A stretch of 64,000 bases of DNA, taken from Cirrosporium novae-zelandiae. Its lineage: Eukaryota. The position numbers were made by a program, and so were the translations under genes. Below the pieces are notes generated by a model. It was not told the origin of the DNA, made no database searches, and saw only the letters and a program-made list of their open reading frames with translations. Positions 1 to 64,000 of the stretch are shown piece after piece (within the stretch, counting starts at the first letter, position 1; each line of letters begins with the position of its first letter). Where the stretch lies: assembly GCA_026023565.1 (NCBI GenBank), contig JAPETS010000006.1, positions 620,001-684,000 on the forward strand, read 5' to 3'.

Positions 1-1596
1 GAAGTGATTTGTTTCCGTTGTAACGGTGGCTTGATATTTATATTCCTAGCGCGTTTAGAAGATTCCCGAATGTTCAGATACTGCAACAATGTTGCCGCTC
101 GTTTCGAGTGCTGTACCAATTGAAACCGAATATCGGCAGATATGGGCCCACACACTTCATCCAGTGCTTAGAAATACAGGCTGAATGTCATCGCATGAGC
201 TTTCTGCTCAAAAGTAAAGTGAAAACTTGAGCATTTCTCACGTAAAATGACGGCAGAAGAGTAAATATCCTGAGGGGCAACAAGTTGTCCCCATAACGTC
301 TCCGAATCCCGGTAGATTGTCGTTGCTGTACAGGGCCAAGGGGGTCCACCATGCTTGGAAATCAAAGCTCATCACGATTTAAACCCTGTTCTCCATAGTG
401 TAACCCCACAAGAATCAAAAGAAAATGTGTGTAGATAGAGAAGCGTTATACTACGCTAGGTGAACATCAAAACTTTTATCTTATCATTCTGAACAACTTG
501 AGTGGAAACTTGAAGAAATAACGAATAAGTTATAATATGGATAAGTAGCATTTGGGGAAGATTACAGCATTTGATGAATGCACAACATATTTTGTATATT
601 GTCTCGTTTGGGTTTAGCTTGAACATGATTAGTGATCAGGGAACACCAAGGTTTCGAAGAAAAAGCTTGGCAGGTAGATCTATTTATCTTCTCCACCATA
701 ACGCTCCAACAGCGAGCCTATCCTAGCTCAAAAATCCCTCTTGATTAATTTGACGTAACAAAAAAAACTCAAAAAAGCTCTAGTTAACTACCCGATGTCT
801 TTATTTCCGTTGAAGCGAGATGGAAAATCAATCTCACCAATGTGAGGTTAACATGAAGAGAAAGCAACTCATTGCAGCTGACTATTACCGTTACTTGATG
901 GTGGTTTAGTCCATTTATATTGAACTTCGCATATGTAATTTGACTGAGGGTCTGCCAATCATGTTTTATTCCTTCCCAACATGTGTTAGTCTGTATAACC
1001 ATTTGACATGCTTCATTATTTAGCGGACAGAAACTGGACAGCTGGGAGACAGTCCCAAGCTGATAACATCAAAACTTCAAAGCTTAGGAAATCATGAGGT
1101 CTCCACATCTGGTTAGAAATTCGTCTGTTTCATGCAATGCCTGTTGCGGATTATAGGTGGTGGGGAAGGCATGCAGGAACCAGTTTTGGGCTGATTTCGG
1201 GTCGATCGAGATATCGAAGAGAGGGGTTAAGCTAGTCAGGTAAGGCAGGGCATGTAGGACAATGATGATTTTCTATTTTTTTTTGTTTTTTCGGGGAATA
1301 GCTGTTCGGGTTTCATCATGAAGGGGTGACAATGATGGTGGGATTTTGCCCTGACTTGATAAATGATTGATTGATGAAAATAACTATATACGTGAGAACG
1401 ATAGACATAGCTTCACTGCGTAATTTGTAAGACGATACAGAAAATGTACGTGTACAAACTTTTCTGTACCAAAGAGGAGTATCCGTAGACAGACGCAAAT
1501 GCATATACATATACAATAATGCAAGAGAAATGCCCATAGAACAGTTCCATTCCCCCACCTCATCCACCCCCAAACAAACTCTTAACCTCCCCTTGC

Positions 1597-3902
1597 TCAA
1601 GAATCCAGCACAAACCGATTCAGAAATTTAAATTTCTTCAACCCCTCCTCAAAGGTGCTCGCCAACGCACTTAAAGTTGTGTTTCCTACGTATACACCCG
1701 CACCGCTCGCACCAGCTGCCGTCAAGACACTAGCACCATTCTGACTCGCAGCTGCGACCGGCTTGCCGAAGCGGAACGCATCTGTAACAATTTGCAGGGG
1801 CCGTCCGCCGGGATAGTAGCTACTGGTAGTATTGGAGCTGAAGAGTGAGGAAGCGCCGTCAGCGACGATAACGCCATCGAAGTTTGTGGCATCGGAGCCA
1901 GAGTAAGTTTGATTGACGCTGCTGGCGAGGTACTCACCCACGACAACGAGGTCAACGTTGGCGGAGGCAAATGCGGTGGTTAGTTGCGAGATCTGTGATG
2001 CGGAGGTTCCGTTTACGGATGTGAGGAGTGCAACTTTCAGGCCGTCGAGTTTCTTGAGTGGGTTCCTGAAGATGGAGAGATAGGCGCTGCTGTTGTCGTG
2101 GTAGTATGTCGGGTCTGGATCCGGGGCTGTAATGCCGACAACTTCGGCGACGCGCACGGCGATGTCGTGGGAGATTTGGTTAAGTCGGTAAATGACATTA
2201 GAGCGCACGACTTCGGATTTTACGTTACTAATTTCGAATCGTATAGCATTTATGAGGAATTGTTGTTCTGCTGGGAGGAGGGAGTTGTAGAAGAGACGTG
2301 GTTGGCTGAAGTGGTCGTCGAACGTGGAAGAGACAGTGCGAAGGAGGTTACCCGACACCGTACGGCCTGGTGAAGTGAAGAAACCGCGGCCCGTGTCTTG
2401 GGTGGCTTGCTTGGGTTCGGCATCGTTGAGGGTGTTTGGGGAATAGGGGGCGTTGTTTAGAGCTATATACATTTGAGCGGCACCGTCGCGGTTATTATTG
2501 TGGATAGGAATGCGCGGGCGGTTGATAGGTAACTGTTCAAAATTGGGGCCCCCGTGACGATTTAGTTGAGTGTCAAGGTAAGAGAAAAGACGACCCTGGA
2601 GAAGAGGGTCTTCCGTGAAGTCGATACCTCGAACGATATGTCCTGGCTGGAACATGATCTGTTCTGTTTCTGCAAAGTAGTTTCTGGGGTTGCGATTAAG
2701 GGTTATTTTTCCAAGAATCGTGACAGGAACAATGTCCTCTGGGACAATCTTTGTAGGATCGAGCAAATCGAAGCCGTACTTGAGTTGATCTTCCTCTTCC
2801 ATGATTTGGACACCTACTTCCCATTCAGGATATCTGCCGTTTTCAATGGCATCCCAGAGATCTTGACGGTGGAAATCACCATTGTGTCCTGATGTTGACT
2901 GAGCTTCTTCCCATACTAAACTAGCTTTCCCTTGCAATGTCTTCATATGCCATTTAATCAATTTTGTCTTGCCCTCATCGGTTACCATTCGGAAGGTGTG
3001 GACGCCAAAGCCATCGACATGCCTGAAGGACCTTGGAATTCCGAAACCCATCATTGCCCAGAACAGAGTGTGAAGTGTGCTAGGCTGTTGGGAGAAAAAA
3101 TCCCAGGCCGTATCATGAGCAGTAGCTGCTTGAGGGATTTCGCGATCTTGTTGCGGTTTAACAGAGTGGATAAGATCAGGGAAGAGAATAGCATCTTGAA
3201 TGAAGAAGACTGGGATGTTGTTGCCGACAATGTCGAAATTTCCTTCGTCCGTGAAGAAACGAGTAGCAAAACCATGAACATCACGAGCAGTATCAACACT
3301 AAGCAGCAATCAGTAAAGGATGAATTGTAGGCAAGACTTTGGCCAAAACATCAACTGGGTACTTACCTTCCCCGACTTCCAGCAACGGTGGAGAAGCGAA
3401 TAAAGACAGGAGTTTCCTTGTCAGCAGCCCCTAAGAATGAAGCTGCGGTGATATTGGACCAGTCTCCGTAAGATGTAAAGACACCATGAGCCCCGGCACC
3501 ACGTGCATGCACAGCTCTTTCCGGAACCTACATACAATGTTAGTATACCGGAGAGAAAGTATCTAAAGAGTATCAACTTACACGCTCATGATCAAACCTC
3601 TGAATCTTTTGCCGGAAAATAAAATCCTCTAACAAGCTAGGTCCTCTTTGACCACCCTTGAGCGTTGTATTTTCTTGTATAGGGCCACCAACATCACTAG
3701 TAAAGTAGCCGTTCTCATCATCAAGATAGAATTCAGAGAGGAATGATTCCGTTTCCGCTGTGGCGTTGGAGCTATCATCAGCTCGACGATTAACAGAAGG
3801 ATGTCCAGCAGGAATATCTCGGGCATCCAACTCGCCAGTCATGTATGGGCATGCTGCCCAAGCAATTCCGGCGAGGATTGGTAAAAGCCCGATCCCACGC
3901 AT
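1597..3902 (-). CDS. catB: Secreted large-subunit monofunctional catalase (catalase B/CAT-3 type) with C-terminal DJ-1/GATase-like domain; exons 3902-3582, 3527-3367, 3298-1597
   Basis: Signal peptide [18 protein letters not shown]. Spliced [20 protein letters not shown] (distal His), [22 protein letters not shown] and [12 protein letters not shown] (proximal Tyr). Introns 3581-3528 and 3366-3299 have GTAAGT donors and restore the frame. Confidence 0.95.
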
Positions 3903-5639
3903 GTTGAGTGGAGTTTAAATAAGGAGAAACTTGTTGATATCAAGGTCAGTTGGTTTACTTAAAAGGGAAGAGGAATTGGTACCTTGACTTCAGTCAACCT
4001 TACTTGGTGTGAGTAGAGAACGTGGTTGGTTCCGTGGTTGGATCCGTGAGTTTCTTTCCCGGGAAGGGCATGGGCATATTTATATCATAGGAGGGAAGGC
4101 AATGCAGGTCTATCATTATGATGCACAGGAGGTTTGCAGGCATATGGCAAAGTCAATTACAGTCGCCTAGACTGCAACATACCTGCAAGTTATCGAATAA
4201 TTAACGGAAACATCGGAACCGGGATATCAGGACGACCTAAGTGACCTCACTTACTTACTGACCGGTGTAGACCTACTAGGGATTTGAAGGGATCGCCACA
4301 AGCACAAAATGAATATTACGGAGGATTAACTGGAATGGGTCGATGAGGAATCAAGAGCAATATTATTCTTATTAATAGCAAACGCCAAGGACATGGGAAG
4401 TAAGGGTATGTCAACAGATAATTTCCAGAAACCATAAAGAGAAGTTGTGGACGAGGTTCTCGGTATGTGGGTAGAGGTTGGAGGTTGGGGGATGCACTCA
4501 TACAAACTTTTTGGTCTGGACCTTGAAAGCTTACAAAAGTTCAAAACAAGAAATATGATAGGTCAGACAGGGTTGGGTAAGATGACCAGGAAATGGGCAA
4601 CGGGACTAAACTGTACAATAACAAATGGTGGAGAAAGAGGGGAACATTATACTCGAGTACGCAGGACACAGCACAATTCTCGGAACTACGTGCTTGGGAA
4701 CAAACAAGTTCAGGTTTCACAAGCCACTAAACAGCACAAAAACCCAGCAAGACTGGGCATAACACAGCATTCATTAATATTGGCATCCATCACAAGTTCA
4801 CAATGTAGAGATAGATTAGAAAGGTCTCTTTTAATAAGGTATACCGATGTTGGCAAGGTCTAGATTAGCTTTCTTTATAATACAGTTGATCCTTTCTAGG
4901 ACCCCTCGAACTTCAACACTATGTTTTTATTTTTATTTTAAAAAAACCCCCAATCTTCGATATCAACGTCGAAGGATCCACTTGGTCATTCAAGCCGAGC
5001 CTCTACTGTACTACTGTGTGACTGTGTCGCTATGCTAGGGTACTAGCTAAAATTCAGTAATGGTTGAAGCACTCCGCAAAAGTATCCCTCCACTTGTCAG
5101 CACAAAACAAATTAATCTACCAAGCACCAATAAAATCATTTTAAAAAGTCATCGTGGAATACCAGTTTCCTCACGGACTTATACCTCAACTAGTTCAAAG
5201 TAAGAGGCATTCTTCTGTCGTGAGATGATTAGTTTAGGAAAAAAGGAAGACCTTACGTATGGCCACTCCGATAGAGTTATTGGAGCTTCTGTATTGGGAT
5301 CATTGCCTTTGTTTGCTTTAAGGTATTTGGTAATGTTTCAAAGGCCATAGATTCGACAAGGAACACTTAAATTAGAATCTCAGTCATACGGAGACCAAGG
5401 ACTATTATTTTTCATCACTATTGACTGGGTTTTATCACCATTGATTGGGAGAAAATGAGGTTCTTGGTAGGTAGGTGATGTGATGCCATCTTGGCGCCCT
5501 GGGCAACGGTGAAGACACACGCTAATATTACGGGGACCCAGTAATACATTTCGACAATCGCGCCAGCCAAGGTGCAGTGTCCAAATCATCACCCAACCCA
5601 AGCGACCACCAGATAATCAGATAATCCTAATTCGCCATC

Positions 5640-6821
5640 ATGACTTCCTATGGACTTTTAGAACAAGTTGAAGAAGGTAAGCTCAAAACAGTTATTTTGC
5701 CCCCTCCAAGGTGGTACCGATCTTTACTAATCCTACTTCTAGATGCACTTCATAGACCTCGACTTCTCAATGTGGAACAGAAACCCTTCCAACGAATCAC
5801 CAAACGGCTCTTGACACCAGACTCTCTAATTGCTTCACCTCTTACTCACCTTGCCACTCCACCACCTGACAGCTCTGACATAAATGATGTCGCAGCAGTT
5901 CTTCAAGCTGAGCGACAAAAACAGACGGAGGAAAGGCAGCAATTCCGCGAAGATGTTTTGCTTGACTTCGCTGCCTTCGAAAGCAGCATTATCCGAATAC
6001 AATTTCTAATCTCAAGCAATGAGAAAGAGCGCGAACGATATGCTCAGGAAAAACTCAAGATCCAAGAGACGGCCCAAGCCGTACGAGATAATTCTGCTGA
6101 ATTAAGGGATCAATTGGCAGAAGCACAGAAGACTTTAGCTTTACGGAAAAGTTACGATGCATTAACTGAGAAGATTACCAAGGATAAAAATCTTAAGTCT
6201 AGGGACGAACAAAAAGCAAACATCGAAAAACTGAACTCAGAGATCGTTGAGCTAGAAAGAGAGAGCAGAGACTACGCAGCTACATGGGCAGAACGTAGAG
6301 TGCAGTTCGGTAAAATTGTGGATCAGGGTATGCAAATGCGAAGACTCATCCGTGACGAAAAAGAGGAAGTGGAAAGAAGGGAGGGAATGGAAGATGACAT
6401 TGAAGATGGAGAAACAGCTTCGCATAGGGGAGGCATCAGTACAGTCGGAACACCTCGGCTGGAAGGCGAAACAACCCCAATGCATCCTGGCCATGAGGCA
6501 GGAGACTCTGGAAGATTAGGGGTTGATAAACATCACTCGAGACACTATTCACCTCCACGAAGCAGTCGAGCACCAACCCCCCGTAGCGAAAGGAAAGGCA
6601 GTGAAGATAGCTCCATGACCGAAGAAGGTGAAATGCGACCTGAACCGGAGACCTCGAAATCTGAAATTGAGAACGGGCAATTGCATGACATTATGATGAT
6701 CGAAGAGGGTGAACGTATTGCTACTAACCAAGAAGATATGATAATAGAAGACAAAGATAAGATGGAAGGGGTTCGAATTGGTAGAACAGGCCCTCATCAA
6801 GATCACATGGACATCACATAG
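5640..6821 (+). CDS. THOC7: THO complex subunit 7 (Mft1/THOC7 family); 66-nt in-frame intron 5677-5742
   Basis: EE|DALHRPRLLNVEQKPFQRITKRLL and FREDVLLDFAAFESSIIRIQFL...NEKERERY motifs, followed by coiled coil. GTAAGC...CTAAT...TAG intron removes an out-of-character hydrophobic stretch. Confidence 0.85.
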   Translation: MTSYGLLEQVEEGKLKTVILPPPRWYRSLLILLLDALHRPRLLNVEQKPFQRITKRLLTPDSLIASPLTHLATPPPDSSDINDVAAVLQAERQKQTEERQQFREDVLLDFAAFESSIIRIQFLISSNEKERERYAQEKLKIQETAQAVRDNSAELRDQLAEAQKTLALRKSYDALTEKITKDKNLKSRDEQKANIEKLNSEIVELERESRDYAATWAERRVQFGKIVDQGMQMRRLIRDEKEEVERREGMEDDIEDGETASHRGGISTVGTPRLEGETTPMHPGHEAGDSGRLGVDKHHSRHYSPPRSSRAPTPRSERKGSEDSSMTEEGEMRPEPETSKSEIENGQLHDIMMIEEGERIATNQEDMIIEDKDKMEGVRIGRTGPHQDHMDIT

Positions 6822-7161
6822 ATTGGTGCTCGCAATACATTTTTTTGAAATTATGATATCTTTTATTACGCAAATCTTTATATGATAAAATAATTGGCAG
6901 ATCAAAGATGAATAGACGGTAGCTAGAAATGCAATAGAGTCTTGAGAGACATGGCTATTATATGACTCAAATACTGGACATTAGACTCTCGATCAATACT
7001 CAGGTTACAGGCAATGTCACTAATGGAGGGCTTCAAGCAAGATCATAACTAAATTTCGGCTACGGTTCATATCATCAATTATTTAGATTTTCAGATTGCA
7101 ACGGTTGGCTGAAGCTATAACTCACACTATAGTGCATAAAGTAACAAAAAATCATTCCAAA

Positions 7162-7666
7162 TCATGCAATCTCCCTGTAGCTTGATTTGGCTTGGGCAAG
7201 CACTTCTTTGGCTTTGGTAATCTCCTCTGGGTTTGGATTTTTCTCGTTTTTAACAGTTTCCTAAAAGAATGTGAATATATAGCAATTTGAGGTAGAGCAG
7301 AACAACCCAACATCGGAACTAAAAACTTACCAGTTGTTGCTCAAGTTTCGCCATTGCCTCAACAATCTTGTCCTTCAGTGTTGAGATCATTCCTTTAGTT
7401 TGTTCCAGGACTTGGTGCTATTTTATATAAATTAGCCCCGTTTCTAGATTAATCAATATAAAACGCAAATGGTGGGGTAGTGGGAAAAGAATGCAAACCT
7501 CTTGTTTCAACTGATATTTCTTGTTGCCCTCCTCGTCATCGGGCTGTCCTTTGACCTTTTCAACGCGAGCCTCTTGTTCTTTGAGTTCTTGGTGGTAGCT
7601 TTTTTCTTCTTTGGTGAGTCGCTCAAGGGCGCCTGTGGCGATAGAAAGAGGGGAGCGTGGAGGCAT
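7162..7666 (-). CDS. RBL2: Tubulin-specific chaperone A (cofactor A, Rbl2); exons 7666-7499, 7417-7331, 7260-7162
   Basis: MPPRSPLSIATGALERLTKEEKSYHQEL...YQLKQE|HQVLEQTKGMI...KLEQQL|ETVK...EEITKAKEVLAQA. Two canonical introns and TGA at 7164-7162. Confidence 0.9.
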
Positions 7667-8937
7667 TATGATCAGGCTGTTAGAGGAGAGCCTTTGTATT
7701 TACAAGTTGAAGGGTTGAAGACTTTTGAACAGGAAATGATGGTAGAATACGAAGTTTGTAGACAAGCACGAAAGCGAACTGAATGCTTAGATTATTTACT
7801 GTGGTACTGTACAATCGAGGTGGGCTGGGCTATCATCTTATCTTATCCCGACGTCAGCGTTTATTTTTTATTTTGACATCCGCCACCTTATTTTGGTATT
7901 TTGCTCTACTAGTTAATGACTACAGCCTACGACAATTTAAGAGATTCGACCTAAATCCAACTTTGGCTCTTCGAATTTTAGGATGCCCCCCCAAAAAACA
8001 AGAAGGTCATTTATGTGGTCTCGCAATTATGAACAAATCCACCCAAGTAAGTAGGTACTGTTATTTTTTGGCTCCAACTCTGAAGCTCTCGAGGTGGACG
8101 AGAAATTTCCCTGATACATGATGGAAGTCGGCATTTTTACCGAAACTGCCTTCCCCTTCTACTACCTAGAGAGGATTTAGTGCACTCGAAGGCCAAATTT
8201 AACCATCTCTTTCTTCGACCATGTCTACGAACGTGTGAATGGTACCGGATGGAATCCGCTAAGGTGGCTGTGGGCGCAACAGCATTAAGCGTTCAACTGT
8301 GCCGCAAGTCTACAGCGCAGATCTACCAGAACAGGTGCTATTATTTAGCAAGCTGATGTGTCATTATCCATATGCTAGGGTTCCTAAGAACTTATACCTC
8401 GGGGTTTTACATATATATGCCTTCGCCGCATGCTCCGATGGCCCTTCCTTTTGGCTAAGCTGTGGACGTTCAAGTTTCTTGTATGCAAGGCATCTGCATT
8501 TCAGCCCAATATGTTAGCGCTCTGTTAGCTGATTTGCAATTATATTATCCTGAGTTAAGGGTTATGTTAAGTATGATAGGCTACTGGCATTTTATGCGTG
8601 TATCCAAAATCATGCTCGGATTCATGCATCCTAGGTGTTTGTTTGCCTGGCTTCGTCTACAGACTATCTCTATAGTCTTTATTCTCCCTGGGTTCATATC
8701 AAAACCGGGAACCCTTTTCTCTAACGGCTCAGGCTCCATAAAGACATTAACTACCTCACCAAAGAGACTGCCTTACTGATAGGAGGTGCCCGAAGAGCCT
8801 CTTTAGATTTCTTGGCTACTAGAAATTATTAAAGCACCTTTTGTCTTTGAAGGTTCGATGCTTGATTTATAGGTAACGACTATATTTGATCGACACGTTC
8901 AACGGATATTTCTTTAGCCCTATCATTATTGATCAGC

Positions 8938-9427
8938 ATGGGCTATTTCGACCAGTTTCCTTTCTTCGATCATGACCCAGGAGCTTTGCTGAAGGAAGAG
9001 TTTGATCGGCTAGCCTGTGCTATGAACTGGAATTCCAGAGAGAGACGGCTTCAGTGGGATTGGTGTCTACGAAAAGAATTCCAGATACATTATGGCTCAG
9101 AGGCGAAATTGGACAATTGGCAAAGGTTATGCATCGATGTGGGAATCACACCCCAGCCCACTATGGCAAAGTGCAAAAAGGTAGCACTATTCAAAAAACA
9201 AAACAAAAACCTTGGATTCATTAACTAAGTAATAACAGGAATTGAAGCTTGTCAACGTTAATATTTGCCACCTTATCGATGCACGTCGCACGGGAAGGTT
9301 TCCTGTTAGGAAATTTGAATCGTATAAGGCGTTGAAGCAATATACTAGACAGAATAATCTGTTCTTTCCTAAGAAACAAGCCAAGAAAGATGGATTCATT
9401 AGTATTTTGCTCAAGCGATTTTTCTAG
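8938..9427 (+). CDS. Small uncharacterised fungal protein (~143 aa); intron 9181-9238
   Basis: Two ORFs join in frame across GTAGCA...CTAAG...CAG: MGYFDQFPFF...EEFDRLA...KLDNWQRLCIDVGI...CKK|ELKLVNVNICHLID...FFPKKQAK. The pattern resembles a recurrent hypothetical-protein family of filamentous fungi. Confidence 0.75.
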
Positions 9428-9864
9428 CTGGGTTGGAATGCTTATAAGGGGAACTTGGTGGTTATGGACTACTGTGCTATCTTCATTGTTCAGGCCTAAT
9501 GGATAGTTATAGTTCTAGGTCTGAATTCGGGATTAGACTATATCTTCTTTTACTTTGGGTTGTCCCTCGGACCTTTAGTAATTCGCTTAATCCCGTTTAA
9601 TACACATTTCCATATCCAGTGGAACCATGGCGATCTGGTACACCTTTTTGTACTTTAAGAGAATGCATGAAACTTACCGAAGCTCAAACCTGGGGCAAGT
9701 GCGGGGAACCTAGCCACGGTTTCTTTTATAAGGTATAGATGCATACATGGTACATCAATTATTATTTCTGATGCTTCCTTATGGGTCCAGGCTCAATTCA
9801 TCCTCTAAAGAACTCTGTTGAGAAACTACAACCGATTAGATATAACGGTTTGGTCTGACCAGAA

Positions 9865-11108
9865 ATGGATGAGAGGAAGCGCTGGCTACCACGCGAAGGT
9901 TTGAATGATTATGCTTGCCGCAAGTTTGAAGTCGTCGTTGATTATGAGATAGGTTTTACTTTCGATGTCGTGAGCCGGATCGTGCGCAACACACTGCTAA
10001 ACCCTACTCTCACCCTACCTTTTTTACTGCTAGCACGTTACACTAAGAAGGGGCAAGAGTTGACAAACGATAGAGAAGGGCTTATCAAGCATGCAAGAAT
10101 ACTGCTATATATCGGACTGATTCGAGTATTTAATGGCTATCTTAATCGAAGGGTCATCAACAATAGCCAGACAGACAAATATAACTGGAACGATGAGATC
10201 GTTGTTGTTACTGGTATGACGTCCTATGAGATATTGATTTTCTAGGAAATAGTATTGACTGTAATTTTGTGTTTAGGGGGAAGTGATGGAATAGGCAAAC
10301 ATGTCGTTAACATGCTTGCAATGAAGAATGTGAAGATCGCTGTTCTCGAGTAGGTTTGGATCATAGTTGCTATAACTTTTGCTAAACCCCTCAAGTATCC
10401 AACCATTGCAATATGCTGCCCGTACGCCACGGTTTTTGTTGTTAATGCCAAGTGCTAACAAGATTAGCCCCAAATGTGTCCTATCATCGCTGTGATATTA
10501 CATCTACCAAACAGATAACTGAAATGGCGTCTGAGATCCGAACGATGGTTGGAAATCCGACAATTCTCGTGAATAATGCTGGCGTTTGCAGGGGCAAGTC
10601 AATATTGGATACAACGGACGATGACGTTCAATTCACATTTGATGTCAACACTCTCGCACACTACAAGCTTGTTAGAGAGTTTCTGCCCCATATGATCCAA
10701 CAGAATCATGGAATGATCATTACCGTTTCGAGTCTATCTGCATATTTCACTGTTCCTCGTCTGGTTGATTATGGGTCAAGTAACGCAGCCGCTTTGTGTT
10801 TTCACGAGGGCCTTGCTGCAGAGCTTGCCACTATACACAAAGCTCCTAAAGTCCGCACGGTCTTAGTAACCCCAGGTTTTACCAAGACTGGCCTCTTCAC
10901 CGGATTTGGTGGTCGGATGAAGAATAAATTCTTCAGGCCGGAGCTTTATCCACAAACTGTGGCAGAAGCAATCGTCAAACAAATCCTGAGTGGTAACAGT
11001 GGTCATATTATTCTTCCCGAGTCTATATTAGTTGGAAACCTCCGATCCCTTCCAGAATGGTTGCAAGCTGCTTTGAGAATTAGAGGGGTTGAGTTAATGA
11101 AGGAATAG
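9865..11108 (+). CDS. Short-chain dehydrogenase/reductase (17-beta-HSD11/retinol dehydrogenase-like, N-terminal membrane anchor); introns 9899-9952, 10214-10276, 10350-10395, 10422-10467
   Basis: Spliced TGGSDGIG Rossmann motif, CDIT, ILVNNAG and catalytic region DYGSSNAAA. Four GT-AG introns keep one frame. Confidence 0.88.
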
Positions 11109-11625
11109 CAAGGTCGGCAGGTAAGTGGTAGACGGCTGTATCTATGAGAAAATGCTGAGAAAGTGGTATAGGTCATGGATCCCACTGGGAAATACAACAA
11201 GTAAAGTGGAGTTGATATGTATGTTGCTTTTACATCTCATAGCTTTTTGCCAGAAATGAAAGCGAGCAGATCTAAAAGGGCATCTCACATTACGCTTTGA
11301 GAAGGCCCTTGGATAAATTAAGATCACTTTTTGATACTACCTTCGGGTGTGGTCGCTTTCACTTCTACCCATTGAAAGTATTAACAATGTATATATTTTA
11401 TTAGTGAAGGAGCGGTCAATAACGTAATAATCAATTTGGTTGCATGTGACTTGCATATGGATATTTGACTACGTGATGGGCAGGGATGGGTTGATAGCTA
11501 GGTAGATAGGGATGTTGATTTAATTGGCCATTAGGTTGTAGCTAATGGGTCTTATGCCAAGGACTTTTTCGTTGGTGGTGACACTGGTAGCCACTGATAG
11601 GTAAAATGTGGCGCTGAAAAGTGCA

Positions 11626-11660
11626 TGCAGTGTATGCAGTGTATGCAGTGTTATGCAGTG
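11626..11660 (+). repeat. Short tandem repeat (TGCAGTGTA)n, ~4 copies
   Basis: Directly visible: tgcagtgtatgcagtgtatgcagtgttatgcagtg. Confidence 0.85.
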
Positions 11661-11740
11661 TTGAGGGGTGAAAAAGAAGAAAAAAGACGCACTTTGGAGA
11701 TGGATGGCATGACTGTCCACACGTCTAATCAACTTATATC

Positions 11741-11789
11741 CATCAATTCTATCAGTTCTATCAGTTCTATCAGTTCTATCAGTTCTATC
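11741..11789 (+). repeat. Tandem repeat (ATCAGTTCT)n, ~5 copies
   Basis: Directly visible 9-nt repeat upstream of lah. Confidence 0.9.
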
Positions 11790-12388
11790 GATAGATCTTC
11801 AAGGACGATCCTTTCTGCAAGTCAACTCTTGATGCCCCAGGATCATTTATTGATCAAGCACACCAAAGCACATGTTGAAAAATTCAAAGCGTCAGAGATA
11901 TTTAAAGGGATTAATCCGAAATTGGAACATCTCTGGTCCCCCTATGGCCCTTCTCGGCCCCTCTTAGCCCCTAAGGCAATTGGGTTATAAGACCAAGGTT
12001 TAACACATAAAGTGGAGCAAACCGACGAATATTCATTTCTGATTGGTTGGTAAGCTGAGCTCTCTCACCCAGCCCTCTCATTTTGCCTCTGCCGGACAGC
12101 ACATCACCCATCGCAACCATTTACCTCTTTCCTATCCACCATTTTTCTCTTCATTCACCCCGTTGTACCGCGATCCGTTCATACGCGGTGACATGTCCAT
12201 CGGGAATTTATGACTTTACGAATTCGCTTGATACCCATTTCATCTTTGTCATGATTTGTGGACGCTGCACAGCAGGCGCTAATTTTTCTCGAGAATATTA
12301 ATCTAATCCTCGATCACAACATCATCCGACTGGACAACCGCCTATCGAAATCCATCAACATTGCCCTTGAGCTCGATCCTACTCCGCC

Positions 12389-15300
12389 ATGTGGAAGAGC
12401 TTCATTGGCAGGTCAAGCGATAGACCTGAAGAATCACCATCATCCAAAGCCGGTCGGCGCAGGGATAGCGAACATCACTCTTTCACGAGAGGCTCCGAAT
12501 CAACGACCTCAACTAGGAAATCATCACGGGGTGACGACCGTGGTAAAGGTTTCCAACCTAGGTCCACCAGCTATTCATCAACATCTAAAAGCCGACCTGG
12601 TGCTTCAGCTCCTTCCATCGCTTCCAGCTACATGACCACTGGCTCCCTCCATGATACGGACATAAATACTGCACCTAACATTGTGAGGAACCCTAGCGAG
12701 GTCGATAGATTACCTCAATCATCAAGTAAACGCGATGATAGACCAAGGGACACAGACCGTGAAAGCCAAAGCTCGAGGAGGAGAGATAGGTCCTCGAGCC
12801 GGGAGCGAATGCGCGATTGGCGCGATGATAGGGACGAGGATAAGCGTGACAAGAGAGACAAGAGCTATAGGAGAGATAGGGAACGAGAAAAAGAACGCGA
12901 CAGGGACCGTCCTACATCAAAGGGGTCCATGGACAGATATATAGAATATGGCGATGGGGCTATCAGAGCTGCTGATGGGAATGGCAGGCCAAGTACTGGG
13001 TACAGCTCATCTAGTCTTACCCAACCTCCTGGACAATACGATGGTGGGTTATACGAGTCATCGTCCAGGCTGTCACAACCCTCCGCTCGTTTCTCACCAC
13101 GTATCGAAGACCAATTCCCTGGCCAATTCCCTCCGTCACCCGCAGAACTTTACCTTCCACTGGCAGAAAATGGATCAAGCCACGGTGAAGCTTCCAATTA
13201 TTACGGTGATCATGGACAATCTGTCTATGACCAACCAGGCGTTAGACCTCAACCCCCATCTCTAATTATTGGTGCCGAACCTCATCTTTTACCCGCTTCA
13301 GCAGTCCCAAATCCTCCTGTAGAACCGTCCGCCCAAGGGAATGTCGGGGCCGCGGCCTCTTACTTCCAAGAAGGGGAATCTGAGTCTGCACTATCCGAAA
13401 CCCCTTCACGACCAAACGGCAAGTATTCCAGGCCCGACAAGACAAGTAAGCCCATAAAACAAGGTAAACAGAATGGTTCATATAATGATGCTTGGATGTC
13501 GGGAGGGGTGACTTTTGATACATCTATGACTTCGAGTAGTTACGATGCTTCATCTAGGCCAGACTATGTAAGCAATGGTGCCAGTTATCAACAAAGACCA
13601 CCATCGTCATCAAATGGACATACCCACCACCACTCGGCTCCAGTGGTTCCCACTCTAGGTGCTGCGGCTGCAGGGGCTGCCGTCGGCCACTACGTCGGCC
13701 ACCAATCCTCCCACCAAGAGACCGCGCATCATCATTCACATTCTTATTCGAGTACCTATGAACCCCAATATACTTCTGATCCGCTTGAACAATATCAAAG
13801 CGATGGACGTCTGTCTAAACCAAACGGCCAACCTTCAAGTTCTAATGCTTCGCTTTATGTAACAGGTGCAACAGGTTTAGGAGCAGCAGCATACCAACAT
13901 CATCATAATCATCATCATTCAGCTGACAACATATATGGTGAAGGTTATTCACAAATGGCCTATCAACCTCAGCACCGTGGCCCGTTGGATAAATTGCTTG
14001 ACTTGATCCAAGACAAAGATGGCGTCGCTCAAATGGAAGAATACACCGAGTATATTGGAGTCTGTAAGGATTGCTTTGAGCCGGGCACAACCGCTAGAGA
14101 TGCTCCACGGAAGCATCATTATCAAAAGCGACGTTCTTATGAGAGGTTCGGGAGTAGCTCTCGTATCGATAAAGAATCTCGCTATACGTCTTCAGATAGT
14201 GAGGCCCGGCGGAAGAGAAAGACATCCTGGCTTGCAGGCGCCGGTCTGGCTAAACTCAGGAAAGGTTTATTCAGCAGCAACAGAGATCGCGATTCATCCT
14301 CCGACTCTGTGAGTATTCGGAAACGACGATTTAACGAGTCAAGAGGTTCATTTTCTGGTCGGGATACTTACAGACATTATGACCAGGGTAGTGTTACATC
14401 TCGGGGCGTTGCTGAAAGACATCGAAGTCGATCGCGCGGGTTGTCAGAAGCCACAACTCGAGAAAGAAGAATTTATAAAAAGGTTACACATGCTGGTAAA
14501 ACAACCATCTTTGAAGTTCCAAGACACTCTGGTTCACGTTCTAGATCTCGATCTCGATCTCGTCATCATGGTTCAGTGAAAGATGCTGCCCTTGGCTCTG
14601 TTATCGGCTCTGCTGTAGCATCGTCTGTTAGATCTACGCGCCATCGAGGTGGTTCACCGAAGAAGAGTTATGCACTTGTTGGTCGGAGAAGTCGAGAGAG
14701 CAGCTCTCGAGAACGAAGCCCAAGTTTAGCAGATATTCTCGGGTTGACAGAGGCTGGTAGGCGTCGCATGCGCAGATCTCCGTCTCCGCCGAGACCATCT
14801 CATTCTCGTGTTTCTTCTGGTGCCAGTGGCTTTGCAAGCTTTTTTACCGCACCATCAATGGGCCGAAAGTCACACTCGAAGAAGAAATCCAAATCTGGAT
14901 TTTTCAGCTTTTCAAATGCTTCTTCATCCTCATCCTCTGATGCCGATCTTGCATTCGGGTCTGAGTCCGATCATAGCCGCAAGAGCTCCAAGCGCAGAAA
15001 GATCATTAAAAAGCGTCGATCGACAGATTCTGCCATTCTAGGTCTTGGGGCCGGTTTAGCAGCTGCACTGGCGGCTGGCGAAAACCGAAAGGGAAAGCGG
15101 ATATCCGATATATACGTACCAAAATCTCGTGGAAAAAAGAAGGGAAAGCATGAGCGGAACAAAAAATCTCGACGAGGTTCATCTTCATCTTCAGCAGCCG
15201 ATGATGATGCATGGGAGTCTGCTACCGAAGGGCATGACTCTTCCGATGTTAGCTCTGGACTTGCTTATGGTGGAGCTGCTAGGAAGAGCCAAGATTCGCT

Positions 15301-18300
15301 AGTATCTGACGGTTCAGGAACGAACAAATGGGGATGGACATGGGGTTCTAAAAAGAAGAAGCGGTCAACTACTCCACCTAAACTCGTCGAAGACTTTAGT
15401 CATGTAGGAGAAGCTTCTACCACTGGCACTGCGGCCGGTATAACCCTTGTGTCGAACGAGAGTAGGGATGTTGCTGGAAGCAGTACTAGCAGCTTGCCGC
15501 CTCTTCAGCGGGTATACCCAATTGCCACGTCAGATCCGTCAAGGTTCGACGTAACTAAACAGCCAACACGCTCTTCGAACTCCCCCATCATGACGTCGAG
15601 ACCAGCTCCAATTCCACTCCAACAACCAAGGCCAATTGCCCCCGTGTCTCCCAATGTATACACTACCCAAGCGTCATACCCGCATTCCTATACTGCTCCT
15701 ACGGGAACCTCTTCATCCTCCAATGCTACACGCGTTACTCGCAGTCGAACCGATAGTTTTGAACGTTATAAGGTCGTTGACTCTCAATCTCAGGCTTCAT
15801 TTAATTCTAGGTTCCCGCCGGTAGATGTAGCAAAATCTACAGCTAGCGAAGAATTTAAAGATGGATACCCTCTGGTGGGATACTCCTCTATTGAAGTCCG
15901 ACGGGCAGCAATAGATGATGATTTTAGAGGCAAGAGCCATCGACAAACCTCGTTCGATGAAAGATTTCCTCCGGTTTCTGGAACATCATCTACGGCCAGC
16001 GAGGCATTTAGAGAAAAGTTCCCTCCAATCGAGCTGGTAGAACATACTGTTAAAGAGGATTCAAGAAATAATAACCGCCAACCGCGCCAAGATTCCTCGC
16101 CAGCCTTGGGAAAGAAGGACAGACCACCAAGCCCAATAGCCTCGAGGCCGCGGGCATCAACACGTGACAGAGCTTCGAATATCAGTTTTAATATTCCTAA
16201 GGAGGTCGAAGATAAGGAACGATTTGACAAGTACCGTCGCCAAAAGGAAGAAATTGAGCTTCACGAAAAATATGTTCGGGAACAAGAGGAGGCCGCAATT
16301 CGTGCCCAAGTCGAAAAACAGCTGCGGGAGGCAAAGAAGAAATCGGAAGAGGAGAAAAGGCGTTCCGAGCTAGAAAGAAGTGACCGAAAGTCTGCCATAT
16401 CAAAGCGTGATGACGAAGTAGAAGAAGAAGAACGTAGGCGTGTTGCTATACGAAAGTATGAAGAGGAAAAATCATCTAAGCAGTCTACCAGCTCTCGTAT
16501 TGAGCCCTTTGTGGCAGCAGCAGCTGTTGGTGCTATCGCGGGCTCTGTCTTATCCCAAAAGTCGAAGTCAGATGAGCGACGGGAGCGAAGACGTGAAGAA
16601 CGTCGAGCTGAAGTAGAGTCTGACATATCTAGGAAGCCAAGTAACGTTCCAGATGATCGACGTGAACGCCGACGAGAAGAACATCGAGTTGCAGCAGAAT
16701 CTGAAATTTCCAGGAAGACAAGCAGTGTTATAGATGATCGGCGTGAACGGAGACGAGAAGAACGTCGTGCCGAGAAAGCATCTGAAAGTTTTCAACTTAA
16801 AGATGAAGATAAGGAAAGTAAAGAAAAAATATCTGAGCGGAAATCTTCGGCATCGTCGATAGTCTCTCGTCAAGACAGCGTACAGAAAAAGCTAGAACGT
16901 CAGGATTCTCGAAAAGATACTAAAAAAACAGATCCTACTGTAGGATGGTCCGAAAGATCCGCAAAAGATCATGAGCGCGAGCGTGAACCGAGAGATGACT
17001 TCGCAGAGAGTGACAAGCAAGCTAGGATTGCTAGAAAGGTTGCAGAGAAGATTGCGGCCAAGCAGGAGCATCAAGAACATGATGATTCTGGCAGTTACTT
17101 TACCCCACCAGATATTACTGAAAGTGCTAGGTCTGAAGACATCCCTTTCCCTGAGGCTAATAACATAACTCCGTACCACGTCCCTGAGATCAAGCTTGAT
17201 GATTTTGGCTCTAATCCCTCAGGTCATTCCCATGATTATCCAACGAGCAGTGCAGATGCAGCAAAGGCACATTTGCTGAGGAACATTCCTCGTTTGAACG
17301 TGATTGAGCCTACGCCACCTGTTAGTGTCTCTAGTTCTATTAGAGGGGATTCTTCTCCGGACATGCCAGGAGTAGAAATTATACCTGCTCGACCTGAAAC
17401 GAACCAGCGACAATCCTCCGGATCTAAAGTTACCTGGGGTGAATCTGAGACAAGAGAATTCACGGTTGCAAGCCCAGAGTCCTCTCACGAAGAGTTTATC
17501 AGTACGACTGAATTAAATAAGCATACTCGTTCTATAGTAAAATCTGAAGCGGAGAAGCAACAAACCCAATACGTAGAAAAGCAATCGGAAAAGCAGCCAG
17601 AACGACCATTGGAAAACATACCAAAGCAACCACTGGAAAGTATGCCCGAGAGAGAATTAGAAAAGGGGATAGAGAAGCAATCGGAAAAGAAACGAGAGCG
17701 GCCATTGGAAAGGATGCCAGAACGACCACTGGAAAAGCAGCCAGGCAATGAACCGCCACGGCAATCTTCAAGGGAAATGGAGAAGCGACTTGACCAGCGA
17801 TCAGAACAACGCTCGGAAGATCTATGGGAGAAAGAATGGGAAATACAAGCAGACAATCAGTCGCGGAAGCCGCCAAACCGACGTTCAGAAGGGCCCCTAC
17901 TTGAGAGGTCAGGAAGAGTTAGTTCTTCTCACATGAAGGAGAAAAAGTATGTGGGGCCGAAAGAAGTCAAAGCTCCAACTATGCCTGGTAGCTTTGGTGA
18001 TGATCTAGAATTTGCCGCAATTGTAGCTGCTGGACTTGAAGACACGGGATTTGACCCTAAGATTGTAACTGAAGATCCTGCTTTCTTCCGACGCGACTCA
18101 CCCCCTGGCTCTGAAGTATCTGGAATGTACCGCAAACCGTTTTATGAATCTGTGCCCGATGTTCATTCTTTACCGCTATCCTCTGCAATCATTCCCCCTC
18201 CCAGAGGATTCATTGAGGGTGAAGTGCCAGAAACTTCCGAGGACCCAGAACCCACGTCCAAGCCAATCGTCGGTGATAATTCCCCGAGGAGATGGTCTGG

Positions 18301-21300
18301 CATCTCTCCAGATGCCCAAGTGAATATTGAACGCCCAGCCAAGTCTCAATCAAACCCTCTATCTGAGGCTCCTTCCGAGTCTAATCGCCGCGAGATTGCG
18401 TCTGACAATAAAGAAAATTACAAAAGTTCATTGCAAGGCCAGTCCACTGCTGTTAGTGAAATTGGTCGCACTTCCATTACAGAACGCCACAGTGTTTCGG
18501 ATGAACATCCTTCCCCCTTAGAGTCTCCCTCCAGTCATGATGACACGATTCCCATGGCCAAGGGTTATAGCAGAAGTCAAATCCAAAGTTTACCAAGCGC
18601 CTATTCTGATGTCCCTCATCGTTCGGATAGTGACCGCGAAGGAATACTCAGAGAGGAAGGCCATTACACTGAGGAGCCCGAGCCTATGGTTGAATTATCC
18701 CAGGAGCAACTCAAGGATCTTGTCGACTTAGAGGATCTTGGGTCTAAAGTCAAGAGCTCAAGTAAACATGAAAGCTCACAGGGTTATTCTGGATTGAAGA
18801 GAACCTCATCCTCAGGCTCTGATATGCGTAAGGACTCATATTACGATGCTCGGCCTGTAGGGAGCGACGAAGATCGTAAGGAGAAGAAAAAGAAACACAG
18901 GCACCGTAGTAGTACCTTGGGCTTGGACGATGAAGATATCCGCTCCGTGACTAGTCACCGTAGTCACCATAGCCAACATAGCCGCTCCCGCAGTCGAGTT
19001 CGTTCCCACAGTCGCGCTCGGAGTCGTGAGAGAAAACATGCCGAGAGTGACAACGATGAGAGAGAAAAGAAGAAAAAGAAGCGTCATAGTGCGGGTGATG
19101 TCCTTGACTGGGGCAGCCCAGGTGTCCGCTCGGTAGTGTCATCAGGCCCGGGCGATGATGACTCTGAGTCTAAACGAAGACAGAAACATCGATCCAAGCG
19201 AGACAGTGGAGACTTTGATACTGCCTCTGTCGTGTCTTCTCCGGCTGCTATCGATGATAGTAAGGAGAGCAAACCCAAGAAAAAGAGTCTATTAAGCCAG
19301 ATCTTCAGTGTTAGCAAGGCGAAGGAGGAGGCTACCGAAAGTAGCAGACCAAGACCTAGATCTCCCCACTCCGAGGCATCATTTGATGGGTCAGATAAGA
19401 AACACAAGAAGAGGCACCATCGACACTCCACAGGAGATGATGTGAATAGCATCCACGGTAGTGAAGCATCCCGCTCCGCTAGCAATCTATCACAGATCAG
19501 CGTTCGAGAGGACGACGACGAATCCCAGAGATTATCAAAATCGAGAAGCAAAGAAGAGAAGCGGCGGAGTCGAGAGGGTAGCATCGTAGAATCAGGTAGG
19601 ATAACCCGGGACCTGACCTCTGAGGTACCTTCACCTGTGTTTCCTACATTACCCCTAACGTTACTGGACCAGCAACTGAGCAATCAAAAGACCACAGAAG
19701 TCATCGATAAGCAGCAATCCAGGTCCCGTTCAAGGCACAAATCTATACCGGAAGGATATGAAGACAAGCCCCTGTCTTTTTTAGGGGAGCGCCCAGAAAT
19801 ACCCCCATTACCTGACGGCTCGAGGACCTTAGAGGACCCGCCAGGCCAGAGAGTAGCGCCTCCCCCATTAGAACAACCATTTACCATTGAAGAGCCACAT
19901 ACCCCGTCTCGATTATCTAATCCATTTCCACTATCCTCCACTGATGATGTTGAACGGACGCCGAAAGGTCATTCGCGCCATAATTCTGAACTATCGCAAA
20001 CGTCAGGCTTAACAAGTTCACCTACCGCTGTACCATTACACTTCCGCCGCCCACCTCGATCTCCAGCCGCTCGTCGCATTTCGTATTCATCTCCAGGATC
20101 ACCCCAAACTGATTTTGTGTATACCCCTAAATCTCGTAAAGAACGTCCTGCCTCCACTGAATTCAAAACATCCACAGAGTATCGTCCCCTTTGGCTTGTG
20201 GAGCGACATAGCTCTTCCAAAGTCCCTGAAGTTGATGAACCATATCCCCCACTTCCATCAAGCCGAGCAAGCTCCTCTACTCCGTCTTTGCCAGATGACA
20301 GTCCCGAACATCAATGGGAGGAAGCTCCAGAATTTTCATTCCCTTCATTTGAAGGGCCAGCCGCGGAGCAAGAGGCAAGCATTGTCACCATGGATGCAAT
20401 AGAACGTGGAGACGTACTAAGCTCTGGGCAGACAACGCCAACCGCCGCTAACTTTTCAACGGCTTTCCGCAGTCCAGTATCAGTCGTGGAGCCCACGCCA
20501 GCTCCAAGGTCTGATGAAGCAAATACAGCTATTGTAACGACGTCTTCAACCCCGGGGACCTCGACGGACTCCTTCCAACCTTTTCATGATGCATCGGAAG
20601 ATCTCCCAAGTGAACCAGAGGCCCAACAGTTTTCTCAAAATGTAGCAGGAACGACTCACTCTCAACCTCTTAGTCAGCCATCTTCGCCCACACAACATGA
20701 AGTATTTGAGCCTTCAATTTTAGGTGGCGCCGCTTTTGAAGTACTTGTCGATGATACGGTCAGTGGGCCGATGAAAGATTGGCCTTCAGAGGAGGACAAT
20801 ATGGCCCTAAGAGAAGCCCAAGAAATATTAACAGAGGAGGTTCCTAAAGACCGTCCAGAAAAACAGGTTCAACAATTGCCTTTAGTAAGCTTGGACCAGC
20901 GACCTGAAAATGCCGAACCGTCCGAGACTAAGCCGGATGTGGAATTTGAACCAGTTAGAGAACCCGTAAAAACTAGTGACCTGCCTGAGACCTCTCGAGA
21001 AATTCCGGCCGACCAACTTCTAGAAGCACTTTTAAAGGCTGATGCTGTAACGAAACCAGAGAATGTGTCAACAGAGGCCACTACAGTTTCGGCTAGCGAG
21101 GAGATATATGAAACTCATGAAGAAGATTATGTTGAAGTTCCAATGACTCTAAAGGAAACCAAGGAATCAAAGGCGAAAGAAGCATGCAAAACTGGTCCAG
21201 TCTTTACTGATATTCCGCCGGAGCCAAAACTGGAGCCAGATTCCACCGCTTCGGCTCCGGTTGAAGAAAGACTTGTCGAACCAGCACATACTTTAATGCC

Positions 21301-24300
21301 AGAACCTGAGGTAGTTTCCGTCGGCGCCGTCTCCACTGAGGAGGGTCCTGTCCAACCAACAGAGGGTTTAATGTTAGAAAATGTCCCAATTGAAGTAACC
21401 AAGGAATTGGAGGAACCCACTCAAGTACAAGATCCCGTAGCTTCTAGTCCATCTGGAAATGGCAAAAAACAGAAGGGCAAGAAGTCACGGAGATCTAGTT
21501 TAGCTTCTACTACAGGTTTAACCGCTGAAGCTAAAGCTGCTGCTGACACTGCTACTGAATTTTTAACCGAAGTCCCTGTTGACAAACCAGTTGACGTAGC
21601 GGCAAGAACTACAGAACTATCACCAGCTACCGAAGCCACCGCATATACAACTACAGAGGAACCACTCGTTCCAGAAACGTTCCCTCCCGAGCCTATCGAA
21701 CCACCCTCGCGCCCCGAAGAAGTTGTTGAGCCCGTCGTCTCCGAAAAACCACCTGTTTCCCTTGAACCGGCTGGAGCATCTATTGTCACCGATGTCCATT
21801 CTCTTAAAAGCGAAGAGCCTCCGGAACAAGCCGAGGGCTTAACAGGAGCGCCCTCTAAAAAGTCCAAGAAAAAGAAGAAGGGGAAGAAATCCCTCTTATT
21901 GGGTGAAGCTGGAGAGAATGTCGAAACTCCCAAGTCCGAAGTCAAATCTATTGGACTTAGTGATGAACCTGAAATCGTAGCTGGGCCTTCTAAATCCGAA
22001 TCTAAGATAACGGAACCAGATGTCGAATCAGAGCCTGTTATTACTGCTGAATCTATTAAAGCCGCTAATGACACAGCCGGGCTATCTCATCCTGAAGTCA
22101 CACGCCTTGAGACCTTTCCAGAACCAGAGCCGGCTCTACCTCTAGTACCTTCCGAAGTAGCATCTAATGTTCCGGCGCCTATTGCTCCCCCAATTATTGA
22201 ACAATCTATCGCTTCAACTACCTTGGACGAAGGGGACCCTCGAGAGCCGACGGGTACACTATCTCAAACTCCTAAGAAATCTAAAAAGAAAAGGAAGGGC
22301 CGCAATTCAGTCTCATCGGTTGAGCCACGAGAGAATATCGAGACCCCTATTGATGTGGGTCCTGAACCCACACAGCCTAAGGTTGAGGAAGATCTAGAGC
22401 AACGAACCGTTCCTACTGCGGCACCCCTTGAACCAAGTGCGGGGATTACCGAAACGGGTGTATCTACAGATCTCCAAGTCCCTATATTAGAGGTGGTTGT
22501 ACCCGAGCAGTCTGTAACAGAAGAACATGCAGCCGAAGAACCTGTACTCGAAAAGCCTACAGTCGAAGAGCCTTTGCCCGGACCCATACCTGAAGAGGTT
22601 GTACCTGAAGCGCCTACATCTAAAGAGCTCCTATCTGAAGCGCCAATATTTGAAAAGCTCGTGCCTGAAAAGCCCGTATCTGAAACGTTTATACCTGAAG
22701 TGCCTGCACCCAAGGAGCCCGTATCTGAAAATATCGTACCTGAAGAGCTCATATATGAAGCGCCTGCTCCTAAAAGGCCTGTATCTGAAGAACCCGTACA
22801 TGAAGCGCCTATATTTAAAGAATTCGTACCTGAACAGCCTGTGTCTGAAGAGCCTATACCTGAGGAGGCTATAGCTAAAGAGCCTACACCTGAACAGCAT
22901 GTATCTGAGACTCTTTTGCCCATCAATTCTACCGTAAAATCTTCAGAGGTCAAGTCTGATCCTGGATCTGCATCTCTCTTTATATCTCCAGAGGTTGCCG
23001 AACTTTCTGTACAAACAAGTACCAAGGAACCCATAACATCTGTAGCTCTAGGGGATGAACCCTCCGGAATACAAGATACCTCGTCTCCTGCTTCATCGAA
23101 GAAGTCTAAAAAGAAGAAGAAGAGTAAAACAAACACTCAGCAAGCTGATGCAAAAGTCACAGCAGAGCCTATTTTGGAACCAGCTTTGGACATTCCATCG
23201 TCCTTCGGGACTGCGGATAAGGGAGATCAACAGTCCGATATGAACGAGACCGACATGAAAAAGGTTGGTGAAGAGGTTCCAAGATCAGACCCTAGTACCT
23301 CAGTTGTTGAGGGTATTCCTGAGCATAGCCAATCACCTGTCACCGCCATTGTAACAGAGCCATTAGAAATCGCGATCAAATTACCAGAGAATATTGCGAA
23401 AGAGATAGAAGCTCCTCAAATGCCAGACGAATCTGAACCAAAACCAATTATCGATGAGTCAAAGGAAAAAGGTCCTGATCAACAAATATCTGAGCCCCTC
23501 CAAGATATCGTACAGGAGCCAATTATGGAGGCATCTAAACAACAGCCTGTCGAACAGCGTACCCCCCTTTCCCAAGAGATTTCTGCCAATCCACGAGTTG
23601 AAGAGACTAAGGAGATAATCGAAGATGATACTCAGTCTATCGCGTCAACTTCACACAAGTCCAAGAAGAAGAAAAACAAGAAGAAGAAGAAATCGATCAG
23701 CTTGGCAGGTGAAAATGACCCATCTATCCCCATGGAGGGGAAGGCCGAAGAACAACTGGTACCTGGAACCCCTAAAGCTGAGGCTGTGCTTAAAGAGATT
23801 GTTCCTGTTTCGCTAGAGCCTATAGCAACCGAGAAGCCTACCGAAGAAGACAATATCGTGGAAACACCAGCGACTGAACGTGAGGTTCTAGAGGGCATAA
23901 GTGAAACCCCTTTGCAAGTACAGCCTGTGGAGCAAGTTTCTGTTCAGTTGGAACCAGAACTAGAGCCCGTCCCTGAAGTTCCGTCCTCGAAAAAGTCAAA
24001 GAAGAAGAACAAAAAGAAGAAGCAATCTCTTGACCTTCAGACTACGGCCGAACTTGATGCTACCACATCTCCGAACGTTATCGAAAAGGGCCATACACCA
24101 GTAACTTCCGACTTTCAAGAGCGTAATATTCAAGATAAAAAGCTAGTCTCGCCTTCCACCGATTTAATAGTAGCCGGGGAATTAGCATCCACTCAAATTC
24201 TTGATCAAGCCCAAGAATTATCTCCTGCTCCCGTGGATGACTTAAGTATTGCAAATGATATCCATCAAAAGCCTGAAGCAATGGTTTTGCCAACAGAAGA

Positions 24301-27300
24301 TGAGTCAAACATTACGCTAGACACTCCTGAACCAACTTTACAGGAGCAAGAATCTACATCAGCTGAAGTGGTCTCGGAAGAAATTCCAAAGGAACATCCA
24401 GACTCATGTTTAGTACCAGAAGCTCAGGGAGGTGATCAGCCCGCCGAAGGGCCTTCTAAGAAAGACAAGCGCAAGAAGAAAAAGAAGCAAAAGGCCTCTC
24501 AGAACGAAACAGAGGAAACCCTGACAACTGAGGCTACCGCTCCGACTAAGACGCTTACTGACGTACCTCAAACTGACGCGCCTCTTGAAACCCCACTTGA
24601 AACGCTGGAGACTGTTCCCACTATTGATACAATTTCAACCGAGATACCAGTAGAAGCTGGCCCCTCTGAAACCGTACAGCCACAAACAGAGGCCGCACCC
24701 GCGGCTGAGACCAACGATGTAGACTTCCATATGGAGACGGCCATAGATTCTTCTGTGATAGAAGCAGCCTCTGAGGCCCAAACTGAAAGTGGTTTATCAC
24801 GTTCTGCATCCAAGAAAGAAAAGCGCAGGAAGAAAAAGAAGAAGCAACAAGCTGTGGAAGATGAGAACATAGGGAACCAACCCTCGCAGGAGGCCACAAC
24901 ACCAGGAACCCCAGCAGAAGAAGCTCCGGCTGAGAGGGTCGAGCCATCAATAGATGTTCCTGAACAACCCAAGATTACAAAAACAGAGCTGACATCAGAG
25001 ACACTCCAACAGATCGACACCACGAAGGAACAAACTCCGGCAGACGAGTATTATCAACATCAAATACCTACAACTCGAGCGGAAAATGGAGGGGCGGTAT
25101 CGCCGTTCAAGGAAGACAAGGACAACAAGGACTACCACCAAGCACCGCAAGAGCTTGAAGAGTCTAACCTTTCTGGTGCTGCTACACCTGTGCCTATGAC
25201 ACCGATCACAGATGCCTCATTCGACAACTTCAAGACTCCGCCTGCGACGCCCTCAGAACCAGTGATAGAGGCACCAGAACCCGGTCTCGAAGAAATAACA
25301 CCAAAAAAGTCCAAAACAGGCAAAAATATATTCTTACCTGGAACCCCTATGGATGATGAGTATCTAACAGCAGCGTCTGAGCATCCATCTGAATCTGGAG
25401 GCGAGGCTGCCGAATACTCTTTTGCTACTCCCGCTATTGAAAAAGAACCAATCCTTGGGCGACCTTCAACAGATGAACTGTCAACAGAGAGCGCGGCTGA
25501 GACGCCTGCAGCACCAGGTGAGCCGAGTCAAAACATGCTAGAGGAAGGCGATAAGAATAATTGGAGGTCTAATCTTGAAAAGAAAGCGGAACAAAGGCAG
25601 GAAAACGTTTCTCCTTCTGGGGAGGCTGGTAGTCATAAAGCTGCTACGCCTATCCCTGACGCCCCTGACTTCCCCGTCCCTCTTCCCAACGCCCCCGAGA
25701 ATCTACTTCCAAGTGCTTCCGACGAGATATTGCCAAGCCCCGAGACGGCTGGAAAGGGAATGGAAAGCATGGAGTATGGCATGGAGACTCCGAAAGCTAG
25801 GCCTGAGCTAAGGGATGTCGTGGAACGGGATATCAAATTACCACCGCTGGGGTCCTTGCCAGAGTATGGGCTCGTTAAGGCACCAGCAGATCAGCACTCA
25901 TTCGAACCTCCACCGGAGGAAAGTGGCTTGCAAACCCAAATTCCAGTTATATCACTTGACAAAATAATACCAGAGCATGTACAACAATCTGTTTCACCAA
26001 TAATTATGCCTGATGACCATGTATCTACCGAATCAATTTCCTCTCCTGAAAATGCCAAGGATTTAGTTGATGATCTCAAGTCAAAGTCTCCCGTTCTTGA
26101 GCCGGATGTTGAAGCTTGCTTTCCTACCCCTGTTGATATTGAGGCCCATAACGAGGCAATGGCAGTATCGAAGGATGCTGGGCATAATAAAGTTGCCTTA
26201 GAGTCCGCCGACAAAAAACACAGCCTTATTGAAGAATACCACCTCCCATATAATGTTGACCCTATGAGGCTGCTGTCACCTACTAACAATGACAGTGAGC
26301 GTAAGCAAGATATTAAATCAGGACCAAGATATATGACTGATCCGTCTGCTACTGGGGCTCCACAAACTGGGTTTGAAGCAATGGCTCAAGAACACCAGCA
26401 AAGTGCTCTTTTACATGGAGTTGAGTCTGGCCATATTGCAAGCAAAATATCCCCTACCACGGATATAGCGATGGATGAGTCTCACGTAGAGAATAAACAA
26501 CCTACCCCAGCCCAAGAACTGTCATTGATGCCAGTCCAGACTGCGGCCCCGTTCCTCGTCTCTAGATTTGGGTTCGGCGATAAAGAGTCTGTCTCTAATA
26601 AGCCATTTGAACCAATACAAAAACCTACTGAAGAGTCGGTGATGATTTCTCCTGGAATAGAAACGCTACCTGAGGCACAAGGTTCCAAAAATAAGCATAA
26701 CGAAGAGGCTGAATCCTCTTCCATGACAGCCAAGCAGAAAAAGCACAAGAGGACCAAAACGAAGGTTACTAAAGCTGCTTTCCCAGAAGGTGAAATAAAA
26801 GAAGTTGCTCCACCCAAGTCTATAGACGTCGATATGCAAGAGATACCCAGCGAAAGACCTATCATTGCTAAAATTAAAGTTCCCGAAATTGAGCAATCCA
26901 TTGAAACTGTTTCGACACCTTTGATGCCTCCATCTGAACCAATGTTACTAGAGTCCTCACCTCCAGAAAGCATCCCAACGTTGAGTGAAGCCGCTACTGT
27001 CGTCGAAGAGCCTTCCAAGCAAATAAGCAAAGGCCAAAGACGAAGAAAATCGGTTGATGAAGCTACGGAAAATGCTAAAAAAATAACAATTAGTATTTCG
27101 AGCCCAGCCACTGAAGCTACTGTGGACGATGAACGGACAGCGGTTAATAAGATTTCGAAAAAGTCAAAGAGAGGCAAGAAGGACAAGAGGGCAAAACAAG
27201 AAGAGTCCCTGCATCAAGGGTCTTCAAAACAGAGTAAAAAGGAACTAGAGATCTTGGAGGAGGACATGAATTCGAAGGCTAAGCGATTTGAGGCATTCAT

Positions 27301-30300
27301 AGATGAGGCAAAAAGTGAAGTGATTAAAAGGACAGGGAGTTCAGAAGTGATGAGAAACTTGGAGTTGCTGGAAGTAGAGATGCAAATGGAAGATGCAAAA
27401 CAGAAAGACCTTAGGAGGAGGCGGAGTGGGGAAGTAATGCGGCGGCTGGAGCTATTAGAAGCAGAAATATCAGATGAGTTCACTCCTGATGGGGACGATG
27501 ACGAAGTCAAATTTTGGGACGACGCGTACGAGGCACTTTCTTTGCCAGATATCGAACAGATACCTCTGTTAGATGACCCTGCACCGACTGATGACACTGC
27601 GGAAATTGCCTCTAGGGAGATGGATGGGGAGACTGTCCTGGGCACCCCCTCTGATAAAAAGCAGAAGAAAGATAAAAAGGATGAAAAGTCAAAAGGCAAA
27701 AGTATTCTTATCGAGTCCCAACCTTCTACTTCTGAACCATCACGGGTCGGGTTCGAATCAACAACACCAGAAACACTCCTCAGTACAGTGCCGGCAGACA
27801 AGCAACAGAGCCACACCAAAGAGTTGCCTGAAATGTCACAAAGAGAAGGGATAGCAAGTGCCATCCCATTTAAAGAATTTTCCCATCTGCGAACAAGCGA
27901 AAAGAAGCCACCCTTACCTAAGACCGCTTTGCAAGAAGTGGCTGCCCCAGAGGTTTCTAGGGAACCTGAATCTATGGAATGGACACGACAATATCACGAG
28001 AAACCAAATATTGTTCGAAAACTGTCTCCTATGGGCTTATTGATGGCCGGGAAAACGGGGAAAACGAATTCGCCAATCGCAAAAAGGGTTTCGTGGGATG
28101 GTCCTCCCCCACCCAAACAACCAAAGGATGAGAGTTCTACAAAGATATCTCCAAGTACTGAAGAAAAAGTCGTCGATCCGACGGAAGCAGGTAAAGAATT
28201 TGGCGTTGCATCATTCAGGGCTGCTATTGCTGAGGAGGCCTTGAGGGGGAAGAGTTCTTGGAATTCACAAAAGAGACATTATCAGTTAAATGAAGACGAG
28301 AGGAAGGAGGTAGTTGAAGCGCCACCTACCGTTTGCGACCACCTACCAGTCGAATCCACAATTGCTGGTAGGGAAATACTATCCCAACGCCCCGATGATC
28401 ACTCCGATGCCGTATTAGCAGAGAATCTAGGCGACGCGGTTGCTAGCAAGTCGCCCCCTTTGTCCTATGACCTACAAATCCGTGAATCTGTCCGTGATAG
28501 TTCAGACAAGTCAAGTTCAACGCTTCCTCACGATATAAAAATTCCTAGTTCTACTGATACCGAAGGCAATTCAACCAATACATTAAAAATCTCCGTCGAA
28601 CACGATCCGGCTTACAAGGTATCGGTCTCACATGATAATCAGCGCACCCTTGACGATACTGTACAATCTTCAGAAATTCAGTCCGTACCATATGTTGAAC
28701 CAACTGAAGTTTCTACTCCACATTCCCATGACCGAGAGGCCCGTATTCAGCGACAAGCTAGTCCGACTGGGTCTATTGAAGAGATCCAACTACCTTTTTC
28801 ACCTGTTGACTCAACTTCTAGACCGAGCTTCTCACAGGAGTTATTTGGATCTTCGCCGTCAACCAGAGAGAAAGCTTTAGGGGAAGGTACCTCAGAGCTA
28901 GATATTAGTCGACCCCGAGAGGTAGAAAATGTCGATGACAGCTCCAAACTAGAAGAAATCCGCTCGCCTTCGATTACAGATGAGCAATCATTTCCAGACT
29001 GGACTTCACTCCCACCACCTCGAACGAGCCTATTCGGAGGGCCCGTGATAACTGATGCTGGATCCCCAATACTCGCTGCCATGTCCCCAAAGACGCAGCT
29101 AAGTGATATAGTTTCTCCAAGGAGACGGCTCAATACAATCACAGAAACAAGTCCTGAAGAAAGCCCTACCAAACCGATCAACGAAGGTGGTGATGGAAAA
29201 TCGGCCGGGCGTAGCCTCCACAGAGTCAAGTCAACGCACAATAGCTTGAGATCGCTGAAGACAGTCTATGATCTACCACCAGCGGAGCTAGATGCGACAT
29301 TAGCAGATGATTCGATTCCCAGACTATCATCTCCAGGCATAGAGGAGCGGAGGTCAGATCGTTCCTTTGCGCAGCATGAGGCCAGAGTCAATCTCGAAAG
29401 TGAATTTCGGTCTCTGAGTCGTCAAAGTCATCGATCGGAAGAGCATCTATCGGAAAAGGGATATAAACGTCCTGATAGTGTGCTCAGCAACGAGTCGCAT
29501 CATTCTCGACGCTCAATTCAATCTCAGCTCTCTCAGCTCTCTCAGCACTCCCAGCACTCCCAGCACCCTTCTGAAACACCGTCATTGCGTCGCGTGGATC
29601 GGAGTTTAAGCGGAGACCTCCGATCGACCAATCAGGCCCAACAGGCCAAGCAAAACAAACAAACTAAAGTTCTCGCTAAATCTCGGGAAGTTCTAACTCA
29701 AGAGACGCAATTTGAACCGGTTGCTTCTTCGTCCACCTACGACCCTCTTAAAGACAAGGGCAAAGGCCGTGTCAAAGACATGGCTGATGTCTATGTAAGT
29801 TGAAAATCTCTACGCTATTTGATCTAGTCAATAGTTATCGCTAATACTTGGTTCTTCAAGGAGGGATGGGGTGATGACGCCGGCTCCCCACTTTCGCCGT
29901 CGCGACCACCCAGTATGCGACGTCGGCAAAGTTTACAAATATTAGACTTGGAACAGAAACTCGAACGACTCGCTTCTGAGAACCGTCTTCTCACTGATAC
30001 AAAATCTAAAATTCATAAACGTTTAGAGGATATCTCAAGCGCCCGCAGCCAAGATGCAAACACCACCGCAGCAGCCCTTCAAGCGCGCGACTTGGCCCTC
30101 AAACAGAAGGACTCGGAGATAAGTGAAATGAGAAAGACCTTAGAATCGCTACGGAAAGAAGTCACGCGATTAAAGGAAGTCAACGAGGATCTGAACACAA
30201 CAAATGCTAGCCTTAAGTCGGGTAATGATCGCACATTGGGCGAATTGAAGGTGGAAGGTACACATGCGGAACAGAAATGGCAAAAAGCTACTCAGGAATT

Positions 30301-31468
30301 GGAGGACCTTAGAGTACAGCACAATAAGCTCTCGAGTGGCATGGAAGAGATTGTCCGTCACGAGATCAGCGTCGCACTCGAAGCCAAAGAATCAGAGCTA
30401 CGACTCTTACGTAATGAACTCGAGATCGCCAAAGAACAAATACACACCCTGCAGGCCCAAATACTTGCCCAGAAAAATGACGATATTCTAGTTATTCGGA
30501 ATGAAGACTACTTCGAGAGTGCATGCACGAAGCTTTGTCAACATGTTCAACAGTGGGTGCTTAGATTCTCTAAGTTCTCAGACAATCGGAAATGCAAGCT
30601 GCTTAGTGAAATTGGCGATGAGAAGGTGGCTGACCGATTTGACAATGCTATTTTGGATGGGTCAGACGTCGATTCATATCTTTCGGATCGTGTCAAGCGA
30701 CGAGATGTTTTCATGTCTGTGGCCATGTCAATGGTTTGGGAATACATTTTCACGCGGTATCTATTTGGCATGGATCGAGAGCAGCGCCAAAAGCTCAAGT
30801 CGCTGGAGAAGAACCTCACCGAAGTTGGTCCAATAACTGCTGTCCACAAGTGGCGAGCAACAACCCTGACGCTTCTTGGTAAGAGGAAGGCCTTTCAAGA
30901 GCAGCGCGCATCAGACACGGAGGCTGTTGTTCAAGAAATTTATCATACTTTGTCAATCTTCTTGCCACCCCCAAACAACCTCCAACATCAGATACTGGAC
31001 TCCCTTCGCAAGGTTATGAGGCTCTCAGTTGCTCTATCGATCGAGATGCGAACACAGAGGGCAGAATACATAATGCTGCCACCCCTTCAACCAGAGTTTG
31101 ATACAAATGGAGATTTGGCGCGAAAAGTGTACTTTAATGCTTCGCTGATGAACGAGCGCAGCGGGACTACTACTTCCAACGAAGAACTCGAGAAGCAAAA
31201 GGCTATTGTGAGAATGGTGCTGTTCCCTCTGGTGGTTAAAAAGGGGAATGATCATGGAGTCGGGGAAGAAGAAGTTGTGGTTTGTCCGGCACAGGTGCTT
31301 GTGGCAAAACCAGGAAAGGAGAAGAAAGTTGTAAGGGTAGTGAGTGGGGATAGGATGTCATTGGATCACGGGACTAGGTCAGGGGTGTCCTTTGATCACG
31401 GGAATCGGTCGGTATCAAGCATCGCTCCAACAACCCTGGACCAAAGCACGCTAGGGAACATGATATAG
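12389..31468 (+). CDS. lah: Leashin (Lah), giant Woronin-body septal tether, often annotated 'involucrin repeat protein'; exons 12389-29794 and 29861-31468, 6337 aa if only this intron is removed
   Basis: The 5804-aa ORF joins in frame to the 517-aa ORF by intron 29795-29860 (GTAAGT...CTAAT...AAG). Architecture matches Aspergillus Lah: N-terminal region with EYIGVCKDCFEPG...DAPRKH, a huge disordered E/P-rich middle with periodic poly-Lys tracts, and a C-terminal coiled coil plus EDYFESAC..LCQHVQQWVLRFSK...VVVCPAQVLV domain. Confidence 0.88.
17551..17820 (+). repeat. Coding 12-nt (4-aa) degenerate tandem repeat in lah (EKQS/EKQP/ERPL/ERMP)
   Basis: EKQSEKQPERPLENIPKQPLESMPERELEKGIEKQSEKKRERPLERMPERPLEKQP. 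Confidence 0.75.
22502..22909 (+). repeat. Coding 15-nt (5-aa) minisatellite in lah, ~27 degenerate units (consensus cctgaagagcctgta; P/S-E-x-P-V)
   Basis: cctgaagaggttgta cctgaagcgcctaca tctaaagagctccta tctgaagcgccaata ... cctgaacagcatgta, with a strict 15-nt register from 22589. Confidence 0.9.
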
Positions 31469-32333
31469 GATGGGACATAGAGCATTTCGAGAATCCAGGG
31501 CGTCACACCTAGATTTATCGTCATTGCAGGGCATGGTAATATTATGGGGCGACTTTGGGTTTACAAAATTGGGGGCGTTGGACATAAGAAGGAACTGGGT
31601 GAAATTTGCTCGGATATGGAGGTAGCATTTGCTTTGTTTCCCTTGGTCATGACTGATGATGATTGCATGGATTTGTTTTCTTTTCTTTTCTTTTCTTCTT
31701 TCGAATTTTGTTTTTTTAACAAATACTCCGTACAGCGTGCATCTAATAGGAGTATCTATTAATTCAATTCCGGCCTTCTTCAGGGTCTTGTATGTTAGTT
31801 AGATTATCAAGGATTTTTTTGAGTTGACAACACCTCCCTCTTCGTACTAAATGGAGATTTAGATCTAGCAAGAACTTTACTGGATAATAGGTATAAAAGT
31901 AGTTGGATAATTGGATGAGTTTGGTGTTTATTTTTCTCAAGCTTTTTCGCTTGTCGGGTACTTTGGAAGTCAGTGATGGATCAGTGGAGCTTTGGTGGAA
32001 CCCGCATTTGGACTAGTGCTCGAGCGCATCGCTGGTCAATGACGATTGACGCAGAACCATTCAACAGCATCCATCCATTCTTAACTTCCCATGTACATGT
32101 ACATTAGCTATATTACTCCGCACAATCCCAATTTTTCATCTCCATCCATTGTTTCCCACCTATCCTCTTGTCTTAATATATATTTTTTGAATGGAGTTGC
32201 TTCCGCTATATTTCCTTCAAAGATCCAGCTTGGAGTCGGCTTCATGATAATCTTAGTATACCTTGATTCCTTTTTACATTCCTAGCATTCCAGTACTCGA
32301 GCCAGTCGTCTTTGGTTCCATCAACACGACACT

Positions 32334-35117
32334 ATGAGCTCTGCAGGACAAAACGCCCCTCCCGGCAAACTTACTCAAGGCTCTCGTGGCAATCGGCAAA
32401 CTGTCACTGGTCCCCAAAGCGACAATCCACCTCCAACCGGCTCTACGGGAGCAAAAAGTCACGTTGAGAATCCTGCATCTAGGAAGAGAAGTAGGCGTCG
32501 TCGAAGGCAGAGGAATAAGAGACTTCAATCATTCGCCGCCCCTATTGAGGAGGATACAAATGAGGAAGGGAATCAAGCCATAGGTGCCAGTCGAGAATTG
32601 CCAAATATCCCTCAAAACGGCTCTGCAAGTGGTACCTTCTACAGATTAGGACCCAGTGCTAGAATGAGTGCTACAAGTCTTGAGAGCGAGGCTTTGTTGG
32701 ATCATCGGTATGTGTCATAGTGCAGACTTCCTTGTTTCTCAGTGTCAGTATACTGATGAAATATCTGTCTACAGAGAACAACAGCCTATGCGCCTTCGGC
32801 GTGACAGCCAGTCCAGGCCAAGTATATTTGGTGCTCGCCCAAGGAGCCATGATGTGGGTACTCAGTTCACCGATCCATTCACATCCAATGACTCTCTCCA
32901 GCGCCGCCCTCGAACAATGGGAGCACAACAAGCAGAAGAACCATCCTCAGATGAAGAATGCGAACCAACAAATGATAGAACACCTTTATTATCCAAGTCT
33001 TTCACCGAAAGAGCGGATTCAACTGGTCGTACATCATTCGGTCTGTTTGGAGTCCCAAGAAGAGACACCGGAACGGGATCAAGACAGCGAAGACCTTCTA
33101 TAACAAATTCAACATCGAGTCTGCGACCGAAGTCGGTCTCAACATCAAGGGAACAGGATGCTTACGATATCAACAATCCGCCCTCGAGGCCGGGCAGCCC
33201 CAGGCTTGGAATTAAGATGTCTTACGATGATGCCCTTGTCACAAATGATATCCCTGCCTCTCCTCAGGACATGCGCTCCTTGCGTGGAGACGTTCTGATC
33301 AATATTGGTGAAGACCGTCCAGATAGCAGGTCCTCTACAACACCTCCGAAAGAGGCATTGGACCATCGACGGCATACCATTGCAGTTTCTGCCGAGGAGG
33401 ATGTCTGCTTTCCACAGGAAGACATGTCTATGATAGGAGAGGAGGAATCACGGTATCAAAATGGGTCCACAGCCGCTCCCCGAAAGCGACAACGTAGAGG
33501 CTGGCCCGACCTCTCTTTTCTTGAGGAATGGAGTCATGAAGAAAAGGAATCACGGAGTGACCTAATAAAGCCAAAGACTGTCAACGAACCTATCACTATT
33601 GGCGGACGGCTTAGGCCATCAAAGACTGAATGGCATCGCGTTGAAGAGGATGCGCCATATCGGTTCACCTATTTCAATGAAAATTTTGATAGCACCATTC
33701 ATGCTCAGAATCTATGTGAATTGTTACAAGAAGGGCAGACTTTCCAAGATTTGTTTCTTCCAGAGCCACCACTCCTGACAGATGACTCGTCTGATGAGGA
33801 GGAAGACTCGGGCCATCAGGGTGCTGGTGTTCCGCTAGATCACCACATGTTCAGTCCTGTTCCGTCAAAAAATGGGACCCGGCAATCATCCTCAGTTGGC
33901 GCGACAAGGTCTGAATCCTTGAAAACTGATTCAAAGTCCGAACTTCGAAACGGTTCTGGGACAGCAACCCCCAGCAATGATCAACCGTCAAATGAGCAGA
34001 AACAACGGTACGGCGATCGACCAATGTTTTGGTTAGATGTTTTGTCACCCACAGATGCAGAAATGAGGGTCCTTGCCAAAACCTTTGGAATACATCCCCT
34101 AACAGCTGAAGATGTCATGGTTGAAGAAGCTCGAGAGAAGGTGGAATTATTTCGAAATTATTACTTTATCAATTATAGGTCGTTTGAGCAGGATGAGAGT
34201 AGTGAGGACTACATGGAACCAGTCAACTTCTACATCATTGTATTTAGGGATGGCATTCTTACATTCCATTTCTCCCAATCACCACATCCTAACAATGTGA
34301 GGCGCCGTATTCGTCAGCTGAAGGACTATCTTGTTCTGAATTCTGACTGGGTCTGCTTCGCCATTATCGATGATATCACGGACTCCTTCGGACCTAAGAT
34401 TCATGGATTAGAAGAAGAAGTTGATGAAATCGATGATGTGATTCTAGAAATGCATGCTGAACCCAAAGAACCGAATCTCCATGGCTACAAAGACAATCCA
34501 AAGGGACGGAAATGCGCCGCAGATGAAAAACGCTCCGAGTATGGTGATGATTCTCACGACGGTGTCGACATGCTTCGTCGTGTAGGTGCAGCCCGCAAAA
34601 AGGTCATGAAGTTTTTTCGACTCCTGGGTAACAAGGCCGACGTCATCAAAGGCTTCGCCAAACGCTGCAATAAACAGTGGGAAATGGCCCCTCGGTCGGA
34701 TATCGGATTGTACTTGGGAGATATCCAGGACCACGTTTTGACCATGACAAGTAATTTGTCTCATTTCGAGACACTCCTAGGTCGCTCACATTCGAACTAT
34801 CTAGCCCAGATTAGCATTAAAATGAACGAGAGACAGGAGGCCACAGCAGATGGGCTGAATAAGCTGACGGTGTTGGGAACGATTGTACTACCTGTAAGCA
34901 TTTCAAATATGAACATTCCTGACTCGCCTATCTTCAAATGGAAATGCTGATGTTTTATTACCAGATGAACGTAGTTACCGGTCTCTGGGGAATGAACTGC
35001 CTCGTACCGGGCCAGGATATTGAGAACCTGAACTGGTTCTTTGCACTCACCGGCGCACTGATACTATTCGGCCTCACCTGCTACCTTGTCGCCAAGAAGG
35101 TGTTCAAGCTCATGTGA
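32334..35117 (+). CDS. CorA-family Mg2+ transporter (Alr1/Mnr2-like); exons 32334-32707, 32775-34893, 34965-35117
   Basis: FWLDV..PT, FGIHPLTAED, EKVELFRNYYF, IGLYLGDIQDH, and last exon MNVVTGLWGMNC (GMN signature) plus a second TM. Introns 32708-32774 and 34894-34964 are canonical. Confidence 0.92.
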
Positions 35118-35982
35118 GATAGCTGATCAGCCTCGGTTTTCATCAAAGACCCAAACCAAGCCTTAAAATGAATGTGTCCTAGGTAGGGTAGTCTCAAGGG
35201 TCGCATGCATGGTCAAAGAAGAAGTTGGAACTGGATATGAGTGCTATGTAAATTGATATTTGGGTGGATATTGTAACAAGGATTGGGTCGGATCAGGTCA
35301 GGTTGGGTCTAGGCTAACTTTAATAAAAGCCAAGGCTCGGAGTTTTATACATGTATACACAATACATGGAAAGGATGGAAAACAACAGCACTCGTTATTA
35401 TTTGTTGATTGGTCTAGGGGGGCACATCTGTTCATATGGGTGTTCCCTGGAATATAGAAAGGGATCATCTTGAGTGCAAAGAATACGAACGAAAAGTTTT
35501 CTTTTTCGTTCCTGCTGGTGGGCTTTTTTTTCATACGCTAATAATAATCTAGATATATATAATATATTTATACATTCTTTGAGACTAATTAACCTTTCTA
35601 AACAAGCTATTTAGATTATATATTTTTTTGGTTGGATTGTAATATGGATTATCCCATGGATTTTGGTATCTATTGCGTTGTAGCTTCAATCCACCTCCCT
35701 CAACGGAGAGTAGGCAGCTTTCGGGACTCTTAGGAAATAACCAATCATTATTTTAATTTAACGGAGAGAGTATGGATGGGATGTTTGTCAGTAGCTCTCG
35801 CTCCTTGGGGCCTCCTTGGCTACCTATCATTTAATTATAAGGAGATTGATATGGTCATACTTGATGTAGAATATCTAGTTATCATTCTACTTACAATGTT
35901 CGACTACATCCTGCTAGCTATGGGCTACCTATCGCCTTGAACCAATAAGGGGGTTCCTTCCTCGAAGTTTTCTGGTGTGTAA

Positions 35983-36703
35983 TTAGATATCTTCGCACAA
36001 ACGGCCAACGAAGGTCCAATAATCAGTAGCTTCACGCATAGCCAAGATTAAATCACCGGAGAGATCTTCGTGCTCCCTCGCGATCGCTGCCCATTCCTCG
36101 CGCGTAGTACTTCTATCAACAAACTCATGCCCATATTTAACCATTATATTGAGAATGAAGCGTCGGAGAGCTGGCTTTTCCGATGTTGTATTAGAGTAGA
36201 CGTGGGAGATAATTGATGGAGTAAGAGAAATTAAGGGTTCATCCTTATCTTGCATGTAGTGGCAGAGACACCTAAGCATTTCCTCTTGGAATCCGTCTGC
36301 TTGAATTCTGTGTCCCAATATCCAGCCACTAATGAACATGGTCCAGGGAGGGCCTGGTTGAGGCCAATACGACTTCATCCATTGTTTGTAGGTAGCTTCA
36401 CGGCATTCGCACCATTCGAAGTAGCTATAAACCACAAATAGGTAGAACGGATTCGGGTTTTCGTCATACAACTTCACTATTTCTTCATGACGGATCATTA
36501 TATTGAAGAATAAAGATGCCTGGCAAATCGGAGACGGGTGAATCCAATATCTTTTCCTTGCCTCGCCTAGGCCGACGATTACTTCAATTGGCTTCTCGTC
36601 TAGGAGGCTAAAATAGTTAGAGACATATCACACATGAAGATAATTGTCAAGGTCCTTACTTGATGAGGTTTCCCGAGATCTTATGATTTGTCTCAAGCGC
36701 CAT
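35983..36703 (-). CDS. Divergent BTB/POZ-domain protein; intron 36659-36608
   Basis: Spliced MALETNHKISGNLIN|LLDEKPIEVIVGLGEARKRYWIHPSPICQASLFF...VKLYDENPNPFYLFVVYSY, then ISHVYSNT...ALRRFI, typical of fungal BTB proteins. The 3' end is uncertain. Confidence 0.65.
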
Positions 36704-36967
36704 AATTCAAAGCTTGACGGGGGGCTATAGTATTTGAGTTATAGTAAAACGAGTGAGATAGAGTGGGAAATGCTGAGAAGTAGAAGATAGACAAGTAGAA
36801 ATGAGAATAGCAATGAGAAACATGGAGCTATATATATGAAAAGAACAAGGCAGTCTTCTCCAGTCATCTCCACCTTCCCCCAAGTCCAACGATCACGATA
36901 GTCGTTTTTTGTACAGTACAGTACAGTCATAGTAGCCTTAGGATTTAGGAAGGAGGGAGGGGGGGGA

Positions 36968-37029
36968 TATTATTTGTATTATTTGTATTATTTGTATTAT
37001 TTGTATTATTTGTATTATTTGTATTATTT
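36968..37029 (+). repeat. Tandem repeat (TATTATTTG)n, ~7 copies, after a G-run, between the divergent BTB and COX15 genes
   Basis: Directly visible. Confidence 0.9.
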
Positions 37030-37345
37030 AGACTATAAGCTATAGGCTAGATTTCGTCCAATGGAAATTGAGGATTTTAATATTTGCAATCCGGGATGGC
37101 GGATCATCCATACTCCACAGTCATATGTTTTTCCACCTTCTACTCACTCACTCTTATACAATAGATATATCAAGAAGACCACCATAACTCTCCTCTCCTT
37201 TCGAAGGCTCGGGGGAATTCAATATGCTTTATTCAGCACTAATTTAGCTGGAGACAATTGAACACCATCTCCCATCAATCTCACTGCCGTCGGAACCCGC
37301 CCGGGTTCTCCGCATCGGTAAAATTGTGTACCTCGACTACACACC

Positions 37346-38973
37346 ATGGCCTTCGTTTTGAATGCCTCCCCTCTATTGAGGACAGCAGTACCCAGGCTTT
37401 CGAAAGAATTCTTCACCTGCCGTCAATGTTTTCGAGCAGCAGCACCGCTGAAGCGGATGCCGTTTGGCAAATTTGCAAAGCCTCCCTTCTTTCAAGCTTC
37501 GAGATGGAATAGTTCTCAAGCAATCCCCAAGAAATCAGAAAAGTCTCCATTGGATTCATTGAGTAGGACAATTGGTGCGAAGGAAGCTAGACAGGCTGCT
37601 GGTAGCAAAGCAAGCAAGTCTTTTTTCCCTGAAGTTAGTGATAAGTCTGTCGCATACTGGTTGCTGGGAAGTGCAGCCAGTGTGTTTGGCATCGTTATAT
37701 TTGGAGGATTGACGAGGCTTACGGAGTCTGGGTACGTCAAAGAGATGTCCTTGCTTGGTGATATATATTAATATGGTACAGGCTGAGCATCACAGAATGG
37801 AAACCCGTAGCCGGCTCCTTACCCCCCATGAGCACAGAAGATTGGGAATCGGAATTTGAGAAATACAAAGCCACGCCCGAATTCGCAATGCTCAACTCTC
37901 GCATAACGCTGGAAGAGTTTAAGAAAATCTACTACATGGAATGGATACACCGCATCTGGGGAAGATTCATCGGACTGTCGTTTGTGATACCAGGCGCATA
38001 CTTTGTTGCGCGCCGGAGAGTCTCCACCAGGATGGCATGGAGGATCCTGGGGATTTCTGGTCTTATCGGCTTCCAGGGCTTCGTCGGATGGTGGATGGTG
38101 GCATCGGGTCTCAAGAAGCACCTCTTCGCCCCGGGGAGTCATCCCCGCGTTAGTCAATACCGACTAACGGCCCACCTCGCGGCCGCCCTCGCCACATTCA
38201 CAGCGATGCTCTGGAATGGGCTCATAATCCTCCGAACACGCCGCTTCCTCGCCGACCCCGCCAAAGCCGTCAACATCCTCAAGGCCATGGTGAACCCAAA
38301 ACTCAAATTCTTTAAAAAGTCCACCGCGGCCTTCGCCATCCTCACCTTCGCGACCATCATGTCCGGCGGCTTCGTCGCTGGCCTCGACGCGGGGCTTATC
38401 TACAACGAGTTCCCGATGATGGGCCTCGGCCTCACACCTCCGCTTGACGAACTCTTCACCGACTTCTACTGCCAACGCGGTGACAAGAAGGACCTCTGGT
38501 GGCGCAACTTGTTTGAAAACCCTTCCCTCGTCCAGCTGGAACATCGCATCCTGGGCACCTCCACCTTCACCGCGGCTATTGCCCTGTTCGCCTATGCCCG
38601 ATACAATCCCCTTGGGCGTGGCCTCCTACCCGCCAGCGCCATGAGAGGCGTTCACGGCGTAGTAGGCTTCGCCGTCTTGCAGTTTACTCTCGGTCTCCTC
38701 ACCCTCCTCTACATGGTCCCCATCCCACTAGCATCGCTGCACCAGGCCAACAGCATGCTCCTATTTACATGGAGTCTTGTCCTCGGAAGCCGGGTGTGGT
38801 TTCCCTCCAAGGCTGCAGCCCTGGTCGCGAAACGCATGATCCAGATTGAAAAACAATCGGCCATGAATTCACATTTCAGCGCGCAGACGGTCAGGAATTT
38901 TGGGACTTTGGCGACGAGGACGAGGACGATGCCGGCGAGGTTGTCGGTTGGACGTATCTCCTCCAAGGCGTGA
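37346..38973 (+). CDS. COX15: Heme A synthase Cox15; intron 37732-37781
   Basis: Mitochondrial presequence, GGLTRLTESG|LSITEWKPV, EWIHRIWGR, PRVSQYRLTAHL, GFVAGLDAGLIYNEFP, VQLEHR and SLHQA. Confidence 0.96.
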
Positions 38974-39144
38974 GTGGGTGAGTAAGTGAGGTGTGGGATA
39001 TATACACCCCTATCTGTGTCCTTGCTGTAGACGTGCGTTGCATGTGTACTGTACATTAAACCACGAATGTTTCCCCCCGCCTTTTTTTGGATTGGTGATT
39101 CAAAATCTAAGATCTAGATTCATTCGTTTATGTAAATACCTACT

Positions 39145-39146
<2 letters not shown>

Positions 39147-39180
<34 letters not shown>
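39147..39180 (+). repeat. (TG)n microsatellite, ~17 units
   Basis: Directly visible. Confidence 0.95.
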
Positions 39181-39187
<7 letters not shown>

Positions 39188-40043
39188 TTACTTACTTATC
39201 TTACATACACACACTAGTATTACTACTACTCTACTCTACTCTACTCCCATCTCCTTCCAACTTCCAGGTCCCAGCTCCTATCCAAATACTCCATACTTCA
39301 TAAAGCAAAAGTCCTAAATCAAAGAGTCAATCACGACCAATCCAATCCAATCCAAAAAAAGTTACAACGCTGTTACGACGCTTAGGGTAATGCTCAGTTG
39401 AGGAAGGCTATTTAGGTGTGTATAACTGGTGTGGACTGTACTGTATGAATCTATAGAGAATATAGTCTAAGTGTTATATGGAACAGCGCGGTTGGTTACC
39501 CTAATTATCCGACCGGTTATCTAGTTTGCCTAGTTTGTCTAGTTTGTCTTGAGTACAAACCCCATTATTGTGGGGTAGATATCTATCTATACTGTGATAT
39601 CTACCAGTTCCTTGTACTATACTTTACTTTTCTCCATTACAATAATAAGAATGGAGATTGGAAAAAACAGGAGACAACAACAACAACAACAACAACAACA
39701 CTGCCTATTCTTGTGGCAACCACTAATTACTATGATTTTTTTCAGGTTAAATATATTCTTTACTTTCTCTCAATCCTTGTGTTAGTCACTATTTTTCATG
39801 CTCCCCTCCTGTTATGGAACCGCTATGCTCTTGCCTTTGCTTGCTTGATAGTAGTTTCATATGCATGGGCCCCCTAATGGGGTACATTGGTACTTCGTTT
39901 ACTATCAGAAACCATCATCCTTTAACAATAATCCAACTTATCACATCTCATTATCACAAAACCAGTATTTCCCCTTACGCCTCCCTTATCGGTACCTCCT
40001 TAGAGATCATAGACAAATATCTATTTCTTCTCACCTTTCCAGT

Positions 40044-41217
40044 TCAAGAGTTTTTGGAGCCTTTTAAAATTCCAGCGAATTTCTGTCGCATATTTTCAAA
40101 CGCAACATTTAGAGGACATGATCCTCCTCCGCTGCAGGTATGGTCTCGCCCGTAATATCCCAAACTGGAGGAGGATGGTATGTTATTACACACTGCCTGT
40201 ACACTACCTTTAAACCGTTGAGAAAAAGGCCAGATTCCCTTTGCCACTAGAGTACCGAAAAACTCATCCAGCCTCGTCTCAGAGGTGCATTGCACAACTT
40301 CGAATTCTCGATTGTGACATGAGTGGCAGACCTTGGTTGCTGGGGGCTTATGACATCTACAGCTGATGCAGATTTTGTTTCGGGTATCAAAACATCGATC
40401 ATCAACGCGAATTTCTTGGATGAGTTCTTCCAAGATGGCCAAAAGATTATGAAACAAGTCATATCTTAACAGACCCAAATCCGCTAAATATTGTTAACCC
40501 ATCTCCAGAATGTAAAAATAAACGATGCGGGGTTTTCGCTGATTACATACCTCGAAGAGAGTGCGGGAAGACTTCATGTAGTTTCAGGGTCTTTAGGTCT
40601 TCCGAATTCAAAGAATATGCTAGACTGCTGGAAATAGACTCGAACTCTTCCTTCATTTTCAGTACATATGCTATCAAAAGAAGCTTCAACAATCTATCTT
40701 GCTCTGCTGTCTGAAAGGTTATCTTGCTTATCCATGTGGCGCTTATAAATCTAACGAGATCTATGCAGAGATATTTGTCACTTATCAGCGCGAGCTGAAC
40801 CATACGATCAACGTCCGGAATGTCCGTCGCCGCCGTCGATGGAAACTTATAATGAAGGACCTGAAAAAAGAGGAGCAAGGCCTCCGGGTCGTCATCTTGA
40901 AGGTGCAAATCGAGCGGATCTTCCACGCTGCGAGGAGACTTGCCCTCTCGAAAGTCACCATTGAGCGTAGCATCAAACACCGGAGAAGCCATGCTTAGCA
41001 CATTCGAAGATACTAACAGGCGCTTCGGGCCGGAGCGAACCAGAACATCGCCTCGTGGATCAATCTTATTCACATCTTCAGCTTCCTCCTCGTTTCTAAT
41101 AAGAGTCAAATCCTTTTGCAGCATATGTTCTTCTACTTCGGTATCATTCGTAGACTCGTTTTGAACTTCGAGATGGCGGCGTAGGTTCTCCGGAATCTCA
41201 GTTCTGTGGTCATTCAT
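40044..41217 (-). CDS. BTB/POZ-domain protein with Cys-rich C-terminal region; intron 40550-40484
   Basis: IDPRGDVLV....RLLVSSNVLSMASPVFDATLNGDFREG...LQDDDPEALLLFFQVLH...LALISDKYLC (fungal BTB). GTATGT...TTAAC...TAG intron joins the 144-aa ORF containing CISCRC, CHSC and HTCSGGGSCPL. Confidence 0.85.
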
Positions 41218-41265
41218 GCTTGTTTTTATGGATTTGATTAGGGATATGCGATTTTAGGCGTATAT

Positions 41266-41754
41266 TCTGTTTTGCTTACGTCTAGAATAGTCGTCTCGCA
41301 GGTTTATATAATTTTCACGCCGCAGGGCCTAGCCTAGCTATTTGTCAAAGACTGGGCTACGATAGCGTAGGTAGCGATATAGGTGCGTTGCTTGTGCGTA
41401 TAATAGTTATATCTCAACAGTAAGGTCTGAGTAGAATACAAGACTGAAAGCTGGCCTTCCTCAACTTTCTCTCTTCCCTCTATATGAGCTTCCCATTCTA
41501 TCTATGATGCGCTTCCCCTCAACTCTATATGAGCTTCCCATTCTATCTATCTATGATGCGTTTCCCCTCAACTCTATCCGCGCCATAACCTTATGCTTTC
41601 TGCATCCGGCCCTCGTACCTAGACCCTGTGCTTTATATCCTCTCACGGGGGGGGTACATCCGCAATGGATGAAATAGCTTGGCTAGGTCCTGCGGTTGAA
41701 AATTATATACTCTATAAACTGCGAGATGATCGTTTTAGACGTATGCAAAACAGA
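41266..41754. repeat. Imperfect ~80-bp inverted repeat (arms 41266-41343 and 41672-41754), possible MITE or inverted promoter duplication
   Basis: Left arm tctgttttgcttacgtctagaatagtcgtctcgcaggtttata...taattttcacgccgcagggcctagcctagctattt aligns with the reverse complement of the right arm, tctgttttgcatacgtctaaaacgatcatctcgcagtttata...taattttcaaccgcaggacctagccaagctattt. Confidence 0.8.
41478..41577 (+). repeat. Direct tandem duplication of a ~45-nt unit inside the inverted repeat
   Basis: ctctatatgagcttcccattctatctatgatgcgcttcccctcaa occurs twice; the second copy has an extra ctat and one substitution. Confidence 0.9.
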
Positions 41755-42738
41755 TCAGTCATGCATAAGCTGGCTGGGTAGGGAAGAACGAATCCACGTA
41801 CCGATCAATATCTTATAATAATTATCCTCTGAAGCGGTTCCACATAGTCTAGCTATCTATCACTAATTAATAAGAAACCTAGACAGAAGTCATTATTTCA
41901 TAAATCTAAACTCTAGATAATTTGCTCATTTGACTTACATTCATCGGCCTTCTACAAGTAAAGGATAATGATAATTAATGACCCCCTATGAAAAAAAATA
42001 TAATTCCATCAGCATAAACCGTGTAATTACCTGAAGAAGGTCTAATTAGGCTTTCTTGGTGATAATTAATTACCTAGGTAGACTAATTAATCCATGTGAT
42101 GTAGGAACCGCTTTAAGTTAGAGGACAAGTACCTAATTAGGTACTTAATAACAAAGGTGTCTAGTCTAGTCTACTAGATTTCTGGATTCTAGATTACATT
42201 TCTAACCAAACCGATGGAATCGAAAGAGAGAGGGGAGAGACAGTGATTGCGCTAACCATACATGAACATAGAAAATCAAAATAATAAAAAAAGGGAAAGT
42301 AGAAGAATATATAAAATACATATTATTGGGTGTACTCTATAGAGTCTTGTTTGCTATTATCGCCTGGATATTCATTGCAAATCAATCAACTAGCTTCATC
42401 GCATCGGGCATCCATCAGCTCATTCGTTATATCGTTATCATCATCCCATACAGAAAAATTCCGAAAAGAAAAACAAAAAAAAACAAAAAATTGAGTAGGC
42501 AAGCAAACCAAAGTAGACAAACAGACAAACAGACAAAAATAAAACAAGGTAAACAGGCAAACAGACAGGTAAACACGTAAGATCACTAGATAGGATACAA
42601 TACAATCTAACTGTATGCGTGCATGCATGTCCATCCAAATCCCATCACCAAACCCCAAAACCGAAACCGAGAGAACTTTTAAACTAGCAATCAAAAGGAA
42701 TTTGATATTACCACCTAATAATCTCATCACTCTCTCCC

Positions 42739-44688
42739 TTACCACTCCCCACCAGATACCCCAGCTCCAATCCTCCTAAGAACTTCCATTTCTATATCAA
42801 CATCCTCTTCCCCACCACCATCATCATCATCACCATCTTCTCTCAGACCATCCCCTCCAACACCACCATCATCATCTCCCCGCCTCCCTTGTACCACTAC
42901 AGTCCCAGCAAACGCATCCGCCAAAGCCAAAAGCGCTCTGTTGATATTCCTCAACTGTGCCTGCGTTTGCTGGTGCGATCGCGCGTGCGCTTGGATTTGC
43001 TGTGCTAGGTGAAGATTTAGCTGGGCTTGCGTTTGTGTTTGATATAGATTGTTAGTCTCAGTTGGAGCGAGAGGGGGAGGGATAGGATCTTCTTCTTGGA
43101 TTCGTCGGCGTTTGTGTTGTTCATTGGTTTCGGGGGAAGAAGGGTTTAGGAGCTCGTGGATGCGTTTGTGACGGGTTGTTGTTGTGGTAGTGGAGTGGGG
43201 GGGTATCGGGGGTGGAACCGAGAATGCTGGCATGGGGGTAGGTATAGATATATTGTGGCTAGGTGGCGGGTCGTTGTGAGTGTTGGATTCGTGCAGGGAA
43301 GGTAAGCTATGGTGGTGTGTATATGATAAGAGAGGAGAATCAGAATACTCTAGGTCCCCTCGAGGTTTGGTGAGGTTTGAGAATATTAGGGTTTGATGTG
43401 AAGAAGTGGTGGTGGCAGCGGCAGCAGCGGCGGCTTCTGCAAACGTGGTAACCCTTTCTTTTCCTTTGAGTGATGGTTTGGTGTGGTCCTGCTGGGGTTG
43501 ACTTGCCATAGTCGATAATGGCCTCGTCTTCTTCCCCTCACTCCTTTTAACAACAGTGATAATTCTATTTTGAGCGCATGCAGGCCGAAGTCGAGATTTC
43601 TGAGGTCTATGCGGATTGTTATCGTCATCGACGGGGGAGTCCTCGGGAATGAATAGAGACCCCTCGCCCCTGGAGGAGTCATTTTCACTACTATATTCCA
43701 GAGATGGAGCAATTAGAACACTGCTTATATAGTCTTCACAAAGGTCAGTCTCATACCTATGTCCACTTGATACGTCTCGCCTAGCGCCTGTGAGTCCTGG
43801 ACCCTCATTTCCCTTCTCAGAACCGGAGTCACTCTCATCATCAGAAGGCATGATGTGAATGCCTTGTTTTGCCAACTCAGTGGCTGCTGCCAAAACCTTT
43901 GTCTCCATATCAGCAGCCGCACTGGCAAGCATGTCGAGTCCAGGTGCAGAGGACTCAACACTGGCTGTAGGGGGGTTGACTTCGTTCGGCCGGTTTGCTG
44001 AAGAGGTATACTTGGTCTCTAGTATCGATGGAGTATCCGGGGAAGGTCGGAATGTGAGCTGATATGGAGGCGATTGGGAGGCGCCTACCGTGCGAGAGGC
44101 TGGGTTCTTTACGGGGACCCTGATACTAATGCGGGGTTTTGAAGGGCCTGCCTCCATCGTTTCTTTAGGGATACTCCTCGTGCTCTTTCGCAGATGTTTG
44201 GAAGGAGGAGAACCCTTAGCTTTCATCGTCTCACTCACATTAGTCTCTGCTGGATTTTTATCACTATCTTCCCTGTTATTACGGCCTCCACGAACACCAC
44301 AACCACTTCTCCCTCGTCCTCGCCCTCTAGCTGCAGTCTTGAGTTTGCTCTTGCTTTCAGCAATAGCAGCATCGGGGGTCCAATCCGAGTGGCCCATGTT
44401 AACTTGATGGACTCCACCATCCTCAGCGTTGTCTAAGCACGGTGTGCATATTTGTATCCCGCAGTCTTGACAGCGATAGATTATTTGTGTATTGTGCTTG
44501 TTGCAGCGGTCACACTTCGCTGTGTGAATTTTGATCGGAGTAAACCTGTTGTGGAGAGTAGGTGGGCGAGATAGAGCACTAGAGGAAACCGAAGGACGAG
44601 AGGATGGAGGGTTCACCACAGGCGCTCGAGATGGTACCGGCTCTCCTTGGCCTGCAGCGTCTTTTGTAGAGCCTCTCTGGTTAGGCAT
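42739..44688 (-). CDS. Uncharacterised 649-aa mostly disordered protein with an N-terminal CxxC-x9-CxxC-x4-CxxC putative zinc-binding motif
   Basis: Long open ORF. HTAKCDRCNKHNTQIIYRCQDCGIQICTPC...H motif, RG-rich segment and a HKRRRI NLS-like motif. Confidence 0.7.
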   Translation of the reverse strand: MPNQRGSTKDAAGQGEPVPSRAPVVNPPSSRPSVSSSALSRPPTLHNRFTPIKIHTAKCDRCNKHNTQIIYRCQDCGIQICTPCLDNAEDGGVHQVNMGHSDWTPDAAIAESKSKLKTAARGRGRGRSGCGVRGGRNNREDSDKNPAETNVSETMKAKGSPPSKHLRKSTRSIPKETMEAGPSKPRISIRVPVKNPASRTVGASQSPPYQLTFRPSPDTPSILETKYTSSANRPNEVNPPTASVESSAPGLDMLASAAADMETKVLAAATELAKQGIHIMPSDDESDSGSEKGNEGPGLTGARRDVSSGHRYETDLCEDYISSVLIAPSLEYSSENDSSRGEGSLFIPEDSPVDDDNNPHRPQKSRLRPACAQNRIITVVKRSEGKKTRPLSTMASQPQQDHTKPSLKGKERVTTFAEAAAAAAATTTSSHQTLIFSNLTKPRGDLEYSDSPLLSYTHHHSLPSLHESNTHNDPPPSHNISIPTPMPAFSVPPPIPPHSTTTTTTRHKRIHELLNPSSPETNEQHKRRRIQEEDPIPPPLAPTETNNLYQTQTQAQLNLHLAQQIQAHARSHQQTQAQLRNINRALLALADAFAGTVVVQGRRGDDDGGVGGDGLREDGDDDDGGGEEDVDIEMEVLRRIGAGVSGGEW

Positions 44689-45764
44689 CTTGACGAGATA
44701 TTATAATTTCACTTGAGCTGTCTAGTGATGAAAGTATACCAATAAGTATTATGTCGGTAGTTTCAAGGCTACTCTGAGGATGAGAATCAAGATGCCAAAA
44801 ATAATGACTAGTAGATGTAGAAGTAAACCGTAGTTTAAATATGAAAGATCGATTAGTGTTTCTAATGTCAACTATCGTTCCTCAAAGCGACGGGATAATA
44901 GATTCTCTATAAGGATTAGTTACAGTGGAACTCAGCGCATTTATCCTGCCAGAAGAGAGAAGAGAGTGCGTACTTATAGTCTATTACAAACGGAGTAGCA
45001 TGGAGCTAGACAATAAATGTTGGTAGAAAATAATGCTATCCCAGATAGCTTGAATGAAGTCAAATGACTGAAATGCTGTTGTTCGATGGATGGCAAAACA
45101 ACACGAATGGAACGTAGTGAAAGCCGAGGGGTAAAAATAAAGCTAAGATTCAGAGCTCAGGGCGTTTTTTTTCACTTTTAAGATTCGGTCAGATGGCTCT
45201 GTGCGCGCTTGAGGTGTGGGGGATTCACTCTTGTGGGTGTACCTAGGTACTTATGGAAGGAGGAACTAATGGAACCAAGACCTAATAAAGAAAAGAGCTG
45301 AACATAATGAATAAATAAAGCCCTCATGAAGAAGACAGGAGCGAGAAAATATATATAGAATCCATCCATTGTACCGAGGCATAAGGGAAGTGTTTTTAAG
45401 ACAGGTCGTCCCAGCCCCTAGGCCGTATTTGATACATTTGATACACTGGGAACGCCCTCAGGCCAAAATAGCCAACCTTGCAAAGCACAAGTTTTATTCA
45501 TCTAGGTAGTCGTAAAACATCATCTATCAACTTCAATTCCTCCACGAATCTGGTTTTGCGGAGGCGAAAGAAAGCGCTTTCTCCCAGGGTATTCATCTTT
45601 TATCCTGTAGCCCTTATGGACTCTATTTCACCCTCATGTAGACATACCTATCTAGATAACTCATGTATCGTAACTCATGTGTATAACCCGAGTTCACGTG
45701 ACACAAGAAAACCCGTAAAACGCTGGACAACTTTTATCTTCTGAGATCTTACTCCATCAAAAAC

Positions 45765-47567
45765 CTAAGGGGCCGTCGCCGGAGTCGGGGCTACCACCGT
45801 AGCCGGATTCGATGAGTCTGCTTCTTCTGCCGGCCGAACAGGAAGTTGTTGACCTGATTGCATTGCGGATTTCATCATTGGGAAAGCTAAAACCTCTTGA
45901 ATATTATAGACATCGGCCAGGTACATAACCACTCTATCGATACCCATGCCCCAACCTCCTGTGGGAGGAAGAGCATGCTTGAGCGCATCGATGAAGTCAC
46001 TATCAAGCATTTGTGCCTCGTCGTCACCTGCTGCCTTCTGACGGGCTTGCTCCTCGAATCGCCGTTGTTGCTCACGATCATCATTCAATTCTGAATATGC
46101 ATTCACAATTTCGTGCTTGCATACAAAGACTTCAAATCGCTCTGTCAAGCCAGCACGCTCGCGGTGGTCTCGAGCAAGGGGTGACATAATGAGAGGGTGG
46201 TTCATGATTATAGTGGGATTGATGCATTTTTCTTCGATAAACTCACCGATGAGCTTGTCGATTATACGCGCACTTGTTTGGGGTGGGCTGCACTCAATCT
46301 TGCACTTCTCCAGGACACGTTTGAGGAACGCATTGGTTTCGTCTGTGTGTAGTTCAGTGGCTGGAGGAAACTTCTCTCCAGTTGCTTCTTCAAGGGTAGA
46401 GATAATGTCAACCCGTTTCCAGGGCCCCTTCCAGTTGACATGGAGTTCCTCTCCTTCCTGGGTGTGGTATGTAGTCTCATAACTTCCAGTGATATGCTTG
46501 ACTAATCCCGAGACAAGATCTTCGGTCAGGTCAATCATAGTATACATATCGCCAAATGCCTGATACGCTTCGGCACTGGTGAATTCGGGGTTATGTGTAT
46601 GGTCAATACCTTCATTACGGAAGTTCTTGCCGATTTCAAATACACGGTCCATGCCGCCGACAATGAGCTTTTTCAAAGCAAGTTCGGGGGCAATTCGCAT
46701 GTAAAGGGGTTGATTGAGAGCATTATGGAAGGTTTCAAATGGCTTAGCAGTGGCGCCGCCGGCAATGGCTTGCATCATCGGGGTCTCAACTTCGACAAAG
46801 TCTCTTTCCACGAAAAAGTTACGAATGTAGTTCATTGCCCTACTTCGCAATCTGAGGATCGAACCTCTCTGTTCGTTCATGATAAGGTCGAGATATGGAC
46901 GGGCGTAACGCTGTTCCTGGTCCTTGAAGCCATAGTATTCACCAGGCAATAGAGCGTAGCAGGGGGAAAGGAGGACAACTTCTCGAGCAAATACTGACAA
47001 TTGACCTGTTTCTCGATTCTTTGGGCTGGTAACACCGGGGAATCCCCGAATACCAACCCAATCACCTCTCATAATGTGTTCATGCTGCTTCTGGAACTCC
47101 TCTGGAGAGGGAGCATTCTGGAGCTGACACATGACTTGTAATTTGACATCCCTGTGCTTCACATCAAGGAAGATCAATTTATTGCCAGAGGTTCTCTTGT
47201 TGTAGATTCTTGCAGCGATTCGAATTTCTTTATCCTCAACTTGTTCACCCTTCTTCAGATATGCATATTCATCTAAGAAAGCTTGCACGTTCGTATTCGT
47301 CTCATATCTGTATTGTGGTGGGAGATTGGCAGCATCCATATCCTTGCGTCTGTTTTCATAGTACTTCCTCGGGTCTATCTCTTCCTCTTGAGTAGTTTTT
47401 GCAGTTGAAGAGGGAGGCGGGGCCTTTGCAGCCTTTTCGGCCTTGCGAGCAGCTGCGGCTTCTTGCTTGGCTCTTCTCTTTTGTTCATTTTTAGATAAAG
47501 TTGCTGGGGGTTGGTCGGCGGGTGTCTGATCGGGAGTAGCCCCCGAATTGACTGGTACTTGTTCCAT
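45765..47567 (-). CDS. KRS1: Cytosolic lysyl-tRNA synthetase (class IIb), intronless
   Basis: SKNEQKRR N-terminus, OB-fold anticodon domain, VEVETPMM, GGATAKPF, YMRIAPEL, FRNEGIDHTHNPEFT (motif 2) and PPTGGWGMGIDR (motif 3). Confidence 0.97.
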   Translation of the reverse strand: MEQVPVNSGATPDQTPADQPPATLSKNEQKRRAKQEAAAARKAEKAAKAPPPSSTAKTTQEEEIDPRKYYENRRKDMDAANLPPQYRYETNTNVQAFLDEYAYLKKGEQVEDKEIRIAARIYNKRTSGNKLIFLDVKHRDVKLQVMCQLQNAPSPEEFQKQHEHIMRGDWVGIRGFPGVTSPKNRETGQLSVFAREVVLLSPCYALLPGEYYGFKDQEQRYARPYLDLIMNEQRGSILRLRSRAMNYIRNFFVERDFVEVETPMMQAIAGGATAKPFETFHNALNQPLYMRIAPELALKKLIVGGMDRVFEIGKNFRNEGIDHTHNPEFTSAEAYQAFGDMYTMIDLTEDLVSGLVKHITGSYETTYHTQEGEELHVNWKGPWKRVDIISTLEEATGEKFPPATELHTDETNAFLKRVLEKCKIECSPPQTSARIIDKLIGEFIEEKCINPTIIMNHPLIMSPLARDHRERAGLTERFEVFVCKHEIVNAYSELNDDREQQRRFEEQARQKAAGDDEAQMLDSDFIDALKHALPPTGGWGMGIDRVVMYLADVYNIQEVLAFPMMKSAMQSGQQLPVRPAEEADSSNPATVVAPTPATAP

Positions 47568-47658
47568 GGTGGTAAATATTTGTAGAGATTTAATGATAGT
47601 GGGGGTGTTTTTTTCTTATCGGGGAAAAAAAAGAGGGTGAGTCTAATTATTCGGAAAG

Positions 47659-47695
47659 TGAGTCAACGCCTTCACGTGATCTATAGTCATGTGAC
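47659..47695. promoter_or_regulatory. Gcn4/CpcA element TGAGTCA (47659-47665) plus E-box TCACGTGA (47672-47679) and near-palindrome GTCATGTGAC (47686-47695) upstream of KRS1
   Basis: Exact motif matches 92-128 bp upstream of the KRS1 ATG. Fungal aaRS genes are established targets of cross-pathway (general amino acid) control. Confidence 0.6.
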
Positions 47696-48465
47696 TTAGG
47701 ATAATTATCCCATCTATTCTAGCTACTTGTATTAATTATGATAATAATGTACGGAGTCACCCGAAATACGAAAAGCGACACTTCTATGGTATTAAACAGG
47801 AAGCGAAATACAGTGCTAAATGAGTGTTTCTCAACAACGCATGTAATTAATTATATACCTACCTAGGTAGATATAGTCATCATTAAAAATGGATAAATAT
47901 GAAGGATGAGGAACAAGTTTTAGAGGTTCCTCGGGGAAAAGATAAAGTACCTCCGTTGGTACTTTTTTTACCCTTCCCATCCATGCCTTCATGGCCTTCA
48001 TGGCCTTTCCACCCTGCATTCCCTGTAGACCCTTAGGTCATTATCTACCAAAAGGATTCGCCAAGAACATCGTCATTATACTTCAACTACATGTAGGTTG
48101 TTTCCCGAAAGTAGGTTCCGGCGTGACGCTTCTGGAATTTTTGGTCATTTACATTATTTTTCTTGTAGAAATCAATCTGAATGCTTACACCGATGCTTAT
48201 ATGAGTACCTCATGCTCACTCGTCCACGTCCACGTCCATATCCCCTACTTTGAAGAATGGACCATTCAAGTATTGATGATATGTTGATGATCATATAGTT
48301 AAAGCTAATGGGTTACACCGATTTTCTAGGACCCTCTCATGAAGACAAGTAGTCAGGGCTTCCCCGCTCCCTCTTTTCCAACGCCAAAATCTACCAATCT
48401 CTCGGACTTTGAAAACTGTCCTTCGCTCATACCCACACACACCTAATGTCTTCTTGCAGGCAATA

Positions 48466-51438
48466 ATGACTGGAATGGCTTCCGCCGATAGCTCAGATGA
48501 AACCGACACGCTTCCAGCATGGCCGTTCCACTCTCCTTCCATCATGCCTAACCCTTCTTCCGCTCCCTTCACAGATCCATCTGAAAGCTCCTCCGCCACA
48601 AGGCCGCCACTCTCTACCCGAATGAGATACAGTACTAGTCAGATACCAATCATCCCAGACCTTCAATCTCCAGAATCAGGTTCCTCAAATCAGCAGACGC
48701 ATTTTCATACTCCTCCGCGCTCTATCTTTTCGTCGGCACCTCCAACCTCGTCTGTGTCTGTAAATACTGCTCGTGCCTCCTTGAGTCCTATGTCCTCGTC
48801 AAGTTCAGCGCAACCTCTTGCGGCACTGACATCTGCTTCCCCAAGCCCTTCTAGAAAGGCTCCGACCCCTGCTTTCGAGCCTATTCTCGCGTCTCCAGCA
48901 CCACCGACACTCTCAAATGCTGAGAAAGATGTAGATGACCTGACAAGACCTGTGGACGGACCTTCTACAGAAAGACCTATAATGAGTACGCCAACGGCCT
49001 TGAGCAAGCTCTTTGCAACTTCCGAAACCGTTCCTCCCTCCCTCTCACGCCCTCCATCTTATGCCCAGAACGCCTCCTCAATCCCGTACACTAGAGGCAA
49101 GTCTTATAAATACAATGTCGGAGTCGTGCTTGCTGACATGGATAAGCTCCTTCCGAAGTTGCATCGCTGCCAAGTCATCTTTATAGTAGGGGCTTAGTGA
49201 GTGGTAGGCACTCGGATATTACAGTTCATGCTTTTGGTACTGCTTATGCTTTACATCGTATAATACTCGACCGAAGTCCCTTTTTTTCTTCCGCTCTCTC
49301 AGGGCCATGGGCCGAAAGCTCTGCTAAAGAAATGACCCTACACCCTGAAGAACTTGATTCAAACATCACTCAGACCTCCTTTGAGCTTGCTCTGAAGAGG
49401 CTATATGGCTGTAATATGACAAATGAAGAAGACAAAGAGGCTGCATGTCTATTCGCAACAGGGTGCTGGCTGGAGATGTCAGATCTGGTCGAAGCCAGCG
49501 TAGATTCTCTCTTACGTCAGATGCATCCATCGAAGCTTGTCTCAATGATCAACTTAGTGACAAGTAACTATTATGGCAAGCCGGGTGATCGTATTCTTGC
49601 CTCGGCGAAAACAATGCTGTACCGAGAAGGGTGGGAGGTGCCATACATGTACTGGGATGGAATTCCTGGTGAAATTGTTCGCGAAATTATTGGGGGAGAT
49701 GCATTCTTCGTCCCGAGTGAATGGGAACGCTGGTATTTAACTATCAAACTTCTAAACAGAAGGCTAAAAGCAAAGGCTATAGAGGCTGGTTTGATGGACG
49801 CACACGGAAAGTTCTTGCAGGAGCCACCTACCTCTATCAATTTCTTTGCTGTTCGGTTTGATGCCGTTTATCGTCGAGCCTCAGCTTTTGGAGGCCGCCA
49901 TATGTCGAAGAAAGATGAGCCATGGTTGACTCTCTATACATTACCTGATATTGAGCCACTACTTGTTTTGATTGATGAAGGAATACATTATATGCATCTT
50001 TCTTTTGAGCAGCTTCAGCACATCCGAGCCCAGGTTGATATATTCGGGGTTCCAGTAATGCCAGAAAAAGTCATCGCAGATGCCTTGTGGATGCAGATGG
50101 AACTCCGCCAAAAGGTGGTCAATGCCAAGGATAGCGAGCTTGAGCTTGGACTTAGCCAAATTGCCGGGGACTTGATGGAGGAAGAACCTGATGTCCCAGA
50201 CATAAAAGGCAAGAAATCTTCGTCCGAAGAAACTCTTACCGACAAAGGCAAAGGGAGGGTAAATGAGGTCGAACTTGAGGATAACGATACCGATGAAATG
50301 GAATCCGGAAGCTGGGATGGCAACGGAAAACCTAGAAAATTCTGGATTCCAAACACTGATTCAACCTCAATCATGGGAGGTACAGCTGATGCCTTTGTTG
50401 CTGCCGCAAATGGTACCATATCACATACGACTCGTCATTACAATCGGTTATCGGCCACTTTGGAGCCCCAAGACGTGCAATGGGCTTCGGACTATTCTTT
50501 GTCAAATATCGATCGCCCTGCTTCAAGTCGCTCGAGAGCCGCAAATGAGCCAGGTCCTCCGGTTACATATTCCCATTTCCCTCCGTTTCGGTTTGCTGCT
50601 GAATTCCCTTCGGCACGCAACCTAAAAGAGAGGAAGCGCGTTTATTCTCGAACTGTTTGGTATGCAGGAAGTATGTGGAATGTTTATATTCAGAGAGTGA
50701 ACACGTCAAGAAATTCGCAACTTGGTGTCTATCTTCATCGAGCAAAGGACAAAGACGCTTCCGATGAGTTGATCACAGGCTCAGGTGCTGGTCAAGGATC
50801 GGTGGATGATCGTATTGGCCGGCTTGAGCGCGAAATGTTAATGCGATCTAGGGAACGAAGGGCACGTAGACATCGAGTTGAGGCTAGGCCAGATGACGAA
50901 GGTGACACTAGTGGGTCGGGAGATCTAGATTCTACCCTCATACCTTCTGAACGAAACTCGATGACAGCTGTTGCCTCGGGCTTGAATGAGCTTTTGCGGA
51001 GCGATGGTGCTATTAAATCGTCACAGTCCCCAAATATTTCACTAAACCAGATGGATCGGCCATTAGCAATCGCTGCCGGAGAAGAGGAAGAGGAAGAGGA
51101 CGAGATTACTAAACTTAATAATAAGTTCAGGGTTTCCACCATTCCTCGTTACGTTGACGGACGGCCTACCATTAAAACCTACTTCAAGATATATACACCG
51201 AGCAAAGCGGGAAGAATGTTGAGTGTATACGAGAGCGCCCCGGATGTGTTTAATTTTAGTCAAAGCTGGGGATGGAAGAGTAGTACTATGATTTTGGACG
51301 ATGGCATCCTTGGATATGACCAATGTTCAAAAGGAAAGGATGGGCGGTTGAGGTTCACCGTAGTTATTGGTAAGTCCTGACGAGGTCCTCTGCTATGGGA
51401 AACGGCTAACAACGTGGATGCAAATAGGTAATGTTTAG
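48466..51438 (+). CDS. BTB/POZ protein with C-terminal MATH/TRAF-like region; GC-AG intron 49097-49146 and GT-AG intron 51370-51427
   Basis: LPSHLYSRGLVSGRHSDITVHAFGTAYALHRIILDRSPFF (BTB), FPPFRFAAEF...YSRTVWYAGSMWNVYIQ, FNFSQSWGWKS and LRFTVVIG|NV*. The start ATG (48466 or 48475) is uncertain. Confidence 0.82.
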
Positions 51439-52708
51439 CGATGGGTAGCATTTCAGCGGCGCCCATTTTGTGCTGGTATTCCAATGAATGATTGGAGAGG
51501 CCTTGACGATCTCATGATGAGTAAAGATTGTTTGATGGGTTCGATGAATGAGCGATGCTTGATGTAGAGAATAGGCCGTATACAATGCTAATGCCGTTCC
51601 ACCCCGCAGAGGTGTGTGTGCATATGTGCATCTCTGGTTAAATTAGTTACATGTTTGTGTATTATTGTCAGGACTCAGGTACTGACGGCAGTTTATAGGT
51701 CGGTGGGATGGTCTTCTCCTGGCTTGGTACTTGGCAAAATTGGATTATCGGAAGGGGGGGATGGCAGCCTGGGAGGGTAATGGGCATTGGTAGGTGATAC
51801 TGGAGGTGTGATGGCCGTCAATACTTTGAACTTGTAAACAAGGGTTTTAGGACTCCAATTTGGGCAGGGGGACTGACAAATAGGCCATAGTCCAAATGCG
51901 GTGGTCAGTGAGGTGAACCTGATCATGTTTGATTATCCTTGACTATCCTCGAATGTTTTTTGGCCGGTGTTTAGCCGTTTCCAGTGGCCGAAACCTTTCA
52001 CGTGTCTATTTTTCCCTTACTTTACCCATTTTACTCATTTTACCGAGTTTACGGTAACAAGCTGACCATAGTACAGGAAATGGCGGGGATACCCCCTCAC
52101 GCCCCTCATAGACTTTGTGGGGCCCCGAGCCCACCCCATTCCAAAAGTCGGTTATTGTACCAAGTTTCGTTCGTATTTCATGGCAAAATATCACGGCCAA
52201 TTGACCTATTATGGCAAGATGCGAATAAGTGAAAAGAGAGACTCAATAGAAAAAGTTAACTAGACGCATCTCTAATCCATTGTCCATTTTGTCGCTTCTT
52301 CATAGATTCCCATTGCTTGAACATGTCTTCTCCCATGTCCTCCCCACACTTTTTTGGCCTGATCTCTTACATGGTCACATTCTTACCCATCATCTTGATA
52401 TCCTTCTCCGACGCATTGACAAATTCACTGCCATTCGTACCACAGTTTGTTCCAGTAGCCTACCTTCATCTCCAATTAATTCCAACTTCAAGCTGCCTAA
52501 TTGATAGATGTCACCGTGGCCAACCCTCTCATGATACATTATCTCCTTGTGATTTAGATTGCCTAAACATCAAAGGTATTCCCCGCTGCTACCCTTTCAT
52601 ACCATTGCAGAAACGTCATAGAATAGCAAGTAGAATGCTACTTGTGCTAAACTATATAAGCAAAGGCTTCCACCATGGAGCCCATCATTCGCCAGAGTCG
52701 TGTTCAAG

Positions 52709-54960
<2,252 letters not shown>

Positions 54961-56390
54961 ATAATGAGTTCACTGAGTACGCAACTTAAATAAAATACTT
55001 GATTCTACGTTAACAAAATTCGTCAATAAAGTCTTCGTGCTTTTTCAGTCCTCGTCTAAGATAAATACACATCGCATACTTATCAAGAATAATAATATAT
55101 TCTTTCCTTTTTCCTCTGGATCCTTGGAGGCATATTCCAGCATCTCATAATATCACGTAAGGGCAAAAGGTCAACCATGTCGAGTACATCGGCCCAAATT
55201 TCGCTTATCGAACAGTCTCGGTCCTTCCAAAGGTTCCATGATTATTTCTATTATGAGATATCGTCGCAGATCCGTCGGCATGGCGTATTTCCCCAAGTCT
55301 TTGCGGGATTATATCTTTCAGAACCATCGAATTTGGGTCATAGTATCTGCACGTTCATCGTAGGTGTCTTGGGTTGTCATATATGCAAGCTCTCTGTTGA
55401 ATCACTGATTGATAGTGATTGAATAGGAACTTGTCTGGACGACATACCCTGGTCTCCGGGATGAATTGATGGCCGAAGTCAATGTATGGCTGGAAAAACA
55501 AAGTGGAAAAGAGCCCATGATGCATATGTCCTTCACGTGGTCGTATTTCGGAGCCATTATGGTAAGGATCATATCTAGTTTGGTCCTCGGAAAATGGAAC
55601 CTTGATGGCGAATCCTTCGGTTTGATGCTGACACTAGTGACACAGACAGGACAGATCCATAGTGGGAGAGTAAGAGTCAAGCTTTGTACCCAAATGCTAC
55701 AACCAAGTGGCGAATTTGTTTCGGTCAATTCATAAATGCATCCAGCACGAATCGACATAAATGTCTCAAGAGGTTCTGTGTTGATTGGCTTTGGAGAATT
55801 GTGACGATGGTTATCTTGACATGTCATAATTAGTTCTTTTAGCGATGTAATACGAAGCAGCTACAAATTAAATGCTTATAAAAACCAAAAACAATATAAT
55901 AGCTAAAGGTGCCACTGGTATTACGAGGCACATGACGAAAAAGCTTAGCTTCAAGCTTAGTGTCGGTTGGCTGCAGGGAGATAAGATAAGGATATGCTCC
56001 TTTTAATGCTTTGGGTACTTTGTACTGTACCTTGTACTAACCTCCAAAAAGTTAATGTTACAACATGTCACCTTGCTGCTAGTGATTCAGCTGCATCCTT
56101 TCAATCAAAAGCGAGTATATCAATGCAATACAATGCCCTTACGATTGATACAGAATGGTCTACTGACTTGGATTCTTCTTTTCTAGATGATTGCTCATCT
56201 CTTTGTCAAACTCCCAAGTAATCATTCAATTTTTAACTCTGGTCAACATGTGAGATCCAAAATTGCTGACACCCAATTCACTCTAGCACTCAATTGCCAG
56301 CCAAAGTTCTAAATGATCCGATTCTGAACGAAAGCGAAATTTGCATGAACCTAGGAATTTCCCAATTCTTTCAAACCTTGTCCATACACC

Positions 56391-57945
56391 ATGGCAAGTC
56401 CCGATCTCAGCATCTCCGAATCGTCCCCAAACAACATCAAGGTATTTAGTCTCAATTGTTGGGGATTGAAGTACATTTCGAAGCAGAGGCACGAACGCCT
56501 TGTGGAAATTGGAAAACGCATTGCTCTCCTAGAACCAGAGATTGTCGGGTTACAAGGTAAACACTATCGAGTTCCATTACCAGCTCGATATCTGATACCT
56601 CTTTGCAGAATGCTGGACGGCTGAGGATTTCCAAAGCATTCGGATCGAAACAAGACGCATCCTTCCATTTGGAAAATTCTACCACAGCGGAATATTCGGG
56701 GGAGGTCTTGCCATTCTATCAAGATGGCCCATAATCGAAAGCAGTATGTTCCGATATCCGCTCAATGGACGACCTACAGCCTTTTGGCGAGGTGATTGGT
56801 ATGTGGGAAAAGGCGTCGCATGTGCGACTATCAGGACCGGGCCAAATCAAGATGATATTGTCGATGTATTCTGCACACATCTACATGCACCTTACGAACG
56901 GGAACCAAATGACTCCTACATTTGCCATCGGACGGCTCAAGCATGGGAAATCGCAAAGTTAATGCGTGGGGCTGCCGAGAAAGGTCATTTGGTAATTGGT
57001 CTAGGGGATTTCAACATGATACCCATGTCCCTGGCTCATCGTCTCATAACAACTTATTCGCCTGTAAAGGATACATGGCGGGAACTTCACCCTGATTCTT
57101 CAATTGGTGCAGCGGTTGATTCTGTAGAACGGTCTCGGAACCGTCCTATACCTACAGCGGAGTTTAATCTCCAGGAGAACGGTGCTACATGCGATAGTGT
57201 ATTGAATACTTGGCGCTGGAACAAGGAACAGCAAAAAAGGCTAAATAAGGGGGAGGATGTTGCTGTGCCCTTGGCTACATTGGATTCACGGGCTAAGAGA
57301 CTGGATTATATCTTCATTGGTCATGCTTCCAGTAGTCGTTCCACATGGAAGGTAAAAGAGGCAAGGGTTGGAATGACGGAACGACACGCTGTGCTTCACT
57401 GCTCGCTGAGTGACCATTTCTCTATCGAGGCTACAATTTCTCGGGACGCTTCCGCTCATACAACCCCAAGAATAACTCGGACGACGCAGGATGAAGACGC
57501 AGTCTCCCCAGCGCCTGCCTCCCCCGCCATCGAAGTTACCATCAATAACATTCCACTCGGGCCTCTTGGGAAAGATGAGCCTCTTTCACCAGCCTTTCTC
57601 TCTGAGATCCTCGCCATGATTTCCACATATACTCTACGTGAGCGACGTCAACGACGTCTCCGATTATCTCATTTTATCGGGTCCCTCGCTATCTCGGTTG
57701 GCAGTCTGATTGCTGTATGGTGGGTGCCACACAACTACATTGCTTTCATATTGATGCTTATTTCAACTCTGGGGCTTGCGGCAGGGGTTACTGATGGGCT
57801 AATCGGCGGATTGTTTGTGGGGAGTGAATTAAGGGCATTGAAAGAATTTGAATGGGAAATTCGGAATGAATGGAAGAGGGGGAGAAAGGAGAGTGGTGAG
57901 ACAGAAGCAGCAGCGGAAGAGGCAGTAAGAGATTGGAACGATTGA
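56391..57945 (+). CDS. ISC1: Inositol phosphosphingolipid phospholipase C (neutral sphingomyelinase family); intron 56557-56608
   Basis: SLNCWGLKYISK, VGLQ|ECW, GRPTAFWRGDWYVGKG, THLHAPY, GDFN, RLDYIF, SDHFS and two C-terminal TM helices. Confidence 0.94.
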
Positions 57946-58079
57946 TTAATAATAGGTGGGAAGGGTTTGTTATCAAGAAGTAAATAATGGGGACCTTTGG
58001 ATATATAACTATAATAAGTGTAATGCAAAGCAAAGGAAAGAAGAGAAAAGAAAAGAAAAAAGAAAGAAAAAAAGCAGAG

Positions 58080-58223
58080 CCGAGGTATATTTTACGTAGT
58101 TTTGTTTAGTTTTCGTGGGGAAAGGCCAGCCCTATCACAAGCTTGGGTATCGCTTGGGTATCGCTTGGTATCGCTTGGTATCAAGCCGATGGGCCGGGAA
58201 TGCGAGCCATACCATGCCCGAGG
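58080..58223 (+). promoter_or_regulatory. Two CCGAGG (FarA/FarB-type) sites at 58080-58085 and 58218-58223 upstream of PEX11
   Basis: Exact matches about 165 and 305 bp upstream of the ATG. CCTCGG/CCGAGG is the established core for fatty-acid and peroxisome gene induction in Aspergillus. Confidence 0.55.
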
Positions 58224-58387
58224 CCAAGGGACCGCTTTTCATTTAACCTTGGCGCATTTCCTTTCTCTCTCTCCATCATCATCATCATTTTCATTCATTC
58301 ATTTTAAAACATCAGTCCCACTTAATTGTCGCTTTTCTACCACTTTTCCATTTTCCTAATAATCATACTCCCCCATTCACCATCAAA

Positions 58388-59541
58388 ATGGTTGCCGACG
58401 CTATTATATACCAGTACGTTGTCGCAATCAGTTTTTTCTACACTTTTAATTCGCATTCTTGACTGCTAACAATGCAATTACTTTTAGTCCTTCGGTCGCT
58501 CACTATTTACGTTATATCGCAACGACCGGTACGTCTCCGTCGCATACCCCCCCTCCAAAGTCTAGCCCACTCACCCATTTATAGTTGGCCGCGACAAACT
58601 CCTCCGAACCCTCCAATACTTCTCCCGCTTCTACGCCTGGTACCTCCTCCGCACCAACGGCACCCCCGCCCAAATAAAACCCTTTGAAGTAATAAAAAAA
58701 CAATTCGGCCTCTCGCGAAAGCTGCTACGCGTAGGCAAGAATGTCGAGCACTTTAAGGCGGCCGCTACGGCAGCGGACCAGAAGGGCGGGGATTCCCTGC
58801 TGAAGTATTGTGCCGTAGGGAGGCAGCTGGCGTATGGGGTTTACCTGAGCTTGGATACGGTTTCATATGTAAGTTATCATACGTGATATTGTTGTTATCC
58901 TCTTATTCTTCACGAGATGGAGATTTGGAAATTTGTCTTGGCGATGGGTTTCCCGAACTTTCGAATTTCGGAGCAAAGGACGCTAGTTACTTTGCAGTAG
59001 TGGTTGGTGGTAGTAATAGTGGAATTAGAATTGGAATCAACCACCCCATCCCTCTTTGATTCAATTCGAGATTCCCAAATAAACATGAGCCACAATGAAA
59101 CCTCACCCAAAAGACAAACTCCCCCCTCAATCCTAAAAAAAAAACCCCCAAAAGACTAACACCCCTCTCCCGACCCCCCAGCTCGACACAACCGGAATCC
59201 GCTCCCTCCCCGCCCCAACCTCTAAACGCCTCCTCCGCGCCGCCCAACGCGCCTGGCTCACCGGCCTCCTCTTCAACACCATCTCCGGAATCTACACCCT
59301 AATCCACCTCTCCCAGAAATCACGTCTCGTCAACAAAACCGATGGGGAGGGTGTCGTCGAAGGTAAGAAGATTGAGCGCGAGAGGGCGGCCGCCAGGTTG
59401 CAGCTGCTGAGCGATTTGTGTGATATGACGGTTCCGGGGACGGCGTTGGGGTTTGTGGGGTTGGATGATGGGGTTGTAGGGATTGCGGGCACGGTTAGTA
59501 GTTTGATTGGGATGGTGGGGGTTTGGAGGAAGACGGCTTGA
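58388..59541 (+). CDS. PEX11: Peroxisomal membrane protein Pex11; three introns (third is 58869-59181)
   Basis: MVADAIIYH|PSVAHYLRYIATT|VGRDKLLRTLQYFSRF...RKLLRVGKNVEHF...GRQLAYGVYL...|LDTTGIR...QLLSDLCD...DDGVVGIAGTVSSLIGMVGVWRKTA*. Not in the ORF track because of short exons. Confidence 0.93.
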
Positions 59542-60619
59542 TGGATGGGTTAGGGAGTTTGGGGAGGGGTGTGGTGGTGGTGGTGGTGGTGGTGGGGAGG
59601 GAGGTGTGAAACGTCGATTATACCGTTGTACAAGTGAGTGACCTCGCGAGCCGGTCGACCTAACCTAGCAAACCGACATTTGTGTATAAACCCTTCAAAC
59701 CGAGGAGGTTAACCTTAACTATAGATTGTACTGTTGTTGTTGTCGTTGTTGTTGCTTTGCCCTTGGAATTTTGGGAGGGTTTATAGATAGATTATATTAT
59801 TTATAGCAAATAAGAAGACAAATAAGACAATAAAATGGGGTTTATATATTTTTTTGTTTTTTGTTTTGGTTTTTTTACTATTTTTATGGTTTTTTGAGGG
59901 AAGGGGAGGGGGGGGGGGTCTTATATGTGATGTGAGAGTCTATAATCTAAATGAAAGAAAGAAAGAAAGAAAGAAAGAGAACCCCCCTCTCTCCCTTACT
60001 CCCCAGTCAGTTCCATCCCCCCCCTCCCTTTCCATCCACCAATAAAAAAAGAAAGGAGGGGGGGGGTCATCAGAAACCAAAGGCCAAAAAAAACCCAAGA
60101 GTCGGGACTTATCATGTATATTTATCTATTTATCTATTTATTTATTGATTTATTTCCAAGTACAAGTATAAGAATAAAGAATAAGGTAATACATGTATAT
60201 ATATATATATAATACAAATGCGATTAAGGGATTTTACAATGGTGTGTGGCGGGGTTTAGTCCTTTGGTACTGTGTCTGTGTCTATACGTGTTGTGTGTGT
60301 GTGTGTGTGCGTGTGTGTGTTGGGGAGAAGGGAGGAGAGAGAGAGAGAGAGAGAAGGGGGAGAAGGGGGAGAAGGGGAGTATGCACATGCACATAGATAC
60401 AGATATAGATATAGATATGAACAGATGGACAGATGATAAATGATAGATGAAGAATTAACATTAATTAATAACTGGGGTGAGATTGAGATTTAGTCCGTTA
60501 ATCCGTTAACCCGTCCGTACGTAGGCACCTCAATATATCTCTTAAGTCAAGCTCCTTTTCCCCTTTTTACTTTACTTATTCCCTCGCATCACACCACATC
60601 ACATCGCTCATTCACTCCT

Positions 60620-62608
60620 TCAATCGCTAGGAACATCACTAAGCTCGCTACTTTCCTCATCAGTCTCCAGCTCTAGCTCCGGTGTGGGTTTGGGTTTGGG
60701 TTTGGGTTTGAGTTTGGTGTTTCCCTTTTCCTTTTCCACTTTTTCCTTCTCCTTCCCCTTCTTACTTTCCTGATATTTTTTGCCTCCGGCAGTAAGCATA
60801 TCTTTCAAGCTCCTCTGCTTCCCCTTTCCCTTCCCAGCAACAGCAGCAGCAGTAGCAGCATCCTTAGCACTATTCTTTTTCTCAAACGCCGCCATCTGCG
60901 TCTTCCTTTCCGCCTCTCCCCGCGCGGCTAGCTCCCTTTCTAGCTTCAAAAACTCTTCGCTCTCAATGTCCATCCCCACAAGACTTTCCAGTAGTTTGAT
61001 TTCGCGTGCCCAGATACCCTTGTCCTCAGTGGTAGAAGTCTTGCTGTCGTTATCAGCTGATTTCTGGTCGATGGGTGTTTCGAGAATCATGGGTAGGTTT
61101 TGGAAGGGGGTATAGTTCATGACGTTGTGGAAGGCGCGGAGACCGAGGAAACCGAGGCCGATGTTTTGGTGTAGGTCTTTGTTTGCGCCGAGGGGGGCTT
61201 TGGAGTCGTTGAGGTGGAGGGCTTTGAGATAGGAGAGGCCGATGATGGAGTCGAATTCTGAGAGGGTTTTTTGAAAGGCGGTGGGGGTGCGTAGGTCGTA
61301 GCCTGAGGCGAAGGTGTGGCAGGTGTCTAGGCAGACTCCGATACGGGATTTGTCTGAGACTTGGGCAATTATGTCGCGTAGGTCTTCGAAGGTGCCACCG
61401 ATGATGGTGCCGCGGGTGGCCATGTTTTCCAGGACGGGAATTACGGTTTTGGTTTCCTGGTGGGCTTGGTTTAAAGCAGTGGCGATCCGTGTGATGGCTT
61501 CGTCTCTTGGGGCCGTTCCCGCCGCGCCTGGATGGAAGTTATAGTAGCGGATTCCGAGGCTTTCGCACCGGTGTAGGTCGTCGATGAAGGAGGTATATGC
61601 TTGCTTGTTCTTGACTGGGTCGGATTGTGCTAGGTTGACGAGATACGACCCGTGTGGAAGGACGTGCTTGGTGCTGTCGTAGCTGTGCTGCTTGCAGGAG
61701 GAGAGGAAGAGCTCCTTGTCGCCGTCCTTGAGGGGTGGGGATTCCCATTTTCGTTGGGACTTGAGGAAAAGCGCAAAGGCATTACCGCTGTTTGGTGGGT
61801 TTTATTAGAGTCTAGCTTGGAAAAGGGATGGGGGATATGTACCCTATGTGTAGACTGTTTGTCACTGAATTTTGGACGCCTATAATAAGTGTCAGTGGAA
61901 ATGTCGTCAAATGATATAGGTTAGATATGTGTCCATACCTTTTGCAATGCTCACATGAGCCCCAATATACATATTTAATCCCTCTGTCCTCTCCGCAAGT
62001 GGCATGGCTTCGGCGTCTTTCTCCGCCTTGGTCTTTCTCCTCCGCGGTAGGATTTTCTTTGGGGTGACTGTCTCCTCGTTCTTCTCTTCGAGTTCCTGCT
62101 CCTGCTCCTCTTCTACCACTTTCTTCGCCTTAGATTGCCTACCACGCGGTTTAACAGCTGGTATATCATCCTCTTCGTCTTCCACGGCCAGGTCTTCCTC
62201 TACCTGAACCTTTGCCTTTGTAGCTCTCCTAGCTCTTTTTGGAGTCGGAGCAATCACTTCTTCCTCGTCATCTACAGCATCAACTTCGTCCTTAGCCTTT
62301 AGCCTTCCCCTACCCTTCTTCGGTGAGCTCGCTGCCATAGCCGTAGCCTTGACCGCAACCTTCTCAGTCACTTTCTTGCCACCCCTCACCCGTTTCTTAG
62401 GTTTAACTTCCTCTTCCAGATCCAAGTCTTCCTCATCCTCATCTTCTTCTTTATAACTTCCTTGGAATTTTCTAGCCCGTCTACCTTCTCCACTAAAAAC
62501 ACTCGTGTCTGGCTCTGCGCGCTTCCTCTTGCGAACCGGTTCGGAGCTTGCCGAAGGGAGGTCCTCGAGTGCCACTGAAGCTGTAGGCTTGGAAGGACGG
62601 CCACGCAT
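60620..62608 (-). CDS. APN1: AP endonuclease 1 (endonuclease IV family); introns 61938-61880 and 61842-61788; possible upstream in-frame start at 62830
   Basis: YIGAHVSIAK|GVQNSVTNSLHIG|GNAFALFLKSQRKW, HVLPHGSYLVNL, NFHPG, LENMA, GVCLDTCHTF, HLNDSK, DLHQNIG and ILETP; K/E-rich N- and C-terminal tails. Confidence 0.95.
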
Positions 62609-63179
62609 TTTCGAAGATGTTTTTAAACTAGATTTTAATGAATAATTTAGGATGCTTGCCTGCCAGATGTGAGGCGAGGTGAGTGTTAGGGGCGGGGCAA
62701 CGCGTCGCGTATGGGATTGGGAGTGAATATGAGGTGCTTGGGGTAGATGAAAGGGAGTTTTGAAATAATTCTGCCGCGAAAAACGAGATAAGGGAGCTCG
62801 AAGGATTATAAAATTTTGGGTGAGTGACATTAAATGGGTTACTGTTGGATACCTAGGTATGTATTTATGAGGTGTGCTTGTCAAGCGGGCGACCTGCTGA
62901 TGCCGTTTCACACCCTTGGAAAAAGTTGTGTATACATCCTGGTTGGGTTGAACCATAGATCTATTACAAATGAGTCAAGTATTGTTAATTATATATTGTA
63001 TAATGCAATTTAGTTCCTATTCTCTATGAACAAATTTGTCTCATCAATCATGGACTTTATTCATCGCCATGATTTCAAGGCACCAATACCTAGGAGAGCA
63101 AATACAAGACTAGCTTGTATGCTATCTATCCCGACATCATGATCTCTTTGCCTAATCTAGACCTATCTAAATTCTCGAT

Positions 63180-64000
63180 TTATAACACATACCTAAATGT
63201 CACGGCCCTATTTCCTAGCTTTCCTAACTTTTCATGGTCAGTTTCAAGGTCGACTCCATCGGATTCTATCATCATCTCCCTCTTGCGATTGATTCTTCCA
63301 TACACTACCCTCATTATCACCACAGCAACTATCCCTAAAGCTACAAATCCCAACTCTAATGCATGCCCCAATACAAATTGTGGCGAATCTTGTGAGCGGT
63401 AGAAGTTTGAGGCCATTGCACCTCCCAGGTTTCCTATCCCGATATGAATTGCCATCCCAGCACCACGTTTGTAGAGAGGGGAGAGATTGTTGGCTATCCA
63501 CGTAATGTTTCCAGGGAAAGCCGGATAGATGCCGCAGACAGCGATGAAAACGCCAGCATAGACGAGACCTGGAATGACGTGACCATCGCTACCAGCAGTG
63601 CTACCGACAATGCAAAGAAGAAATCCAACCAGAATAGTGAATTGGGCAGCAAGTATATAAGGTGAGCGTTTTCCGTGATGGTCCGAGAAGTAAGCAAGGA
63701 CGACTGTTAAAGTGGCTGCGGTGACATAGATGGGGACCGTAAGGAGTTGGGCAGTGGAGGACTCATAACCGAGCGCCTTGATAATGGTAGGGAGGAAGAA
63801 TGATATGCCATAGAGAGGGCAGACAATAGACCAATACACTTGGGGTTTCTGTTAGCTAATGGGGTTATTTGAAGAGTTTTGGGGATTTTTCATACTCAAC
63901 AGCCCAAGGTAGATCTGCCAGTCTAGAAACGCAGCTTTGACAAATTTCCATTCAAAATGCTGGGTTTCGGAAATCTCTGAGTGTTGATATCTCAATCGAT
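63180..64000 (-). CDS. MFS transporter of the anion:cation symporter (Dal5/Tna1-like) type, 5' part outside window; intron 63895-63839
   Basis: FEWKFVKAAFLDWQIYLG...LYGISFFLPTIIKALGY...AQLLTVPIY...SD..GKRSPY...WIANN...KRGAGMAI...GNLGG...N.KRE...FRYVL*. Confidence 0.9.

Follow-up and report, generated by a model that had tools for sequence, protein, structure and literature searches.

Exitrons are alternatively spliced pieces of coding exons, and intronization is the change of coding sequence into intron. Related papers are Catania and Lynch (2008, PMC2586383) and Talkish et al. (2019, PMC6726248). For the leashin (lah) gene of Neurospora, in-frame introns that had stayed hidden and one intron that switches the frame are already published: according to the available part of Ng et al. 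(2009, PMC2690989), six in-frame introns overlooked by gene prediction were shown there by RT-PCR and sequencing, and splicing of intron 10 opens a new frame in which a 2607-bp exon ends LAH-1. The Lah of Aspergillus forms one giant tether whose N-terminal end belongs to the Woronin body and whose C-terminal end is anchored at the septal pore, and its C-terminal part combines a coiled coil with a membrane-spanning region, as described in the available part of Leonhardt et al. (2017, PMC5345055). A full-text literature search found no published description of the lah site treated here.

We analysed a window of 64,000 nucleotides from Cirrosporium novae-zelandiae, in which a preliminary description had proposed a splice switch inside the giant lah exon. 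Our preferred reading, to which we give a probability of about 0.55, is that this 237-bp region is conserved coding sequence of a leashin island, and that the element between donor D2 and acceptor A1 is an in-frame copy of a segment that serves as an intron in relatives and is here mostly translated.

The leashin gene of Cirrosporium novae-zelandiae

The gene under study is a leashin orthologue, and its earlier identification as such, with the accompanying background on the Lah protein, holds against annotation, orthologue search and published Lah work. The annotated protein, P0003, has 6337 aa. The 17.4-kb exon (Table 1) lies within a frame open from 12371 to 29803, exon 2 contains heptad-like and hydrophobic stretches (judged by eye), and the annotated intron served as internal reference for a genuine intron. 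A protein search with residues 1-700 yielded 98 matches of 3517-7269 aa with N-terminal homology to Lah orthologues. Among them were Aspergillus "involucrin repeat proteins" (e.g. A. fumigatus P0093, E 1.4e-63), which we take to be the experimentally studied Lah; Aspergillus orthologues matched with E down to 6e-77. A search with residues 2200-2700 returned the query's own protein alone and no orthologue. Orthologues were gathered via the N-terminal query and classified by motif searches; an HMM of the region recovered only 39 of 116, not even including the query.

Table 1. Features of the lah locus, with positions counted from the first nucleotide of the window; L001-L007 are metagenome loci of relatives.
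Feature	Position	Strand	Remarks
lah exon 1, 5802 codons	12389..29794	+	Translation identical to P0003 residues 1-5802
SGRITRDL codons	19592..19615	+	D1 is GGT-AGG of Gly-Arg; motif in 80/125 classified proteins and in L001-L007
D2-A1 candidate mini-intron/exitron	19625..19672	+	GTACCT...CTAAC...CAG; encodes VPSPVFPTLPLTLLDQ; donor homologous to L001-L007 intron
CTAAC branch-point consensus	19655..19659	+	AG of A1 follows after 13 nt; the exon has 7 CTAAC in all
PLSFLGERPEIPPLPD codons	19769..19816	+	A2 (TCTTTTTTAG) is TCT-TTT-TTA-G of Ser-Phe-Leu-Gly; conserved motif
EYRPLWLVERH codons	20177..20209	+	Central-island motif; non-splice control for nucleotide conservation
lah annotated intron, 66 nt	29795..29860	+	The only one; GTAAGT...GCTAAT...AAG; P0003 junction ADVY/EGWGDD fits this excision only
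lah exon 2, C-terminal part	29861..31468	+	Includes stop codon; from sequence and P0003

Splice-like motifs in a conserved protein island

Two donor-like sites, D1 (CAG/GTAGGA, GT at 19596, phase 1) and D2 (GAG/GTACCT, GT at 19625, phase 0), the CTAAC and two acceptor-like sites, A1 (CAG, ending at 19672) and A2 (TCTTTTTTAG, ending at 19784), were all present where the preliminary description had placed them; they were assessed by consensus matching alone. Working by hand, we also arrived at the four products it had predicted. Joining D1 to A1 removes 77 nt and shifts the frame to ...ES-ATEQSKDHRSHR-TAA (19708-19710), with only 12 codons before the stop and a product of 2414 aa. D2-A1 excises VPSPVFPTLPLTLLDQ in frame (48 nt), D1-A2 removes 189 nt, also in frame, and D2-A2 leads after 15 codons to a TAG stop at 19830-19832. 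The cassette had been placed at the boundary between an S/R/K-rich region and an acidic tether, and the change in net charge from +14 (residues 2201-2400) to -24 (residues 2601-2800) confirms this.

On sequence statistics alone, the motifs do not occur more often than by chance. A GTRNG donor followed by CTAAC and YAG was observed once in the exon against 3.5 expected from codon shuffles and 2.9 from synonymous shuffles. For GTRNG with CTRAY the corresponding numbers were 6 against 22.5 and 18.3, and the exon is therefore depleted of intron-like combinations.

The region belongs to a conserved protein island in the middle of leashin, with the order KEKRRS, SGRITxDL, a variable V...L-T...Q/E segment, SFLGERPExPPLPD and EYRPLWLVERH. 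SGRITxDL and SFLG are found together in 66 of the 125 classified proteins, of which 61 have the segment and 5 lack it, and no gene model, including the five lacking the segment, uses D1 or A2 as a splice site. Compared with L001 and L007, identical nucleotide runs extend over 11 nt at D1, 11-13 nt at A2, 14-15 nt at PLWLVE and 9-12 nt at TEFK, on a same-codon background of 112/289. Nucleotide-level conservation of the splice motifs had been proposed as a check; D1 and A2 are no more conserved than PLWLVE, a non-splice control with runs as long or longer, and synonymous-site conservation was dropped as support after this comparison. D1 and A2 are in all probability side effects of S-G-R and S-F-L-G and not splice sites, so that no switch to an N-terminal-only protein is expected here.

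A truncated Lah from this locus is unlikely. The central proposal had been that regulated D1-A1 (or D2-A2) splicing shifts the frame and thereby releases an untethered N-terminal Lah of ~2414 aa from a single-gene locus. Of the two donors, D1 is indeed closer to the consensus and has 11 nt in common with L001 and L007, Neurospora LAH-1 ends through frame-switching splicing of intron 10 (in the available part of PMC2690989), and unspliced RNA of the relatives with a broken frame, described below, would encode an N-terminal-only ORF. However, D1 lies within SGRIT and A2 within SFLG, which are protein-conserved in all 66 proteins with both motifs and spliced in no model, the conservation of both sites is equalled by the PLWLVE control, and such combinations are not in excess over shuffles. 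Unlike in Neurospora, D1-A1 ends after 12 unconserved codons and not in a long alternative exon; neither this combination nor D2-A2 (15 codons) opens a long functional alternative frame of the intron-10 type. We consider the proposal highly improbable.

A frame-restoring element in relatives

A query with a five-sequence alignment identified seven metagenome loci, L001-L007, from seven assemblies and two related taxa (L001-L006 and L007). In all seven, the reading frame breaks directly after ...DLPAK and is restored by excision of a 64-nt GTACAT...CTRAC...TAG element that begins at the Val codon homologous to D2. The open frame measures 536 codons upstream and 555 or 492 downstream, and read-through stops after 17. 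An excision of 1609-1672 (64 nt) is common to both taxa, its first AG being a YAG 9 nt after CTRAC. Since frame-keeping GT-AG pairs of 40-260 nt are many (49 in L001, 47 in L007), we infer the exact excision, like the splicing of the 64-nt element itself, from frame logic. By this logic, the segment has to be removed as a short intron in two or more clades of lichen-forming relatives. With 600 residues around the cassette as query there were 18 matches, most of them fragments, which were informative for ORF ends and starts only. Ten further relatives have ORFs that run 13-25 residues into the segment before they stop, and three ORFs begin 1-41 residues before SFLG/SFL[DEV].

The break could also be a gene split of the lah-1/lah-2 type, a pseudogene or a +1 ribosomal frameshift, in which case the relatives would tell nothing about the window. 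The number of alternative GT-AG pairs leaves room for this, and ORF callers for metagenomes list each half as a protein of its own. Against it, two taxa and seven assemblies have frames open for ~500 codons on either side of the break, the 64-nt GT...CTRAC...YAG bridges the break in both taxa, and eukaryotic gene models of other lineages use the same boundaries. Moreover, the first start codon of the downstream frame comes only just ahead of the SFLG motif or within it, amid conserved sequence, and the broken-frame state arose at least twice. A break of this kind other than an intron therefore seems very hard to maintain.

A further reading starts from unspliced RNA of these relatives, which would encode an N-terminal-only ORF of ~1850-1990 aa (from the ORF start). 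The tail of this retained form begins with nine codons, V[YH]xPxFxG[RH], whose in-frame conservation persists, which suggests that the form is translated. The leashin island would contain an old facultative intron whose splicing gives the full tether and whose retention truncates Lah in the two lichen-fungus clades. Splicing would thus decide whether the Woronin-body-binding form is tethered or untethered, which would be the single-gene equivalent of the lah-1/lah-2 split in Neurospora, and the site in Cirrosporium would merely toggle a 16-residue insert. We regard this as a long shot.

The D2-A1 element and known splicing systems

Among the classified orthologues, the segment is read through in frame in 61 of 125 proteins, and V[HY]xPxF/SxG is common to Lecanoromycetes and Geoglossomycetes. 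Five of the 61 proteins lack the initial Val (A, A, I, L, S); without Val there is no GT at the start of the segment, which must therefore be coding in these five. The segment is exactly missing from five gene models (P0007, P0041, P0046, P0062 and P0096). Two pairs of models, P0008 versus P0007 and P0047 versus P0062, differ by exactly 23 residues, V...Q and V...E. Read-through gene models are predictions, and an in-frame intron may simply have been missed in them, as in Neurospora lah. Of the four splice combinations proposed earlier, D2-A1 gains comparative support from an apparently obligatory homologous intron and from models of close relatives differing by the segment; D1-A1, D1-A2 and D2-A2 have none.

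D2-A1 has the layout of an exitron, as it lies inside the 17.4-kb coding exon and comprises 16 sense codons in 48 nt with no stop. It also resembles a fungal intron, with GT, CTAAC and, as first AG, a CAG 13 nt further on, though its donor has no G at +5, and it shares its position with the frame-restoring element of the relatives, which begins at the homologous Val codon. The copy in the window has kept a GT at the homologous donor, followed at canonical distances by a perfect CTAAC and a CAG, which makes real splicing a live option. In this case D2-A1 would be a working exitron, constitutive or regulated, giving Lah with and without VPSPVFPTLPLTLLDQ, and the annotation would represent the retained form. 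Such a spacing is rare, as CTAAC with a YAG as first AG follows at 40-110 nt only 12 of the 739 GTs in the exon, D2 included, and 3/739 in frame; the length of 48 nt keeps the frame. The homologous 23 codons are removed in gene models of Trapelia and Pyrenodesmia relatives, and in Neurospora lah gene prediction had passed over six in-frame introns (available part of PMC2690989).

The composition of the segment is mildly intron-like. As had been noted before, VPSPVFPTLPLTLLDQ is out of character in its hydrophobicity, at the 98th percentile among the 16-residue windows of the protein; its DNA is pyrimidine-rich (96th percentile, a level reached by 34 exon regions including its own) and its codon-usage score is low (6th percentile). 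The use of TTA, CTA and GTA as rare codons flagging non-coding DNA was rejected, these codons being common in lah.

The fungal donor consensus is GTRNGT, from which GTACCT differs at +5; the donors required in the relatives (GTACAT) are also weak, so this is no argument against use. Against a working exitron stand the length, as 48 nt is shorter than both the annotated lah intron (66 nt) and the intron of the relatives (64 nt), and the segment itself, which is conserved as protein across classes and retained even in the absence of the GT. Conservation at the protein level may likewise account for the L-T behind CTAAC. A working exitron is a possibility that we hold tentatively, behind the coding reading.

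In the preferred reading, D2-CTAAC-A1 would be the local, in-frame and stop-free version of the segment that opens with Val after ...DLxx[K/Q/E] and that most other relatives appear to read as protein. Judged from sequence, most of the product is expected to include the copy in the window, as the annotated protein of 6337 aa does, with at most minor in-frame splicing. As the 48-bp piece lies exactly at the short-intron site of the relatives, a Lah shorter by 16 residues is possible.

Whether a single-gene leashin can yield several products matters for the way in which Woronin bodies are kept at the septal pore or set free from it. A Lah site of fixed position that would be an intron in some fungi and coding in others, including Cirrosporium, offers a natural borderline case between exon and intron. 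It also carries two practical warnings, that in-frame introns can hide in gene models of giant open exons and that metagenome ORF callers break lah at this site.

Like Lah of Aspergillus, as described in the available part of PMC5345055, the Cirrosporium protein is a single giant tether, orthologous by sequence. The SGRIT/SFLG island was unrecognisable in the Aspergillus proteins examined, and the splice site is therefore not comparable there. With the in-frame lah introns of Neurospora crassa, as far as the available part of PMC2690989 describes them, D2-A1 shares the gene family, the short length, the position inside a read-through ORF and frame-neutral removal; unlike Neurospora, Cirrosporium has an unsplit lah, and the candidate intron here is read from sequence comparison, those of Neurospora from RT-PCR and sequencing. 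Intron 10 in the same source resembles the mechanism of the preliminary description, in that splicing sets the end of an N-terminal leashin product, but D1-A1 adds 12 codons only and D1 lacks comparative support. Compared with known exitrons, D2-A1 is a candidate read from DNA, with a predicted pair of isoforms. Like exitrons and intronized sequences, it is a segment of a coding exon whose splice signals are weak and whose length is divisible by three; most lineages read it as protein and some apparently remove it as an intron, and it would either have changed from coding sequence to intron or be an ancient facultative intron.

The cassette within lah exon 1

The cassette lies in a stop-free reading frame, 5802 residues of which are identical to part of a 6337-aa protein of Cirrosporium novae-zelandiae (class Xylobotryomycetes in the NCBI taxonomy), annotated as a MAG hypothetical protein, that reads through the cassette without a break. 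Residues 1–700 of Lah matched 98 giant proteins, chiefly of lichen-forming fungi; the matches include Aspergillus 'involucrin repeat proteins', which we take to be the Lah proteins. The preliminary description had placed the cassette at a basic-to-acidic boundary, and net charge indeed turns here, from +14 (residues 2201–2400) to −24 (residues 2601–2800). Within 21857–24850 the acidic proline-rich tether is interrupted by lysine patches, seven in all and nearly identical, of the form (S)KKSKKKKKGKK (residues 3157, 3296, 3571, 3757, 3868, 4024, and 4142), spaced about 110–275 residues apart in a regular charge pattern. The single annotated lah intron uses GCTAAT as its branch point and has a 3′ end, AAG, that is not YAG, so C. 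novae-zelandiae tolerates non-consensus 3′ sites.

Inspection of the sequence located all proposed donor-like (D1, D2), acceptor-like (A1, A2) and branch-point-like motifs at their stated coordinates, and the four splice products were obtained again on re-derivation.

Reading frame, splice-like motifs, predicted splice products and annotated intron of lah
Feature	Position	Strand	Sequence	Property
Stop-free frame holding the cassette	12371–29803	+		
D1	GT at 19596		CAG/GTAGGA	phase 1
D2	GT at 19625		GAG/GTACCT	phase 0
Branch-point-like motif	19655–19659		CTAAC	
A1, acceptor	ends 19672		CAG	
A2, acceptor-like	ends 19784		TCTTTTTTAG	
D1-A1 product	TAA at 19708–19710			77 nt; 12 new codons; 2414 aa
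D2-A1 product				48 nt; in frame
D1-A2 product				189 nt; in frame
D2-A2 product	TAG at 19830–19832			stop
Single annotated lah intron	29795–29860		GTAAGT...GCTAAT...AAG	66 nt; fixed by junction ADVY/EGWGDD

Exon 1 contains 739 GT dinucleotides, 40 GTRNG and 7 CTAAC. D1 is the only donor at which GTRNG has both CTAAC and YAG downstream within 45–200 nt, against 3.5 such donors expected from codon shuffles and 2.9 from synonymous shuffles (probability of at least one, 0.94 and 0.91); the looser CTRAY version occurs 6 times, against 22.5 and 18.3. The exon is poor in intron-like combinations relative to shuffles, and the sole surviving one therefore calls for no explanation. The 48-nt D2-A1 stretch ranks at the 96th percentile for pyrimidine, the 98th for hydrophobicity and the 6th for codon score; its pyrimidine level is matched in 34 exon regions, its own included.

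D1 and A2 as conserved codons

The cassette region is a conserved protein island, found in 45 of 97 orthologues by local BLAST and in more by motif searches. The island (19550–20209; KEKRRS, SGRITxDL, SFLGERPExPPLPD, TEFK, EYRPLWLVERH) lies within the supposedly non-conserved middle of leashin, exactly at the charge switch. It is recognisable in Xylobotryomycetes, Lecanoromycetes, Geoglossomycetes and one Dothideomycete (Sporormia), and was not found in the Aspergillus proteins examined.

D1 consists of the GGT-AGG codons for Gly-Arg of SGRITxDL, and A2 of TCT-TTT-TTA-G for Ser-Phe-Leu-Gly of SFLGERPExPPLPD. Both motifs are retained as protein in 66 of 66 proteins showing both. In two fetched related taxa, DNA identity spans 11 nt at D1 and 11–13 nt at A2, compared with 14–15 nt at PLWLVE and 9–12 nt at TEFK, control motifs that are not splice-site-like; 112 of 289 identical degenerate residues use the same codon as background. 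Conservation of D1 and A2 thus needs no splicing. Judged from sequence, both sites are by-products of conserved codons. In five models lacking the segment, the variable piece between SGRITxDL and SFLG, the cut follows ...DLxx[K/Q/E] and never uses D1 or A2. The proposed splice switch to an N-terminal-only Lah is therefore unsupported, and we consider any truncating splice at the cassette very improbable.

A frame break at the D2-homologous site

A metagenome scan with the island as query gave seven loci, six from one taxon (99.6–100% alike) and the seventh, L007, from a second taxon whose protein is 63% identical to that of the first. The frame of ...SGRITQDLPAK runs on as VHIPDFPGHGFFSVSDC-stop in L001, with L002–L006 near-identical, and as VHIMIFPGRGLLIMLHC-stop in L007. 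SFLGMRxEIPP is in a different frame in 7/7 loci; the upstream frame is open over all 536 codons covered and the downstream frame over 555 or 492. GT–AG pairs formally keeping the frame open number 49 (L001) and 47 (L007), and only one, common to both taxa, has as its first AG a YAG 9 nt past CTRAC. This excision of 64 nt (AAG/GTACAT...CTGAC or CTAAC...TAG/) begins with the Val codon that lies opposite D2 in the alignment. By the logic of the frames, the D2 position should be a real intron site in these relatives.

Over its first 36 nt this predicted intron (1609–1672 in L001 and L007) matches between the two taxa about as closely as the flanking exons do, and it holds there to the upstream frame (VHIPDFPGH versus VHIMIFPGR). 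Its central 12 nt show no relationship, and in both taxa the in-frame stop sits inside the branch-point motif (TGCTGAC, TGCTAAC). Even in frame-broken clades the first nine codons past the donor are still conserved in frame.

A profile search for longer proteins gave ten matches, all ending 13–25 residues into the segment, 16–28 residues past SGRITxDL (e.g., ...DLPAKVYTPAFIGRTYGPQ-end, ...VHIPDFPGHGFFSVSHC-end). Nine measure 1852–1986 aa, six of these beginning with the Lah N-terminal motif; three other ORFs begin 1–41 residues ahead of SFLG/SFL[DEV]. Proteins P0106, P0109, P0114 and P0118–P0127 (metagenome/Logan ORF calls) represent leashin split at the segment by intron-blind callers. As a result, public collections contain N-terminal 'proteins' of ~1850–1990 aa and C-terminal ones beginning at an internal/alternative start codon beside SFLG, which could pass wrongly for separate genes.

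The segment as coding sequence or intron

Segment state was classified in 125 proteins: read through in frame in 61, exactly absent in 5, with an ORF end inside it in 10 or an ORF start just past it in 3, SGRIT present and SFLG missing in 4, and the island not recognised in 42, every Aspergillus included. Two pairs of closely related proteins differ by exactly the segment, of 23 residues each: P0008/P0007 from Trapelia (V...LIYPQ; flanks 147/156 identical) and P0047/P0062 from Pyrenodesmia (V...LTNFE; 142/164). On a tree built with FastTree from the first 650 residues (82 of 83 rows, one too-gappy row dropped; support values local only), the frame-broken state requires two origins and the absent state four.

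The 61 in-frame proteins span many lineages, length changes are whole codons, and the start V[HY]xPxF/SxG is common to Lecanoromycetes and Geoglossomycetes; five proteins retain the segment without Val, hence without GT (A, A, I, L, S). Across the whole family the segment is not a plain intron. Where DNA is available, a recurrent L-T/I/M near its end reads as branch-point-like CTNA[CT], and the segment commonly ends in a Q or E codon (CAG or GAG). The segment would fit a coding piece with latent splice signals, made an obligatory intron in some lineages, or an old facultative in-frame intron.

The window's 48-nt copy is in frame and stop-free; downstream of its GT at D2, homologous to the relatives' donor, comes a perfect CTAAC, and the first AG thereafter, at a distance of 13 nt, belongs to a CAG. 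With the donor taken as given by homology, such a module follows within 40–110 nt at 12/739 exon GTs (3/739 in frame; 58/739 with CTRAY). This is suggestive of splicing, but the possibility that L-T is conserved as protein confounds it. Aligned at DNA level, the branch point of the relatives pairs with CTGAGCAAT (L-S-N), a few codons downstream of the window's CTAAC; the donor GTACCT is weak, as is the relatives' GTACAT. We favour, at a probability of about 0.55, essentially constant translation of the segment in C. novae-zelandiae; splicing to a meaningful extent, yielding a Lah shorter by 16 residues, seems rather unlikely. What remains is modest, new and testable: a segment on the exon/intron borderline at a fixed leashin site, in its in-frame form in the window.

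In the literature on leashin splicing/isoforms and fungal exitrons/intronization, covered mostly at abstract level, neither this site nor Lah splice variants of unsplit-lah fungi were found described. The published background invoked earlier holds (PMC2690989, PMC5345055): the Lah N-terminus binds Woronin bodies, the C-terminus is at the pore rim, and the Neurospora locus is divided into lah-1 and lah-2. RT-PCR by Ng et al. (2009; PMC2690989) added seven introns to Neurospora lah, six of them in frame with predicted exons; intron 10 opens a new frame with a 2607-bp exon ending LAH-1. One of these introns might map to the segment site. For lah, then, both introns concealed within the reading frame and termination set by splicing are already known.
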